Positions 1 to 64,000 of a stretch of 64,000 bases of DNA are shown here, one piece after another. The notes under the pieces were generated by a model, which saw nothing but the letters and a program-made list of their open reading frames with translations, ran no database searches and had not been told where the DNA came from. How positions within the stretch are numbered: position 1 is the stretch's first letter; every line of letters begins with the position of its first letter. The stretch comes from Eledone cirrhosa. Taxonomy: Eukaryota. A program made the position numbers and the translations under genes. The stretch spans positions 349,184,001-349,248,000 of the forward strand of contig OZ024743.1 in the NCBI GenBank assembly GCA_964016885.1, in the 5' to 3' direction.

Positions 1-1
1 C

Positions 2-310
2 TCTGTCCGGCACGCCTTCCGCTGCACCTCCACCAACCTAGTCTATGGACTTCTGAAATCTACGTCGGACAGACTGAACGTCACCTGGCGGACTATTTCA
101 CGGAACATCTCCGGCATATTCGCCTAAGTGGGAGTTCCCCGATCACCCGCCACTTTCGCTCTCCTGGACATTCCCCCCACCACCTCACAGTCTGTAGCCT
201 TCTCCAATGCCATGGAACACCCGCCACCCGCCTCACCGTCGAACAACGCACCATCTTCACCCTCCAGACCCACACCCCCCGGCCTGAACTCCCCACACCT
301 ATTCCTTTAG
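2..310 (+). pseudogene. Penelope-like element GIY-YIG endonuclease C-terminus (frameshifted remnant, runs off the window start)
   Basis: Manual translation: frame 2 FRCTSTNLVY, then frame 1 from 58 IYVGQTERHLADYFTEHLRHIR..PITRHFRSPGH..RLTVEQRTIFTLQTHTP, then PGLN. This is the PLE VY..YIG-T-R..EH..HF..H..EQ..IF.L.T..P.GLN pattern. The CxxC spacer is missing. Confidence 0.85.
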
Positions 311-1660
311 CCTTCGACCGCCCACCCGATCCACCCTTTCCCCACTAACACCTCTAACACGCCCCCTCCCTCCTTGGCCCATCTCACAACTAACTATACT
401 AACATCCCCACCCCTCCCCCTAACACGCACACACACACCTTAACATATATACATGCACGCACACTATCCACACACCCTACTACCACCACTAATCCTCACC
501 CACACATCCACTGCGACCACCCCACAACTAACATCACTAACCTCCCCCCGACCCCACGCACACGAACACACACCATCACACCCACACCTATGTAAACCAC
601 ACACTCCACACACCCAACCACCACTAACCCCCACTTACACACCCGCTTTCCACCCTTTCCCCACCACATGTAATACTAACACCCACTAACACCCCCTTTA
701 CCACACACCAACTCATCCAAACACGCACACACACACCAGTACACTACACTCCCTCCTCCGTCCCCAACACTTCTTCTCTTCCTCTCTCTCTCTCTCTCCC
801 TCTCCCCGCTCCTCCCACACCCCTTCACGCACATACATCTCTCTAACACCTCTACTAATATACACCCCATCACCCCACTTCACCACCTTCCTCATCCACC
901 TTCACACCTACCCATCCTCTCCCTTGTCCACCGCACCTTCGCACACACACACACACACAGTCCTCACCTCACTCCACCTGTCATCGCTCTACTGTTATCT
1001 CTTCATCCCGCTCTACTGCTATATCTACACCCTGTCTTGACCCTCTGACCACTTCCTGTTGCGCGCGCACCCCACTTCCCTCTACTTCCTACCACCACCA
1101 ACATTGGATTCTACCCCTTCGTTCATCTCTCCAACCATCCATTCCATATCCTGAAAAATATCCAGCACCTCTCCACACATCTGACGGAAATACCTCAGGA
1201 CCTTACCCACGAACATACACTCACACATTTCTTTTCGCACCACGCCACCCACATCCACACCACATATAAACACAAACACACACGTGCGTACCCCCACATA
1301 TACACAACCTCCGGAATCCACACGCCACCTACCCCACCCCTGAGCCTTCTTCTTCCACACGCACGCACACACACTCACATACACCTACACACATACACAA
1401 ACACCACCTTCAGCCTTCCTCGCTTCCACCCCCCGCCTCCCTCTCCCAATTCCAACCGGCACCACCCGTACACGCCTCACAACCTTCCACCACTTGTCCA
1501 ACTTATTGTTTATTCTTATGTTTATTTTTATTTGTTCTCCTTCCCCCTTTTTTCTAAATGTATTTCCACACACCCTCTGAACTCTCCTCCTAATCGATTT
1601 ACTCCCGAAGGAAGGCTTATGCCGACCCCCCCCCCCACGCACACACACACACTCTCAAAA
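311..1660 (+). repeat. C/A-rich, G-depleted low-complexity tract (probable PLE 3' UTR)
   Basis: Continuous CCAC/CACA/CCTC-rich sequence directly after the endonuclease stop. Confidence 0.7.
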
Positions 1661-1717
1661 CCGTGAACCTAATAAACCTTTATTTGTCTGCCTCTCTTTT
1701 TTTCCCGTATAAATTTG

Positions 1718-1805
<88 letters not shown>

Positions 1806-1880
1806 GTATAGAGATTTCGTATTTCTAAAGAAATACGGTTTTAGGAAGCCGTAGCTATGCAAACACCGGGGGGGGGGGCG

Positions 1881-1973
1881 GTCTAGCAGAAGCAAGGGGA
1901 CAACCGTCTATGCATTTCAGGCTTGACTGGCCTTCGTCAGGACGTTCCCTCCCACTGCTTGTTACTGCTGGAC
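1881..1973 (-). ncRNA. Minimal type I hammerhead ribozyme (canonical core)
   Basis: Minus strand reads cguc-CUGACGA-aggc(cagucaa)gccu-GAAA-ugca-UA^gacg. Stem III is the palindrome AUGCAU, and stem I pairing extends into the flanks (cagcag..aagca..ggga / uccc..ugcuu..cugcu). Confidence 0.88.
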
Positions 1974-2221
1974 TTGAAAACAGTCGAGAATATATGGTTT
2001 TCTCGTCTGTGTAAATGAGGTGATTAATCTCATTTGCATATGAAGCTGCGTATGTTGGCTCAACTTATAATAGAAAACAAATAAGATTTCGCTTCAAACA
2101 TATATCATAAATACATTTTCACTAGCTTTCCCTCCAAACGGACACTTCTTTGTATCTGACTCAACATATTCCTCTGTATTTGATATTATGTATGTATATA
2201 TATATATGTATGAATGTATGT

Positions 2222-2531
2222 GAAGGTGCGTGTGTTTGTGCTTAGGGAATTCGGCTCATGATAGTAAGGTCATGAGTTCGATTCCCGGTGCCACGTTGTG
2301 TCATTGAACAATACACTTTATTTCACTTTATTTCACGTTGCTGCAGTCCACTAGGCTAGCAAAAATGAGTTATAGCTGTAATCACTAATTCTGTATCACG
2401 CCCAATCTCTCTGAGATTAAGGGTACGCGTATTTATGAAATATTCAGCCACTTACTGGTTAATATCACGAGTAGGTTGTACCGTTGATCGCATAAACTGG
2501 AACACTCATCGTCGTAACTGACGGAGTGCCT
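2222..2531 (+). mobile_element. tRNA-derived SINE, second family (diverged)
   Basis: B-box-like GAGTTCGATTCCC followed by TTGTGTCATTGAACAATACACTTTATTTCAC. A related 3' part lies on the minus strand at about 6860-6960. Confidence 0.65.
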
Positions 2532-2950
2532 TCCATGTATGTATGATTGTGTGTATGTATGTGTGAATGTATGTATGTGTATATGTAAGTATGTGTGTAT
2601 GTATGCAATGGTGCGTGATTCATATGTGAGAAGTGTTTTGTTGTCAGGCTAGTGCGGATCTGTAGATATACTGCTTTCACTGTCTATACAGTACAAACAC
2701 ATATGCACACATATATATGGGCAATGTTCAATTAGTTATGAGGTTATTCATGTGTAATTTGATCTTAATGTTCAACAACTTATACATAATCAACGAAGCT
2801 TGCTGCATTACTAGCAATATTTCTTCATCCTGGTTGATTAAAATCTCAGTCGTAAATATATTTGTGCATCACAGTATTTTACAACACTATTATTAAATAT
2901 TTACAAACAAACCGGGTAGCCGCATTTTACATTGACTACGATATGTATAA

Positions 2951-2997
<47 letters not shown>

Positions 2998-3202
2998 TGT
3001 TATACTTGGGGAGGGTCATATTTGTGTAATATTGCCAGAATTAAAAACAGAACACACTAACTGTTTGGTTGGTTTTCACTTTTCGCTTCTGTGTCTTTTA
3101 TATCGGTTAATTTAATTTATTCGGTCCTCAATGTTGCCATTGACTGACCAACGGTCAAAAATACAGATACGATATAGACACAAACACATATATATAGTCT
3201 AT

Positions 3203-3240
3203 CAAAGTTATTTCGTTGCACATCTGCAACATCGTCAGTG
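3203..3240 (-). ncRNA. Minimal hammerhead ribozyme in the 3' region of the adjacent PLE
   Basis: ca-CUGACGA-u-guugca(gaug)ugcaac-GAAA-uaac-UU^ug. Same strand as, and about 300 nt downstream of, the PLE ORF ending at 3548. Stems I and III are weak. Confidence 0.7.
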
Positions 3241-3547
3241 GTGCTATTGTTTCCTCGCGTTGCATTGTATGTCCACACCATCTTTATTTAGTCTGTTTAT
3301 ATATATATTTATTTGTTTATTTTTTGTCCTCTTTGCGCATGCGTTTGCGTGTGTGTATAGTGTTTTGTTTAATGTGTGTTTGTGTTTGGGTGACTGTGTA
3401 TTGGTTAATGTATTCTATCTTTACTAGTGTGTGTTTATATATGTTTGTTGTTATTGTGATTGTGTATGTATTTATTTATCTATTTATTTATTTATTTATA
3501 CTTCTCTTAGGTCAGTGTTGTTTACTTGGGTGTTGTTGTTATTCCAT

Positions 3548-4457
<910 letters not shown>

Positions 4458-4738
4458 CACATTGCTCATATTTCGACCAGGTTTGATGGTTTTATTCTCT
4501 CTCGTCCACGATTTCAAAGAACTTATATTCATCGATTTCAGGGACTTGACTCCTTCTTCCTCACTTTTCGTTGCATTACCATCTTTGATTGTTTACACCT
4601 CGCTTGTTCCTCTTATTTACGTGTCCCAACGACTTTCTTTAGCCGTTGCTCGCACCAACCGCAGGTGTATGGTCTTTAAAGCGATGAAATACCAATGAAC
4701 GTTGGCAGTTCACTGATGAACGACTAAATTAATTCAAT

Positions 4739-4936
<198 letters not shown>

Positions 4937-5207
4937 TACACGGGTGTGTATGATTGTGTAAAGATGATTATATTAATAAAAGGAATTCCAACTTTGTCTG
5001 ATTTACTCGTTTTATTTACAATCCTTTAAAATTAATAATGGTATTAGAATGAAATAGTATGGTAGAATATTAAATGTTAAGTGTTAATTGAACAAGCACT
5101 TTCATGTTTTCGCAATCTTCAGGTTCAGATTGTGTGGTGACGTTGAAGTTTTGCAATTTCAACTGTTGAAAATTGCAGTAAATCAGACAAAGTTGGAATA
5201 CCTTTTA

Positions 5208-5299
<92 letters not shown>

Positions 5300-5412
5300 G
5301 AATGTATATATAGTGTATTTTGCAATACATTGTATGCTTAATTAAAATCATTTCGAAGACCTTATGCTATTGTTTTAGAGTAGTGACAGACTCACTTACT
5401 TTAATTTTCAGC

Positions 5413-5489
5413 AAACAGGGGAGATAAAGCTGACAAGACCCTGTTTCGCATTTATTGATGCTTATCAAAGCCAACTACTCCTCCTGTTT
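5413..5489 (-). ncRNA. Hammerhead ribozyme, U3-A8 variant (copy 1)
   Basis: ggcu-UUGAUAA-gcau(caauaa)augc-GAAA-ca(gggucu)ug-UC^agcu. Distal stem I is aaacagg..gag / cuc..ccuguuu. Confidence 0.8.
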
Positions 5490-5606
5490 TCTGTAATCAT
5501 GGATGTTTGGTTTTTATAGAATTCTAGTAAATAATCAGGAACTGATTATACAGAGCGGTAGCCGGTCAATCAGAAATGGAAAATTAGAATTGGTGCTCTG
5601 AAATAG

Positions 5607-5665
<59 letters not shown>

Positions 5666-5790
5666 TGTATATATAGTGTATTTTGCAATACACTGTATGC
5701 TTAATTAAAATCATTTCGAAGACCTTATGCTATTGTTTTAGAGTAGTGAGAGACTCACTTACTTTAATTTTCGGCAAACAGGGGAGATAA

Positions 5791-5835
5791 AGCTGACAAG
5801 GCGCTGTTTCGCATTTATTGATGCTTATCAAAGCC
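5791..5835 (-). ncRNA. Hammerhead ribozyme, U3-A8 variant (copy 2)
   Basis: Core and stems identical to copy 1. The two differences fall in loop 3 (gcgccu versus gggucu). Confidence 0.8.
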
Positions 5836-5945
5836 AACTACTCCTCCTATATATATAGTGTATTGCAAAATACACTATATATACATTTATATATATATAT
5901 ATAGCTATTTCAGAGCACCAATTCTTATATATATATATATATATT

Positions 5946-6125
5946 TACAAAATAAAAAATAACCGAGGTGTCCTACACGAGTGAAAGTATAAAGAAAAAA
6001 AGACGATATTGAAAATGCAACTAAAGTCTTATTTTTTAAAATATACAAATATTTATTTGGTTCCTTTACCGGTTTCGCAGTTCTGCTTTTCAAAATATAG
6101 AGTTGAGATGGAGGGTCTGTTTCTT
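5946..6125 (-). mobile_element. Short hammerhead-bearing cassette (same family as 51441-51753)
   Basis: Aligns to the 51.4-51.75 kb element. Contains UUGAAAA-gcag(aa)cugc-GAAA-ccgg-UA^aagg at about 6063-6094, with stem I partly decayed. Confidence 0.8.
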
Positions 6126-6162
6126 TTCTCACACACACACATATATATATATATATTTATAT

Positions 6163-6565
6163 ATGGTGGCTGCCAACTCGTTTTCGAGTATGGCCACTAC
6201 TTGATATCCATGTAGGAGAACCCCTACCGATGCGCTAAACAAGTTGATTTTTAGTCCAGCCAGCGACTTGAAAACTCTGGTACAAACACTACACCTGTGA
6301 AAATTATTGACACATAGTGCTGGGCCCATGGTACCATGTGACGACAAGTGCAGAGAGATCTCCAGATATAAAGCAATGCCTGTGCCGTGAAGCTTTTATA
6401 GTGAGCAAAGGCACTGCACAAAGCCAGCCCCACTCTCTTAACCAAGATGATATTTACCAAAAAGAAGAACAAGTCAAGATCATTGGATACCATTAGGGTT
6501 GCAGGTGTTATATCATAGTTTTCCTTCTCCTAGAATTCTGCCTTGACAAATAAAGCTAAGAAGCT
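6163..6565 (-). mobile_element. Short RTE-derived non-autonomous element (5' UTR fused to 3' end)
   Basis: C-terminal zinc-finger remnant CSVCTRVFKSLAGLK and a 5' UTR motif CCTTCTCCTAG..GCTA. Homologous to 9863-10390. Confidence 0.6.
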
Positions 6566-7206
6566 TCCATAGGCGGTATGCCGTTTGAGCACTCTATGTT
6601 CTTACAGAACTGAGTGTGATATAATATAAAACGAAAAAGCATATAAATTTCAACACAAAATGCAATAAAAATGAACCACTATAATCCATAACATTATACA
6701 TCATTATGTCTCATTACAAATTCTATCGCATTTACATAGTATGAAGACACTAAATTAATGCTATAACATCATCAATATTTTACTTATACTAATAACTAAA
6801 TGTTTAAAAGTCACACACACAGGAAATGGAAATTGGTCAGTTTCAACGTTAGTTTTCCATTTGTTTCATCAATGGAACAGACTGCGTATGAAATTAATTC
6901 ATTAAAGTCACTGAGCATTCACCAGACAGGTTTACCCTTAATGTAATTGTCAGGGATATTCAACGTAAACATTGTGTGTGCTAAGAACAGTCCTTTGTAT
7001 CACAGACATAGTCCATCGGGCGGGCTTCCAAACACTGCCCACTTACACAAAGCCACTCACAAATGACACAGTGGGATGAAATCTGTGATCTAAAAGCTGT
7101 GATCTAAAAGCTTATATAACACACACACAGACACGCCCCCAATCGCACACAAACAAATACACACAAACGCATTAACATATTGACGCATATACAGAAACTA
7201 ACAAAC

Positions 7207-7263
7207 CCAAAGTACATTACGCCATGTGTTTAGCTTGACGTAGTATTTGCTTTCTATTATACC
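7207..7263 (-). CDS. Candidate 57-nt internal exon, GIIESKYYVKLNTWRNVLW (unidentified)
   Basis: ctaat..ttttcAG acceptor and GTttgt donor. Length is a multiple of 3 and only phase 0 is open. No homolog recognised. Confidence 0.35.
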
Positions 7264-9733
7264 CTGAAAATCATTAGACAGTATCATGAATTCAGAATCT
7301 TCAGGGTTTGTGTGTGTCACGAATATACATATAAAGCCCCCTCTTTCCGTACAGGCATTCACATTGGTGGTCGGCCACAGATCATCTGCCAAATATCTGT
7401 AAACCAACTCCGTCTTCGTATAGAAGCAAATCTTGTGGTGGTCACCAAATTAGCTAAGCTGGAAGCAATCCTGTACCCAAAAGCCATTTGGCCAATCTTT
7501 AACGATTCAAAAAACAAATCACACCTTACATTTTTTTTCTACCTTTCTGGCCAAAAACGGCCCTGGATCTATGAAACAAAAATTACATATATAATAGATT
7601 CCTATTCAAATTAAAATGTTCCAACAATTCTTTTAGTTATGAGAATTATATGTTTAAGTTACTAACTCTATACAACCAGGGGGTTTTGTTTTATTGGGTA
7701 GTTGTTAGATCTTCTACCTAAATGAAAGACACTTTGTTCAATGTCCCAGTCGAAATACTAAACAATATCCTAGAATATTGTGGCAACATGACCATCTCTA
7801 AATACAACGATAAATATTTACATTTCTATTATCTACGCAAAACTGATTTTCTTCATAACATTAACATCTTCATAAAAACCTATGCGATATAGAAAATAAG
7901 TTCTAAACCTTCCACTGAGTTCATATTTTTAATCGAAGGTGTGTGAGATCGTTTTAATGATGTGAGGACAATTTTTCTTTTAATTAATTTTACAAATTAA
8001 TTAAATTAAATTGTACACACCTGACACTCAACATAAAATGTTACACACCTAATATGCTCATTATTTTTCTAATACTTCAATAAAAAGATAACATAACTTA
8101 CAAGAGAAAAAATTAATAAAATAATCAAGATACTCATTAATGTTTTGGGAAAAAAACATATACGTAAGTTATCTTTACAAATCGGAAACTAAAATAAATA
8201 AGCGAAATGTTGTTAATAATAACAGCTACAAAGACGATGATGGAAAAGGTGATTATAATGATGATGCAAATGATGGCGATGATGGTTATCATAATAATGA
8301 GGAGGAGGATGACGGGAAAGATGAGGAACATTAAAGCAACAACAAGAGCAACAACAATCATAATGACAATAAAAATGTCATTGTTTTTTCATGTGATTAT
8401 TATTTTTATCATTGTTATTATTCAAATGTTTACTGTTGTTGTTTACTTAAGATGTAGAGTTTTGCATTCTGTATGACCTCAAATGTTTTATTGTTAATCA
8501 GGTTACATATTCTATTCTCTACCTCTTCTCTTTATCACCAATTTGAAGTGTGAATCCTTTTAAAAATCTAGTGTGTTTTAATCGCTTAAATGTTTGAGGT
8601 GTGAAGAAATAGATAGAAACATTAAGACAAGTTGACGCCAAAGATCTTTCTTATAAAGCAGCCACCACGACTCATTTAAAGATCCTATAGAAAGTTACCA
8701 AACCAGGTGCATGCCTGTCTCCTTCTATTTTCAGCACAGCGTCGACGGGAAAGACAAATAAATGTAAAAATGTTCAGATCATATCTCAATAATTTTCTAA
8801 AATGTTTGATATTATAAACAGATATTTTAAGAATTTCTCTTGGAGATTACATTCATGTTGACTGTTTATAAATTTCAGTCGAGTAGCTAATTAACAATAT
8901 TAGTTTATTGTTTAAGCAGATGGCTAATTTTTGTAAGTGGGGAGTAGTCGATTAAATTCATCTCAATTTATGAGAGCTACTTATTTTATTGAACTCGCAG
9001 AAGAAAAGACATTTATGCACAGCTAAATATTTTCATTAGTAACATAATGAATTTAGCTCAATTCCCTGACATATGATATAACGTTTATTATAATTTGCTA
9101 CAAATTTCAAAATTTTCGGAATTTTCAGTGGAAGAGCTTTCTTAAAAGTCAGACAAATGCTAGATACTAAAAACTTTTTTACAAAAATATATAGTTTTGA
9201 AAATATACTTATTACTATGTTATTGCATGAATTTTTCCTAAGATAAACAAAAACACATTTTTTTAAATTAAAATAAATCCCTCCAGAAACCTAGAGATTC
9301 TATAGATTCTCGGGCTCGGAAAAATAAAATGTTAGAGGAATTTCAGCAGGATTTGAGCTGCAACACACAGAAGTCATTTTACTCGATCTGGAACTAAACA
9401 TGCCTTTTAAAGATGAGAAGTTTGATTTTATGAAAGCATATTAGAGTGGATATTGACCGTAATAAATATTTTCAAAATTGTTCTTTTAATAATTTCTTTT
9501 TATATCATATTTCTTTCCGTTCCAGCTCGCTGACGTTAACACTCGATAGAAGAGTCAAAGCCAGCAATCCAACTTTTTGTACGTAATACGTAATTTCATA
9601 CAAATTAAAATAATAAGACTACAATATTCAAACATACATAAAAGCAATCACTTTCGTGATTTTTATCAGGCAACATTTAACAATTTTATGTAGGTATGAA
9701 CGTATGTTATATTATGAATTTACCCCTCTCTCT

Positions 9734-9831
<98 letters not shown>

Positions 9832-9862
9832 CATAGATACTTAAACAAATGCATAGATGTAT

Positions 9863-10390
9863 GATGGGTGCCCCTCGTTATTGAGTATGGCCATTGCACG
9901 ATATACCATTATTAATAATTATTAATTAATTCTAACTGGCGGTGGATTGGCAGTATAGGTAGAGGGTCGGACGCCATGCTTGAAGCATAGAGTTACGTCC
10001 CTTTATGATCTGAGTTCAAATCCCGCCGAGGTTAAATTTGCCTTTCATCCTTATGGGATCGATAAAATAAAGTACCAGTAATGCACTGGGTAATGCCTTG
10101 TGCCAAAAGTAGAAACAATTAATTAATTCTATCATACTGTTCGTGAAGAATTTTTTTAAAGTAAGGAAAGACTGTGCACTGAGCCAATCCCACTCTCTGA
10201 GCGACAGTAGCTATAACCCGAAAAGAAGAAAAGATCGACCTTATCGCTAACTAATGAGGCGCAGGTATTATATTTGAGTTAGCCCAGTTTCCTGAGTTGC
10301 CTTCTCCTAGAAGAATGCCCTGAAAAAGGCTAGGGGTCCTTCACTGCCAGTGGTTTAACCGCGCGATCGGCTGCCCAGACCGACTATTTC
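9863..10390 (-). mobile_element. Second copy of the RTE-derived short element, interrupted by a SINE
   Basis: Shares CTCGTT..GAGTATGGCCA, CTGTGCAC..AGCCA..CCCACTCTCT..AAAAGAAGAA and CCTTCTCCTAGAA with 6163-6565. Confidence 0.6.
9938..10120 (+). mobile_element. SINE family 1 (tRNA head, Nin/Deu-like central domain, ATT tail)
   Basis: A-box-like TGGCAGTA..GG and B-box GAGTTCAAATCC. Target-site duplication ATTAATTAATTCTA at 9921-9934 and 10118-10131. Confidence 0.9.
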
Positions 10391-11169
10391 TATGTCCCCG
10401 CGCATATACATACACATGCACCCATGTATACACACATATACATATACATACACATGTACATGTGTATGTATACATATTTACACACTTTTGGATGGCCGTT
10501 GACTCTTATGAGTTCTCCCGCCCTTTGTCAGGTTTTGTTTTTTGTCCTGCAGGGAGTCCAAAATTACCCTAATCTCCAAGTAAACTTGGTTCCCGGTTTA
10601 GTCACCGACAACCCGACCATGCGACAGGATGTACTGGGTTACATGTTACCAGTAGCAATCAAGAGAGACCTGACATATATGTATACATACCTACATACAG
10701 AGTGACAAACATCGTTTTTGACAATAGAATTCTTTTCCCTGTATCACTTGAATGCATAACAGATTTTTTGAATTTTGTAATAATATAATAAACAATAACT
10801 TTAATGCTGTTCTTGATAAATAAATGCATGTAGCTTTGAAAGGTTTTAGCCTTTTTCAAAGAACATAAAAATGGGTGTCAATTTATATATATAAATGTCT
10901 TTTCCGCTTTGTAACGCATTGAATTATTTCTATAAAGGAAAGTTTGATTTTTACAAAGTTTTTATCAAAATTTAATCATTAGAATTCATAAAGCAACAAT
11001 AATATGGAGCTACAAAATATAATTCAGAAACCTGTTACATATGTTCAACTAACATATTGAATTTGCAAAATATGATTATGCATTCATGTGTGTATGTTTT
11101 GTATCTATGCATATCTGTCCATTAGTCTCCTTGTCTTTCTGTGTGTCAATTTTTTGTTAGTTTGTCACT

Positions 11170-11475
11170 CTTTATGTATGTACGTATGTATGTATACATC
11201 TATGTATTTGTTTAAGTATGTATGTATTAATATAGATATGTATGTGTGTATGTATGTATATATATGCATGTATGAATGTATGTGTGTAGGTATGTATGTA
11301 TGCATGTATGAAAGTATGTATGCATGTATGAAAGTATGTATGTATGCATGTATGAAGGTATGTATGTATGCATGTATGAAAGTATGTATGTATGTATGCA
11401 TGTATGAAAGTATGTATGTATGCATGTATGAAAGTATGTATGTATGTATGCATGTATGAAAGTATGTATGTATGT
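11170..11475. repeat. (GTAT)n-derived minisatellite (GCATGTATGAAAGTATGTAT units)
   Basis: Read directly from the sequence. Confidence 0.9.
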
Positions 11476-12014
11476 TTGGTATGTGCGTAAGCCTGTAGTA
11501 TATACTATACATATTTTTAAAATAGCGCTGTTATCTATAAGTTTCCAAAGAGGCGCTCATTTGTTTTCTGCATTTCTAATGGCGTGACTATTATAGGTGT
11601 GCATGTGCAACTTAGAGAGAATAATTATCACGATTTATATTATACAACACACCGATTATCTCCTTTGTCAAGATGCCTATATAGATGTATCCCACTGGTT
11701 CGGTCAATCAAATTTCATTAAAACAGCAGTGAGTATGACAACAAATATGGTAATATAAATTAATCATTGTTTGATAAGTTGAAATGACGAATCAAAACCG
11801 GTAATAATTGATAAAACTTAAATTCTTTAATGTAACAAATATAGAAATATATATTTCTTTTCTCGGATTAAGGAATAATCATTAAATATACTTTTGTGCA
11901 TTTCCACTTTTACTTTTTTTACATATACAAACATATGAAAATATAAAACAACATGAGATAATTATCAGGAAAATATAAAGAAATGAAAAGCAGAACCAAG
12001 AAGAAAAAAGGACT

Positions 12015-12015
<1 letters not shown>

Positions 12016-12067
<52 letters not shown>

Positions 12068-12181
12068 GCTGCTGCTGTTGCTGCTGCTCTGCTACTACTA
12101 CTACTACTATTGCTACTACTGCTGCTGCTGCTGCTGATACTACTACTACTACTGCTACTACTACTACTACTACTACTACTA

Positions 12182-12269
<88 letters not shown>

Positions 12270-12327
12270 ACTACTACTACTATTGCTACTACTGCTGCTG
12301 CTGCTGCTGATACTACTACTACTACTG

Positions 12328-12363
<36 letters not shown>

Positions 12364-12387
12364 TTACTACTACTACTACTACTACTA
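12016..12387. repeat. Compound (CTA)n/(CTG)n tract with a higher-order duplication
   Basis: The interrupted unit TATTGCTACTACTGCTGCTGCTGCTGCTGATAC occurs twice. Confidence 0.95.
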
Positions 12388-12903
12388 TGGCAACAAGATT
12401 AACATCAGCAATCATTAGAAAGTTTCCGACAAAAATCAAAATAGAAACATATACTTATGTTATTGTCTCAGTTGATGTTGATGCTGTTGTTGTTCAGGAT
12501 AAAGTCATTAACCCTAACCATCATAATATACTGATATCACAATGTGATCAACAGATGCATTTGAGAACAATATCATTAAACACCACCACCGGCACCGTCA
12601 CTATCACTAACATTATCAAATAATCATCAATGCCATCATCATCAGCGGCACCTACACCAGCAATACTCACAACAGCATGAAAAGTAAAACAAAGGAAGTA
12701 AAATGCCGCTGAGAAATTTAATAAACGCTTCCAATCGAAAGAGCAATTGAAGTGAATGTGTCATCTAAATACATTAAAGAGACTGATGATACCCGGAGCT
12801 CAAGATTTAACAATGGAAAAAGAAGTACGCATGACTACACGACCACACACACACACAGAGAAACACACACATATATATGCATGAATATATGCATATGTAT
12901 ATG

Positions 12904-12972
<69 letters not shown>

Positions 12973-13136
12973 TCATCAGCATCATCATCATCATCGTTTA
13001 ACGTACATTTTCCTCATATAGACATACTAACATACATACTTTCATACACACACGCAACACTCACGCACACACAAACACACACAAACACAAACACACACAC
13101 ACACACACACGCTCGCGCACACACACGCACACACAC

Positions 13137-13213
<77 letters not shown>

Positions 13214-13440
13214 TTAAAAAATAATGAATAAAACAATGAAACAGTTCCTTATATTAAACAAAAAAAGTTCATTATTTAACGATCGTTTCTAGGACATATA
13301 TGTGTTAGAATTGGCATGCATACTCAAAAGATCTATGTACAAAATTATACAAAATTATACAAACTATCAAATAGAATATACATACCAACACATACATATG
13401 CCGTCTTCAGACACTACCGTAAACTTTTGGTAGATTTATC

Positions 13441-13515
<75 letters not shown>

Positions 13516-13675
13516 GTAGAACACCGGAAGGTAATATCCGTAGTGGTAGATCACTCAGTCCATGGGACGAGTTAGGACAATTGTCTCACCTTAGCAGATC
13601 CTTAGAGGATCCTTAGAGGATCCGCTAAGGTGAAACAATTGTTTTCGGTATGGTGAACTAACTGTTGTGTAACCA

Positions 13676-13744
<69 letters not shown>

Positions 13745-13748
<4 letters not shown>

Positions 13749-14108
13749 GATATTAATAAATGGAAACTATATTTATAAAACCATATTTATTTCATTATAC
13801 ATATTTCAGGGATACCAACTTAAATTATGGTATGCCTTCATCAGACAAAATACAATATATAACAGTTTTACAAATAAGCTTTGACGTACCCTATTAAAAT
13901 GCAACCATTATTTTTGGAAGCCATCCGGATAGTGAGTTGTTTATATTATTTTAATAAGTCATAGTGTTAAGGACAATTAGAAAAAGACGGAGAGAAAGAA
14001 AAAGAAAAGAAAAAGACGGAGAGAGAGAAAGAAACTTGTCGAGTGCTTTATATCTGTTATAAAAATATTTACTTGTTGTATCCCAACAATTTTAAATAGA
14101 ACTTTTGC
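13745..14108 (-). mobile_element. Hammerhead cassette in (TA)n, rearranged copy of the 44.0-44.4 kb element
   Basis: 13745-14030 matches 44127-44400, and 14034-14108 is the reverse complement of 44039-44113. Confidence 0.85.
13795..13848 (-). ncRNA. Hammerhead ribozyme with long stem II
   Basis: CUGAUGA-aggcauacca(uaauuuaagu)ugguaucccu-GAAA-uaug-UA. Stem I is weak. Confidence 0.7.
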
Positions 14109-14130
14109 ATATATATATATATATATATAT

Positions 14131-14410
14131 ACATTAAGAAGAGAGAAGAAACATTAGATATAATTAATAATAAGCTATTTCATACCCAAACTGCTTCTTT
14201 AGTCCGCGACTACGTAGTTTCGTGGCATATTATCTTAATGAGGTATCCTCTTGATACATCGGCAGACCTCACAAATATTCTATATCTCTGTGATGTAGTG
14301 TTTTTGCATACTATGCCATGGAACTACGTAGTCGGAGACTAAAGAAGCAGTTTGGGTATGATATATCTTATTATTAATTATATCTAATGTGTCTTCTCTC
14401 TTCATAATGT
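14131..14410. repeat. Fold-back inverted repeat (arms about 14131-14229 and 14312-14410) containing hammerhead remnants
   Basis: Arms are reverse-complementary with scattered mismatches. Each carries G(A/G)AA-CTACGTAG-TC, a palindromic stem III. Confidence 0.85.
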
Positions 14411-14659
14411 ATTATATAGCTCTGATACTGAATCAATCTAATCAATTCGGATTAGTTTATCCCAGTTATCCATAGAGCAACATCGGTTGAGGCTGGTACC
14501 ACTAACTCAAGGATATATGTGGATATATTCATGTGTATGTATGTCTCCTCATGTATCTGTGTGTTTCACTATATATTGTATATATATATATATATATATA
14601 TATTGTATATATATATATATTGTATATATATATATTTTAGTCTTCAAATTTATTATTAT

Positions 14660-14732
<73 letters not shown>

Positions 14733-14814
14733 TGAAATATATTGAAGGCTATACAAAAGGGACTGTACGATGGGGTAACGAAAATCGTATACAATGATTC
14801 AAGCAAACTGCAAC

Positions 14815-14943
14815 AATTGTTTCTACTTTTTGCACAAGGCCAGCAATTATCCCAATGCATTACTGGTGCTTTATTTTATCGACCCTGTGAGAATGAAATG
14901 CAATTTTAACTCGGTGGGATTTGAACTCAGACCGTAAAGGGCC
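14815..14943 (-). mobile_element. SINE family 1, 5'-truncated
   Basis: Reverse complement of the family consensus. Confidence 0.85.
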
Positions 14944-16811
14944 ATGTAGTGTACTTTGTTAAAAATATACAAAGTTGAGAGAGCATTCAAACTGTGGATG
15001 AATGTGTAAAATATAGATATTTATTGCACTAACTATAGTATCGTTTATGTAAAAATGTTGGCTGTGTGTTTCAGATTTTGTCTGAGACATGTAGCATATC
15101 CTCCACTTATATTGATTGTAACATTTCAAACATGAAAGAGTTTTAAAGGCGAAAATAGTGCATGAAATATATAGGTGTGTTTAGATATACAAGGTGATGA
15201 AGGCAATGTAAATGAGGGTATCTTATTGTTAATAAAGAGTATAGAGAAATAGTATCTAGGTTATTAAAAAAGGTCTAACCTTTGAAGGCCCCGCATAAAA
15301 GAAAGGTACGACAAATATACGAAGGTTTGGCTTCGTGTAGGAGGATCCATTTGATATCGGTGGTCAGTAGGTGGAACTCATGGTATTTAGAGTGTATGGC
15401 TCGTGGTTGTATGGCAGCAATTCAATAAATCTGCTCTAGAGTTCAGACAGTTTTGGATTTGCTTAGCCTTTTCAGCATATTGCAACTCTTCATGGTAAAC
15501 AACTGAAACAGTCTCAAGTCATATATATATATGTGTTTATATGAATGTCTGTTTGTTTTCGCGTGTATATGTGTGTGTGTGAGAGAGAGAGAGAGCTTCA
15601 GTGTGTATAGGAAGTTAGTGGGTGGAAAGATTTTAATACCAGTAGGCCAGAACAGTGTGCAACTTGGTCAGTGTATCTCAATATTCACAATGAATATCAA
15701 TGCATCTCGAAAAGTAACGACAAGAAGAAAAGTAAGACAATATATCGGTTAAATTTCAGAGATGTTTCTGTGAAAGGGAATAACCTACTTCTATCACGTG
15801 CACTGGTTATCTGAGCAAGGCTTGAGAGTTTGGTTCCCATGTGTTCGGACCTAGTATAAACCTATACATTTATTTACCACACCACAGTAACACTTCAGAT
15901 ACCAAGTGGTTTTATTTTATTTTCTACTGATATGACAACCTTTTCTGTTTGACTGAATTTTACCACTTGATCGGCAATTCCAATATATGTCATGGTTCCC
16001 TTACAGCCTAAAAGAGACCATCAAATGTAATAGTTATTCTCTTATTTTACCGCTACTCTCACAACATCCAAGTCTAGACCTGTCTGGAGAAGCTGCTAGC
16101 TTCACTCTACATTCCTATAAACAATGATCAAACGTATACTTATTGTTGTGTGAGAAAGGTCTAAATTCTCATAAAGCCCACCCAATAAAAAGTTTTCTGG
16201 TAAGCTACCAATTGTAACTGCGTACCTTATCTTAAATACACAAGAAACAAATAGCTAGCTAAAATAGAAGATATCTTAAGAAATATTATTATTTTGAATT
16301 ATCAAAAATACGCTCAGAAGCTTTTATATTTACTTTTGTCACATATATAAGAACAAACCAGTTATTTGATCATTAAAATACGGTATATAGACGGCATGAT
16401 AACAATAAAGTCTCATAAACCTTTACTTTGAAGATGTTAAGAAATTTGATCTTGTATTATAAATGTTAAAATATTCATGCCTGGCTAACAAAATGGAAAT
16501 CCATCACAAGACAAATACCGACAACAGGACAAGAAATACACTACTGCATTCAAAATTTAAAAGCAATATCTCAATCCTCCAAGTGTTTTATAAGTGGTGG
16601 GTGGTCTTTGTTAATTGGATCTTAATTTAAGAGCGCCGAATGGAATTATAGCGAGAAAATACGTACCTGCATAGATTATAGTGATTTTAGTGTTTTGTGT
16701 ATTTCACATGTATGTATTGGGTCATATTTGGTGGAATGTGTATAGAAATATGTATATAAGGAAAGCTCCCACTTGTCTGTTGTAAATTAAATGTTATTAT
16801 CTGACATTAAG

Positions 16812-17000
16812 GGCGGTTATTGGCAGTATCGTTAGAGGGTCTGATTCCATGCGTTGCAGCAAAGAGTTGCGGCCCTTTATGTTCTGAGTTCAAATCCCCC
16901 GAGGTTAACTTTGCCTTTCATCCTTATGGGGTCGATAAAATAAAGTACCAGTAATAAACTGGAATAATTGCTGGCCTTGTGCCAAAAGTAGAAACAATTA
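16812..17000 (+). mobile_element. SINE family 1
   Basis: Full length, flanked by a duplicated ATTATCTGAC. Confidence 0.9.
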
Positions 17001-17112
17001 TCTGACTTTACACTACACATATAAGAAACCACTCGGGTGTATCTTTCTAGTTATTTAATAATTTTATTTTCTAGTGTAGATTTCGAAAACGTTGTGACTT
17101 TTAGGATAGCAC

Positions 17113-17620
17113 TCTTCTTCTTCTTCTTCTTCTTCTTCTTCTTCTTCTTCTTCTTCTTCTTCTTCTTCTTCTTCTTCAGAAGGTCGGGGAACAGAGTCCT
17201 CAAACAACGTCTTCCAGCGGGTCCTGTTAGGAGGGAGACCAGCTGAGATGATGCTTTATCCACCCATCTTCCTTGGGAACCACCATTGGGTTTTCTGCTG
17301 TTTGGATTTTGCCCATGAAAATCTGTCCACTGATACTTTCCTGAGACATTCAAACCCCATGCCCATAGTGTTGGAGCTGTAATTTCCCTATTCGGTGAAG
17401 TAGTGGCTCTACCTGGATTGTCTCTCGGATCTCCGAGCTATGCACTCTATCGAGTAACGTTACTTCAAAGACGGTTCGGAGGGATTGTACACTGATTTGG
17501 GTTGCAGCCATGCAGCATTCCGCATCAAACCTATCAAGTGTACGTTGGGATCACCTTCTGTCGAATTAAGTAATACCATGTCGTCTGCAAATTCGGGTGA
17601 ACTGATTGTTCACCTGTCAT
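17113..17620 (-). mobile_element. Decayed RTE-clade LINE 3' fragment with (GAA)n tail
   Basis: EFADDMV motif at about 17575-17595, GRWVDK..W..R..WKTL C-terminus, (CTT)n at 17113-17177. Confidence 0.6.
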
Positions 17621-19314
17621 CGTGTTATCACCTCGAACCTTACTGCACACATCACTCTTGTTGATCTGATCTAGTATTTTCTAATTCGGTCATTTTATGG
17701 AATAATTATAATAGCAATTTGGTAACATATTCAGTTAAAGAAACATTTTGCATTTATGTACAAAATGAAGAATACTTTTCATGTACTGATGGTTAGTGAC
17801 GCGCCATTATATATGACGTGACAAAAATAATTACTTTCAAATTTGAGAAAAATGTACAATATTTATGAAAACTATTTTTTATAGGTAATACGGTATGAAG
17901 TTTTATTCTATGACGCTATCATGGACATGAGTTGGCACTTAGGTCTGCAGTGTGTTCCTGTTTCTCAATTATGTTGTATCTTTAAGGTTTTGATGTGAAA
18001 ACGGAAAACAATATGCACGAGGTTTTATATATAAATGTGTATCTATACATATGAATCCCTTAATAATTCGTGTATACAATTTAGTAAGGTTATCATTGTG
18101 TATTTATACGCATTTCACACCTCACTTTCTTCCACTTTGCATCTGACTCACAAGAATTTAATCGGAACTATTTTACATATCTGATTGTTTGAGATGTGAT
18201 TTTTATTCGACTTTTTATTTACCGCTATCCAATTTACATTGATTGAATCATTCATCGTAACTGTATCTTATATGTAGTTTTTCAAATATTTGTATTGTAT
18301 TAAAAATTGCATTTATCTGCTTTTCTGTACATCATCCTGTCCTTCCCCATCCTTCACTACGCACATTTTCTACTCCTCCTCATATACAACTTCTCTTGCC
18401 CAGACAACACTCTTCTTATTAAATTAACCCTTCAACCTTTTTCCGATACCTAACAATGAACAAGAGAGTCAAAACTTATTTTTCCGAATTCCACTAATTG
18501 ACTAATATTTACAGATGAAGACCATCGGATTTTCCATGAGACACAAGACATATTTTGGAAATAGTAACCCTATTCATTAATCATAGTGTATCTGTTAGAC
18601 ACGCAGTGACTAACAACAGAATGTTTTAAGTCTGCATGTCTGACATATATGCGTAGCTTGTGAATACATTCAAGGGGTTTCGCTAGCCGTGGTGATCCCT
18701 GCCAAACATCGTTTGTAATGTATCGTCTTATTGGCTAATTTCATCGTCTTATTGGCTAATCACCCAATGACAGTAATTGTTGCTCAAAAGCATCCGCCAC
18801 TTTGTTTGCACGTTTACTTTTCGTTTAGCTTTCGAATCTTCCTCCTGTATTTCGTCGTTTATCATCAAAATATTTTTCTCGTTTTAGTAAGTTATATTGT
18901 TAATTTATATATGATTTTTTAAATTTTATATTAACTATTTTTTTTTCTGTTCGTTATAACATGCTTATAATATTGGTTGTATCATATTTATTTGTATATT
19001 TGTCCATATTATTGTTCGTTTTATGTTAGATTATTTTATTATGATTATGTTAGACTATTTGTATGTAATATTTAATTTTTATTAATTCAACTATAACAAT
19101 TATTATGTAAAATATATTTATTTAATATTGATTGTTTTTTGTAGTTGTTTATATAGAAAGTCTGAAAATATTTTTATACATCTTACAATAATATTTATAA
19201 GATCATTTATAAAATAACAATTATATAATCTAATTTCAGTACAATGATAATTTATTATTAATATATATCATGTTTAACTAGAGTTATTATAAGCGTTGCC
19301 TTAAAAAATATTAA

Positions 19315-19821
19315 ACTAGACCTGAAAAATGCGCAAGCTTAAAAGAGCCACAGAATGTTATAATAAACCTTCAAAAGTGTGGGACTAGAGTTGTTGCTCA
19401 AAAATATTGTAATCATTATCTAAAGTACCAGTAATGCACTGGGTAATTGCTGGCCTTGTGCCTAAAGTAGAAACAATTATCTATCGTACACCTTGTGACA
19501 TCCTTTTATAAGAAAGAGACTCATAACGAACTCAAGACGACACGATAATTATTTAAGTGAATTTATAATATAGAATTCGGTTTAAGTGCATTTCGTATTA
19601 ATCATTACTAAACATCCAATATGAGATATTGAACATTAGCTTAAATAATTATCGTGACGTCATGAGTTCGTTATGAGTCTCTTTTTTATAAAAGGATGCC
19701 AGAGAGTGTACGATAGATGACGATTACAATATTTTTGAGCAACAACTCTAGTCCCACACTTTTGAAGGTTTATTATAACATTCTGTGGCTCTTTTGAGCC
19801 TGCGCATTTTTCAGGTCTAGT
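19315..19821. repeat. Fold-back inverted repeat (arms 19315-19557 and 19640-19821)
   Basis: About 180 bp of reverse-complementary sequence. The left arm carries an extra SINE 3' fragment. Confidence 0.92.
19422..19478 (+). mobile_element. SINE family 1 3' fragment
   Basis: AAAGTACCAGTAATGCACTGGG..GTAGAAACAATT flanked by ATTATCT on both sides. Confidence 0.88.
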
Positions 19822-20071
19822 GTAAATATGTTTATATTCTAAAAAAAAAAAAAAAAGAATTTAATTTAAAAGAGCAGACGTAGTGATCTTTACGTTTCGT
19901 GAACTTTCACTTTTACTCAAGTTTAATTTAGTTAAAATGTCAGTGATTATACGGATTGGCTTACTAAATTAATTAGGAAACGCTTTTATTATTGAAATTC
20001 TTCGTTCTTTATATACTACAAATATTATTGACTAATTACGTTGTTTAAATAGGAACAAATGGATTTATTAC

Positions 20072-20185
20072 CATATGTATTTGACCATTATACTACAGGC
20101 AACAGTAATGCTGACAGTCAAACATGACAAAATATACTGAGTCCATTTAATTTCCTGCCAATAAGCATATCGTATCAAATGAACG
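20072..20185 (-). CDS. Candidate 114-nt symmetric exon encoding a hydrophobic segment (VHLIRYAYWQEIKWTQYILSCLTVSITVACSIMVKYI)
   Basis: ttctgctgctgtAG acceptor and GTaata donor. Length 114, one open frame (phase 2-2), unique sequence. Protein not identified. Confidence 0.4.
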
Positions 20186-20679
20186 CTACAGCAGCAGAAA
20201 TATTTGATATGCAAAAAATTGTGATTTGAGATGTTATAGGCATGGTGTTTAAGCATAGTGTTAATCGAACATTAAAAACCTTATTTCTATAGGTAAAAAC
20301 AATCTCAATGAATTGTATATTTACATTATTGGTTTCTGTTTCAAAATTGAAATACTTGTTTTTTTTTCATTTCTTTTTAAATTATAAATCTCCTTTGTTT
20401 GTTGTTATCAATATATATTGCGTTATAATTTAACTACAAGTGTATTAATGGTTATACGACAGACTGATGCACACAACGCGTCAATAACAATGTAAGATAA
20501 GTGCTTTTATTAAGAAATCACACACAGCAACAATATTTGATAATGGGAGGATTACATAATTAATTCCATATGCTAATATTCAATATCGCCATCAATACTG
20601 ACCGTTTATCGAATTTGTATGCTTATTTTATACTTAATTGATGGTTAAATATTCGGACTAATATTTCCCTCTCTCATGG

Positions 20680-20975
20680 ATGAAAGATACTCAAAACCCG
20701 TTTTGCTGGTACCTCACCAGAAATAGACATCCAGTGGATTGTAGCATGGATAGTGTTAGGGCAAAGTGAAACACTTCTGGAGTTAACGATGAACCGGAAG
20801 GAGAGCTCGCCTGTAATCAATCTCGAGATACTTCTCCAGATCAAACCAAAGATGACTGAAAATTCCCCAGACTTAATCCGCCTTACGGGTGTTGTGGAAC
20901 TAAGGGTCATCATTGAAGGCAAAATACCCTGCTGTGATTTTTTTTGAAAACTGGATACTTTAGATCATTTTAACC
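20680..20975 (+). pseudogene. L1/Tx1-like ORF1 fragment
   Basis: INLEILLQIKP..PDLIRL..RVIIEGKIPCC..KTGY aligns with VDLEILL*IRP..PDHILL..HIMTE..HCFVC in the 24.9-25.3 kb ORF1. Confidence 0.65.
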
Positions 20976-21399
20976 TAAACAGAAGTCGAGGAACCACAAG
21001 AAAGAACGTTTAGCCTAGGCATTGAAACCAATTAAAGAGAATGAAGATGGGATATCCTAAACGTCCTGGGTGAAGTAAAGGCAGCAACGAAAAGAAGGAC
21101 ATTGATTTACAAATGCATTTCAGGACAAAACTGTATATTAGACCAGGACACCAATTGGAAGCAGCACTGAAAAGTACACAGTCAGGACCAGACAGTTCAG
21201 TACCATCTAGGTGCTGTTCAAAACCAAGGCCGTTGCCATAAACACTCTGCGATCCCCTGTAAAATAAACCACATTATCCTTTAGCCTTCCCACATAGGGA
21301 GAAGAACAATGAAGATCCACATTCCCAGGATCCACCAGCACTACACTTATAGTATGGTAGCTCCTAAGATCCAGGGTGGACAAGAGTACTGATCGTATT

Positions 21400-23810
21400 C
21401 TCCTAGACGTAAGAAAAATATTATGTGAAAACTGGTCCGTGATGTATTTGGAGGTTTTTCTTCTAATTAAATCGGACGAACTTTAAAACATCTCCTACTA
21501 TGTTCTCCTTCGGGACAGAACCGTGATACAAATGTTTACTGAGGGCAGAAGTCCACACTGTTTCGTCTGCGACGAAGCAACGCATCTGCAAGCAGAAAAA
21601 TGATGGGGTTCGCAAACTTCCAGTGATGGAGAAAGAAACGCGACAGGAACAGTAGAAGCAGCAGCACCACCATTAGCAGCAGCAGCTAAACCACTGCCAC
21701 CAACAAATAAGACAGAATCAGCCAAAAGGGAAGGTGAGGGAAACGCCCCCACTCTCACTTCCCAAAGACAAACAGCCATACAAAGGTAAGCACACAAACA
21801 TCTGAAAAAGACACAGAAACTACTCGTAATGAAGACGAGGGACAGCCTAAAAGAGAAAAAAAAATAAACAAAAATTCAAACACAATAAAAAAGAAAAACA
21901 TCACACACATACACGCAAGCATCACAAACATATACACAACAGAAAACGAAGAAACAACACACGAAACAAACACATACACATCCAAAATACCGAGGCAAAA
22001 ACAAGCAGAATCACGAGAACAAAGCAAAAAAACACTTCGTTGTAATAAGAAGGTCCAACAAAGAGGTGATGCATCTCATAGCATTGAGCAAAGAAATCGA
22101 AAAAGGGGGGGGGGGGATAATGTTGGTACAATTCACATTTAGAACACCAGAATACCCGATGATGGTACGAATGTCGCTGGTTGCCTACAAGAACATTAGG
22201 GAGATCTTTCCACGGGACGCGGGACCTACTACTGAACAGGCTTTTAAAGGGGTTCCCAAAAGAAACCACCAGCAAATAGGGAGGTGGAACTACCCGGCAG
22301 CCACGATTGCCTGGAGGGTAAACATGGCTTTTTACTCTTGAAAAACTAGCCAACATGGATATATTAAGAATAAGTCCATTAATGTCCGTGCCTGGGGCCG
22401 TCTTGGAAGCAAGGTCGCTTTTTGAACAACCTCCAGCCACTAGACATGGATGTGACTGCCGTCTGCAAGACAAGGATTACCGACACACGTGCACTAGCAC
22501 CATATTAAGCGATTATCAGATCTGCTCATCTCTTAGTTGGCTGGGAATTGGCAGTGGGCTGATATTCCTTTTTAAGGAGGCCTGGATCTTGAAATAAGGA
22601 CGTCCTTCCTGGAACCAGGTAGTGAACAATAGCGAAGTGGTGCCTTTAGACTGATGGCCGTCTACGTCTTGGCCGGGCCCGGACGGGTAGATTTCTTTAG
22701 GTGTCTGGAAGCTTTTCTAAGAACATTTCGTCCTTTACTGTCACCAGGGGACTGGAACAGTATCTTAGACGCACACTGGGATTGTGTTTGATTAGCTGAT
22801 AGGAGCAAGGAGTGCAAAGCCCCACGTAGCTGATAAGCAAGTTCCAAATGTCTGAGAGATAACAACTAGATTTCCCCAATGCATCAATAGACCCAGAACA
22901 ACATCATAGTTTAATCTTGATCGTATATAGATATGTTTTTTGTTAAGGGAGCAGATAAAGATGAAATAGGTTATTCACATTTCCGAACATTAATTAAGTG
23001 TAAGTCGACAGTGGGGTTCATCAACCACAGGTTTTGAGTTGCTCGCAAGAGAGAGAGATAGAACAGTTTCAATAGGAATTTATTAAAGAAGTAGCTATAG
23101 AAACAAAAATAGAAAGGAGGCGAAGTCGGTAGCTAAATTAGACGAAACAATTAGAGAAGTGGGATTGCAAACGACGGACAAAGTGGAATTGCAAATGGCG
23201 GATAAGCGCCGAAAATGGTATAAGACCTTTTCTTTAGTGTGAAACACGAATTGCATTGTAAGAACGAAGATGCTTTATTCTAAGAAACGGCGGAACGAAA
23301 ATTGTTCGTTGGGACCGAGTAGCTGAGGCACAGCGCGGGGACACAAGCACCATTCTGTCTTTGACGGACTGAGATGAACGTGTGCAGAACGATTCCAGGC
23401 AGATGTGTGTGGTCATTTGCCAGAAATTTGCTCGAATGTGTGCTGGGCCAGGTTGAAAGGACTGAAGAGTGATGCTTTTCACTTCGTCCAATCTCTCATC
23501 AATTGTTCAATTTTAACTTAGAAAGGAAGTTGAGGGTGGTGTGAGAAGTGCTCTCCCCGAGTAAATTTGTTGAAACTTGGGTTAGCAGGCTGGCTGAATT
23601 GGAGAGAGAAGACGCGCCCTCTTCGGACGCGCTCGGAGCGTCGGATAGTTCATGATTAGAGGGGTTTCTGAGTAGCCCTTTGGGTGTTCTTCCCACTATT
23701 GTATTTTTCTTGTTTCTTGTTATTGTTTTATATTGTTTACTTGATTTATGTGTTAAACCACCACTATCCCTGTCGGCTACTAGTGGCCAATAAATGAAAC
23801 AATTATTATC
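21400..23810 (+). mobile_element. L1/Tx1-like LINE copy A, decayed, RT domain deleted
   Basis: ORF1 knuckle HCFVCDEATH, ORF2 start MDILRI at 22355, GDWNSILD motif, 3' end AATAAATGAAACAATTATTA. Collinear with copy B apart from a large internal gap. Confidence 0.85.
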
Positions 23811-23815
23811 ATTAT

Positions 23816-24060
23816 GGAGTGAATTGGCAATATCGGTAGAGGGTCGGACGCCACGCTTTCCAGCATAGTTACGACCCTTTACGGTCTGAGTTCAAATCGG
23901 ACGACATGCTTTGACGCATAGAGTTACGGCTCTTGCCATTCTGAGTTCAAATCTCGCCGAGATTTACTTTGTCTTTCATCCTTATGGGGTCGATAAAATA
24001 AAGTACCAGTAATGCACTGGGTAATTGCTAGATTTGTGGCAAAAGTAGAAACAATTATTA
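23816..24060 (+). mobile_element. SINE family 1 with duplicated head segment
   Basis: CGGACG..GAGTTCAAATC occurs twice before the central domain. Confidence 0.88.
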
Positions 24061-24399
24061 TTATTATTATTATTGGCTGTCAAACAGTGAAGATGTATAT
24101 TTGGAGCTCTGTAAAAGTGGTAAATTTTCTGTTTATTTTCATTTATAATAATTGTTGCACTTTTGAAAATGGTCGTAAGACTTCCGCCTTTGCCCTATAA
24201 AGCGATGTCTATAATATTTGGGCATTTTGGTCAAAATATTTGAACGTTTTGTATTAAAAAATTCTCAAAAATAAACAAAAACATGGCCAACGGTATCGTG
24301 TGACAGCGACCTAAACGTTGAGAGGAGGGAAGCGGCAAAGAGCCGGAACTCTATGCTGTAAAGAATAGCGTCCGACTCTCTACCGATACTGCCAATCCC

Positions 24400-27300
24400 C
24401 CACCCAGACAACAGAAATAATGACAACAACAACAACACCGAAAGTAACACCGCTAACACAAACATATACAGAGAGCGCATCAACAGCAAGAATACCAACT
24501 GCATCAAAAACAACAACAGTGGCACCAAAGATATGAGCAACTGCAACAATGATAACAGCAACGACACAAACATGAACAACGACAACAACAAAATCACCCC
24601 CAACAGCAATAAGAACATTACCATCAAGAACACTTTCGCTGCGGTAGCGGCCAAAAAGAGGCTATGCTTCAGTAAGGCCTGGAAGCTCATCAAGCAAGAA
24701 CAAACCTGAGCCAACTTAACTGTCCCGGTAGAAGCTACTAAAGCAGTGGAGCTTAGAACAATGCATTACAGATGCATCTCAACAGAAACAAAGAGGGCGG
24801 CTTTGATTGCACAGGCAGATGTTTAAGCTGCACTGAGGTGCATCAGGGATGACACCGAATACATAGCGAGGCGCAGACAATACGGCACCATTTCGGTACT
24901 GTTTAAATCAGAAGCCCTCGCTATAAAATATGCAATGACAACTTGCAAAAGCTGCAAGGTCATAATGCACCCCTGCCATTCGGGAAAAAGAACAGCTCGT
25001 CTCACCTTTCTCATGATCCCACGAGGACTTGTCACGTGGTGGCTCCAGGGATATGTGACTCTGGAGGGGACAGGTACCGTCCCGATAGAGGTTACAAGGA
25101 CTGCTAGAGAGGACTGGTGCGGGGTTGACCTGGAGATACTTCTCTAGATCAGGCCCGAAAATGTAAAAGCATTCCCGGATCACATCCTACTTCAGAACGG
25201 GACGGTAATCCACATTATGACTGAGATCAAAAGGCGGCATTGTTTCGTTTGCAGAGAAAAAAACGCCATTTGCCAGCCTTCTGCCCACAACTGGTGAAAA
25301 GTGCAAGGGGTCGAAGGACTCCGCTGCTGCCGACGCCGTGGCAAGGACCACCTCCAACACCAGCACCGGCAACACCGCCTGTAGCAGCACCGATGGAAGT
25401 ACCACCACCAACATTGACCACCCAGCGGGGAAACGAGGAAAGCTTTCAAATTCCCCCTCATCGCCAAAATAAACACATGAATAAAAACATAAACTCCCAC
25501 ACAAACAGACACAGACACACTTACAGACACAGACCCCTCATCTTCTAGTAGTAAAGATGAGGGAAAACCAAATCCCCAAAAAAAACAAAACAAAAAAAAA
25601 ACACACGAAGAAATAAACCCCCATAAAGCACAAAAACACCCTCAAAAGAAAATGCACGACCCACGCAAGCACCTCCCCAACAACACCAGCATCAACACCA
25701 CCAACACCATCACCATCACCAGAATCCCCCAAACAAAAACAACCTAAACAGACGCAAGAACAAATACACACAACAACATGTGAAACAGCAAACCTGGGCC
25801 AACTTAACTGTCCCAGTAGAAGATATTGAAGCAGTGGGGCTTAGAACGGTGCGATGTAGATGCATCTCAACAGAAACAAAGAGAGTGTCTTTAATTGCAC
25901 AGGCAGATGTTGAAGACACGCAGACACCGCACTCACAACAAACACATACACAACCTATACAACACCAACGAATCCATCACCACCACAGTCACGCAAACAA
26001 ATAAAACTTCACCAACAAGCGACTCAAAATTCGTGCTTGTCAGAAAGGCCAACGAGAATTTGATGCCCTTGTAGCACGAAGTAAAGAAATTAAAACAGTT
26101 TGGGAGATTTTTAAATCGAGCACATTTCGCGTGCCGGAAGATTGTTTCTAGTGCAAATGTCGCTCAATTTCTACAAAGAGATTCGAGACAGCTTTCCTCA
26201 GGACATGGGAACACCGAACGTAAAACCCACATCCATACTTTTAAAAGGGTTCCCAAAGAAGCCCCACCAACTATGGAGGTCAAACCACCCGAACTTCACA
26301 AGAGCTTGGGAGATAAGTAAACATTTTCTCTCTCAATTAGACTGCCAACATGGCCATATTAAGAGTAGGAAGTTTAAATGTTCGAGGATGGGGTCGCCCT
26401 GGAAGCAGAGTAACCTGAACCACAACCTCAGGTCTCCAGAAATGGATGTAATTGCTGTCAGCGAGACCAGGATTTCCGACACACGCCCACTAGCTTCCAT
26501 TTTCGATGAGTATCAGATCTTCTGATCTGTTAGTCGGCCGGGAATGAGGGGCGGGTGACAGTGCTGTTTAGGAAAGGCCTGGATCTCCAAGTAATATCGA
26601 TTTTCTGGGACTCGGACGGTAAGTAGGTGGTCCTAGTTCTACCGGGGAAGGAAAGCCAGATTCTTTAGACGCCTGGAAACCTTTCTCGGAACGTTTCGCC
26701 CTTTGCTGTAAGCAGGGGACTGGAACGACATCTTAGACTCACGCTGCGACTGTATAGGAGTATCCGATAGAAGCGGGGTGTGCAAAAGCCTCAACTACCT
26801 GATCAGCCAGTTCCAACTGTTTGACAGTTACCGACTAGATTTCCCTGATGCACTAGTGTGGACCTGGAATAACCACATAGGATCACCTAGATCGTATACA
26901 GACAGGATATTCATTAGGAAAATAGATAGAAATAGTGTAAGCTGTCCACGTTTTAAAACGGTCGCCTATTCAGATCACAAGTTTGTGATCTGCATGGTCG
27001 ACCTAGATAATAGGCCTAGGTTAGGACCTGATTAGTGGGACTTGAACATGTTATTTCCGGCGCGTAAGGCTTACAGGGACAGGGTCGACAATTTAGTGAA
27101 GCAAAAGCATGAAGAGGGTGGATCGTAAACAACACCTGGAGGTAGGCTCTCAAAAGAATGATTAGAGTAATTTCGATAAGGTTTAACAAAGAAGTAGCGT
27201 TAGAGAAAAATAGGGGGTGCTGGTAAAAAAGGGGGAGCTGGTAGCTACGTTAGACGAGGCTATTTGTAGTGGCATTGCAGCTGACGTGCTAGCGGCGTGA

Positions 27301-29910
27301 ATGGAATTAGACCATTTCTTCAATGCAAAACACGAAGGTTGCATTGTCAAAGCTAAGACGTATGCTCTGAGAGACGAGGGAACCAAGGCTGTTCGATGGG
27401 CCCGCGTGGCAGAGGCACAGCATGGTGAAAAAAAACACATTTTGGTCATTGACGGACCGAGACAAACACGAGTTGAGCGATTCCAAGCGGATGTGTGAGG
27501 CCTTTCGCCAATATTTTGCTCGGTTGTTCAGGGGTGGTGGCGGGTCCGAGACAGTAGTGAACTTCAATCCCTACATCGACATCTTGCAGCAACTCTCGAT
27601 GGCCGACGCTGAGCGCTGTGAAAGGCCGATAACTTCAGCCGAAATTCAGGATGCCCTTGTTGGATGCACGAGGCGCAAGTCACCCGGTTTGGATGGTATG
27701 CCCTACGAGCTTTACGTAAATATGCCAGACTTGTTCTCCGATCTCCTCGAAGCGCTCTACTGCAAATGGGAGCAGAACGAGAGTATTCTTAGTCCTGTGA
27801 GCCGGGGCGTAGTGACGCTGATAAGGAAAGACGAGAACAAAAGGAACACAGAGTTTAAGATTTTGGCCAAGGTGTTAGCGAAGAGATTGGCGCTTGTCGT
27901 CGAGAATTTGGTTGGGGAGGCGCACACCTGTGCATTCCCGACCAGGTCCATACATGACAAACTCCCCCTCATGCGATACATTATATAATTGGGAGGGTAG
28001 GGTGTAAACCTGGCTTCGATGGGGAGCTGATCAATTTAGATCAATCGAAAGCATTTGATAGGGTTGACCATCACTACCTGGAGGTTGTCCTCAAAGCAGC
28101 TGGCTTCAGCCTCGTCTTCAGAGGCTGGATCGCTGTAATGCACAGCGGTATCTGCTCGGTGGTCAAATTAATCGCAACTTCTCGGAACCGTTTCAGATCT
28201 CCCGACCGGTCCGTCAAGGGTTCCCTCTCTCCTCCCTTCTGTACGCATCAACTCTCGAGCCTTTACTGCGGAAGCTGGAAGTGTTTGAGGGCATCCTTCC
28301 CGAACTGGTACGCGGAAAGGCTGCGTCGGCTTATGCGGACGACATCACCGTGATGATGTCGGACATCTCGGAAATCGAGGTGGTCGGCAACTTATTGGAG
28401 GAATATGAAAGGTGGACGGGAGCAAAACTTAACCCGGAAAAGTCGGTGGGCTTGCAACTCAGCACTTGGAGAGGCAAGTTCATGCCGTCCAACAGCATCG
28501 TTGGGCACTGGACAGACCGGTAAACTTGCTCGGGTTTTGGACGGGGTCAGACCTCCAGGTAGATAAGAATTGGGACGAGGTGACGGGCAGGGTAACCAGT
28601 CTCATCCAGAAATGGGCTGCGAGGAAGCTATCACTGAAAGGTCAGGGGGAGCTGGTGAATGCGTACATGGCATCCTTCATCCACTACCACCTGGCCGTCG
28701 TGCTCTGCCCCCGTCCGCGCCTCACCAACTTGGAACGGCTCCTCTTCAAATTCTTGTGGAGGGGACAGTTCCGTCGGGGAGGCGGTCCATCCGCTGCCAG
28801 CACCCTCTATACGGAGGGCTGGGTATGCCGTGGTTAATGAGGCGCAGATATGCACTGAGGCTACGGCATCTCCAGATATTCTGCCAAAACGATGAACAGG
28901 TATGGTCGCCTTTTATCAGACGGGCCTTTCCGCAGCTCGTCTCTTTGACTGAACTGCAGTCCTGGGTCAAGAAGAGACCGAGATACGGTGACTGGCATCT
29001 GAATTGTTGCCAGACACTCAATAACATTTACCAGGTGGGCAATGCGGTCAATGGAACTTCCATTCTCGAGTTCTATAGAGGATTAGTGGTGAGCAAGTGC
29101 GACGACGCACTCGGAGAGGCTCTGGGCGTCGACGTAGTCGAACTACCCAGTCTGTTCTGGAGGACTTTCGAGCCGGGGACAATGTATAACATCCAAAAAT
29201 CTCTCATTTAGCAGTGCTACCGGATGGGCACTGCCAATTCGTGATAAACTCTGCAGGCACGGAAGTGCTGTAAGACGGACCTGCCCAAGATGCGCGCAGA
29301 GCAACTAAACCGTTCTGCACGCACTCGCCCAGTGTCCGTGCATTGCTGACTTGTGGAGTTATGTCGAACAGCTGTTGTCGATGTAGAACGGATCGGTTAT
29401 CGGTCGAGTCCATAGTGACCCGCCACCTTCTTTTGGCCAGGAAGAGCAGGCAATTTTACTCTGTCTGGTGGCAGTAGTGAAAGAGTTTGTATGGTGGACC
29501 AGGTTGAAAGGACTGAAGAGAGACACTTTTCTCTTCGGCCAATCTCTCATCAACTGTTTCAAATTTCACTTGGAAAGAAGGTGACAGTAGAAAGAGAAGT
29601 GCTACTCCCCCACCCCTCTACATTTGCTGAAAGGCGTGGGAGTGGACCTACTCTGATCATGCGTCTATAGGCGAATTTGAGGATGAGAGGGGTGCCCTTC
29701 CCTGGTGCCCTCGAAGCGTCGGGTGGTTCAGAATTAGAGGGGTACCTGAATCACTCCCGGGTGGTTATCCTACCTATTTGGGGAATGTTCATTGTTGTAT
29801 TTTTCTTGTTTATTTTTATTGTTTTCCTATTTTTTCCTACTTTTTTTACCCGTTTATTGTATTGTCCCCTATATGTCGGCCCTTGTCGCCAATAAATGAA
29901 ACCATTATTA
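24400..29910 (+). mobile_element. L1/Tx1-like LINE copy B, near full length, inactivated
   Basis: ORF1 with CFVC..H..C knuckle (about 25240-25285), ORF2, T-rich 3' UTR, AATAAA near 29890 and ATT tail. Confidence 0.92.
26350..29670 (+). pseudogene. ORF2 of copy B: APE endonuclease, reverse transcriptase and Cys-rich domain, with multiple stops and frameshifts
   Basis: MAILRVGSLNVRG, VIAVSETR, AGDWN, DRIFI, SDHK; KSPGLDG, KILAKVLAKRL, LDQSKAFDRVDH, VRQG.PLSP, AYADDIT; CPRC..H..CP. Confidence 0.93.
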
Positions 29911-30000
29911 TTTGCCTTTCATACTTACGGAGTAGATAAAATAAAGTACCAGTAATGCACTGGTTAATTGCTGGCCTTGTGCCTAAAGTATAAACAATTA
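29911..30000 (+). mobile_element. SINE family 1, 3' half
   Basis: TTGCCTTTCAT..AAAGTACCAG..AAACAATTA followed by (ATT)n(ATC)n. Confidence 0.88.
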
Positions 30001-30729
30001 TTATTATTATTATCATCATCATCATCATCATTATAGTAGAAGTATTTTATATATACAAACACATATATATGTATTGGTGGGTGCATTTGTACACAGGCAC
30101 ATACGGTAATACAAGTATATGCACGCAAATCTAGAACTATAAACATTATTACACAATGATATTAATATGCATAGCTTAAAAATTGGGCTGACGAAAATAC
30201 TAATGACAACCACACACGTATATTGAAAACAGTCCGACACTGTAGTTGAATAAAATTGGTGCTAAGATATATATTTTATTATTAAATAATTCCTTTTAAT
30301 TAAAGAAATGTTAATATATATTTTTATTATTGATTGTTTGAATCTAAGTAGGAGTATGATTTCGTGTTTCTTTTTTAAATTGTATGTGTGTGGGTATGTT
30401 CGTATATGCCTGCATATACATGCATTTGCAATTGTATATGCATATGATATGGGTAATTGTTAAACATGTGTGCATATATTACGTGATTTTATGGAGCCTA
30501 TCTGAAATATTTGCATTTGAACTATCATATATATGTTAGTACGTTCATTCATGTGAAATTATTCAAACGTATACACAAATATGCATTAAACTCTTCCTCA
30601 CACTCACACATACACATGCTAGCATGTATCCATAGATATATTTACACGTACACACATATACACATACACACATATATACATACATACATATATATTTTAT
30701 TTATATACTATATGTACAAACACATAAAC

Positions 30730-30786
<57 letters not shown>

Positions 30787-31256
30787 AGTGTGTGTGCATA
30801 TGTATACAATTCATGCATATATAGATTCTTATTCATGTGATTGTGTGTATGTGCTAATATATGCATAAAATGCGCATATATAAACCTGTATGCATTTATG
30901 TATGTATATATGGATTTTTATTAACTTCGCAAATTTTCTATTACTTTAATCTGTTATTCCTACTCTGATGATCAAACGGAAGTTTAATTAGCATAAATTT
31001 GTCTTTAATAGGAGATGGAAATAGTGAGGTTGAGAATTTGAAATTGTGTGCATATATTACAATTTAATAGAGCTTCTTATAGTCTGATCTCTCTCCCCTC
31101 ACTCTATCATTCTTCTCATTTTTATTCTTCCAATATGCTAGAGCAATTCTTTTTTGCCTTATTGCAAAGCAATGCATAACACAAAGCATATATCTATTCA
31201 TGCCTTATGCTTTTTTAAAATGTATATCTTTGTTTTCTTATATTTTTTTATTTTCC

Positions 31257-31430
<174 letters not shown>

Positions 31431-31775
31431 CTATATAGCTATTTATCTATCTCACCCGTGCTCTCAATTTTAATTGTTCTTTTTTCCTCATTTTAACTTT
31501 ACCACGCTTTTTTCTACGTTGTTCCGGTTTCTGTTCATTTTCAAAATTTGCAGTATAATATATTGCGTGCATACTTCTATTTATTTATTTTATTTTATAT
31601 ATTTATGTATTTATGTAGTTGATAGTTTTGATGCTTTCCATTCCATTTTATTTATTTTTTTCAATTATTAAACTTTTTCATGCTACACTTCTTATCATCA
31701 TCTTCCCCAGCGGCGCCAGCGTCACCATCAGCCTCACGGTTTTTTCATTTATTTGTTTATATAATTATTCATTTA

Positions 31776-31856
<81 letters not shown>

Positions 31857-31948
31857 TATCATCATTATGCTTTTCTTTGATTTTAAAAATGGCTGTCAAC
31901 ATATACTTTAAAATGTTTATGTTGTCTTTTTCATACTATTGTCATTAA

Positions 31949-31991
<43 letters not shown>

Positions 31992-31996
31992 ATGTA

Positions 31997-32073
<77 letters not shown>

Positions 32074-32226
32074 GTGTGTGTGTGTATGTATGTATATATA
32101 TATATACATATATATACACACATATATAAAAATATATATAGATATATGTATATATATCTAGATATCTATATATGTATATATATATAGAGATATATATATA
32201 CATATATGTATATATATTTTCTTATA

Positions 32227-32318
<92 letters not shown>

Positions 32319-32333
32319 GAGTGAGAGAGAGAG

Positions 32334-32369
<36 letters not shown>

Positions 32370-34639
32370 GAGCATAATCAACTAAATCCATATACAAATC
32401 AATGTAAATATTTATATATATGAAATAACATTCATGTTATACAAAATCTTCAATGTGAATGTTTTCATCTTCCTTCAATAGGACCACAAACTATAATGTG
32501 AATAACACATAAAAAATAATAATAATAATGATAATAATAACAACAACAACAAAAAATAATGATTATGATAAATAGCCTGGAAATGATAGGCAATATATTA
32601 ACGAAAAGGACAAAAAGGGCTCTAAAATGAAAACATGAGAATGATAATGGTTATGATGAGTGGGAGGAGAAATGGCGCTAAAGAGAGACGCGGGAGAAAT
32701 AAGAAGATTAAGAGCATGAGAGCGCGTATGCTATTCGGGCAGATAACCATGGCTGTGTAGAAAGGTGGTATTAGGAAGAGGAGAAAAATTGAATGCTGCA
32801 AATGGAATGTAGAATTTAGGAGATCATAATGGCAAATTATGATAAGATTCTTGTCAGAAATTTCACGCTCCGCATCCGAACGGATTTATATTAAAACTCT
32901 CATTTGAAATATTTTTTCATGGGATTTATCTTTTATTGTTATTTCTTGTTTCCGTTTATAAATTTATATTCTTATTTTTAACATTGTTTTCAGTTGTTTA
33001 GAAATCTTTTACCGTTTCCCTTTTTGTTATATTTTATTCGATGAATTTATTATTCTTGATTTTATTTTTATTAGTTTGCGTCATATATTTGCTTCTCTTA
33101 TTTATATATATATATTTTTTTAATGTTGAATATTTAAGAACCTATAACATTTATTGGTGATTTGTATTAATTTGGATTTAATATTTTTCTTGAAGTTTTG
33201 TCTTCGTTTATTTGATTTTATCCTTGAAGAGGGTGTCATTTCATGGTTTATTTTTGTGTTTTACTCTTCAATTTATCTTTTTAATTTTCCTCTTTCCGCT
33301 CAACGATTTTTCACTTGATTAGAGAAGAGATTATTCTTTACATGTCAAAAATGGCTCATTTGAAGAGCGCTTGTTAATTCAGTGACTGATTATGTACAAT
33401 ATTTACAACACTGAAATTCGTTGCAGTCAGCTTACAATGGCTGAGTGGAGAGATAATTGGTCGGTTTTTCGCTTGATGACTTTATCAGTTCGTGTCCCAG
33501 CACAATATGTCAGCAACCGCCTTTGGGGAGAGCAATAATACTTTAAGCTGCAAAGTGAACATCATCTGATGATAATAAAGAGTGTTTTAATCCTAAGGTT
33601 GCAAGAATTGTGGAAGACGTTAAGAGAACATGTATACGAATTATGATGAAAGCCAATGATGTATAAGGTCATAATTTTAAGAGAAAATAAATATCTTATT
33701 GCTTTATTAAATAATTATATATGAGAGTCTTGAAGTTTGCTTGAAGCATTGTGGAATAATAAAATTGGTCGTTTTGAAAGCCTCAACAATGCAGATGGGT
33801 AAATCTCCGGGTAACAGAATCAGGTGATAATGAGAGAGATGTTAGAGGAAATGTAGAATGAGACGTATAAGGTGTAGAGGAACGTAGGAAAGAGTGTAAC
33901 AATAATAACACGAGATAGAGTTACCTTGGAAGTGATTTAATTGTCCCTATATTCCGGATCTCACATCCATCAACCGAGGTTTTCCGAGGTGAAATGTTTT
34001 TAGTCGGAGAGGAACAACACGTGGGCTCTGTTGTCTATCGTGTGTGTACAACTGATCTATTCTGTAGGGCGCGCGTGCGCGCGGAATAGCTGCGGTCAGA
34101 CAAAGGTCGAGGCAGTTCTTCTGTACCAGAGTAGTGGGATGGTGCGTACGCATGCGTACGCATCTTTGCTGTCAAATTTCATATATTCAATTTAAATATA
34201 TAATTATATATATTTTTTAATTAACTGAGGATTAATATATGACGCTCTGCTCTTTAATCCAATAGTCATATCATTTTCTATCTAGAAAGCCTTAGGAATG
34301 TGAGTGCAACAAATAATTACTACGTGTTAGATCATAACAACTATTTGATTAGAATATTAAACAATATTTTAATCTGTATATTAATATAACAGTTGGTTCT
34401 ATTTTTATGTATACTTAACTGCATAAACTACTTTCGCTTGGATAAATGATACATTGTATGAAATAAGATAGAACAGTTTTGGGTAACAATGATGTTAACT
34501 TGAAGCTATTCTCCAGCCTGCAATTTATATATGTGTCTCAATGGTGATGATGAGAATGATGATGATGCAACATCCGCCGGTTTTGACAATAAGCATCCAC
34601 TCCCATTATTAACTAAAGATTAAAGATTATTAACTAAAG

Positions 34640-35025
34640 GGCGGTGGATTGGCAGTATCGATAGAGGGTCGGACGCCATGATTTGACGTATAGAGTTACG
34701 GTCCTTGCCATTCTGAGTTCAAATTTCGCCGATGTTAACTTGCCTTTCATCCTTACAGGGTCGATAAAATAAAGTACCAGTAATGTACTGGGTAATTGCT
34801 GGCCTTGTGCCAAACGTAGAAACAATTATTAACTAAAGGGTGGTGGATTGGCAGTATCGGTAGAGGGTCGGACGCCATGCTTTCCAGCATAGTTACGTCC
34901 CTTTACGATCTGAGTTCAAATCACGCCGAGGTTGACTTTGCCTTTCATCCTTACGGGGTCGATAAAATAAAGTACCAGTAATGCACTGGGTAATTGCTGG
35001 CATTTTGCCTAAAGTAGAAACAATT
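34640..35025 (+). mobile_element. Head-to-tail SINE family 1 dimer (34640-34827 and 34839-35025)
   Basis: Two full copies. ATTATTAACTAAA occurs before, between and after them. Confidence 0.92.
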
Positions 35026-36945
35026 ATTAACTAAATATGTGAGTTGTGAATAAATGTGTATGATGTTGAGTATTTCAAACACACGTGTACTCTTAGAATC
35101 AACGTGACAATATAGGAAACGTGGCATCCACACGTATTCCTTCTACACAAATTCGCTCAAAATTCCTAGCTTGAACTGAAACAATAGCACGGATCTTTTT
35201 CCAGGAAATCATGCTGTAGGATTAAACCTGTGATTTCATAATAATAAAGAAAACTTCTTAAACACTCAACTAGGCTTCAGTATGTATCAATAATTTCACG
35301 CAGGTTACAGTCATAGTTGGTACGTTGTGCAAGTAATGTAGTTATTTTCGTTTCCTATTCTAAGTTTATAAACGTGACTACTTTTTGTTTTAAGATCTCT
35401 CTTTAAAAATTCTTTATGTACCATTTAAAATTACTTATTGTATACACAAGGCTGTTAAGATGTCCACCCAAAAAGAAGTAAATGTCAAGTATATTATTCT
35501 GTAGCTATTTGTAAACTTAACATCTCTTAATGGTCAAATTGTCTGTCGTGGCATCACAAAATTAACGAAACGTATTTACATCATATCTGCTACCCAAATA
35601 TCAAGTAACTTCATCTATTTAAAATAATTCGAGAAATGTGATAGCATACATACACAAAATGTTTTAAAGGAGATAAAAAATAATACAGAATACACACCTA
35701 CGACTTCCAAATAAGTTAGTCGAATAAAGGTGTTTAAGTAATTGTAGTGATCATGTTAAATGATTTTTAGGATTTCATTCATTTCCGTGCGCGTTGACCT
35801 CAAATCTTGTAATTAACTCCGGACACGATCAAGGAACGAAATAACGAAAAATTTAGGATTCATATTTTGGACAAATGGACCTTGCCAGCATAAACTGCAT
35901 GTAAATCTCTAGTGCATGTAAATCTCTGTTCTGGGGTGCCACATGCTGTGACATGTTCTCCACCTCCAGATGGCTACATATTCGTGTACTCATACTCGTA
36001 AAGGAGAAGGGTGGAAGATATCTAAATACCGGGATTTGACCAACCGCTTCCTTTTCGTATTAGTCTCCGCCGAAACATTCGGTTTCTTCTGTCCATGGCA
36101 TATCATTTTCCTCCGAATAATTAGGAAGGGTGCATCTTATCTGTGAAGGGAGCCACGGGAGGATGGAATAGATGTAACCAGTTGTTCTCGACGGCAATGC
36201 TTTCGTCATACTTTGCGGGGCGCAGCTGAGACACACTGCTTAAACAGGAAAATATTCATATACATAAATTTGTTTCTAACTCCGCTTCTAAAAATCGGTA
36301 AGCATTATGCTAATGTAATAAATAAATATTCTCATATTTTGTTATTCTTTTGCCCGAACTGATGGTATTGCACCACATTGTATTGTTGTTTAGTTCCCTA
36401 TTAACCCTGGCCGAACAGACATAACATCAAAGATATTCCATTAACCCACTTTCATGTTAAGTCGGAAGATATCCTATGTGTTCATCAATTATTTAAGAAA
36501 TTTGAGTGTGATATGAAGGAGATATAACTGCTATTTCAAACATATTAAGCAACCATATAAAAGCTTCTTCGTTAGTTATTATATTTGCTACGATATTTAC
36601 TGTTGATGTTGATTATTCCTTGTTTTTTTACATGTTGCCTTTGTGTAATTGTTACTACACTTATGCATAACTGTTGCTATTGTTTCTATGTAGAAGTTAT
36701 TTTGTTATGTTGTTGTTGATGGTAATGGTATGTAAATGATATTCGAATTATCTCTCTTGTCTTTATTACATATGTTTATAATGTTTCTTATATAGAGTTG
36801 CTGTTGTTGCTCTTATTGCTCTTGCAGTTTAGCTCCTGGCCATCCCTTTCCTGTACATCTATAATCATATATGTTCCAGTTGTGAAAATTCCGTCTTTTG
36901 GCAAATATAGTCTATCTGAGATTTCATTATATAATATATCATAGG

Positions 36946-37372
36946 TCAGTGGATGGCCAGCATCGGTAGAAGGTCGGATGCCATGCTTTGTAGCATAGAG
37001 TTAAAGTCCTTTATGATCTGAGTTCAAATCTTGCTGAGGTTAACTTTGTCTTTCAATCCTTACGGGATAAAATTAAGTATCAGACGATAAAATAAAGTAC
37101 CAGTCACGCACTGGAATTGATTTAATCGACTTTCCCCTCCCCCAAAATTGCTGGCATTGTGCCTATATTAGAAACAATTATTTCTGCGGTGAATTGGCAG
37201 TATCGGTAGAGGGTTGGACGCCATGCTTTCTAACATAGTTACGTCCCTTTACAGTCTGAGTTCAAATCCCGCCGAGGTTAACTTTGCCTTTCATCCTTAC
37301 GGGGTCGATAAAATAAAGTACCAGTAATGTACTGGGAAATTTATGGCCTTGTGCCTAAAGTAGAAACAATTA
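36946..37372 (+). mobile_element. SINE dimer: long variant (36946-37180) followed by short variant (37186-37372)
   Basis: The long variant has an extra TTGATTTAATCGACTTTCCCCTCCCCCAAAA segment before TTGCTGGC. Confidence 0.88.
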
Positions 37373-37764
37373 TTTCTTTAAAACTGAAATACGATATGTG
37401 GAGGAAATTGCTGCTATTTTTAGTATGTTACTCAGTTATTTGTGTTGTTATTTCGTCTACTGCAGTATATTGTTTTCCATTGTTGATATTGCTGTAATCA
37501 ATTATTCCATTTAAATGGTTGCCAGTATTTAACCACAGCCCGGCTACATATATATATATCTATCATCAAAGAAACACATTCCCGTCTTTACGATACCATT
37601 TTTTGCAACATTTTCTACACAAACTTTAGCTGCAATATTCAAAGTGTACTCTCATTTTCAAATACATTGTCTATTCATATCTTTCTCTGAATGATACACA
37701 TTCACACAGACACACAAACACACACATAGGCACGCAAACAATCCCCCCCCCCACACACACATAC

Positions 37765-37860
<96 letters not shown>

Positions 37861-38486
37861 TCACACACACACACATACTCACACACGCATATATGGTCTG
37901 CTCCATGTAAAGCATGACCACCTTTTGCACTTTAAGTACATTTCCTCACGGCATGAGCTTCATTTGATTATTGAGTCTTGAAATCCCGAAGAAGGGATTA
38001 AGCCCGACACATTAAACTGTCTTTCTTCTTTTCCATATAAAGCGTGAAACTAATAAGAAATATTGTACTTCTGTTTGTTGTATCTTTGAACTATATATAT
38101 ATAGTTAATAATTGAAAGAAACAAAACCAAGGGAGATAATTTTGCACAATAATGCCAGGTTCACTATATATATATGCTCCAATTTTTATGTGCATCGGTT
38201 TGTGTTTGTGTACTAGTGTGGATCTTCATGCGTGTACGCTTTTGTGTATGTTTGTGTGCACATGTGTGATTGCGTGTGTGCGCGCATGTGTGTGTGTGTT
38301 TGTGTATGTGTGTGTGTGTGGGTGTGGGTGTGTGTGTGTTAAGCCAAATCTCTTCCTTCATGTGTCTAGTAATCGGTGTCAAACAATTATTCTTCAGTAT
38401 TAATAAGAACTTGACACGAGTATTTGCCACAAATATTTTACAATGTCTCTCATATACATAAATAGTAAGGAATTGTTTCACAACCA

Positions 38487-38572
<86 letters not shown>

Positions 38573-38640
38573 AATTTGTACGTACATATGCGTGCGTGTG
38601 TTTGTGCGTGTTTGTGTGTGTGTGCCAGTATATATATATA

Positions 38641-39522
<882 letters not shown>

Positions 39523-39681
39523 TATTTCTCAGTTCTTGTGCTTTTCAAAAGTAGAATTGAGATGGAGTGTTTGTGCTTTTTCTCGCGTCTGATTGGTGTT
39601 TGAATGTTACTTCTGTTTTACATAGAGAAAAAGTGGCTCGAGATGCTAGGTTTTTAGAAAAGTAGTTAGAAAAATATATAC

Positions 39682-39751
<70 letters not shown>

Positions 39752-39969
39752 GGTAAAATTCCTGAGATCCATACACGTTGGTAAGAGTCCTCAGTTCATT
39801 TTCATCTTTCTTATGACAGAAAGCAGCGACGACACTTAGGTACCTGTTTATGTCACTGTTGTAACTATGTTCATATATATATGGAAGCGGTAAAAACAAG
39901 TTAGAGCATTACTCACCAAATTACTCTATACTTGGAGTAGTAGAGTGGGTAATAGGAAGAATTCGGGAC

Positions 39970-40056
39970 CCCGAAGGGTGAGTTACTGCCGTTTTAACAT
40001 CTAGATGCGAACCGTTCGGATCTAGCTGCTGAAACGGCAAGAGCTCAGCCGTCGGG
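39970..40056. other. About 87-nt imperfect hairpin followed by (CTA)n
   Basis: CCCGAAGGGTGAGTTACTGCCGTTTTAACATCTAGATGCGAAC pairs with GTTCGGATCTAGCTGCTGAAACGGCAAGAGCTCAGCCGTCGGG. Confidence 0.8.
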
Positions 40057-40075
40057 CTACTACTACTACAACTAT

Positions 40076-40126
<51 letters not shown>

Positions 40127-41256
40127 CATTGTTATTATATGATGTAGTTGCTGATCGTGTATAACTATGATTGTTGACGCTTCAGCCATGACCATCTCAT
40201 CATTTTCTTATCCAAATATTATCATAAGAGCCCTTCCTTATTTGAAATGGTCCGTATCAGTATATGTCTCTCATCTTTTCTGTCGGTCTGTCATTCTTTT
40301 TTTCGGTTTCAACCTATCTTTCCTTTTCGTCTATTTTATTTATGTATTTTTTTTTTCTTTCATTACTTTTCTTTTTCTCTTCTTTCTTTCTTTCTTTCTT
40401 TCTTTATTTATTTATTTCTGTTTTTGTTATTCATTTCTCCCACTCAGTCCAACCTTCATTCATTTATCTTTTTTGTTCCTTTCCACCTTTCTTTACTCAT
40501 GTGTTTCTCTTTCTTTATTTCTTCTTTTCTATTCTTCTTTTCTTTATATAAGTATCTTGCTTTTCTCCTTTTTTCTCTATATATATTTTTTTCTTTCTCC
40601 TTCTTTTCCTGTCTATGTTCCGTTCTTTCTTTCATCTTGTCTTTCTTTTGTTCTACTTTAGTTTGCTTTCTTTTGTAGTAATTATTTTGTAACGTACGTG
40701 ATATTGTTTTTGTTATTGTTATTGTTCTTGCTTTTTTCATTCATACCTCTTCCTTTTCCATCCCCCCACTTATTCATCCTCTCGAAATCTCCGCATCCCA
40801 AATGAAACTCAAACATGATGTAAGCAGCAGAGCGGATATAATTGACCAAATATTACTTTGCCTTGTCTTTTACGCTCCAGATGTCGGAGGTTGATGTCCA
40901 GAGCTAATGATTCTAGACACAACTATGAAATTACCAGTGTTGATCTCTCACAGATTAACATAGGACTGAAGAGCTAGTGCTAGATGACTAAGTAATGTAG
41001 GTAGGTGGGATGCGTTAGAGAAAAGCTGTTAGAGAGGAAGCCGAGAAGAGTAATTACAAAAAGAAAGAATAAAAGATTGTTAGAGAGCATGAAGGGAATG
41101 AAGTAAATGAGAAATGTAATAAGAGAAGGAAGTGGGCTCTAAAGAACGAAAGCATGGAGATTTTTGAATAGAAAGAGTGAATACGAGGATTGAATGCTAG
41201 ATTCGTAGATAGTTATAAACACATACACACACACATATATATAAGTGTATAAGTGC

Positions 41257-41302
<46 letters not shown>

Positions 41303-41380
41303 AAACATATGTATATGTACAAACATGTATTATAGACACACTCACATATATATATGTGTGTGCGTATACATGCAAATATC

Positions 41381-41411
<31 letters not shown>

Positions 41412-41420
41412 GTATATATG

Positions 41421-41521
<101 letters not shown>

Positions 41522-41560
41522 TATAGACACACACACATATATGTATGTGTGTGTGTGTAT

Positions 41561-41606
<46 letters not shown>

Positions 41607-41607
41607 G

Positions 41608-41640
<33 letters not shown>

Positions 41641-41689
41641 GTATATATATATTATAGACACACACACATATATGTATGTGTGTGTGTGT

Positions 41690-41727
<38 letters not shown>

Positions 41728-41795
41728 TAGCGAGAATCGTATTTCGGCTTGGGAAATTATCGAAAACAACTTCCGAGATGTGTGGCAAGCGCTCC

Positions 41796-41835
<40 letters not shown>

Positions 41836-41904
41836 GTATATATTGAATTAGGAACTCTTACAACAAAGTAGCTCTAAGAAAGAGATATGTCTGAGCCCCG
41901 TATA

Positions 41905-41969
<65 letters not shown>

Positions 41970-42002
41970 CTGCCTCTCTGTTCTGTCCCTGTTCAATTTT
42001 TC

Positions 42003-42067
<65 letters not shown>

Positions 42068-42263
42068 GTATACGTACATGTACAGACGTACAGTACTATG
42101 TATACAGTACTATGTATATACATTTATAATACTATGTATATACAGTACTATGTATATACATTTATGATAAGATTCGGTTTGTTTGTAAACAAACAGCCCG
42201 AATTACGCCGTACAGTGCTCGGCAACCATCGTCGCCCTTTTGTTCAACACTGACACAGGAACG

Positions 42264-42300
42264 ATGTACTAGTTTCAAGCTTATTAGCTATCATCAGCAA
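42264..42300 (-). ncRNA. Minimal hammerhead ribozyme (canonical core)
   Basis: uug-CUGAUGA-u-agcu(aaua)agcu-u-GAAA-cuag-UA^cau. Stem III is the palindrome ACUAGU. Confidence 0.78.
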
Positions 42301-42324
42301 TGTATACCTTTCTGTCAGATGAGG

Positions 42325-42535
42325 AACGTTTGAAAGTATGTACTTTCCTTATGCATATTAATGGCTGAGCAGCCTAATTTGCATATCGAGTGAGTTAATC
42401 GACCGGGTGTACCGAAAACGTTCATTCTTTTCCATTTATCTTTTTCGGTACGCCCGGCCGACTAACTCCCTCGATATGCAAATTATGCTGCTCAGCCGTT
42501 AACATGCATAAGGAAAATACACACATTCAAACGTT
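42325..42535. repeat. Inverted repeat (arms 42325-42418 and 42442-42535) nested in an outer inverted repeat (42159-42183 and 42537-42561)
   Basis: Direct reverse-complement match with several mismatches. Confidence 0.88.
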
Positions 42536-42561
42536 CAATCAAACCGAACATTATAATAAAT

Positions 42562-43395
42562 GTCCGCCGTCTCCAACAGACCAGTGTCTGTCCTTAGGGC
42601 GTCAACATACGTTAACCTTGGTCTTCCTCTTCCCGTGTGTCCGTGTAGGGGCTCCCACAGGAGCACTGAGTGCAATGTCAACTCTGGATGTCGGTGAGCA
42701 TGTCCAGCAAACCTCAGTCTCCTCTGTGTCACTTTTGAGCTGACGTTTAGGAGGCTCCCATAGAGCTCTGAGTTTTTTATCCTCAGTGTATACTGATTAA
42801 TGTTCAGAGCCATCCTCAGCGTTCTCGTGTTACACCCATCCACCATATCAGTGAGTTTCTTGGTCAGTGTCCAGGTCTCAGACCCGTACAGCAGCACAGA
42901 CTCCACTACAGCAATGAAGAGGCGGATTTTCAGGTCTTTACGAAGGTCCGACTGGCACACCGATCTCAAACAGTGGCACGCGGCCCAGGCTTTGCTCTTC
43001 CTCTCAACCACATCATCTTCCGTATTCCCAATCTTTGCTCCCAAATACAGGAACTCCTCAACCAATTCTAGTGGCTTCCCGTCTACATTAGTGATCCCCT
43101 CTGTCTTCTCAACATTCTCTACCAGATATTTTGTTTTAGTCTCATTCATTCTCAGCCCCACACTCATCAACACAGTCTCAACCTTCTGCATCAAATTCTC
43201 TGCCTACTTCACTATATTTGTCACCAAATCTATGTCGTCGGCAAATTCAGCATCCGATATTATTTTCGCCTTAAATCTCCTGCTCTGAGCCGGTGCTACA
43301 GTAAAGCCAGTTTCTCCAGTGCAAGGCGCATACAGTAGTCCACTGCGATGATAAAAAGGTAGGGAGCCAATGTATCTCCCTGTAGCACTCCAGTA
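42562..43395 (-). pseudogene. RTE-clade LINE RT C-terminal half (5'-truncated)
   Basis: GVLQGDTLAP, EFADDIDL, GLRMNETKT, FLYLG, IRLFIAVVESVLLYGSETWTL, RRLRFAGH, GRPRLTY. Confidence 0.93.
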
Positions 43396-43433
43396 TCTCA
43401 AAGAACTCTGTCATCCATATATATGTGTATGTA

Positions 43434-43469
<36 letters not shown>

Positions 43470-43507
43470 TAATATATATAATATATATATATATTACATT
43501 ATATATA

Positions 43508-43754
43508 GGCCGGTGTATTGGCAGTATCGGTAGAAAGTCGGACGACATGCTGTGACGCATAAAGTTACGGCCTAGTAACAATTATATTTAATATAATTGT
43601 TTCTACTTTTGGCTCAAGGCCAGCAATTACTCAGTGTATTACTGGTACTTTATTTTATCGACCTCATGAGGATGAAAGGCAAAGTTAACCTCGGCGGGAT
43701 TTGAACTCAGAATGCGTCAAAGCAAGGCGTCCGAACCTCTACCGATACTGCCAA
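43508..43754. mobile_element. SINE family 1 head (+, 43508-43572) facing a minus-strand copy (43595-43754)
   Basis: Consensus matches in opposite orientations. Confidence 0.82.
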
Positions 43755-43964
43755 TAGTAATACTAATATATATATATATAGTAATAATAATAATAAATAT
43801 GAAGACTTAAATCCGAAGAGGGGTTCAATAAGGATAATATATATAAATATATATAAAATTCGTAGAGTAAATATTTATTAAAATAACTGATTAAATTTTA
43901 AGCAAAATTTAAGAAGATCTTGTTACGGGTGAAAGCAGCGAATCTTTGCTTAAACTTTGATCTG

Positions 43965-44038
<74 letters not shown>

Positions 44039-44041
<3 letters not shown>

Positions 44042-44400
44042 AAAGTTCTATTTAAAATTGTTGGGATACAACAAGTAAATATTTTTATAACTGATATAAA
44101 GCACTCGACAAGTATTTGGAGTAGATATACGATATTAATAAATGGAAACTATATTTATAAAACCATATTTACTTCATTATACATATTTCTGGGATACCAA
44201 ATTAAATTATGGTATGCCTTCATCAGACAAAATACAATATATAACAATTTTACAAATAAGCTTTGACGTACCCTTTTAAAATGCAACCATTATTTTTGGA
44301 AGCCATCTGGATAGTGAATTGTTTATATTATTTTAATAAGTCTTAGTGTTAAGGACAATTAGAAAAAGACGGAGAGAAAGAAAAAAGACGGAGAGAGAGA
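44039..44400 (-). mobile_element. Hammerhead cassette abutting (TA)n (ribozyme at about 44178-44230)
   Basis: CUGAUGA-aggcauacca..ugguauccca-GAAA-uaugUA. Near-identical to the 13.7-14.1 kb element. Confidence 0.8.
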
Positions 44401-45954
44401 AAAAAAGAAAAAGAAAAAACGTGGAGAAATATCGGAGAGAGAGAAATGCATGGAGAAAAAAGAGAGAGATAAATAAAGACAGGAGGAAAGAAAGAAAAAA
44501 GAAAAAAGGAAGAAATAAGAAAAACAGAGGAAAGCAACAGAGAGCTATCAAGTCATCAGACAGATAGAAAGACTCAAGAGAGAGAAATAATATATAGAGA
44601 GAGGGGGAGATAATGAAAACTTTACGTCATGTCATATTAAGTTGAGTTAACAATTTATATGAAATGAATAATAAAAATATAAATATTAATATTCATGAAT
44701 GGGTCATAAATATATAGTATGAGAAATTAAACATTGTTTAATAATGATTATATGTTTAGTTTAAAACTTGAGATCGATATACTAAAATTTGAGAAACCAC
44801 TATCTTACGGCAAAGATAGACAAATATATATATATATATATATATATACACACGTCCTGAAAATAGAAATTATATCTACTCTGGTCTACAATATAGACAT
44901 ACAAAACGCAAATGATTTCTCTTAATCACTGCTATACATTCCTTGTGTTATAAAAAGTTCACAGTATATATACATAAATATATACGATTAACATTCATGC
45001 CTTCATATATACGATTACCATTCATGCATTTAACATTCTGTTAAAATTATGCATATCTGCAATCAAAACTGCGTGGGTGGGCATGCACACACATAACTCT
45101 CACCCACACATATACATATACATATATATATATACACATACATATGTATAAATAAATATTTGCGTGCGTCTTCACCAATTGTTAGACCCGCATCGCTCAT
45201 GTACACATACAGACAGATATACAACCATAAAAAAACATATAACACTTTTATATGCATGTTAATACACACATACACATTTGTATAGAGATAATCAAATATC
45301 AATATATTACTAAAGGATTATACTTTGGAAATATAATTATAACAATATAAATTTAAAATACCAAAGGATTACATTTTGGAAATACAATTATATCAGTATA
45401 GTCTAAAGGACAAACGAATTCTAGAAATATCAAAACATTAAATATCTTTAAAAACACTATAGACTATCTTAAGTTAAAATAATATGTTTCATATATTTAG
45501 TATACAAATTTATCCTACGTATATTTTAATCAAGATATTGAAAGGGTAGACTTATGAAAATTATGAGAAGCTATCAGAATCAAAACAAACCTAATAAAAA
45601 TAAATAAAAATAAAAATAAAATTAAAAATAAAAATAAAAATAAAAATTAAAAGTTAAATAAATATTATATCAATATAATTTAAAAATTTAAAAATTTTAA
45701 AAAGTTAAAAAAATTTAAAAGTTAAAAATTTAAAAAATTTAAAAAAGCCAAGGATTCTACAGATATCCTTATATTTAGTATAGAAATTTATCTTACGTAT
45801 ATTTTATTTAAGACATTGGAAGTATAAACATTTTAGAGTAGTTTCTAATATCTATGTTTATATTTAGGAAGAAAATTTAAAAAGAAAAAGGTGAAGGAAT
45901 CTAATGATTTATCGACAGGTTTCATATATTAACTAAATTACTTAATTACTTATA

Positions 45955-46935
45955 CTACATTTTAAATTTATATTTATATTTAAACGTTGAGTTGAATCTA
46001 TGTCTGCAGCAACTGAATAAATTATTCCTTAAATTAAGGGAATTTTTGGACTTTAATATAAAGAATATTTCTTCAATACAGAGATCACAATTTTCTGAAG
46101 AGGAATTAAAAGGAGTAGCTTTTGGAATAATATTCCAAGTCATCGAATATTTAACTTTATCTCGTTTAAGGTCCCATAGTAGGCTAGATAGCGAAGTTGA
46201 AGATTTTTTGTTTGGATCTGTGAAAGAATTTTTATGATTATTGAAGCGAAATTTTAATCTGTAGAGGTAGAACCGACATAGTTAAATGAATTTAAATTAG
46301 TTTTAACATTACAATTGTACACTACATTTTTAGCTAAGCAGTTTTTACTTAACGGACAGTTAGATTTATTTCTACAGTTACAGTTATTCAATTGAATATT
46401 GCTTGGGTTATTATTGGTATTTTGGTTAGGTTTTAAGTTTCTATTATTAATTCTATTAATATTTTGTGCTAAATGTTTGGTGGACGAGTAAGTTAATTTT
46501 ATAGTATGTCTATTAAAAATTGAGTAATATTTATGTGTTCTAGGGAAGCGTTTGTCAAGAGCTTTAAAGAATAGTTTAGCAATAGGGGTTTTAATATTTA
46601 GTGAGAAAGGGGGAGCAAACCATAATATATTTCTAGTTCTATTTCTTTTTCGGCTTTTGGAATTATTGTAATGTTTTCTATTATAGTTGTTAAAGTTGTT
46701 ACCATAATTAAAATTGTTATTGTTTTGGTTAGTTTGCTTATTATTATTATTATCGATGTATTTAATTTTATTTCTATATCCAGCTCTACCTAACGCTTCG
46801 TTGTAATACTGCGCTTTTTTATCAAATATATTTTTATTAGATGAAATTCTTGAAATTCGTTCTTGAACAGAGTTCACTATAGTATTTCTAACAGATCTGG
46901 GGTGATTAGAGTTAAAATTAACATAGCTGAGAATA
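45955..46935 (-). pseudogene. 5'-truncated Penelope-like element (thumb, Cys motif, GIY-YIG), one frameshift near 46255
   Basis: SNHPRS, ILWFAPPFS, IFNRHTIKLTYS, CNCR..CPL..C..NVVY..YVGST, then RFNNHKNSF..LS..LWDLK..CDLC.EE..LN.R..CCRH. Confidence 0.92.
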
Positions 46936-48691
46936 GACTCCCTGATGACGTAAGGCTTCTCTATGGATACACTCCGTAACCATATTTATCCCCTTACAAA
47001 AACTAATTAGTTGGAGTGAAATTTTAGTAAGTAAGTCAATTTTCATAACTTTCTTATTTACGTCTTTCATATAATTGTTCTGCATCCCCTTGCATAGAAC
47101 CACAAAGTTACTAAGACAAAACATATATATTTGCTAGCATAGGTATGCATCTGTATACATATGTCGGTAGATATACTTATTCTTTATATATATATATATA
47201 TACAGAGAGAGAGAGAGAGAAAGTGGAATTGGAAATACCAGGAAAAGACATTTGATCAGGATGTCACATCGTGGGAACGAACCTGGATCCTAGTGATTAT
47301 GAAGTGAAACTCTTAACCATTCGACCATTGCTCTGTATGTTGTATCTTCATTGTATCTTTCACAATTGTATTTAGAAACCCTTATTCAGGAAAATGGTGG
47401 CTATTAGCCAGAACATAAGCTGTGTCACTGACTCAACTACACAAGAGTTACCAAAGACTTACATGAGACTTTAACTAAAAATAACTCTGATTGAACAAAG
47501 ATATGATCAAAATTATTCCTAGCACGACCATGGCAATGTTCCTCTATTGTGCATATTATTTCTTACCAAGGTCTAAAGATTGACATGATTACATATTGTA
47601 ATATACTATACAGTGGACCCGCATCTTACAAGATCAATTAATATCCCAACGACATTATTAATAATCACGTATGTTCATGATTCTTAAGTAAAATTGCGTC
47701 TGTACGTCTTAGAAATCTTCTGAAGTGCATGATACCGTTAGTGTTTAAATTTTATCTCTAGCTGATGAGGTTGTATCTGAAAAAGGTCGTTAAGAAATTT
47801 GCAGATCTTTTCGTGTGTTTCTTAAACATTTTCTAAATGCGTATTTTCCAAACCGCACTATTTAATGTCGAGTAAGATGTGTCCCTACAATACAGACAAA
47901 ATTTATGCAGAAATACCATAGTAAACAGTAAAGAAGTCATTAAGTGTGTGAAATCTCAGGCTTTCAAATATGATTTATCTTACAATACATTGTTTGTCAT
48001 CAAATTTATTCAGACTAGGCACAATATCTGCAGAATTGTTGCGATGAGATTATAACCCTTTTCAAATAATGTTACAGGTTTATGTAAAATGGAATATGTT
48101 AACCCATGAATCGAAACGAAGTTGCAAGTTCAACGCCTCGAAATTATTATTTTTATTCTTACTCAACATGAAATGTCACCACATATATAATCGTATATTC
48201 AACATCTAAAAGATACGAGTAGGTGAAAAAGGAAAACATTAAAGAGAAAAAAAAATTGAATGTACGAACAAAAAAGAAGACGAAAAATACTGAAAAACAT
48301 ATGGACTGCCTTATGTAGCAGATAATTCCACAATAAATTCTTAGTTGGTTTTTTTATTATTATGAAACAAGATTTACTTTGTAATTTCTTTTCTTATTTT
48401 TATCCATTGTCTTTTATCTTTTTTATAATTTTGTTTCTCGTTCAAGATTTTATGGTGTAATAATGTCCCTATAACACTAACAAAAAATAAACAAACAACG
48501 AATCTAAGATCATTAACCAACATGATGTATCATAGATAAAGTATTGTATAATGACTCATGTTATCAAGGCAAGAAACTTTGAAACTCAATTTTAAAAAGT
48601 AACAATTAAATTTTAAACATCTTATGAGGTGAGCTTAAAACATAGGAATATTTGACACCCGGAAGTGTCTTGTATAGTTATGTAGTAATCC

Positions 48692-49224
<533 letters not shown>

Positions 49225-49358
49225 GAATTAAAATACTAGAGTGTGTGAGAATTAAACACCCTCTTCGTATTATAGAAATGACAGTATAAGATATAGCTCT
49301 ATGTAATTAAAGAGAGCCGAAGAATTATAAAAAATAAACCAATATATATGTATGTATT

Positions 49359-49389
<31 letters not shown>

Positions 49390-49629
49390 GTATGTACACA
49401 CACATATGCACACACACAGACACATGCACACACATTTGCATATATATATATGTATATATAGGCCTGCATAGGTGTCAATATATGTGCATGTTGTATATGT
49501 TTGATAACTAATGTAACGCAGGTTTTGGTACGCGAATGAGACTAACACAAATCATGCACTAATAAACAAAAGAAAAAAGGTATTTATTTAACACTCATAT
49601 AAATATATATGTATATATATTTATACACA

Positions 49630-49676
<47 letters not shown>

Positions 49677-49826
49677 GTGTGCGTGTTTAGCTGCGTGTGT
49701 TTTTATATGCAAGCAATTGTATATTTGTGTGTGTGCGTAAGTAGTACATGTGCATCTGTTCGTGTACACACACATACACACACAGACATACAAATATAAC
49801 TATTTTTATATCTCTATCTATCTTTA

Positions 49827-49918
<92 letters not shown>

Positions 49919-49978
49919 AACGGAAAAAATGAAATGAAATGAAATTTCCCACACTTAGTACAGCTGTTACTTAAATAT

Positions 49979-50276
49979 AAGTATGTACACGTACATACAT
50001 ATATGTATACAGACGTACAGTAGTATGTATATATATATACATACATGCACACATATATATATGTATGTATGGATTCACCAAACATTTATTATAATGATCG
50101 GTGTGTTTGTAAACAAACATCCCGTATTAAGCCGTAGTGTCCAGCAACCATCGTTGCATTATAATAAATGTTCGGTGAATCCATACGTACATATATATAT
50201 GTGTGCATGTATGTATATATATATATACATAATACTGTACGTCTGTATACATATATGTTTGTACGTGTACACACTT
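49979..50276. repeat. Fold-back inverted repeat (arms 49979-50096 and 50157-50276)
   Basis: Arms are reverse-complementary. The loop is homologous to 42160-42235. Confidence 0.88.
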
Positions 50277-50390
50277 ATATATATATATATATATATATAT
50301 TCGGAAAATATTGATTTGGTATAAACAGGAGTAAGCAGGAGAAAGCTCTCAACAATCGTTGTTTTTGTTACGATGGAGAATTTTATAAAA

Positions 50391-51383
50391 ATAATAAAAT
50401 AAGATGCTGAGGTTACATATATTGTTTAATCATAATAATTATTTCTACGGTTCTCCATGCAATCGAGATGTCCTTCATGCATTTGCTGTTGATTATGAGA
50501 ACGGTTTCCTCAGATGAAGATCGATATATTTGATATGGCTTTGCAGGAAAACACACATCCTAATGCCTGTACGCCCAGCATACATATGAGTTCCTTGAAT
50601 GGTTTGCAAGCCGTCGCATTTGTTAGAAAAAGCTATCACCCCAAAAAGTCGAAAACAACGAAGAACCGTGTGTAACCAAAACCGAGTAGACAGTTGAAGG
50701 AACACAAGGAGCTCTGAGGGGGGTGGGGTTATACATTTAGTTGACGACCACCCATCGACAACAACAACAACGACAACTACAACAACAACAACATCAAACC
50801 TTCGAGCATAGTTATCCTCACTGGTCGCAATAGTCGTGCTGATACCATCATCGTATTGACAACAACAACTAAAACAACAGCTACAGTAAAAAACACTTAC
50901 AACGACAAAACAAACAAACGACAACCGTACGACTATTGCGACCAGTGTGGATAACTTTGGTCGGCGGTTTGATGTTATTGTCATTGTTGTTGTTGTCATT
51001 GTCGTTGTCGTTGTTGTTGTTGTCAATAGGTGGTCGTCAACTAAATGTATACCCCACCCCCTCAGAGCTCCTTGTGTTCCTTCAGCTGTCTACTGCGTTT
51101 TGGTTACACACGGTTCTTCGTTCTTTTCGCCTTTTTGGGGTGATAGCTTTTTCTAACAAGGGCGACGGCTTGCAAACCATTCAAGGAACTCATATGTATG
51201 CTGGGCGTACAGGCATTAGGATGTGTGTTTTTCCTGCAAAGCCATATCAAATACATCGATCTTCATCTGAGGAAACCGTTCTCATAATCAACAGCAAATG
51301 CATAAAGGATATCTCGATTGCATGGAGAACCGTAGAATTAATTATTATGATTAAACGATATATGTAACCTCAGCATCTTATTT

Positions 51384-51389
<6 letters not shown>
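50391..51389. repeat. Large fold-back inverted repeat (arms about 50391-50838 and 50929-51389)
   Basis: About 450-bp arms, reflected in mirror-image ORFs 50493..51026(-) and 50936..51367(+). Ends at (TA)n. Confidence 0.95.
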
Positions 51390-51447
<58 letters not shown>

Positions 51448-51516
51448 AAAAAGAGATGAAATCGAAAATGCAACTGGAGTCTTATTTTTTTTTTAAATAT
51501 ATATATTTATTTGGTT

Positions 51517-51554
51517 CCTTTACCGGTTTCGCAGTTCTTCTGCTTTTCAAAAGG
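51517..51554 (-). ncRNA. Minimal hammerhead, U3-A8 variant (left arm)
   Basis: ccuu-UUGAAAA-gcag(aagaa)cugc-GAAA-ccgg-UA^aagg. Confidence 0.85.
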
Positions 51555-51596
51555 TGAGTTGAGATGGAGGGTCTGTGGTTTCTCCATCTCAACACA

Positions 51597-51634
51597 CCTT
51601 TTGAAAAGCAGAAGAACTGCGAAACCGGTAAAGG
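51597..51634 (+). ncRNA. Minimal hammerhead, U3-A8 variant (right arm)
   Basis: CCTT-TTGAAAA-GCAG(AAGAA)CTGC-GAAA-CCGG-TA^AAGG. Perfect stems I and II, palindromic stem III ACCGGU. Confidence 0.85.
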
Positions 51635-51765
51635 AACCAAATAAATATATATATTTTTTAAAAAAATAAGACTCCAGTTGCATTTTCGATTTCATCTCTT
51701 TTTCTTTATACTTTCACTCGTGTAGGACACCTCGGTTATTTTTCATTTTGTAAAAAAATCCTCAC

Positions 51766-51806
<41 letters not shown>

Positions 51807-51810
51807 GAGA

Positions 51811-51851
<41 letters not shown>

Positions 51852-51947
51852 GCATATATATATACACACATATATATCTGCATATATATATATGTGTATA
51901 TATATATATATATATACACACACACATATATATATACACACACACGC

Positions 51948-51982
<35 letters not shown>

Positions 51983-51983
<1 letters not shown>

Positions 51984-52742
51984 CGCAGGTAATATTCCCG
52001 AGATCCATGGACGAGTGCTCTTCAGCGGTCTCTGTCCCTCATTATCGCTGTTATGTCCTGCGTCGCCAACAGACAAGTGTCTGTCCTTCGAGCATCAACA
52101 TATGTTAACTTCCGTCTTCCTGCTGCAGTGTGTCTATCCAGTGGCTCCCACAGGCGCACTGAGTACAGTGTCGGTGAGCATGTCCAGCTAACCCCAATCT
52201 ACTCTGTGTCACTTTTCAGCTGACTTTTGGGAGGCTCCCGTACAGCTCTGAGTTCTTCAACCTCAGTGTATGCTGATTAATGTTCAGAGACATCCTCAGC
52301 ATTCTCGTGTAGTACCCATCCACCATCAGAGCAGGAGAGTTAAGGCAAAAAATATATAGGATGCTGAATTTGCCGACGACATAGTTTCGGTGACAAACAC
52401 AGTGAAGGAGGCAGAGGAGTTCATGCAGGAGGTGGAGACTCTGTCGATGAGTGTGGGGCTGAGAATGAATGAGATTAAGTCAAAATATCTGGTAGAGAAT
52501 ATTAAGAAGCCAGAGAAGATTACTAATATAGGCGGGAAGCCGCTAGAATTGGTTGAGGACTTCCTGTATTTGGGAGCAAAGATTGGGAATACGGCGTGCA
52601 CAGCTTAAGATCGGTGTGGAAGTCGGACCTTCGTAAAGACCTGAAGATCCGCCTTTTCGTTGGTGTATTGTAGTCTGTGCTGCTGTACGGGTCTAAGACT
52701 TGGACACTGACCAAGAAACTCACTCACATAGTGGATGGGTGC
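51983..52742. mobile_element. RTE-clade LINE fragment with 5' inversion, inserted in (TA)n
   Basis: 51983-52326 is the 3' end on the minus strand. 52327-52742 is the upstream RT part on the plus strand (EFADDIV, GLRMNE, FLYLGAKI). Same family as 42562-43395. Confidence 0.9.
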
Positions 52743-52746
52743 TATA

Positions 52747-52806
<60 letters not shown>

Positions 52807-52833
52807 TACACGCATTCATTTTAAATCTGTTGT

Positions 52834-53019
52834 TCTGGAGTGAATCATCCCACTCCAATACATGGAACCTGGTAATCCGCATTGAACAGTATACTTCAGT
52901 ATCGGAGGAAAAAGTATTGGAAATACAGAGAGAAACTGTTATGTCATTTATGTAATCGGCTGGCTGTTCTCTGTGGATTACCATGTTCTATGTATTGGAG
53001 TGGGATGATTCACTCCAGA
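52834..53019. repeat. Inverted repeat (arms 52834-52889 and 52964-53019)
   Basis: TCTGGAGTGAATCATCCCACTCCAATACAT and its reverse complement. Confidence 0.88.
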
Positions 53020-53672
53020 TCTAAAAGGATGGACACCATATATATGTGTTTATAGTTTTGTATATATGTGCATCTTCTATAAATTCGTGGTATACTCCCT
53101 CACGGTTGAGTAAAATATTAGGCTGAAAATGATTGCTTCTAACAGCTGTTACACGACCATAGTCCAGCCTTGACTACTCTTCTTGATGACCATAAACTAC
53201 GTGATATTTTCCCTTTTGAAAATATCACTTGCATCGAATTGTTTCTTCAATTAGGGCGTCTCATTAAAAGCAGGATCATCACAACTATGAATGAACACCA
53301 CTGGACGAAACTGCTGTCGGGACATTCACGTAATATTAGGTAAATTTTCATCTCATTTGCTTTCCCACATATAATTTGATAACGCTATAACCAATTGATT
53401 ATTTATTCAATTGATTCACCGAGCAAAACTGATACATGACAGGTAACCTTTGCACAAGTGCAAATGCCACATTACGAATGTACACTTTATGAGCACATTG
53501 AAACAGGTTTTGCTCGATACACGTTTAAACCATATCTTAATGAATGTATAAATGTGAACAAGCGGGATTATAGCTAATACTAACACTAACCTGGTCAATA
53601 TATATATATATATGAGTGCATGTGTGTCTCTGTGTGTGTGTGTGAGTGTTCTACAATTTTGTTCTCTCTCTC

Positions 53673-53704
<32 letters not shown>

Positions 53705-54298
53705 CTTGTGTGTGTGTGTGTGTATGTGCGTGTGTGTGTGTGCATATATTATTCATTTCACAGTTTTCTTGATATTAATCAATATGTTGTAACAGATATC
53801 TATTATAGCAGCTTATTTCTGCCAACGCAATTTAACCCCACTGGACGTCGCTCTATTTATATGCTTTGTGGCATGTTGGTGCGTCTCTTTATCTTATTAG
53901 TTTAAATCATGCTGTCGCCAAATATGCTTTTCAGGATTTCATCAGGTTTCATTCAAATAAACTACCAGCAAAGCACTGAGGTTGAGGCCAATTCAATTGG
54001 CTTTTACAGCTCTTCAAATTGCCTCAACAAGAAAACACTATTCTTTAGATAACACTCTATAGTTAACTATTTCATCATACAACCGTGACCATTTCAAAGA
54101 CTCCGTGATTAACTTTCCATTTTTAGATATTAACAGTTTATTCTTAAAATACGTATTTAAGAAAGCCACAACAATGCAGAGGGGAATCTCGAGGTAGGAA
54201 GTGGAAGATAGATAGGAAAAACAGGTGAAAGTGAAAATTGAGAGAGACAAAGATGAAAACAAAACAAAGGTAGAAGGGTTACCGTAGTAGAGATTTAA

Positions 54299-54334
54299 TC
54301 CCAATATTTCGGGCTCACGCCCATCAACGGGGGA
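54299..54334 (-). ncRNA. Minimal hammerhead with altered core in the PLE 3' region
   Basis: uccc-CCGUUGA-u-gggc(guga)gccc-GAAA-ua-UU^ggga. Stems are intact, but the core shows U4C and A6U. Confidence 0.6.
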
Positions 54335-54937
54335 AAGTTCCAAAAGGGGGGGAACAGGCCAAGCGGAGAAAGTTGTGATGTCGTTAAGACAGGAATGCCG
54401 TTATGGGGAGAAAATTATTTAAAATTTAAACGAGGGAAAGAATGCGCGTGCGCGTGATAGGCTGTGGCAAAAGCTACTGACCAAATGGGTTAAATCAAAA
54501 GGGTGCGCTAGCGTGTGAAAGCCGTAAGATATGTGTGTGTAAATATATATGTGTGTGTAACTGTGTGTGTATAAGTGTAAGTGTGTATATGTGTGAGTGT
54601 GTGTGTGTGTGAAAGATAGTGGGCTGTAGAAGCTGGAAATCAAAGGGTGTGAAAGGTGGTAGGTTGTAAGACATGTGTGCGTGTATAAATATAGATGTGT
54701 GTGTGTAAGCGTATGGGTATACATGTGTGTGTAACTGTGTGTGTATATGTGTGAGTGCGTTTGTGTGTGAAAGATAGTGGGCTGTAGAAGCTGGAAATCA
54801 AAGGGTGTGAAAGGTGGTAGGTTGTAAAAACATGTGTGCGTGTATAAATATAGATGTGTGTGTGTATGCGTATGGGTATGCATATACGTGCGTGTGTGTG
54901 AAGATAGCAGGCTGTAGGCTGTGAATGGTCACTATGG

Positions 54938-55762
54938 TTAAGTTAGCCATGTCAGCTCATTTCTCTCAGCCCGGTTGTTAAGTGGGGGTCTGAGGTTCTT
55001 AATAACAAGTGCTTCCTTTATCCTTAAGGATCCGATGCTGCGTTCAGTCGCTAGGACTGTGACCAAGGGTCTACCCTGTGGGTTTCCGCATTTAAGGATG
55101 TGTTTACGGAAGGAAGATGCGTTGGTGTTGATATGTTCCTTGATACGAACATGTAGGGGTCGGATGGTGCTACCTATGTAAAACTTGTTACATTTATCGC
55201 ATTGAATCTTATATACGACATAGGTGCGTAGGCAATCTGCCCCCCGTATCGGGCAGTTGCTGAGGGAACACGTCCCATCTGACTCGTCGGGTTTGTTGGA
55301 GAGGCATCTTCGCAGCGAAGGTCCTGTGTGGGCCAAATGTATGTCAAGTCCCTCCGTCCGTATGGCCCTGAGGATGGCGTTCGTGGTATATTCACTCAGG
55401 TGGGGGATTTTAAAGAAGCACCTGCTATTATTTAATTTTCTAGTGGGTGTCTGTCTATTGGGTCTGGGGTCTCTAATTCCGTTAATCAGTCGCTTGGGAT
55501 AACCATTAGATCTGAGTAGATTACGGAATTGCGTGGTATGGGGGAGACCACCCATCGGGTCGCTGCATCTGTTAGTGATCCGTGTCAGTTCATTTAGGAC
55601 ATAGCCTCTCTTAGCGTTGTTGGGGAGGGCTGAGTTATAATGCACAAATAAGTCCTTGCACGCTGCTTTGCGGTAGAAGGTGGTGTTTATGTCTCCTTCT
55701 TCCGAGATGTTGATACGGAAGTCGAGGAGGGCGAGTGACCCGTCTTCTCCTGGGTGTTCGAT
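54938..55762 (-). mobile_element. 5'-truncated Penelope-like element with an uninterrupted frame (RT end, thumb, GIY-YIG)
   Basis: IEHP..SLALLDFRI..TTFYRK..FVHYNSALP..NGYP..VVYKIQCDKCNKFYIGSTIRPLHVRIKEH..LRIKEALVI..RPPLN. Open for 274 codons. Confidence 0.95.
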
Positions 55763-57308
55763 ATTCTTAGTTAATTAATATTCATATTTTGTTGTTTCTT
55801 TAGTCGTAAGTGTGATGGAATTTCATTGTGTAACATAACGTTACAGTAAGTAGTCCGCACGCTCTGAGTTACATACGTACTTTACATGGAACGTGAAAAA
55901 GTAAAAACCGTTAGGGTATCCATTAAGGCGTTTATAAGTGTTAATTTGATATACCAAGATGTTCAGATATGCTTGGGCGTAATTGCTAATGCAATCAGTT
56001 GCTATACCACATGTGGTTTGACACACAAATGAGTAGTATATATTAGACTTACCACGTAGAGTGTTTGTGAGATTTCGATAGATTATGACGTTCACAGACA
56101 ATTTGGTGTAAATGGTAATGTGGTTCTTTTATGTAAGACAAATACATTATTTAATTCCTGGAGATGATTCTGTTAACTTTTTCAATCTCATATTGTTTAA
56201 TTTCTATCTCCTCCTTGGTTAGACCATCGAAAATCTATTTAGAGTGAAGCCCTGTCTGTGTATTCCTTCTAGCCCAAAGAGACTTGTATATAGTATCATA
56301 CACTCATATTATCTAATTATCATTAATCTAACTTATCTTAACATTAATGATAACGTCAATATAAATTCTACTCAGAGTCACCCACTCTCAATATATATAT
56401 TCCTTCAGGATTTATGGAGTTAGTTTACAATTTGACTTGCACTTACGATACATTTAATTATTATTTGTCTACATTTGTTTAAAATGTAATTATAATTTTA
56501 ACATCATTTAATCTTTACCGTTCACCTGCCCTACTGTACACTTGTATATACACTAATCCTGAAACGTAATCTCTTTAAAATTATTCACAAAAATTAATAT
56601 CATTCTACACAATCCTTCTCCTTTAGTGTCATGTCGACCATTTTATAAGCATGTAAATCATTCTGTTTTACCGCCAGCTAAGTAGCAATCTTTTCAACAT
56701 TTCGTTATAAATTATTCAGTTTAGAATATTCTAAAAAAGCTTGAAAACTCCACCAACTGCTTCTACTCCAGCACGTATGTCCTCAACAGTTTCCACCCCC
56801 ATGCCATTACATTAATTCTAAAACAATGAATAATCTTACTGCCAGTGGGTTAGCATCTTAACCGCCTCGAATTCTCCCAACTCAACGAACGGAAACTCTT
56901 TACCCTCTACACTTAATATATACAACAATAACACTAATTTCACAACCAACTCTAGCACCAATATTACGAGAACCAAAATCCATTCACAATTACAACTACC
57001 AGCACCACAATCTTCACTATAACAACCACCATTTCACTAACATTAACATGACCAACACCAATAACAGCATCACTCCAACAATTAGTACAAACGTTATCCC
57101 CAATATCCCTGTCACTACTAAAACTCTTGAAGCCCACAACACCAACATCATTTATTAATCTTACCTGTACGTAGTAGCTAAAATCTATCAGAAATAGTTG
57201 CCAAATGCCCTTCAGATAATACTCTGCCGTCTTACATGCTGGGTAATGTAGTTCTGGGTTCTCGTAAAAAAAAAATTGCACGGACGCGGTGGTTATGCGT
57301 TTCATTAT

Positions 57309-57716
57309 AATTGTTTCTACTTTTTGCACAAGGCCAGCAATTACCCCAGATATTTACTGGTGCATTATATTATCGACCCCGTAAGGATGAAAGGCAAAGT
57401 TAACCTCGGCGGGAATTAAACTCACATCGTAAAGGATCATGACTCAATGCTGCAAAGCATGGTGTCTGACGCTCGATCGATACTGCCAATTTCATTATAA
57501 TGGTTTCTTATATAGGCACAACACCAGTAATTTGATGGGAGAGGAAATTCGATTATATCTACCCCAGTGCGTAACTGGTACTTTATATTTTCGACCCAAT
57601 AAGGATGAAAGGCAAAGTTAACCTCGACGGAATTTGAACTCAGATCATAAAGGGCCGTAACTCTATGCTGCAAAGCATGGCGTCCAACCCTCTACCGATA
57701 CTGGCAATCCACAGCC
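57309..57716 (-). mobile_element. SINE dimer: short variant (57309-57490) and long variant (57499-57716)
   Basis: TTTCATTATAAT occurs before, between and after the two copies. Confidence 0.9.
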
Positions 57717-58042
57717 AATTTCATTATAATGTTGATGAATCAGGTCTAATCATCAACACAAAAATAACGACACTTAACACAATATTCGGCAACACCCACT
57801 TTCACCACCACCTCTACTATCACCACCACAACCACCACCACCTCCACCATCACCACCACCCGCACCACCACCATCTCTAATACTACCATTACTTCTAAAT
57901 AGAAAAATAACATTCTCACAAATTATTACCACTGATTCCACCAGTTCCACAACCACTACCCCCCCCCCCCCATCTTTGCCATTGCCACCAACAAGAACAA
58001 AACAGCATCGATTGCTAACATAGCTGCTACTACTACTACTAG

Positions 58043-58095
<53 letters not shown>

Positions 58096-59759
58096 TTACT
58101 ACGACAAATCAAGCAGCAAAACCGGCTGCATCACTACCTCCATACCCACCAATAAGAGTTACCTACACAACTACATCCACTACCATCTTCACAACTACCA
58201 CCATTACAAACACTCCCATCATACTCAACTCCAGCATCACCCCACCACCAACGATTCCATCATCAGCAGCACTACTACTATTTATCTTGTTCTCCATTCA
58301 TTGGGTGTTAAAAAGGAGTCAGAAAATATTTGACGCTAATGCTAGTGGTCAAGGTGGAGATGTTGTTTAAGAAGACAACTGTCCACTTCCTACATACTTC
58401 ATTCATCCACTGCTTCATCACTAATCAGCCTCTGTCCGAATGAAGAATTCCATAGAATATTCCTAGAAATATCCAACGGCTCGATGAATCTGCCTAATTT
58501 CCATTGGACGATGCAGCCATTCACTTGTAAAATGTCAACAACGGTTTAGTTATAGATGTTAGAGAAGAACATAGCTAGGTCTGTTGACGAGACATAGTAT
58601 TTAGGTAGTTGCCCTTGCCAATGTTTGGAGAAGACGAGATAACTTAGAGGAGGGTGGTATATTGTGGAGCGGCTGTGTGGCTAGGCAGTGTATGTGTGTG
58701 TGTGTGTTGCAACCGCTGGGCGGCAGGTCGGTCGCTCCATGTTTTGATAGGCAGTGACCCGAGACAAGGAACAAGGCTGAAATAGTAAAATGAAAAGCAG
58801 TTTCCTCCTCATCAGACTCAGACAACATATACTATGATAATAAATGAATAATGCACATTGAAATTGTTACTCACACATACACACACTCACATATTCACAC
58901 ATACATACATTCACACACTCACACATTCACTACATAAGCATACACATACAAACACGCACATTCGGTCATATACATATATCACACACTGCACAGACAGACA
59001 CACACATAACTATGTGCATTTGCATGCAGATTACTACCTTATCCGCTATGTATTTTTATTCATATACTGCTATTCACACACATTTGCATAACCTTCAGAA
59101 CCCATTTTCTAAAAACAATCGTACTGGGAAAAATGAATCTCATAGATTGAAGTAATAACGATACAAAATGATAAATCCACTTAGCATGTTCAGCGAAGTC
59201 GTTTTAGAATACAAAGTGAGGTTTAGAGCGTTTGTGGACAATACTTTTATAGAAGTAAAAGCAAGCGCTTCATTCTGTACGAATAGTTTTACCAGATCCC
59301 AGAGTATAAAACCATATGTTTTTCTTACAGACTTGGAGGTCTTGAAAATGTGAATGATGCTCTTCCTTCAGATTATTGATACGAAATAAATCCATAAAAC
59401 ACTTCGATGTAGAATCACTTACATACAGCTGAGTATAAATGTGAAGATGTAAAAAAAAAAAATGTTATCTCGATCATACATTTTGAGTAAGTACATAATG
59501 ATTTTGTTTTTCGCCGGTTCAACATAGCGTTCGCATTTGAAGGTTTACAGTCAAGGACGACATCGGTTTGATTCGAATTAAGGGTTTACAAGGTCGGAAC
59601 TAATGAAAGGTACATTTCATCCATCAATTTACTGTTTCTATAAACCCATCAGTTAACATTGCAAATATTCGTTAATTTATACTGCAATTGTTTTCAGCAG
59701 AGCTGTTCTGATACAAAAGGTGTCGCAGGTGACGGATTGTGATACGGCCACCAAATATG

Positions 59760-62366
59760 ATGGTTAGTTGCGATAGAAGCGAGCAACTGACGGACAAATA
59801 AACAACCCCGAAACAACAACAATAAATTAATAGGTGCGATGGAGCAATGAGTGACCCCTGTAGCTCCCAAGTAAACTCCCACAACTCAGTGGTGTAGCTA
59901 TGATGAGACGAGACAAGGCCGCCTCTAAAAATTCAGTTCTTCGTGGGTTTGGGAAAGAAGAAAATTTAGTGACTGGCCACAACCATTAAAACTACAATAT
60001 GATGAGTGATACGAAAAAGAAATATACCACATCGTCCTACGCGCGGGTTAATAAGGGACGGGTTCAGGCCTTAGGCCGGCCTGTTCGGAAAATAGAGTGC
60101 AGTCTCCATTTCATGCCACAACATCTTGCGAAGTGTTGGTGATCTGTCGCCGGAGGCCTGGGATGGACACACGAATTGTGTATCTGGAGACTCCAAAGAG
60201 GATTCGGAAGGGAGCAAAGCTTCACAATTGGGACCTGGAATATCACAACCCTTACAGGTAAGGAGCAGGATCTACTGGAGGAGCCTAGATGCTAGTGGCC
60301 AGATGTAACCGGGGTTTTTTCAACAAAGTTCCATGGCTCTAGTACTTTAGATTTTGATGGAGGATGGAAGCTCCACTATTTAGGCATGGTTCCAGAAATG
60401 ACATCGCAGGTGGGAGTGGGGATACTCACAAGCCTCCAATGTGTTATGGACTGGAAACCCATTAAGAAGGAGGATTTGCCTCTTGAAGCTTACGCTAAAA
60501 GATAGGTCTCTGTGGGTGGTGAACGTTAATGCACCAAACAAGGATTCCGAACGCCGATCCTTCCTTAATAAATTCATTGCAATGTAGGATGTGTTTAAGT
60601 CATATATCGCGGCGAGAGATCTCAATGTACATGCTGGCACTAACCACCTGGTATGAAAATGAGTATTGGTAGGAACTGTGACTCCGATATAAATACGAAA
60701 AGAGAGGCCATATTAGACTTCTCTTTTAGTAATGGACTCTCAATTATGAACACCTTCTTCGATCAAAGAGACATCCATAAATAGCCATTGTATCAGGGAC
60801 AAAAATCAATACTCGATTTTGTTATTGTTTTTGATCTCTTCGATTCTGTGCGGGGTATTCGTGTTAAGAGAGGGGCTGAGCTGTCAACTGATCACCATCT
60901 AGTTATCTGCAAACTGAGATTATCTAAAGCTAAGGAACCCCACAAAATGGGAGGTCCATGGCTAGCTACAGTATAAGGTGGGACGCGTTGGTGAACAAGA
61001 AAGGAAGTCAGTACCAGGTATGAATCTCAGGACGTTGAGACGAAGTCAAAATTATTCAGCTCAGCAATTTGGTTTCAGATGTTAAAAAGTGTTTGAAGAA
61101 AAGGTTTGGTGTAGCGCCGCATGGTTCATTAAAGTGGTCAAAAATGATATCCAAGCAAAGAGGGAAGCCTACAAATCTTGACTTAAAAATAAGTCCTCCT
61201 TCTTATATCTTGCGTTAGAATCTGGTACAAAGACTCGCAGGAGCGACATTAAATGCGTCCATCCACCAAAATTGTAATAAGAAGTCCTCCTCCACACATA
61301 CTATTAGGAACGTGTCACGGTTCTCCTCTCTTCAAAAATGTGCATCGTCACTAGTTGGAGAGAATAATTTGATGATCTCATAAACCCGATCACAACAACA
61401 TATTCTGATATACAGGAGGTGCATCTGAGACCGATGACTAATATCTCGAAGGCTGAGATCTCAAGAGTAGTTAAACAATTCAAATGAGGCAAGCTCTATG
61501 AGGAAAATGATATCTGGCCTGAGATTTTAAACGACTCAAACAGAGAGGGATGTATCTGGCTGAATTATGTTTACCGAGTGGCCCCGATCTCAGGGAGGTA
61601 CCTAAACAATGGAAATCGAGATTGATAATCACAATTGTCAAAAAAAAATGAGAAAAGAGTGATTCTTCCAATTATAGAGGGATATCTTGTTAACCTCCTC
61701 GGTAAAATATATGCTAAGTGTCTGGCAAAGTGATGTAGTGAGATAGTTTACGATCAATGCAGTTTTTTGCCCCAGACGTATCACAGCCGACCAAATATAT
61801 ACACTGCAGCAGGTCGTTGAGAAATCGTTGGAGTATTGCAAAGAGGTATATTCTTCTTTTGTAGACCGAAAAAAGGCATTTGACCACGTTCTGCGGGACC
61901 TGCTGTTGAAGGTTCCGCAGGAGTATGCGATCGGTGGTCAGCTTCTTGTGTACCTGATGTCTCTATACAAATGTTCGAGTATTTTCTTTTCGGATAAATT
62001 GTGTATAATCAAAACCATTCAATGTAGGAGTCTGGCTGCGCCATGGTTGCGTACTGTCACCTCTCCTGTTCATTATTTTCATGAACAGAATTGACATGCA
62101 CTTCCGCGCTGGAAGTGGTATCACGACTACCAGGAGTAAAATTAGTCAGCAGGAATTTGCAGACGACATGGAGTTACTTAACTCGATAGAAGGTCATCTC
62201 CGACGTGCTCATGATACGTATGATGCCCAGTGCTGCGTGGATGGAACGGAAATTAATGCTGCGAAAACTGAGGCACTGGTTGTCTCAAGGAAACAAACGC
62301 AGAGCAGTATATATGCGAATAGAATTCCAGGGAAGCCGATGGAGAAGTTAAAGTATCTCGGGACCG
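59760..62366 (+). pseudogene. RTE-clade (Expander/Rex3-like) LINE, endonuclease plus RT, decayed and 3'-truncated
   Basis: FTIGTWNITTLTGKE, VGVGIL, NAPN, NGLSIMNTFF, RVKRGAELSTDHHLV, NYRG, FVDRKKAFD, LRHGCVLSPLLFIIFM, EFADDM, KYLG. Confidence 0.9.
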
Positions 62367-62369
62367 TAA

Positions 62370-62403
62370 AGAAGGAAAAGAAGAAGCAGAAGAAGAAGGA
62401 GGA

Positions 62404-62488
<85 letters not shown>

Positions 62489-62860
62489 AAGAAGAAGAAG
62501 AAGAAGAAGAAGAAGAAGAATGATGATGATGAGGAGGAGGAGGGGGGGTGGAGGAGGAGGAGGAAGAGGTGATGAAAAGGAGTAGGAAGAGAGAAGTCGA
62601 ACAGGAGGAGAGGAGAAGAAGGAGGAGGAAGAGGACGAGTGGGAGGAGGAGGGTGATGATGAGGGGGTGAGGAGGGGGGAGGAGGAGGAGGGGGGAAGAA
62701 GAAGAAGAAGAAGAAGAAGAAGAAGAAGAAGAAGAAGAAGAAGAAGAAGAAGAAGAAGAAGAAGAAGAAGAAGAAGAAGAAGAAGAAGAAGAAGAAGAAG
62801 AAGAAGAAGAAGAAGAAGAAGAAGAAGAAGAAGAAGAAGAAGAAGAAGAAGAAGAAGAAT
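62370..62860. repeat. Compound (AAT)n/(AAG)n/(GGA)n tract
   Basis: Read directly from the sequence. Confidence 0.97.
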
Positions 62861-63796
62861 GATTACTAACAAACGTGAGAGAAATATTTGTTTATTCCAA
62901 AAGGGACAAAACCTATGTCTGAAGATTTTTCCGATGTGGAAGATCTTCCTTTGTTTCTAATTTTATTGGATAAAATGTATTTGCTACTACTTTATCAAAC
63001 ATGCTGTATGATTTTCCAGAGAGTATAATGAGGGTATATGTGGCTAATCTTTCTACCAGGTTAAATTACAAGCTATAGCCTTCTCCTCTGGCTCATATAC
63101 TTAAAGGATTATCTACGTAACACAACAAACCGGTATTTGACACAGCAACGTAATTCATCGTCACGACTGGATACAACGAAAATCCAGAATTACTGTTCTA
63201 ATGATCATTCTCATAGTTATAATAACTAGTAGAAACACCACCCTCTGGTGGTTTTCTGCTAGCATGTGTAGTGTGTATATTGATATTATACACAAATATG
63301 TATGCATGTAGATATGATACATCAAATACAGAAATTGAACGAAGACTATGTTACACTGTCTCCTGTAATCAGTAAAGTAATCTATGATACATTTAAAAAA
63401 AGACGATATTATATATAAACTGCATTAGGAGAAAATTAGCGACGGAAATATGTACGATATTTTTATAAGTGTTGACATTTGAAAATTTTAAAGAAGTGAA
63501 TCTTTAAATAAGCTATAAAATATATTTAATTTACAGCCACGAAATTTAGCACATAAATTATGTAATATTCATTCAATATTTATTCAAAGTAATCCAACTT
63601 ATTTTATAAACGGGGTAAAAAAATATATTCTGGACGTAGTCCAGCACTCCTTTCTTTATTATAGTTAAGATATCTATCCTTGTAACACAAATTAATATCT
63701 ATTTCTGATAAAAAGAAAAAGCAATGCATTAAAATAACGCCAACATATTCTACAATGTATACTCATACAAATATATAAAATTGCAAACATAAATGT

Positions 63797-64000
63797 CTCT
63801 ACTTTAAAGCACAAGGCCAGCAATTTTTGGGGAAGGGGAAAGTCGATTATGTCGACCCCAGTTCATTACTGGTACTTTATTACTGGACCTTTTAAGGATG
63901 AAAGGCAGAGCTAACCTCCGCGTGATTTGAACTATGAATGTAAAGAGCCGTAATTCTATGCCACAAAGCACATTAACCGACGCTCTACCGATACTGCCAA
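63797..64000 (-). mobile_element. SINE family 1, long variant (runs off the window end)
   Basis: Reverse complement of the consensus, including the GGGGAAGGGGAAAGTCGAT segment. Confidence 0.88.

What the first reader, a model, noticed from the sequence alone, without database searches (positions are those of the whole stretch)
51441..51753. Palindromic cassette with an intact hammerhead on each strand
Seen: near-identical inverted arms (51441-51568 and 51582-51710) between two (TA)n tracts, each containing CCUU-UUGAAAA-GCAG..CUGC-GAAA-CCGG-UA^AAGG. A transcript from either strand contains one ribozyme preceded by its own antisense copy. Inference: the long hairpin would compete with ribozyme folding, giving a self-silencing or switchable ribozyme. 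The layout also matches the inverted 5' pLTR known from PLE insertions. A single-arm relative exists at 5946-6125.
Basis: partly seen in the sequence, partly recalled or inferred. Interest (0 to 1): 0.75.

Follow-up and report, generated by a model that had tools for sequence, protein, structure and literature searches.

The report
Back-to-back Penelope retroelement stubs
This mirror-image insert is two short end-pieces of an abundant Penelope-like jumping gene joined head to head, likely a dead by-product of copying the start of the element's RNA from both sides of a DNA cut rather than a regulated ribozyme switch.

Summary
Two 97%-identical inverted arms (51441-51569, 51582-51710) lie in (TA)n, each with a U3-A8 minimal type I hammerhead; the right arm runs on as a 62-nt tail to 51772. 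Both arms are the ribozyme end of a young Penelope-like element (400-aa ORF1, 775-aa RT-GIY-YIG frame), with 10,077 exact hammerhead matches in the genome. Head-to-head pairs are routine: 44 of them in 78 sampled loci. All 39 classifiable pairs (15 more in a second set) have one tailed and one untailed arm. 47 of 130 arms start within 6 nt of a point 30 nt below a TATAAAA box, a likely RNA start. Best reading: both cut DNA ends primed cDNA at two fixed internal sites, both cDNAs ran to the RNA's 5' end and were joined. A switch is not supported: the cassette lacks the TATA box, is predicted to fold as one -208 kcal/mol hairpin, and the ribozyme is a dimer type with no same-strand partner. Opposite-strand hammerhead pairs, U3-A8 and one-sided tails are published; this scan reported the same layout and mechanism before, in this genome and others. 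The exact junction was not found in other reads; no RNA data.

The parts
51387..51444 (.). (TA)n target tract, left; shared with the neighbouring two-arm insert of another family
   Evidence: 29 copies, 100%
51441..51581 (-). Untailed arm: element positions about -34 (or -42 through the microhomology) to +108 relative to hammerhead U3
   Evidence: L153 is this locus
51517..51554 (-). Minimal type I hammerhead, U3-A8 core, palindromic helix III; predicted cut between 51521 and 51520
51579..51589 (.). Head-to-head junction; imperfect 8-9-nt microhomology between the reverse complement of the element's first bases (-42 to -34) and positions -19 to -12
   Evidence: four near-identical independent junctions at L154-L157
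51582..51772 (+). Tailed arm: element positions -19 to about +170
51597..51634 (+). Minimal type I hammerhead, U3-A8 core, ACCGGT at 51624-51629; predicted cut between 51630 and 51631
51711..51772 (+). 62-nt tail on this arm only; in tandem copies it runs on into the 5' leader and ORF1
51773..51799 (.). (TA)n target tract, right; no target-site duplication can be read inside the repeat
5944..6133 (-). Older single-arm copy of the same family; helix I reduced to 2 bp, loop II shortened, ends at about +150

Best explanation
The cassette is two 5'-truncated copies of the ribozyme-bearing end of a young Penelope-like retroelement, joined head to head in a (TA)n tract, and it likely arose when both ends of the cut target primed reverse transcription on the element's RNA. 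Shown: family identity, copy number, two fixed 3' ends 62 nt apart, one tail per pair, the pile-up of 5' ends 30 nt below a TATAAAA box, and a unique junction with microhomology. Inferred: (1) the RNA starts at about -42; (2) the enzyme starts copying at +108 on one target strand and at +170 on the other, as the two internal start sites shown in vitro for the anole element would predict; (3) when it uses the start sites near the RNA's 5' end it runs off after about 150 and 210 nt; (4) the two cDNAs anneal by short microhomology and are filled in. The product lacks the TATA box, has no reading frame, and its ribozymes would be silent if read through. The hammerhead matters, if at all, in the parent element's RNA, as a dimer-type ribozyme.
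For: Arms match the pLTR next to RT-GIY-YIG frames at 95-97% in most of 20 full-length loci, same strand as the ORF (Pfam GIY-YIG above cut-off, RVT_1 E=1.3e-6 just below). 10,077 exact 39-nt matches, control 0. 39 of 39 classifiable pairs are tailed plus untailed, against 41% expected from unpaired arms (29 tailed, 12 untailed); second set 15 of 17, 2 unclassifiable, none tail-tail or short-short. In 9 of 37 pairs the untailed arm reaches more than 5 nt further 5' than the tailed arm, so neither arm is a sub-copy of the other; the window's cassette is of this kind. 47 of 130 arms start at -43 to -38, 3 at -49 to -44, 7 at -139 to -50; TATAAAA starts at -72. 10,049 matches to a 21-mer just inside that point, 2,130 to the 37-mer crossing it (part of the drop is mismatch loss). 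Arms share subfamily alleles at 239 of 254 sites (94%) against 56% shuffled, so both come from one source. No excess of copies starting at the ribozyme cut site: 26 against 24 at a matched control site. Literature: two internal RT start sites delimiting the tail, both strands cut and extended, unprocessed RNA as substrate (PMC11167929); inverted 5' copy and one-sided tail (PMC8557442, PMC3846280); opposite-strand minimal hammerheads and U3-A8 (PMC4209133).
Against: No RNA data: the RNA start, the template strand and cleavage are untested. L081 has two tailed arms facing apart with 3.3 kb of other DNA between; I left it out as two insertions (39 of 40 if counted). L058 holds a unit with two untailed ends, but its junction duplicates the neighbouring unit's. 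Five of 44 pairs could not be classified. Shared alleles also fit fold-back copying, gene conversion or one dominant source at a time. The sample was drawn through an exact hammerhead match in the first 41 Mb of one chromosome, so arms truncated below the ribozyme are under-counted. The 5' extents of the 37 pairs were read by hand from alignments; 7 of the 44 pairs were not entered. The exact junction is not confirmed by reads.
Confidence: 0.8

Rival explanations
1. Same element, but the palindrome comes from self-priming (fold-back) of one template, for example an antisense RNA, with the two ends then trimmed by the endonuclease at +108 and +170.
For: Proposed in PMC3846280 for head-to-head palindromes; PMC8557442 ascribes the tail to endonuclease resolution (passages). 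Arms share alleles (94%) and 18 of 37 pairs have 5' ends within 5 nt of each other.
Against: Needs trimming to explain the 9 of 37 pairs where each arm holds sequence the other lacks. Unpaired arms show the same two 3' ends and the same 5' pile-up below a sense-strand TATA box. L132 has different subfamily alleles on its two arms. PMC11167929 shows the two ends as RT start sites on sense RNA.
Confidence: 0.12
2. The cassette is a functional self-silencing or switchable ribozyme, or a selected source of double-stranded RNA.
For: Both hammerheads are sequence-complete; a read-through RNA is predicted to form a 129-bp hairpin. About 1,100 such short two-ribozyme cassettes are extrapolated genome-wide (11 pairs under 200 bp among the first 100 matches), so some may be transcribed and feed small-RNA or editing pathways.
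Against: No alternative fold is predicted (helix probabilities 0.0). The TATA box is absent. The junction is unique, so the cassette is not itself amplified. Copies show no sparing of the ribozyme. At most one A-to-G change per arm in 132 arms, read on the sense strand.
Confidence: 0.04
3. The fold-back is a chimeric read or assembly artefact.
For: No read or contig spanning this exact junction was found in the 7 runs laid, and the A at 51594 was seen in none of the records laid.
Against: Each arm holds sequence the other lacks and both outer ends fall on the family's two fixed ends, which a fold-back chimera cannot produce. The arms differ at 4 of 129 positions. Contigs of an independent short-read run hold other head-to-head junctions of this family (loose ends at 51581). 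The runs are reduced-representation or collapsed contigs of other samples, so a private insertion would be missed.
Confidence: 0.04

Closest known systems
Insertion units of C-terminal-endonuclease Penelope-like elements (PMC8557442 passages and Fig. 2 legend; PMC3846280 passages)
   Same: pLTR with hammerhead, adjacent inverted 5'-truncated copy, tail on one end, (TA)n targets, partial tandems, microhomology junctions; L197 shows the full textbook layout.
   Different: Here both copies are cut down to 140-190 nt, the tail is 62 nt rather than 30-40, and 'often one end' is 54 of 54 classifiable pairs.
Minimal hammerheads of metazoan PLEs (PMC4209133, parts 1-2 of 4 read)
   Same: Type I, short helix I, palindromic helix III, U3-A8 covariation, pairs on opposite strands about 100-700 bp apart, most copies solitary; monomers inactive and dimers weak in vitro.
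   Different: Helix II is only 4 bp and has no unpaired base before it; this family was not assayed.
PAc, Poseidon element of the green anole (PMC11167929, main text read)
   Same: Two internal start points that delimit the tail; AT-rich target; ribozyme cleavage not needed for insertion.
   Different: In PAc the start sites lie inside the ORF; here both lie upstream of the ORF1 start codon. That paper does not treat inverted arms or run-off at the RNA's 5' end in the passages found.
LINE-1 twin priming
   Same: Two target ends prime on the template and the cDNAs join by microhomology, giving a 5' inversion.
   Different: In L1 the two pieces cover different parts of the RNA; here both arms cover the same 3' segment and differ by a fixed tail.
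Animal non-LTR retrozymes (bioRxiv 10.64898/2026.07.22.740005, part 1 of 5 read)
   Same: Short non-coding type I hammerhead repeats related to PLE pLTRs.
   Different: Retrozymes are head-to-tail tandem units; this is a head-to-head pair of stubs of an autonomous element, with no unit of its own.

Membership tests
Endonuclease-positive Penelope-like element (parent family) | Reverse transcriptase followed by a C-terminal GIY-YIG endonuclease in one frame | tested here: met
   775-aa frame: RVT_1 residues 295-441 (E 1.3e-6, 0.9 bit under the cut-off), GIY-YIG 682-772 (above cut-off)
Endonuclease-positive Penelope-like element (parent family) | pLTR from partial tandems, carrying a hammerhead on the sense strand | tested here: met
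   L057, L059, L065, L067 and L197
Endonuclease-positive Penelope-like element (parent family) | Inverted 5'-truncated copy and one-sided tail | tested here: met
Endonuclease-positive Penelope-like element (parent family) | RT phylogeny with PLE and telomerase references | not tested
   No named reference proteins were on hand; no solved-structure relative at E<=1
Neptune or Nematis clade | CX2-5CxxC motif between RT and endonuclease, and CCHH in the endonuclease | tested here: met
   C-X4-C-X2-C precedes the GIY-YIG domain; two Cys between the GIY and YIG motifs and two later His (motif from PMC8557442)
Neptune or Nematis clade | Placement in one of the two clades by RT tree | not tested
   'Neptune-type' here rests on the linker motif and the (TA)n bias only
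Minimal type I hammerhead | Core with 3-8 pair, GAAA, NUH site, helices I and II, palindromic helix III | tested here: met
   U3-A8 is a natural, active covariation (PMC3088659); a sister family (3 copies) keeps U3-A8 and ACCGGT with compensatory changes in helices I and II but reads GCAA for GAAA
Minimal type I hammerhead | Self-cleavage (as dimer) | not testable with these tools
   Only folding energies: ACCGGU self-duplex -8.3 kcal/mol; monomer helix I probability about 0.01
Non-LTR retrozyme | Head-to-tail tandem units, each with a hammerhead, without coding capacity of the family | tested here: not met
   Arms are head to head and are pieces of a coding element
Regulatory ribozyme switch | Two alternative folds or a trigger, and conservation of the cassette | tested here: not met
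   Single predicted fold; junction unique; no sparing of the ribozyme in copies. Expression untested.

The most novel reading that the evidence does not exclude
The thousands of stubs are a genomic record of the Penelope insertion mechanism: a two-headed enzyme primes from both target strands at two fixed sites 62 nt apart on one sense, unspliced, uncleaved RNA, and the short cDNAs run off the capped 5' end like retroviral strong-stop DNA. This would explain inverted pLTRs, the one-sided tail and the mass of solo hammerheads together, and would map the element's transcription start from DNA alone.
Probability: 0.65. Interest if true: 0.5.

Novelty: new member of a known kind. Interest (0 to 1): 0.25.

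Why it matters
The locus itself is an ordinary transposon remnant. Its value is as a sample of a young, very large family with many intact reading frames, in which the rules of insertion can be counted: one tail per pair, arms that are not sub-copies of each other, a sharp 5' limit below a TATA box, and no trace of cleaved RNA as template. These counts bear on how Penelope-like elements make inverted repeats, which the papers read leave open, and they name positions (-42, +108, +170) for direct tests. Earlier reports of this scan reach the same reading on other families, so this adds one more family, not a new idea. If read through by host transcripts, about a thousand such 100-150-bp hairpins could supply double-stranded RNA; that is untested.

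Tried and rejected
Rfam scan: only microRNA models hitting microsatellites or the hairpin among the 150 of 166 rows shown; no hammerhead. Run search: no RNA holder listed, so expression, splicing, editing and cleavage could not be examined; this blank is no evidence either way. Read laying on the cassette (X1, X4, X19, X20) and on the junction (X1, X2, X3, X21): no record spans the junction; inconclusive. Cleaved RNA as template: 26 copies join (TA)n at the cut site against 24 at a control site with the same TA microhomology; rejected as a main route, counting only copies joined directly to (TA)n. A 5'-leader intron (acceptor-like AG at about +123, donor-like GT at the cut site): no spliced genomic copy for that donor (0 matches); uninformative because these elements keep introns. 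The cassette as a self-amplifying unit: rejected (1 exact junction, 4 with one mismatch). The T/A difference between the arms as a two-template sign: the A allele is rare (2 of 118 arms), so a later point change is as likely. Structure search by sequence: no match. The Lunse et al. paper on dimer cleavage is not held; only its title and a review's account were seen. Searches for a published twin-priming or run-off account of PLE inverted arms found none, in a library that lacks most subscription papers; supplements were not read and may bear on this.

Full report
Observation. The window holds inverted arms at 51441-51569 and 51582-51710, 129 nt and 97% complementary, between (TA)n tracts. Each carries a type I hammerhead with a U3-A8 core, 4-bp helices I and II and the palindrome ACCGGT as helix III, at 51601 (+) and 51550 (-). 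A tightened descriptor finds 5 such motifs in the window and 1 in 40 dinucleotide shuffles. The right arm continues 62 nt beyond the symmetric part, to 51772. Positions below are counted from U3 of the hammerhead (0).

Family. A DNA search of the own genome (3.0 Gb) returned its 40 best candidates at 94-100% identity. Several extend upstream into a GIY-YIG frame. A search with that protein gave 22,948 first-look candidates, 150 scored at 95-100% identity, many in a 775-aa open frame. In 20 loci chosen for full-length or paired frames the same hammerhead lies about 1.05 kb after the frame, on its strand. Pfam finds GIY-YIG above its cut-off and RVT_1 at E 1.3e-6, just under its cut-off. A C-X4-C-X2-C motif precedes the endonuclease, the mark of Neptune and Nematis elements (PMC8557442, passages); no tree was built. 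In tandem copies the tail runs on into a leader and a 400-aa ORF1 that overlaps the RT frame in the -1 phase at a U UUU UUA heptamer (6 of 7 copies with ORF1 of 400-401 aa). The 39-nt hammerhead occurs 10,077 times exactly, its reversed control 0 times.

How common the layout is. Among the first 100 matches listed (first 41 Mb of one chromosome) I count 19 head-to-head pairs within 5 kb, 11 of them under 200 bp apart; extrapolated, that is about 1,100 short cassettes. I fetched all 100 matches as 78 loci. They hold 44 head-to-head pairs and 44 unpaired arms. 3' ends fall on two points, +108 and about +170, nearly always followed by (TA)n. Of 44 pairs 39 are one tailed plus one untailed arm, 5 have one damaged end, and none is tail-tail or short-short; unpaired arms (29 tailed, 12 untailed) predict 41% mixed pairs. 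I left out L081, two tailed arms with 3.3 kb of other DNA between; counted, it makes 39 of 40. A second set of 17 pairs picked from other pattern lists gave 15 mixed and 2 unclassifiable. One unit with two untailed ends (L058) repeats its neighbour's junction and is likely a later duplication.

The 5' limit. Of 130 arms 47 begin at -43 to -38 and 17 at -37 to -27; only 3 begin at -49 to -44 and 7 at -139 to -50, while 40 reach beyond -140. Genome-wide a 21-mer just inside this limit has 10,049 matches and the 37-mer that crosses it 2,130; mismatch loss explains only part of that drop. TATAAAA begins at -72, 30 nt above the A at -42, the usual TATA-to-start spacing (own knowledge). Penelope transcripts are known to start in the pLTR, from a TATA-less promoter in Drosophila virilis (PMC2377424, passages), and TATA plus initiator motifs were noted in rotifer pLTRs (PMC3846280, passages). 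I infer that -42 is the RNA's 5' end; no RNA data could test this. Copies are not enriched for starting at the ribozyme cut site (26 against 24 at a matched site), in line with unprocessed RNA being the template in vitro (PMC11167929).

One template, two primings. Arms of a pair agree at 239 of 254 subfamily-diagnostic sites, against 56% (maximum 74%) in 2,000 shuffles; one pair, L132, disagrees at three adjacent sites. In 9 of 37 pairs entered, the untailed arm reaches more than 5 nt further 5' than the tailed one, in 10 the reverse, in 18 they are within 5 nt. Where the untailed arm is longer at the 5' side, each arm holds sequence the other lacks, so simple fold-back copying or a chimeric read cannot build it. 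The window's cassette is such a case: the left arm reaches -34 or -42, the right arm only -19 but carries the tail. Its junction uses an imperfect 8-9-nt match between the reverse complement of -42 to -34 and -19 to -12; four other loci used the same match independently, with the tail on either side, and the exact junction is unique.

Mechanism. The anole element cuts and extends both target strands and starts copying at two internal sites whose spacing is the tail (PMC11167929, main text). Applied here: one target end primes at +108, the other at +170; both cDNAs run towards the RNA's 5' end, stop at or before -42, anneal by microhomology and are filled in. An RNA from a tandem copy holds the start region near its 5' end and again at its 3' end, which would give short stubs and long arms respectively. 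All of this is inference from genomic anatomy. The main rival is self-priming on an antisense template with endonuclease trimming (PMC3846280; PMC8557442).

The switch idea. A transcript through the cassette is predicted to fold into one hairpin of -208 kcal/mol with helix I and II probabilities of 0.0 on both strands; an arm alone forms helix I with probability about 0.01. Ribozymes of this type are inactive as monomers and weak as dimers (PMC4209133; review PMC6765202), and the two copies here lie on opposite strands, so neither can partner the other in one RNA. The cassette begins below the TATA box. In 76 arms from 37 loci not picked through the hammerhead sequence, changes inside it are as frequent as in neighbouring sequence (0.87% against 1.0%; the two other flanks read 0.26%, biased by how loci were picked, and 0.4%). 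At family level the motif does look maintained: a sister family keeps U3-A8 and the palindrome with compensatory changes in both helices (3 copies). So silence on read-through is a predicted side effect, not a function.

Artefact check. No record in 7 runs spans this junction, so the locus is unconfirmed by reads. Independent short-read contigs do hold other head-to-head junctions of this family (loose ends at 51581), and the anatomy is not that of a chimera.

What is known. Opposite-strand pairs of minimal hammerheads 100-700 bp apart and the U3-A8 variant are described for PLEs (PMC4209133); U3-A8 is a natural active covariation (PMC3088659, one passage); the inverted 5' copy and the tail at one end are standard (PMC8557442; PMC3846280). 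Searches for a published twin-priming or run-off account found none. This scan's earlier notes report the one-tail rule, twin priming and the TATA-linked 5' limit for other families in this and other genomes; none covers this sequence. I had the family, the one-tail rule and the 5' pile-up before the first look-up (note) and the TATA spacing before the second; those notes are unchecked and are not independent support.

Verdict. Real feature, new member of a known kind, not a regulatory cassette. Interest 0.25; the mechanistic reading would deserve about 0.5 if shown.

Noticed in passing
window 50284-51386: A second, unrelated two-arm insert in the same (TA)n tract: arms of about 470 bp, each with an outward-pointing hammerhead-like motif (canonical CUGAGGA core, long helix II, palindromic helix III); only the left arm has a tail of about 100 nt. 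1,216 first-look candidates in the genome.
   Followed up: partly
L057:4042-7478, L059:3880-7316: The parent element has a 400-aa ORF1 overlapping the RT-endonuclease frame in the -1 phase at a U UUU UUA heptamer followed by a predicted stem-loop: a likely programmed frameshift. PMC8557442 Fig. 1 legend mentions a frameshifted ORF1 in PLEs, but I could not see for which clades.
   Followed up: partly
window 51711-51725 and L057:3843-4042: A polypyrimidine tract and AG inside the tail look like a 3' splice site about 75 nt before the ORF1 start, so the hammerhead's 3' half may lie in a leader intron; no spliced genomic copy was found for the one donor tested.
   Followed up: partly
window 5431-5475 and 5794-5838 (-); 1905-1945 (-); 13795-13850 (-): Further hammerhead motifs of other families: two more with a U3-A8 core and two with a canonical core.
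   Followed up: no
window 39525-39670 (-): An old copy (81%) of the same family, broken inside the hammerhead by another insertion.
   Followed up: partly
L104:4671-4793, L117:4546-4668, L147:2330-2452: A sister family with compensatory changes in helices I and II, the same palindrome and U3-A8, but GCAA in place of GAAA in all 3 copies seen.
   Followed up: partly
window 46254-46985 (-) and 54938-55774 (-): Two further frames that read like the RT-thumb and GIY-YIG ends of other Penelope-like families (judged by eye, not scanned).
   Followed up: no
L033 (G000:C2:56840146-56843000, -): A 952-aa open frame of another Penelope-like element with a long asparagine-rich N-terminal stretch, recalling the N-rich inserts of rotifer elements.
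   Followed up: no
window 51548-51559 (+): The antisense strand of helix I in the younger subfamily reads as a perfect 5' splice-site consensus; the older subfamily lacks it. Possibly chance.
   Followed up: no
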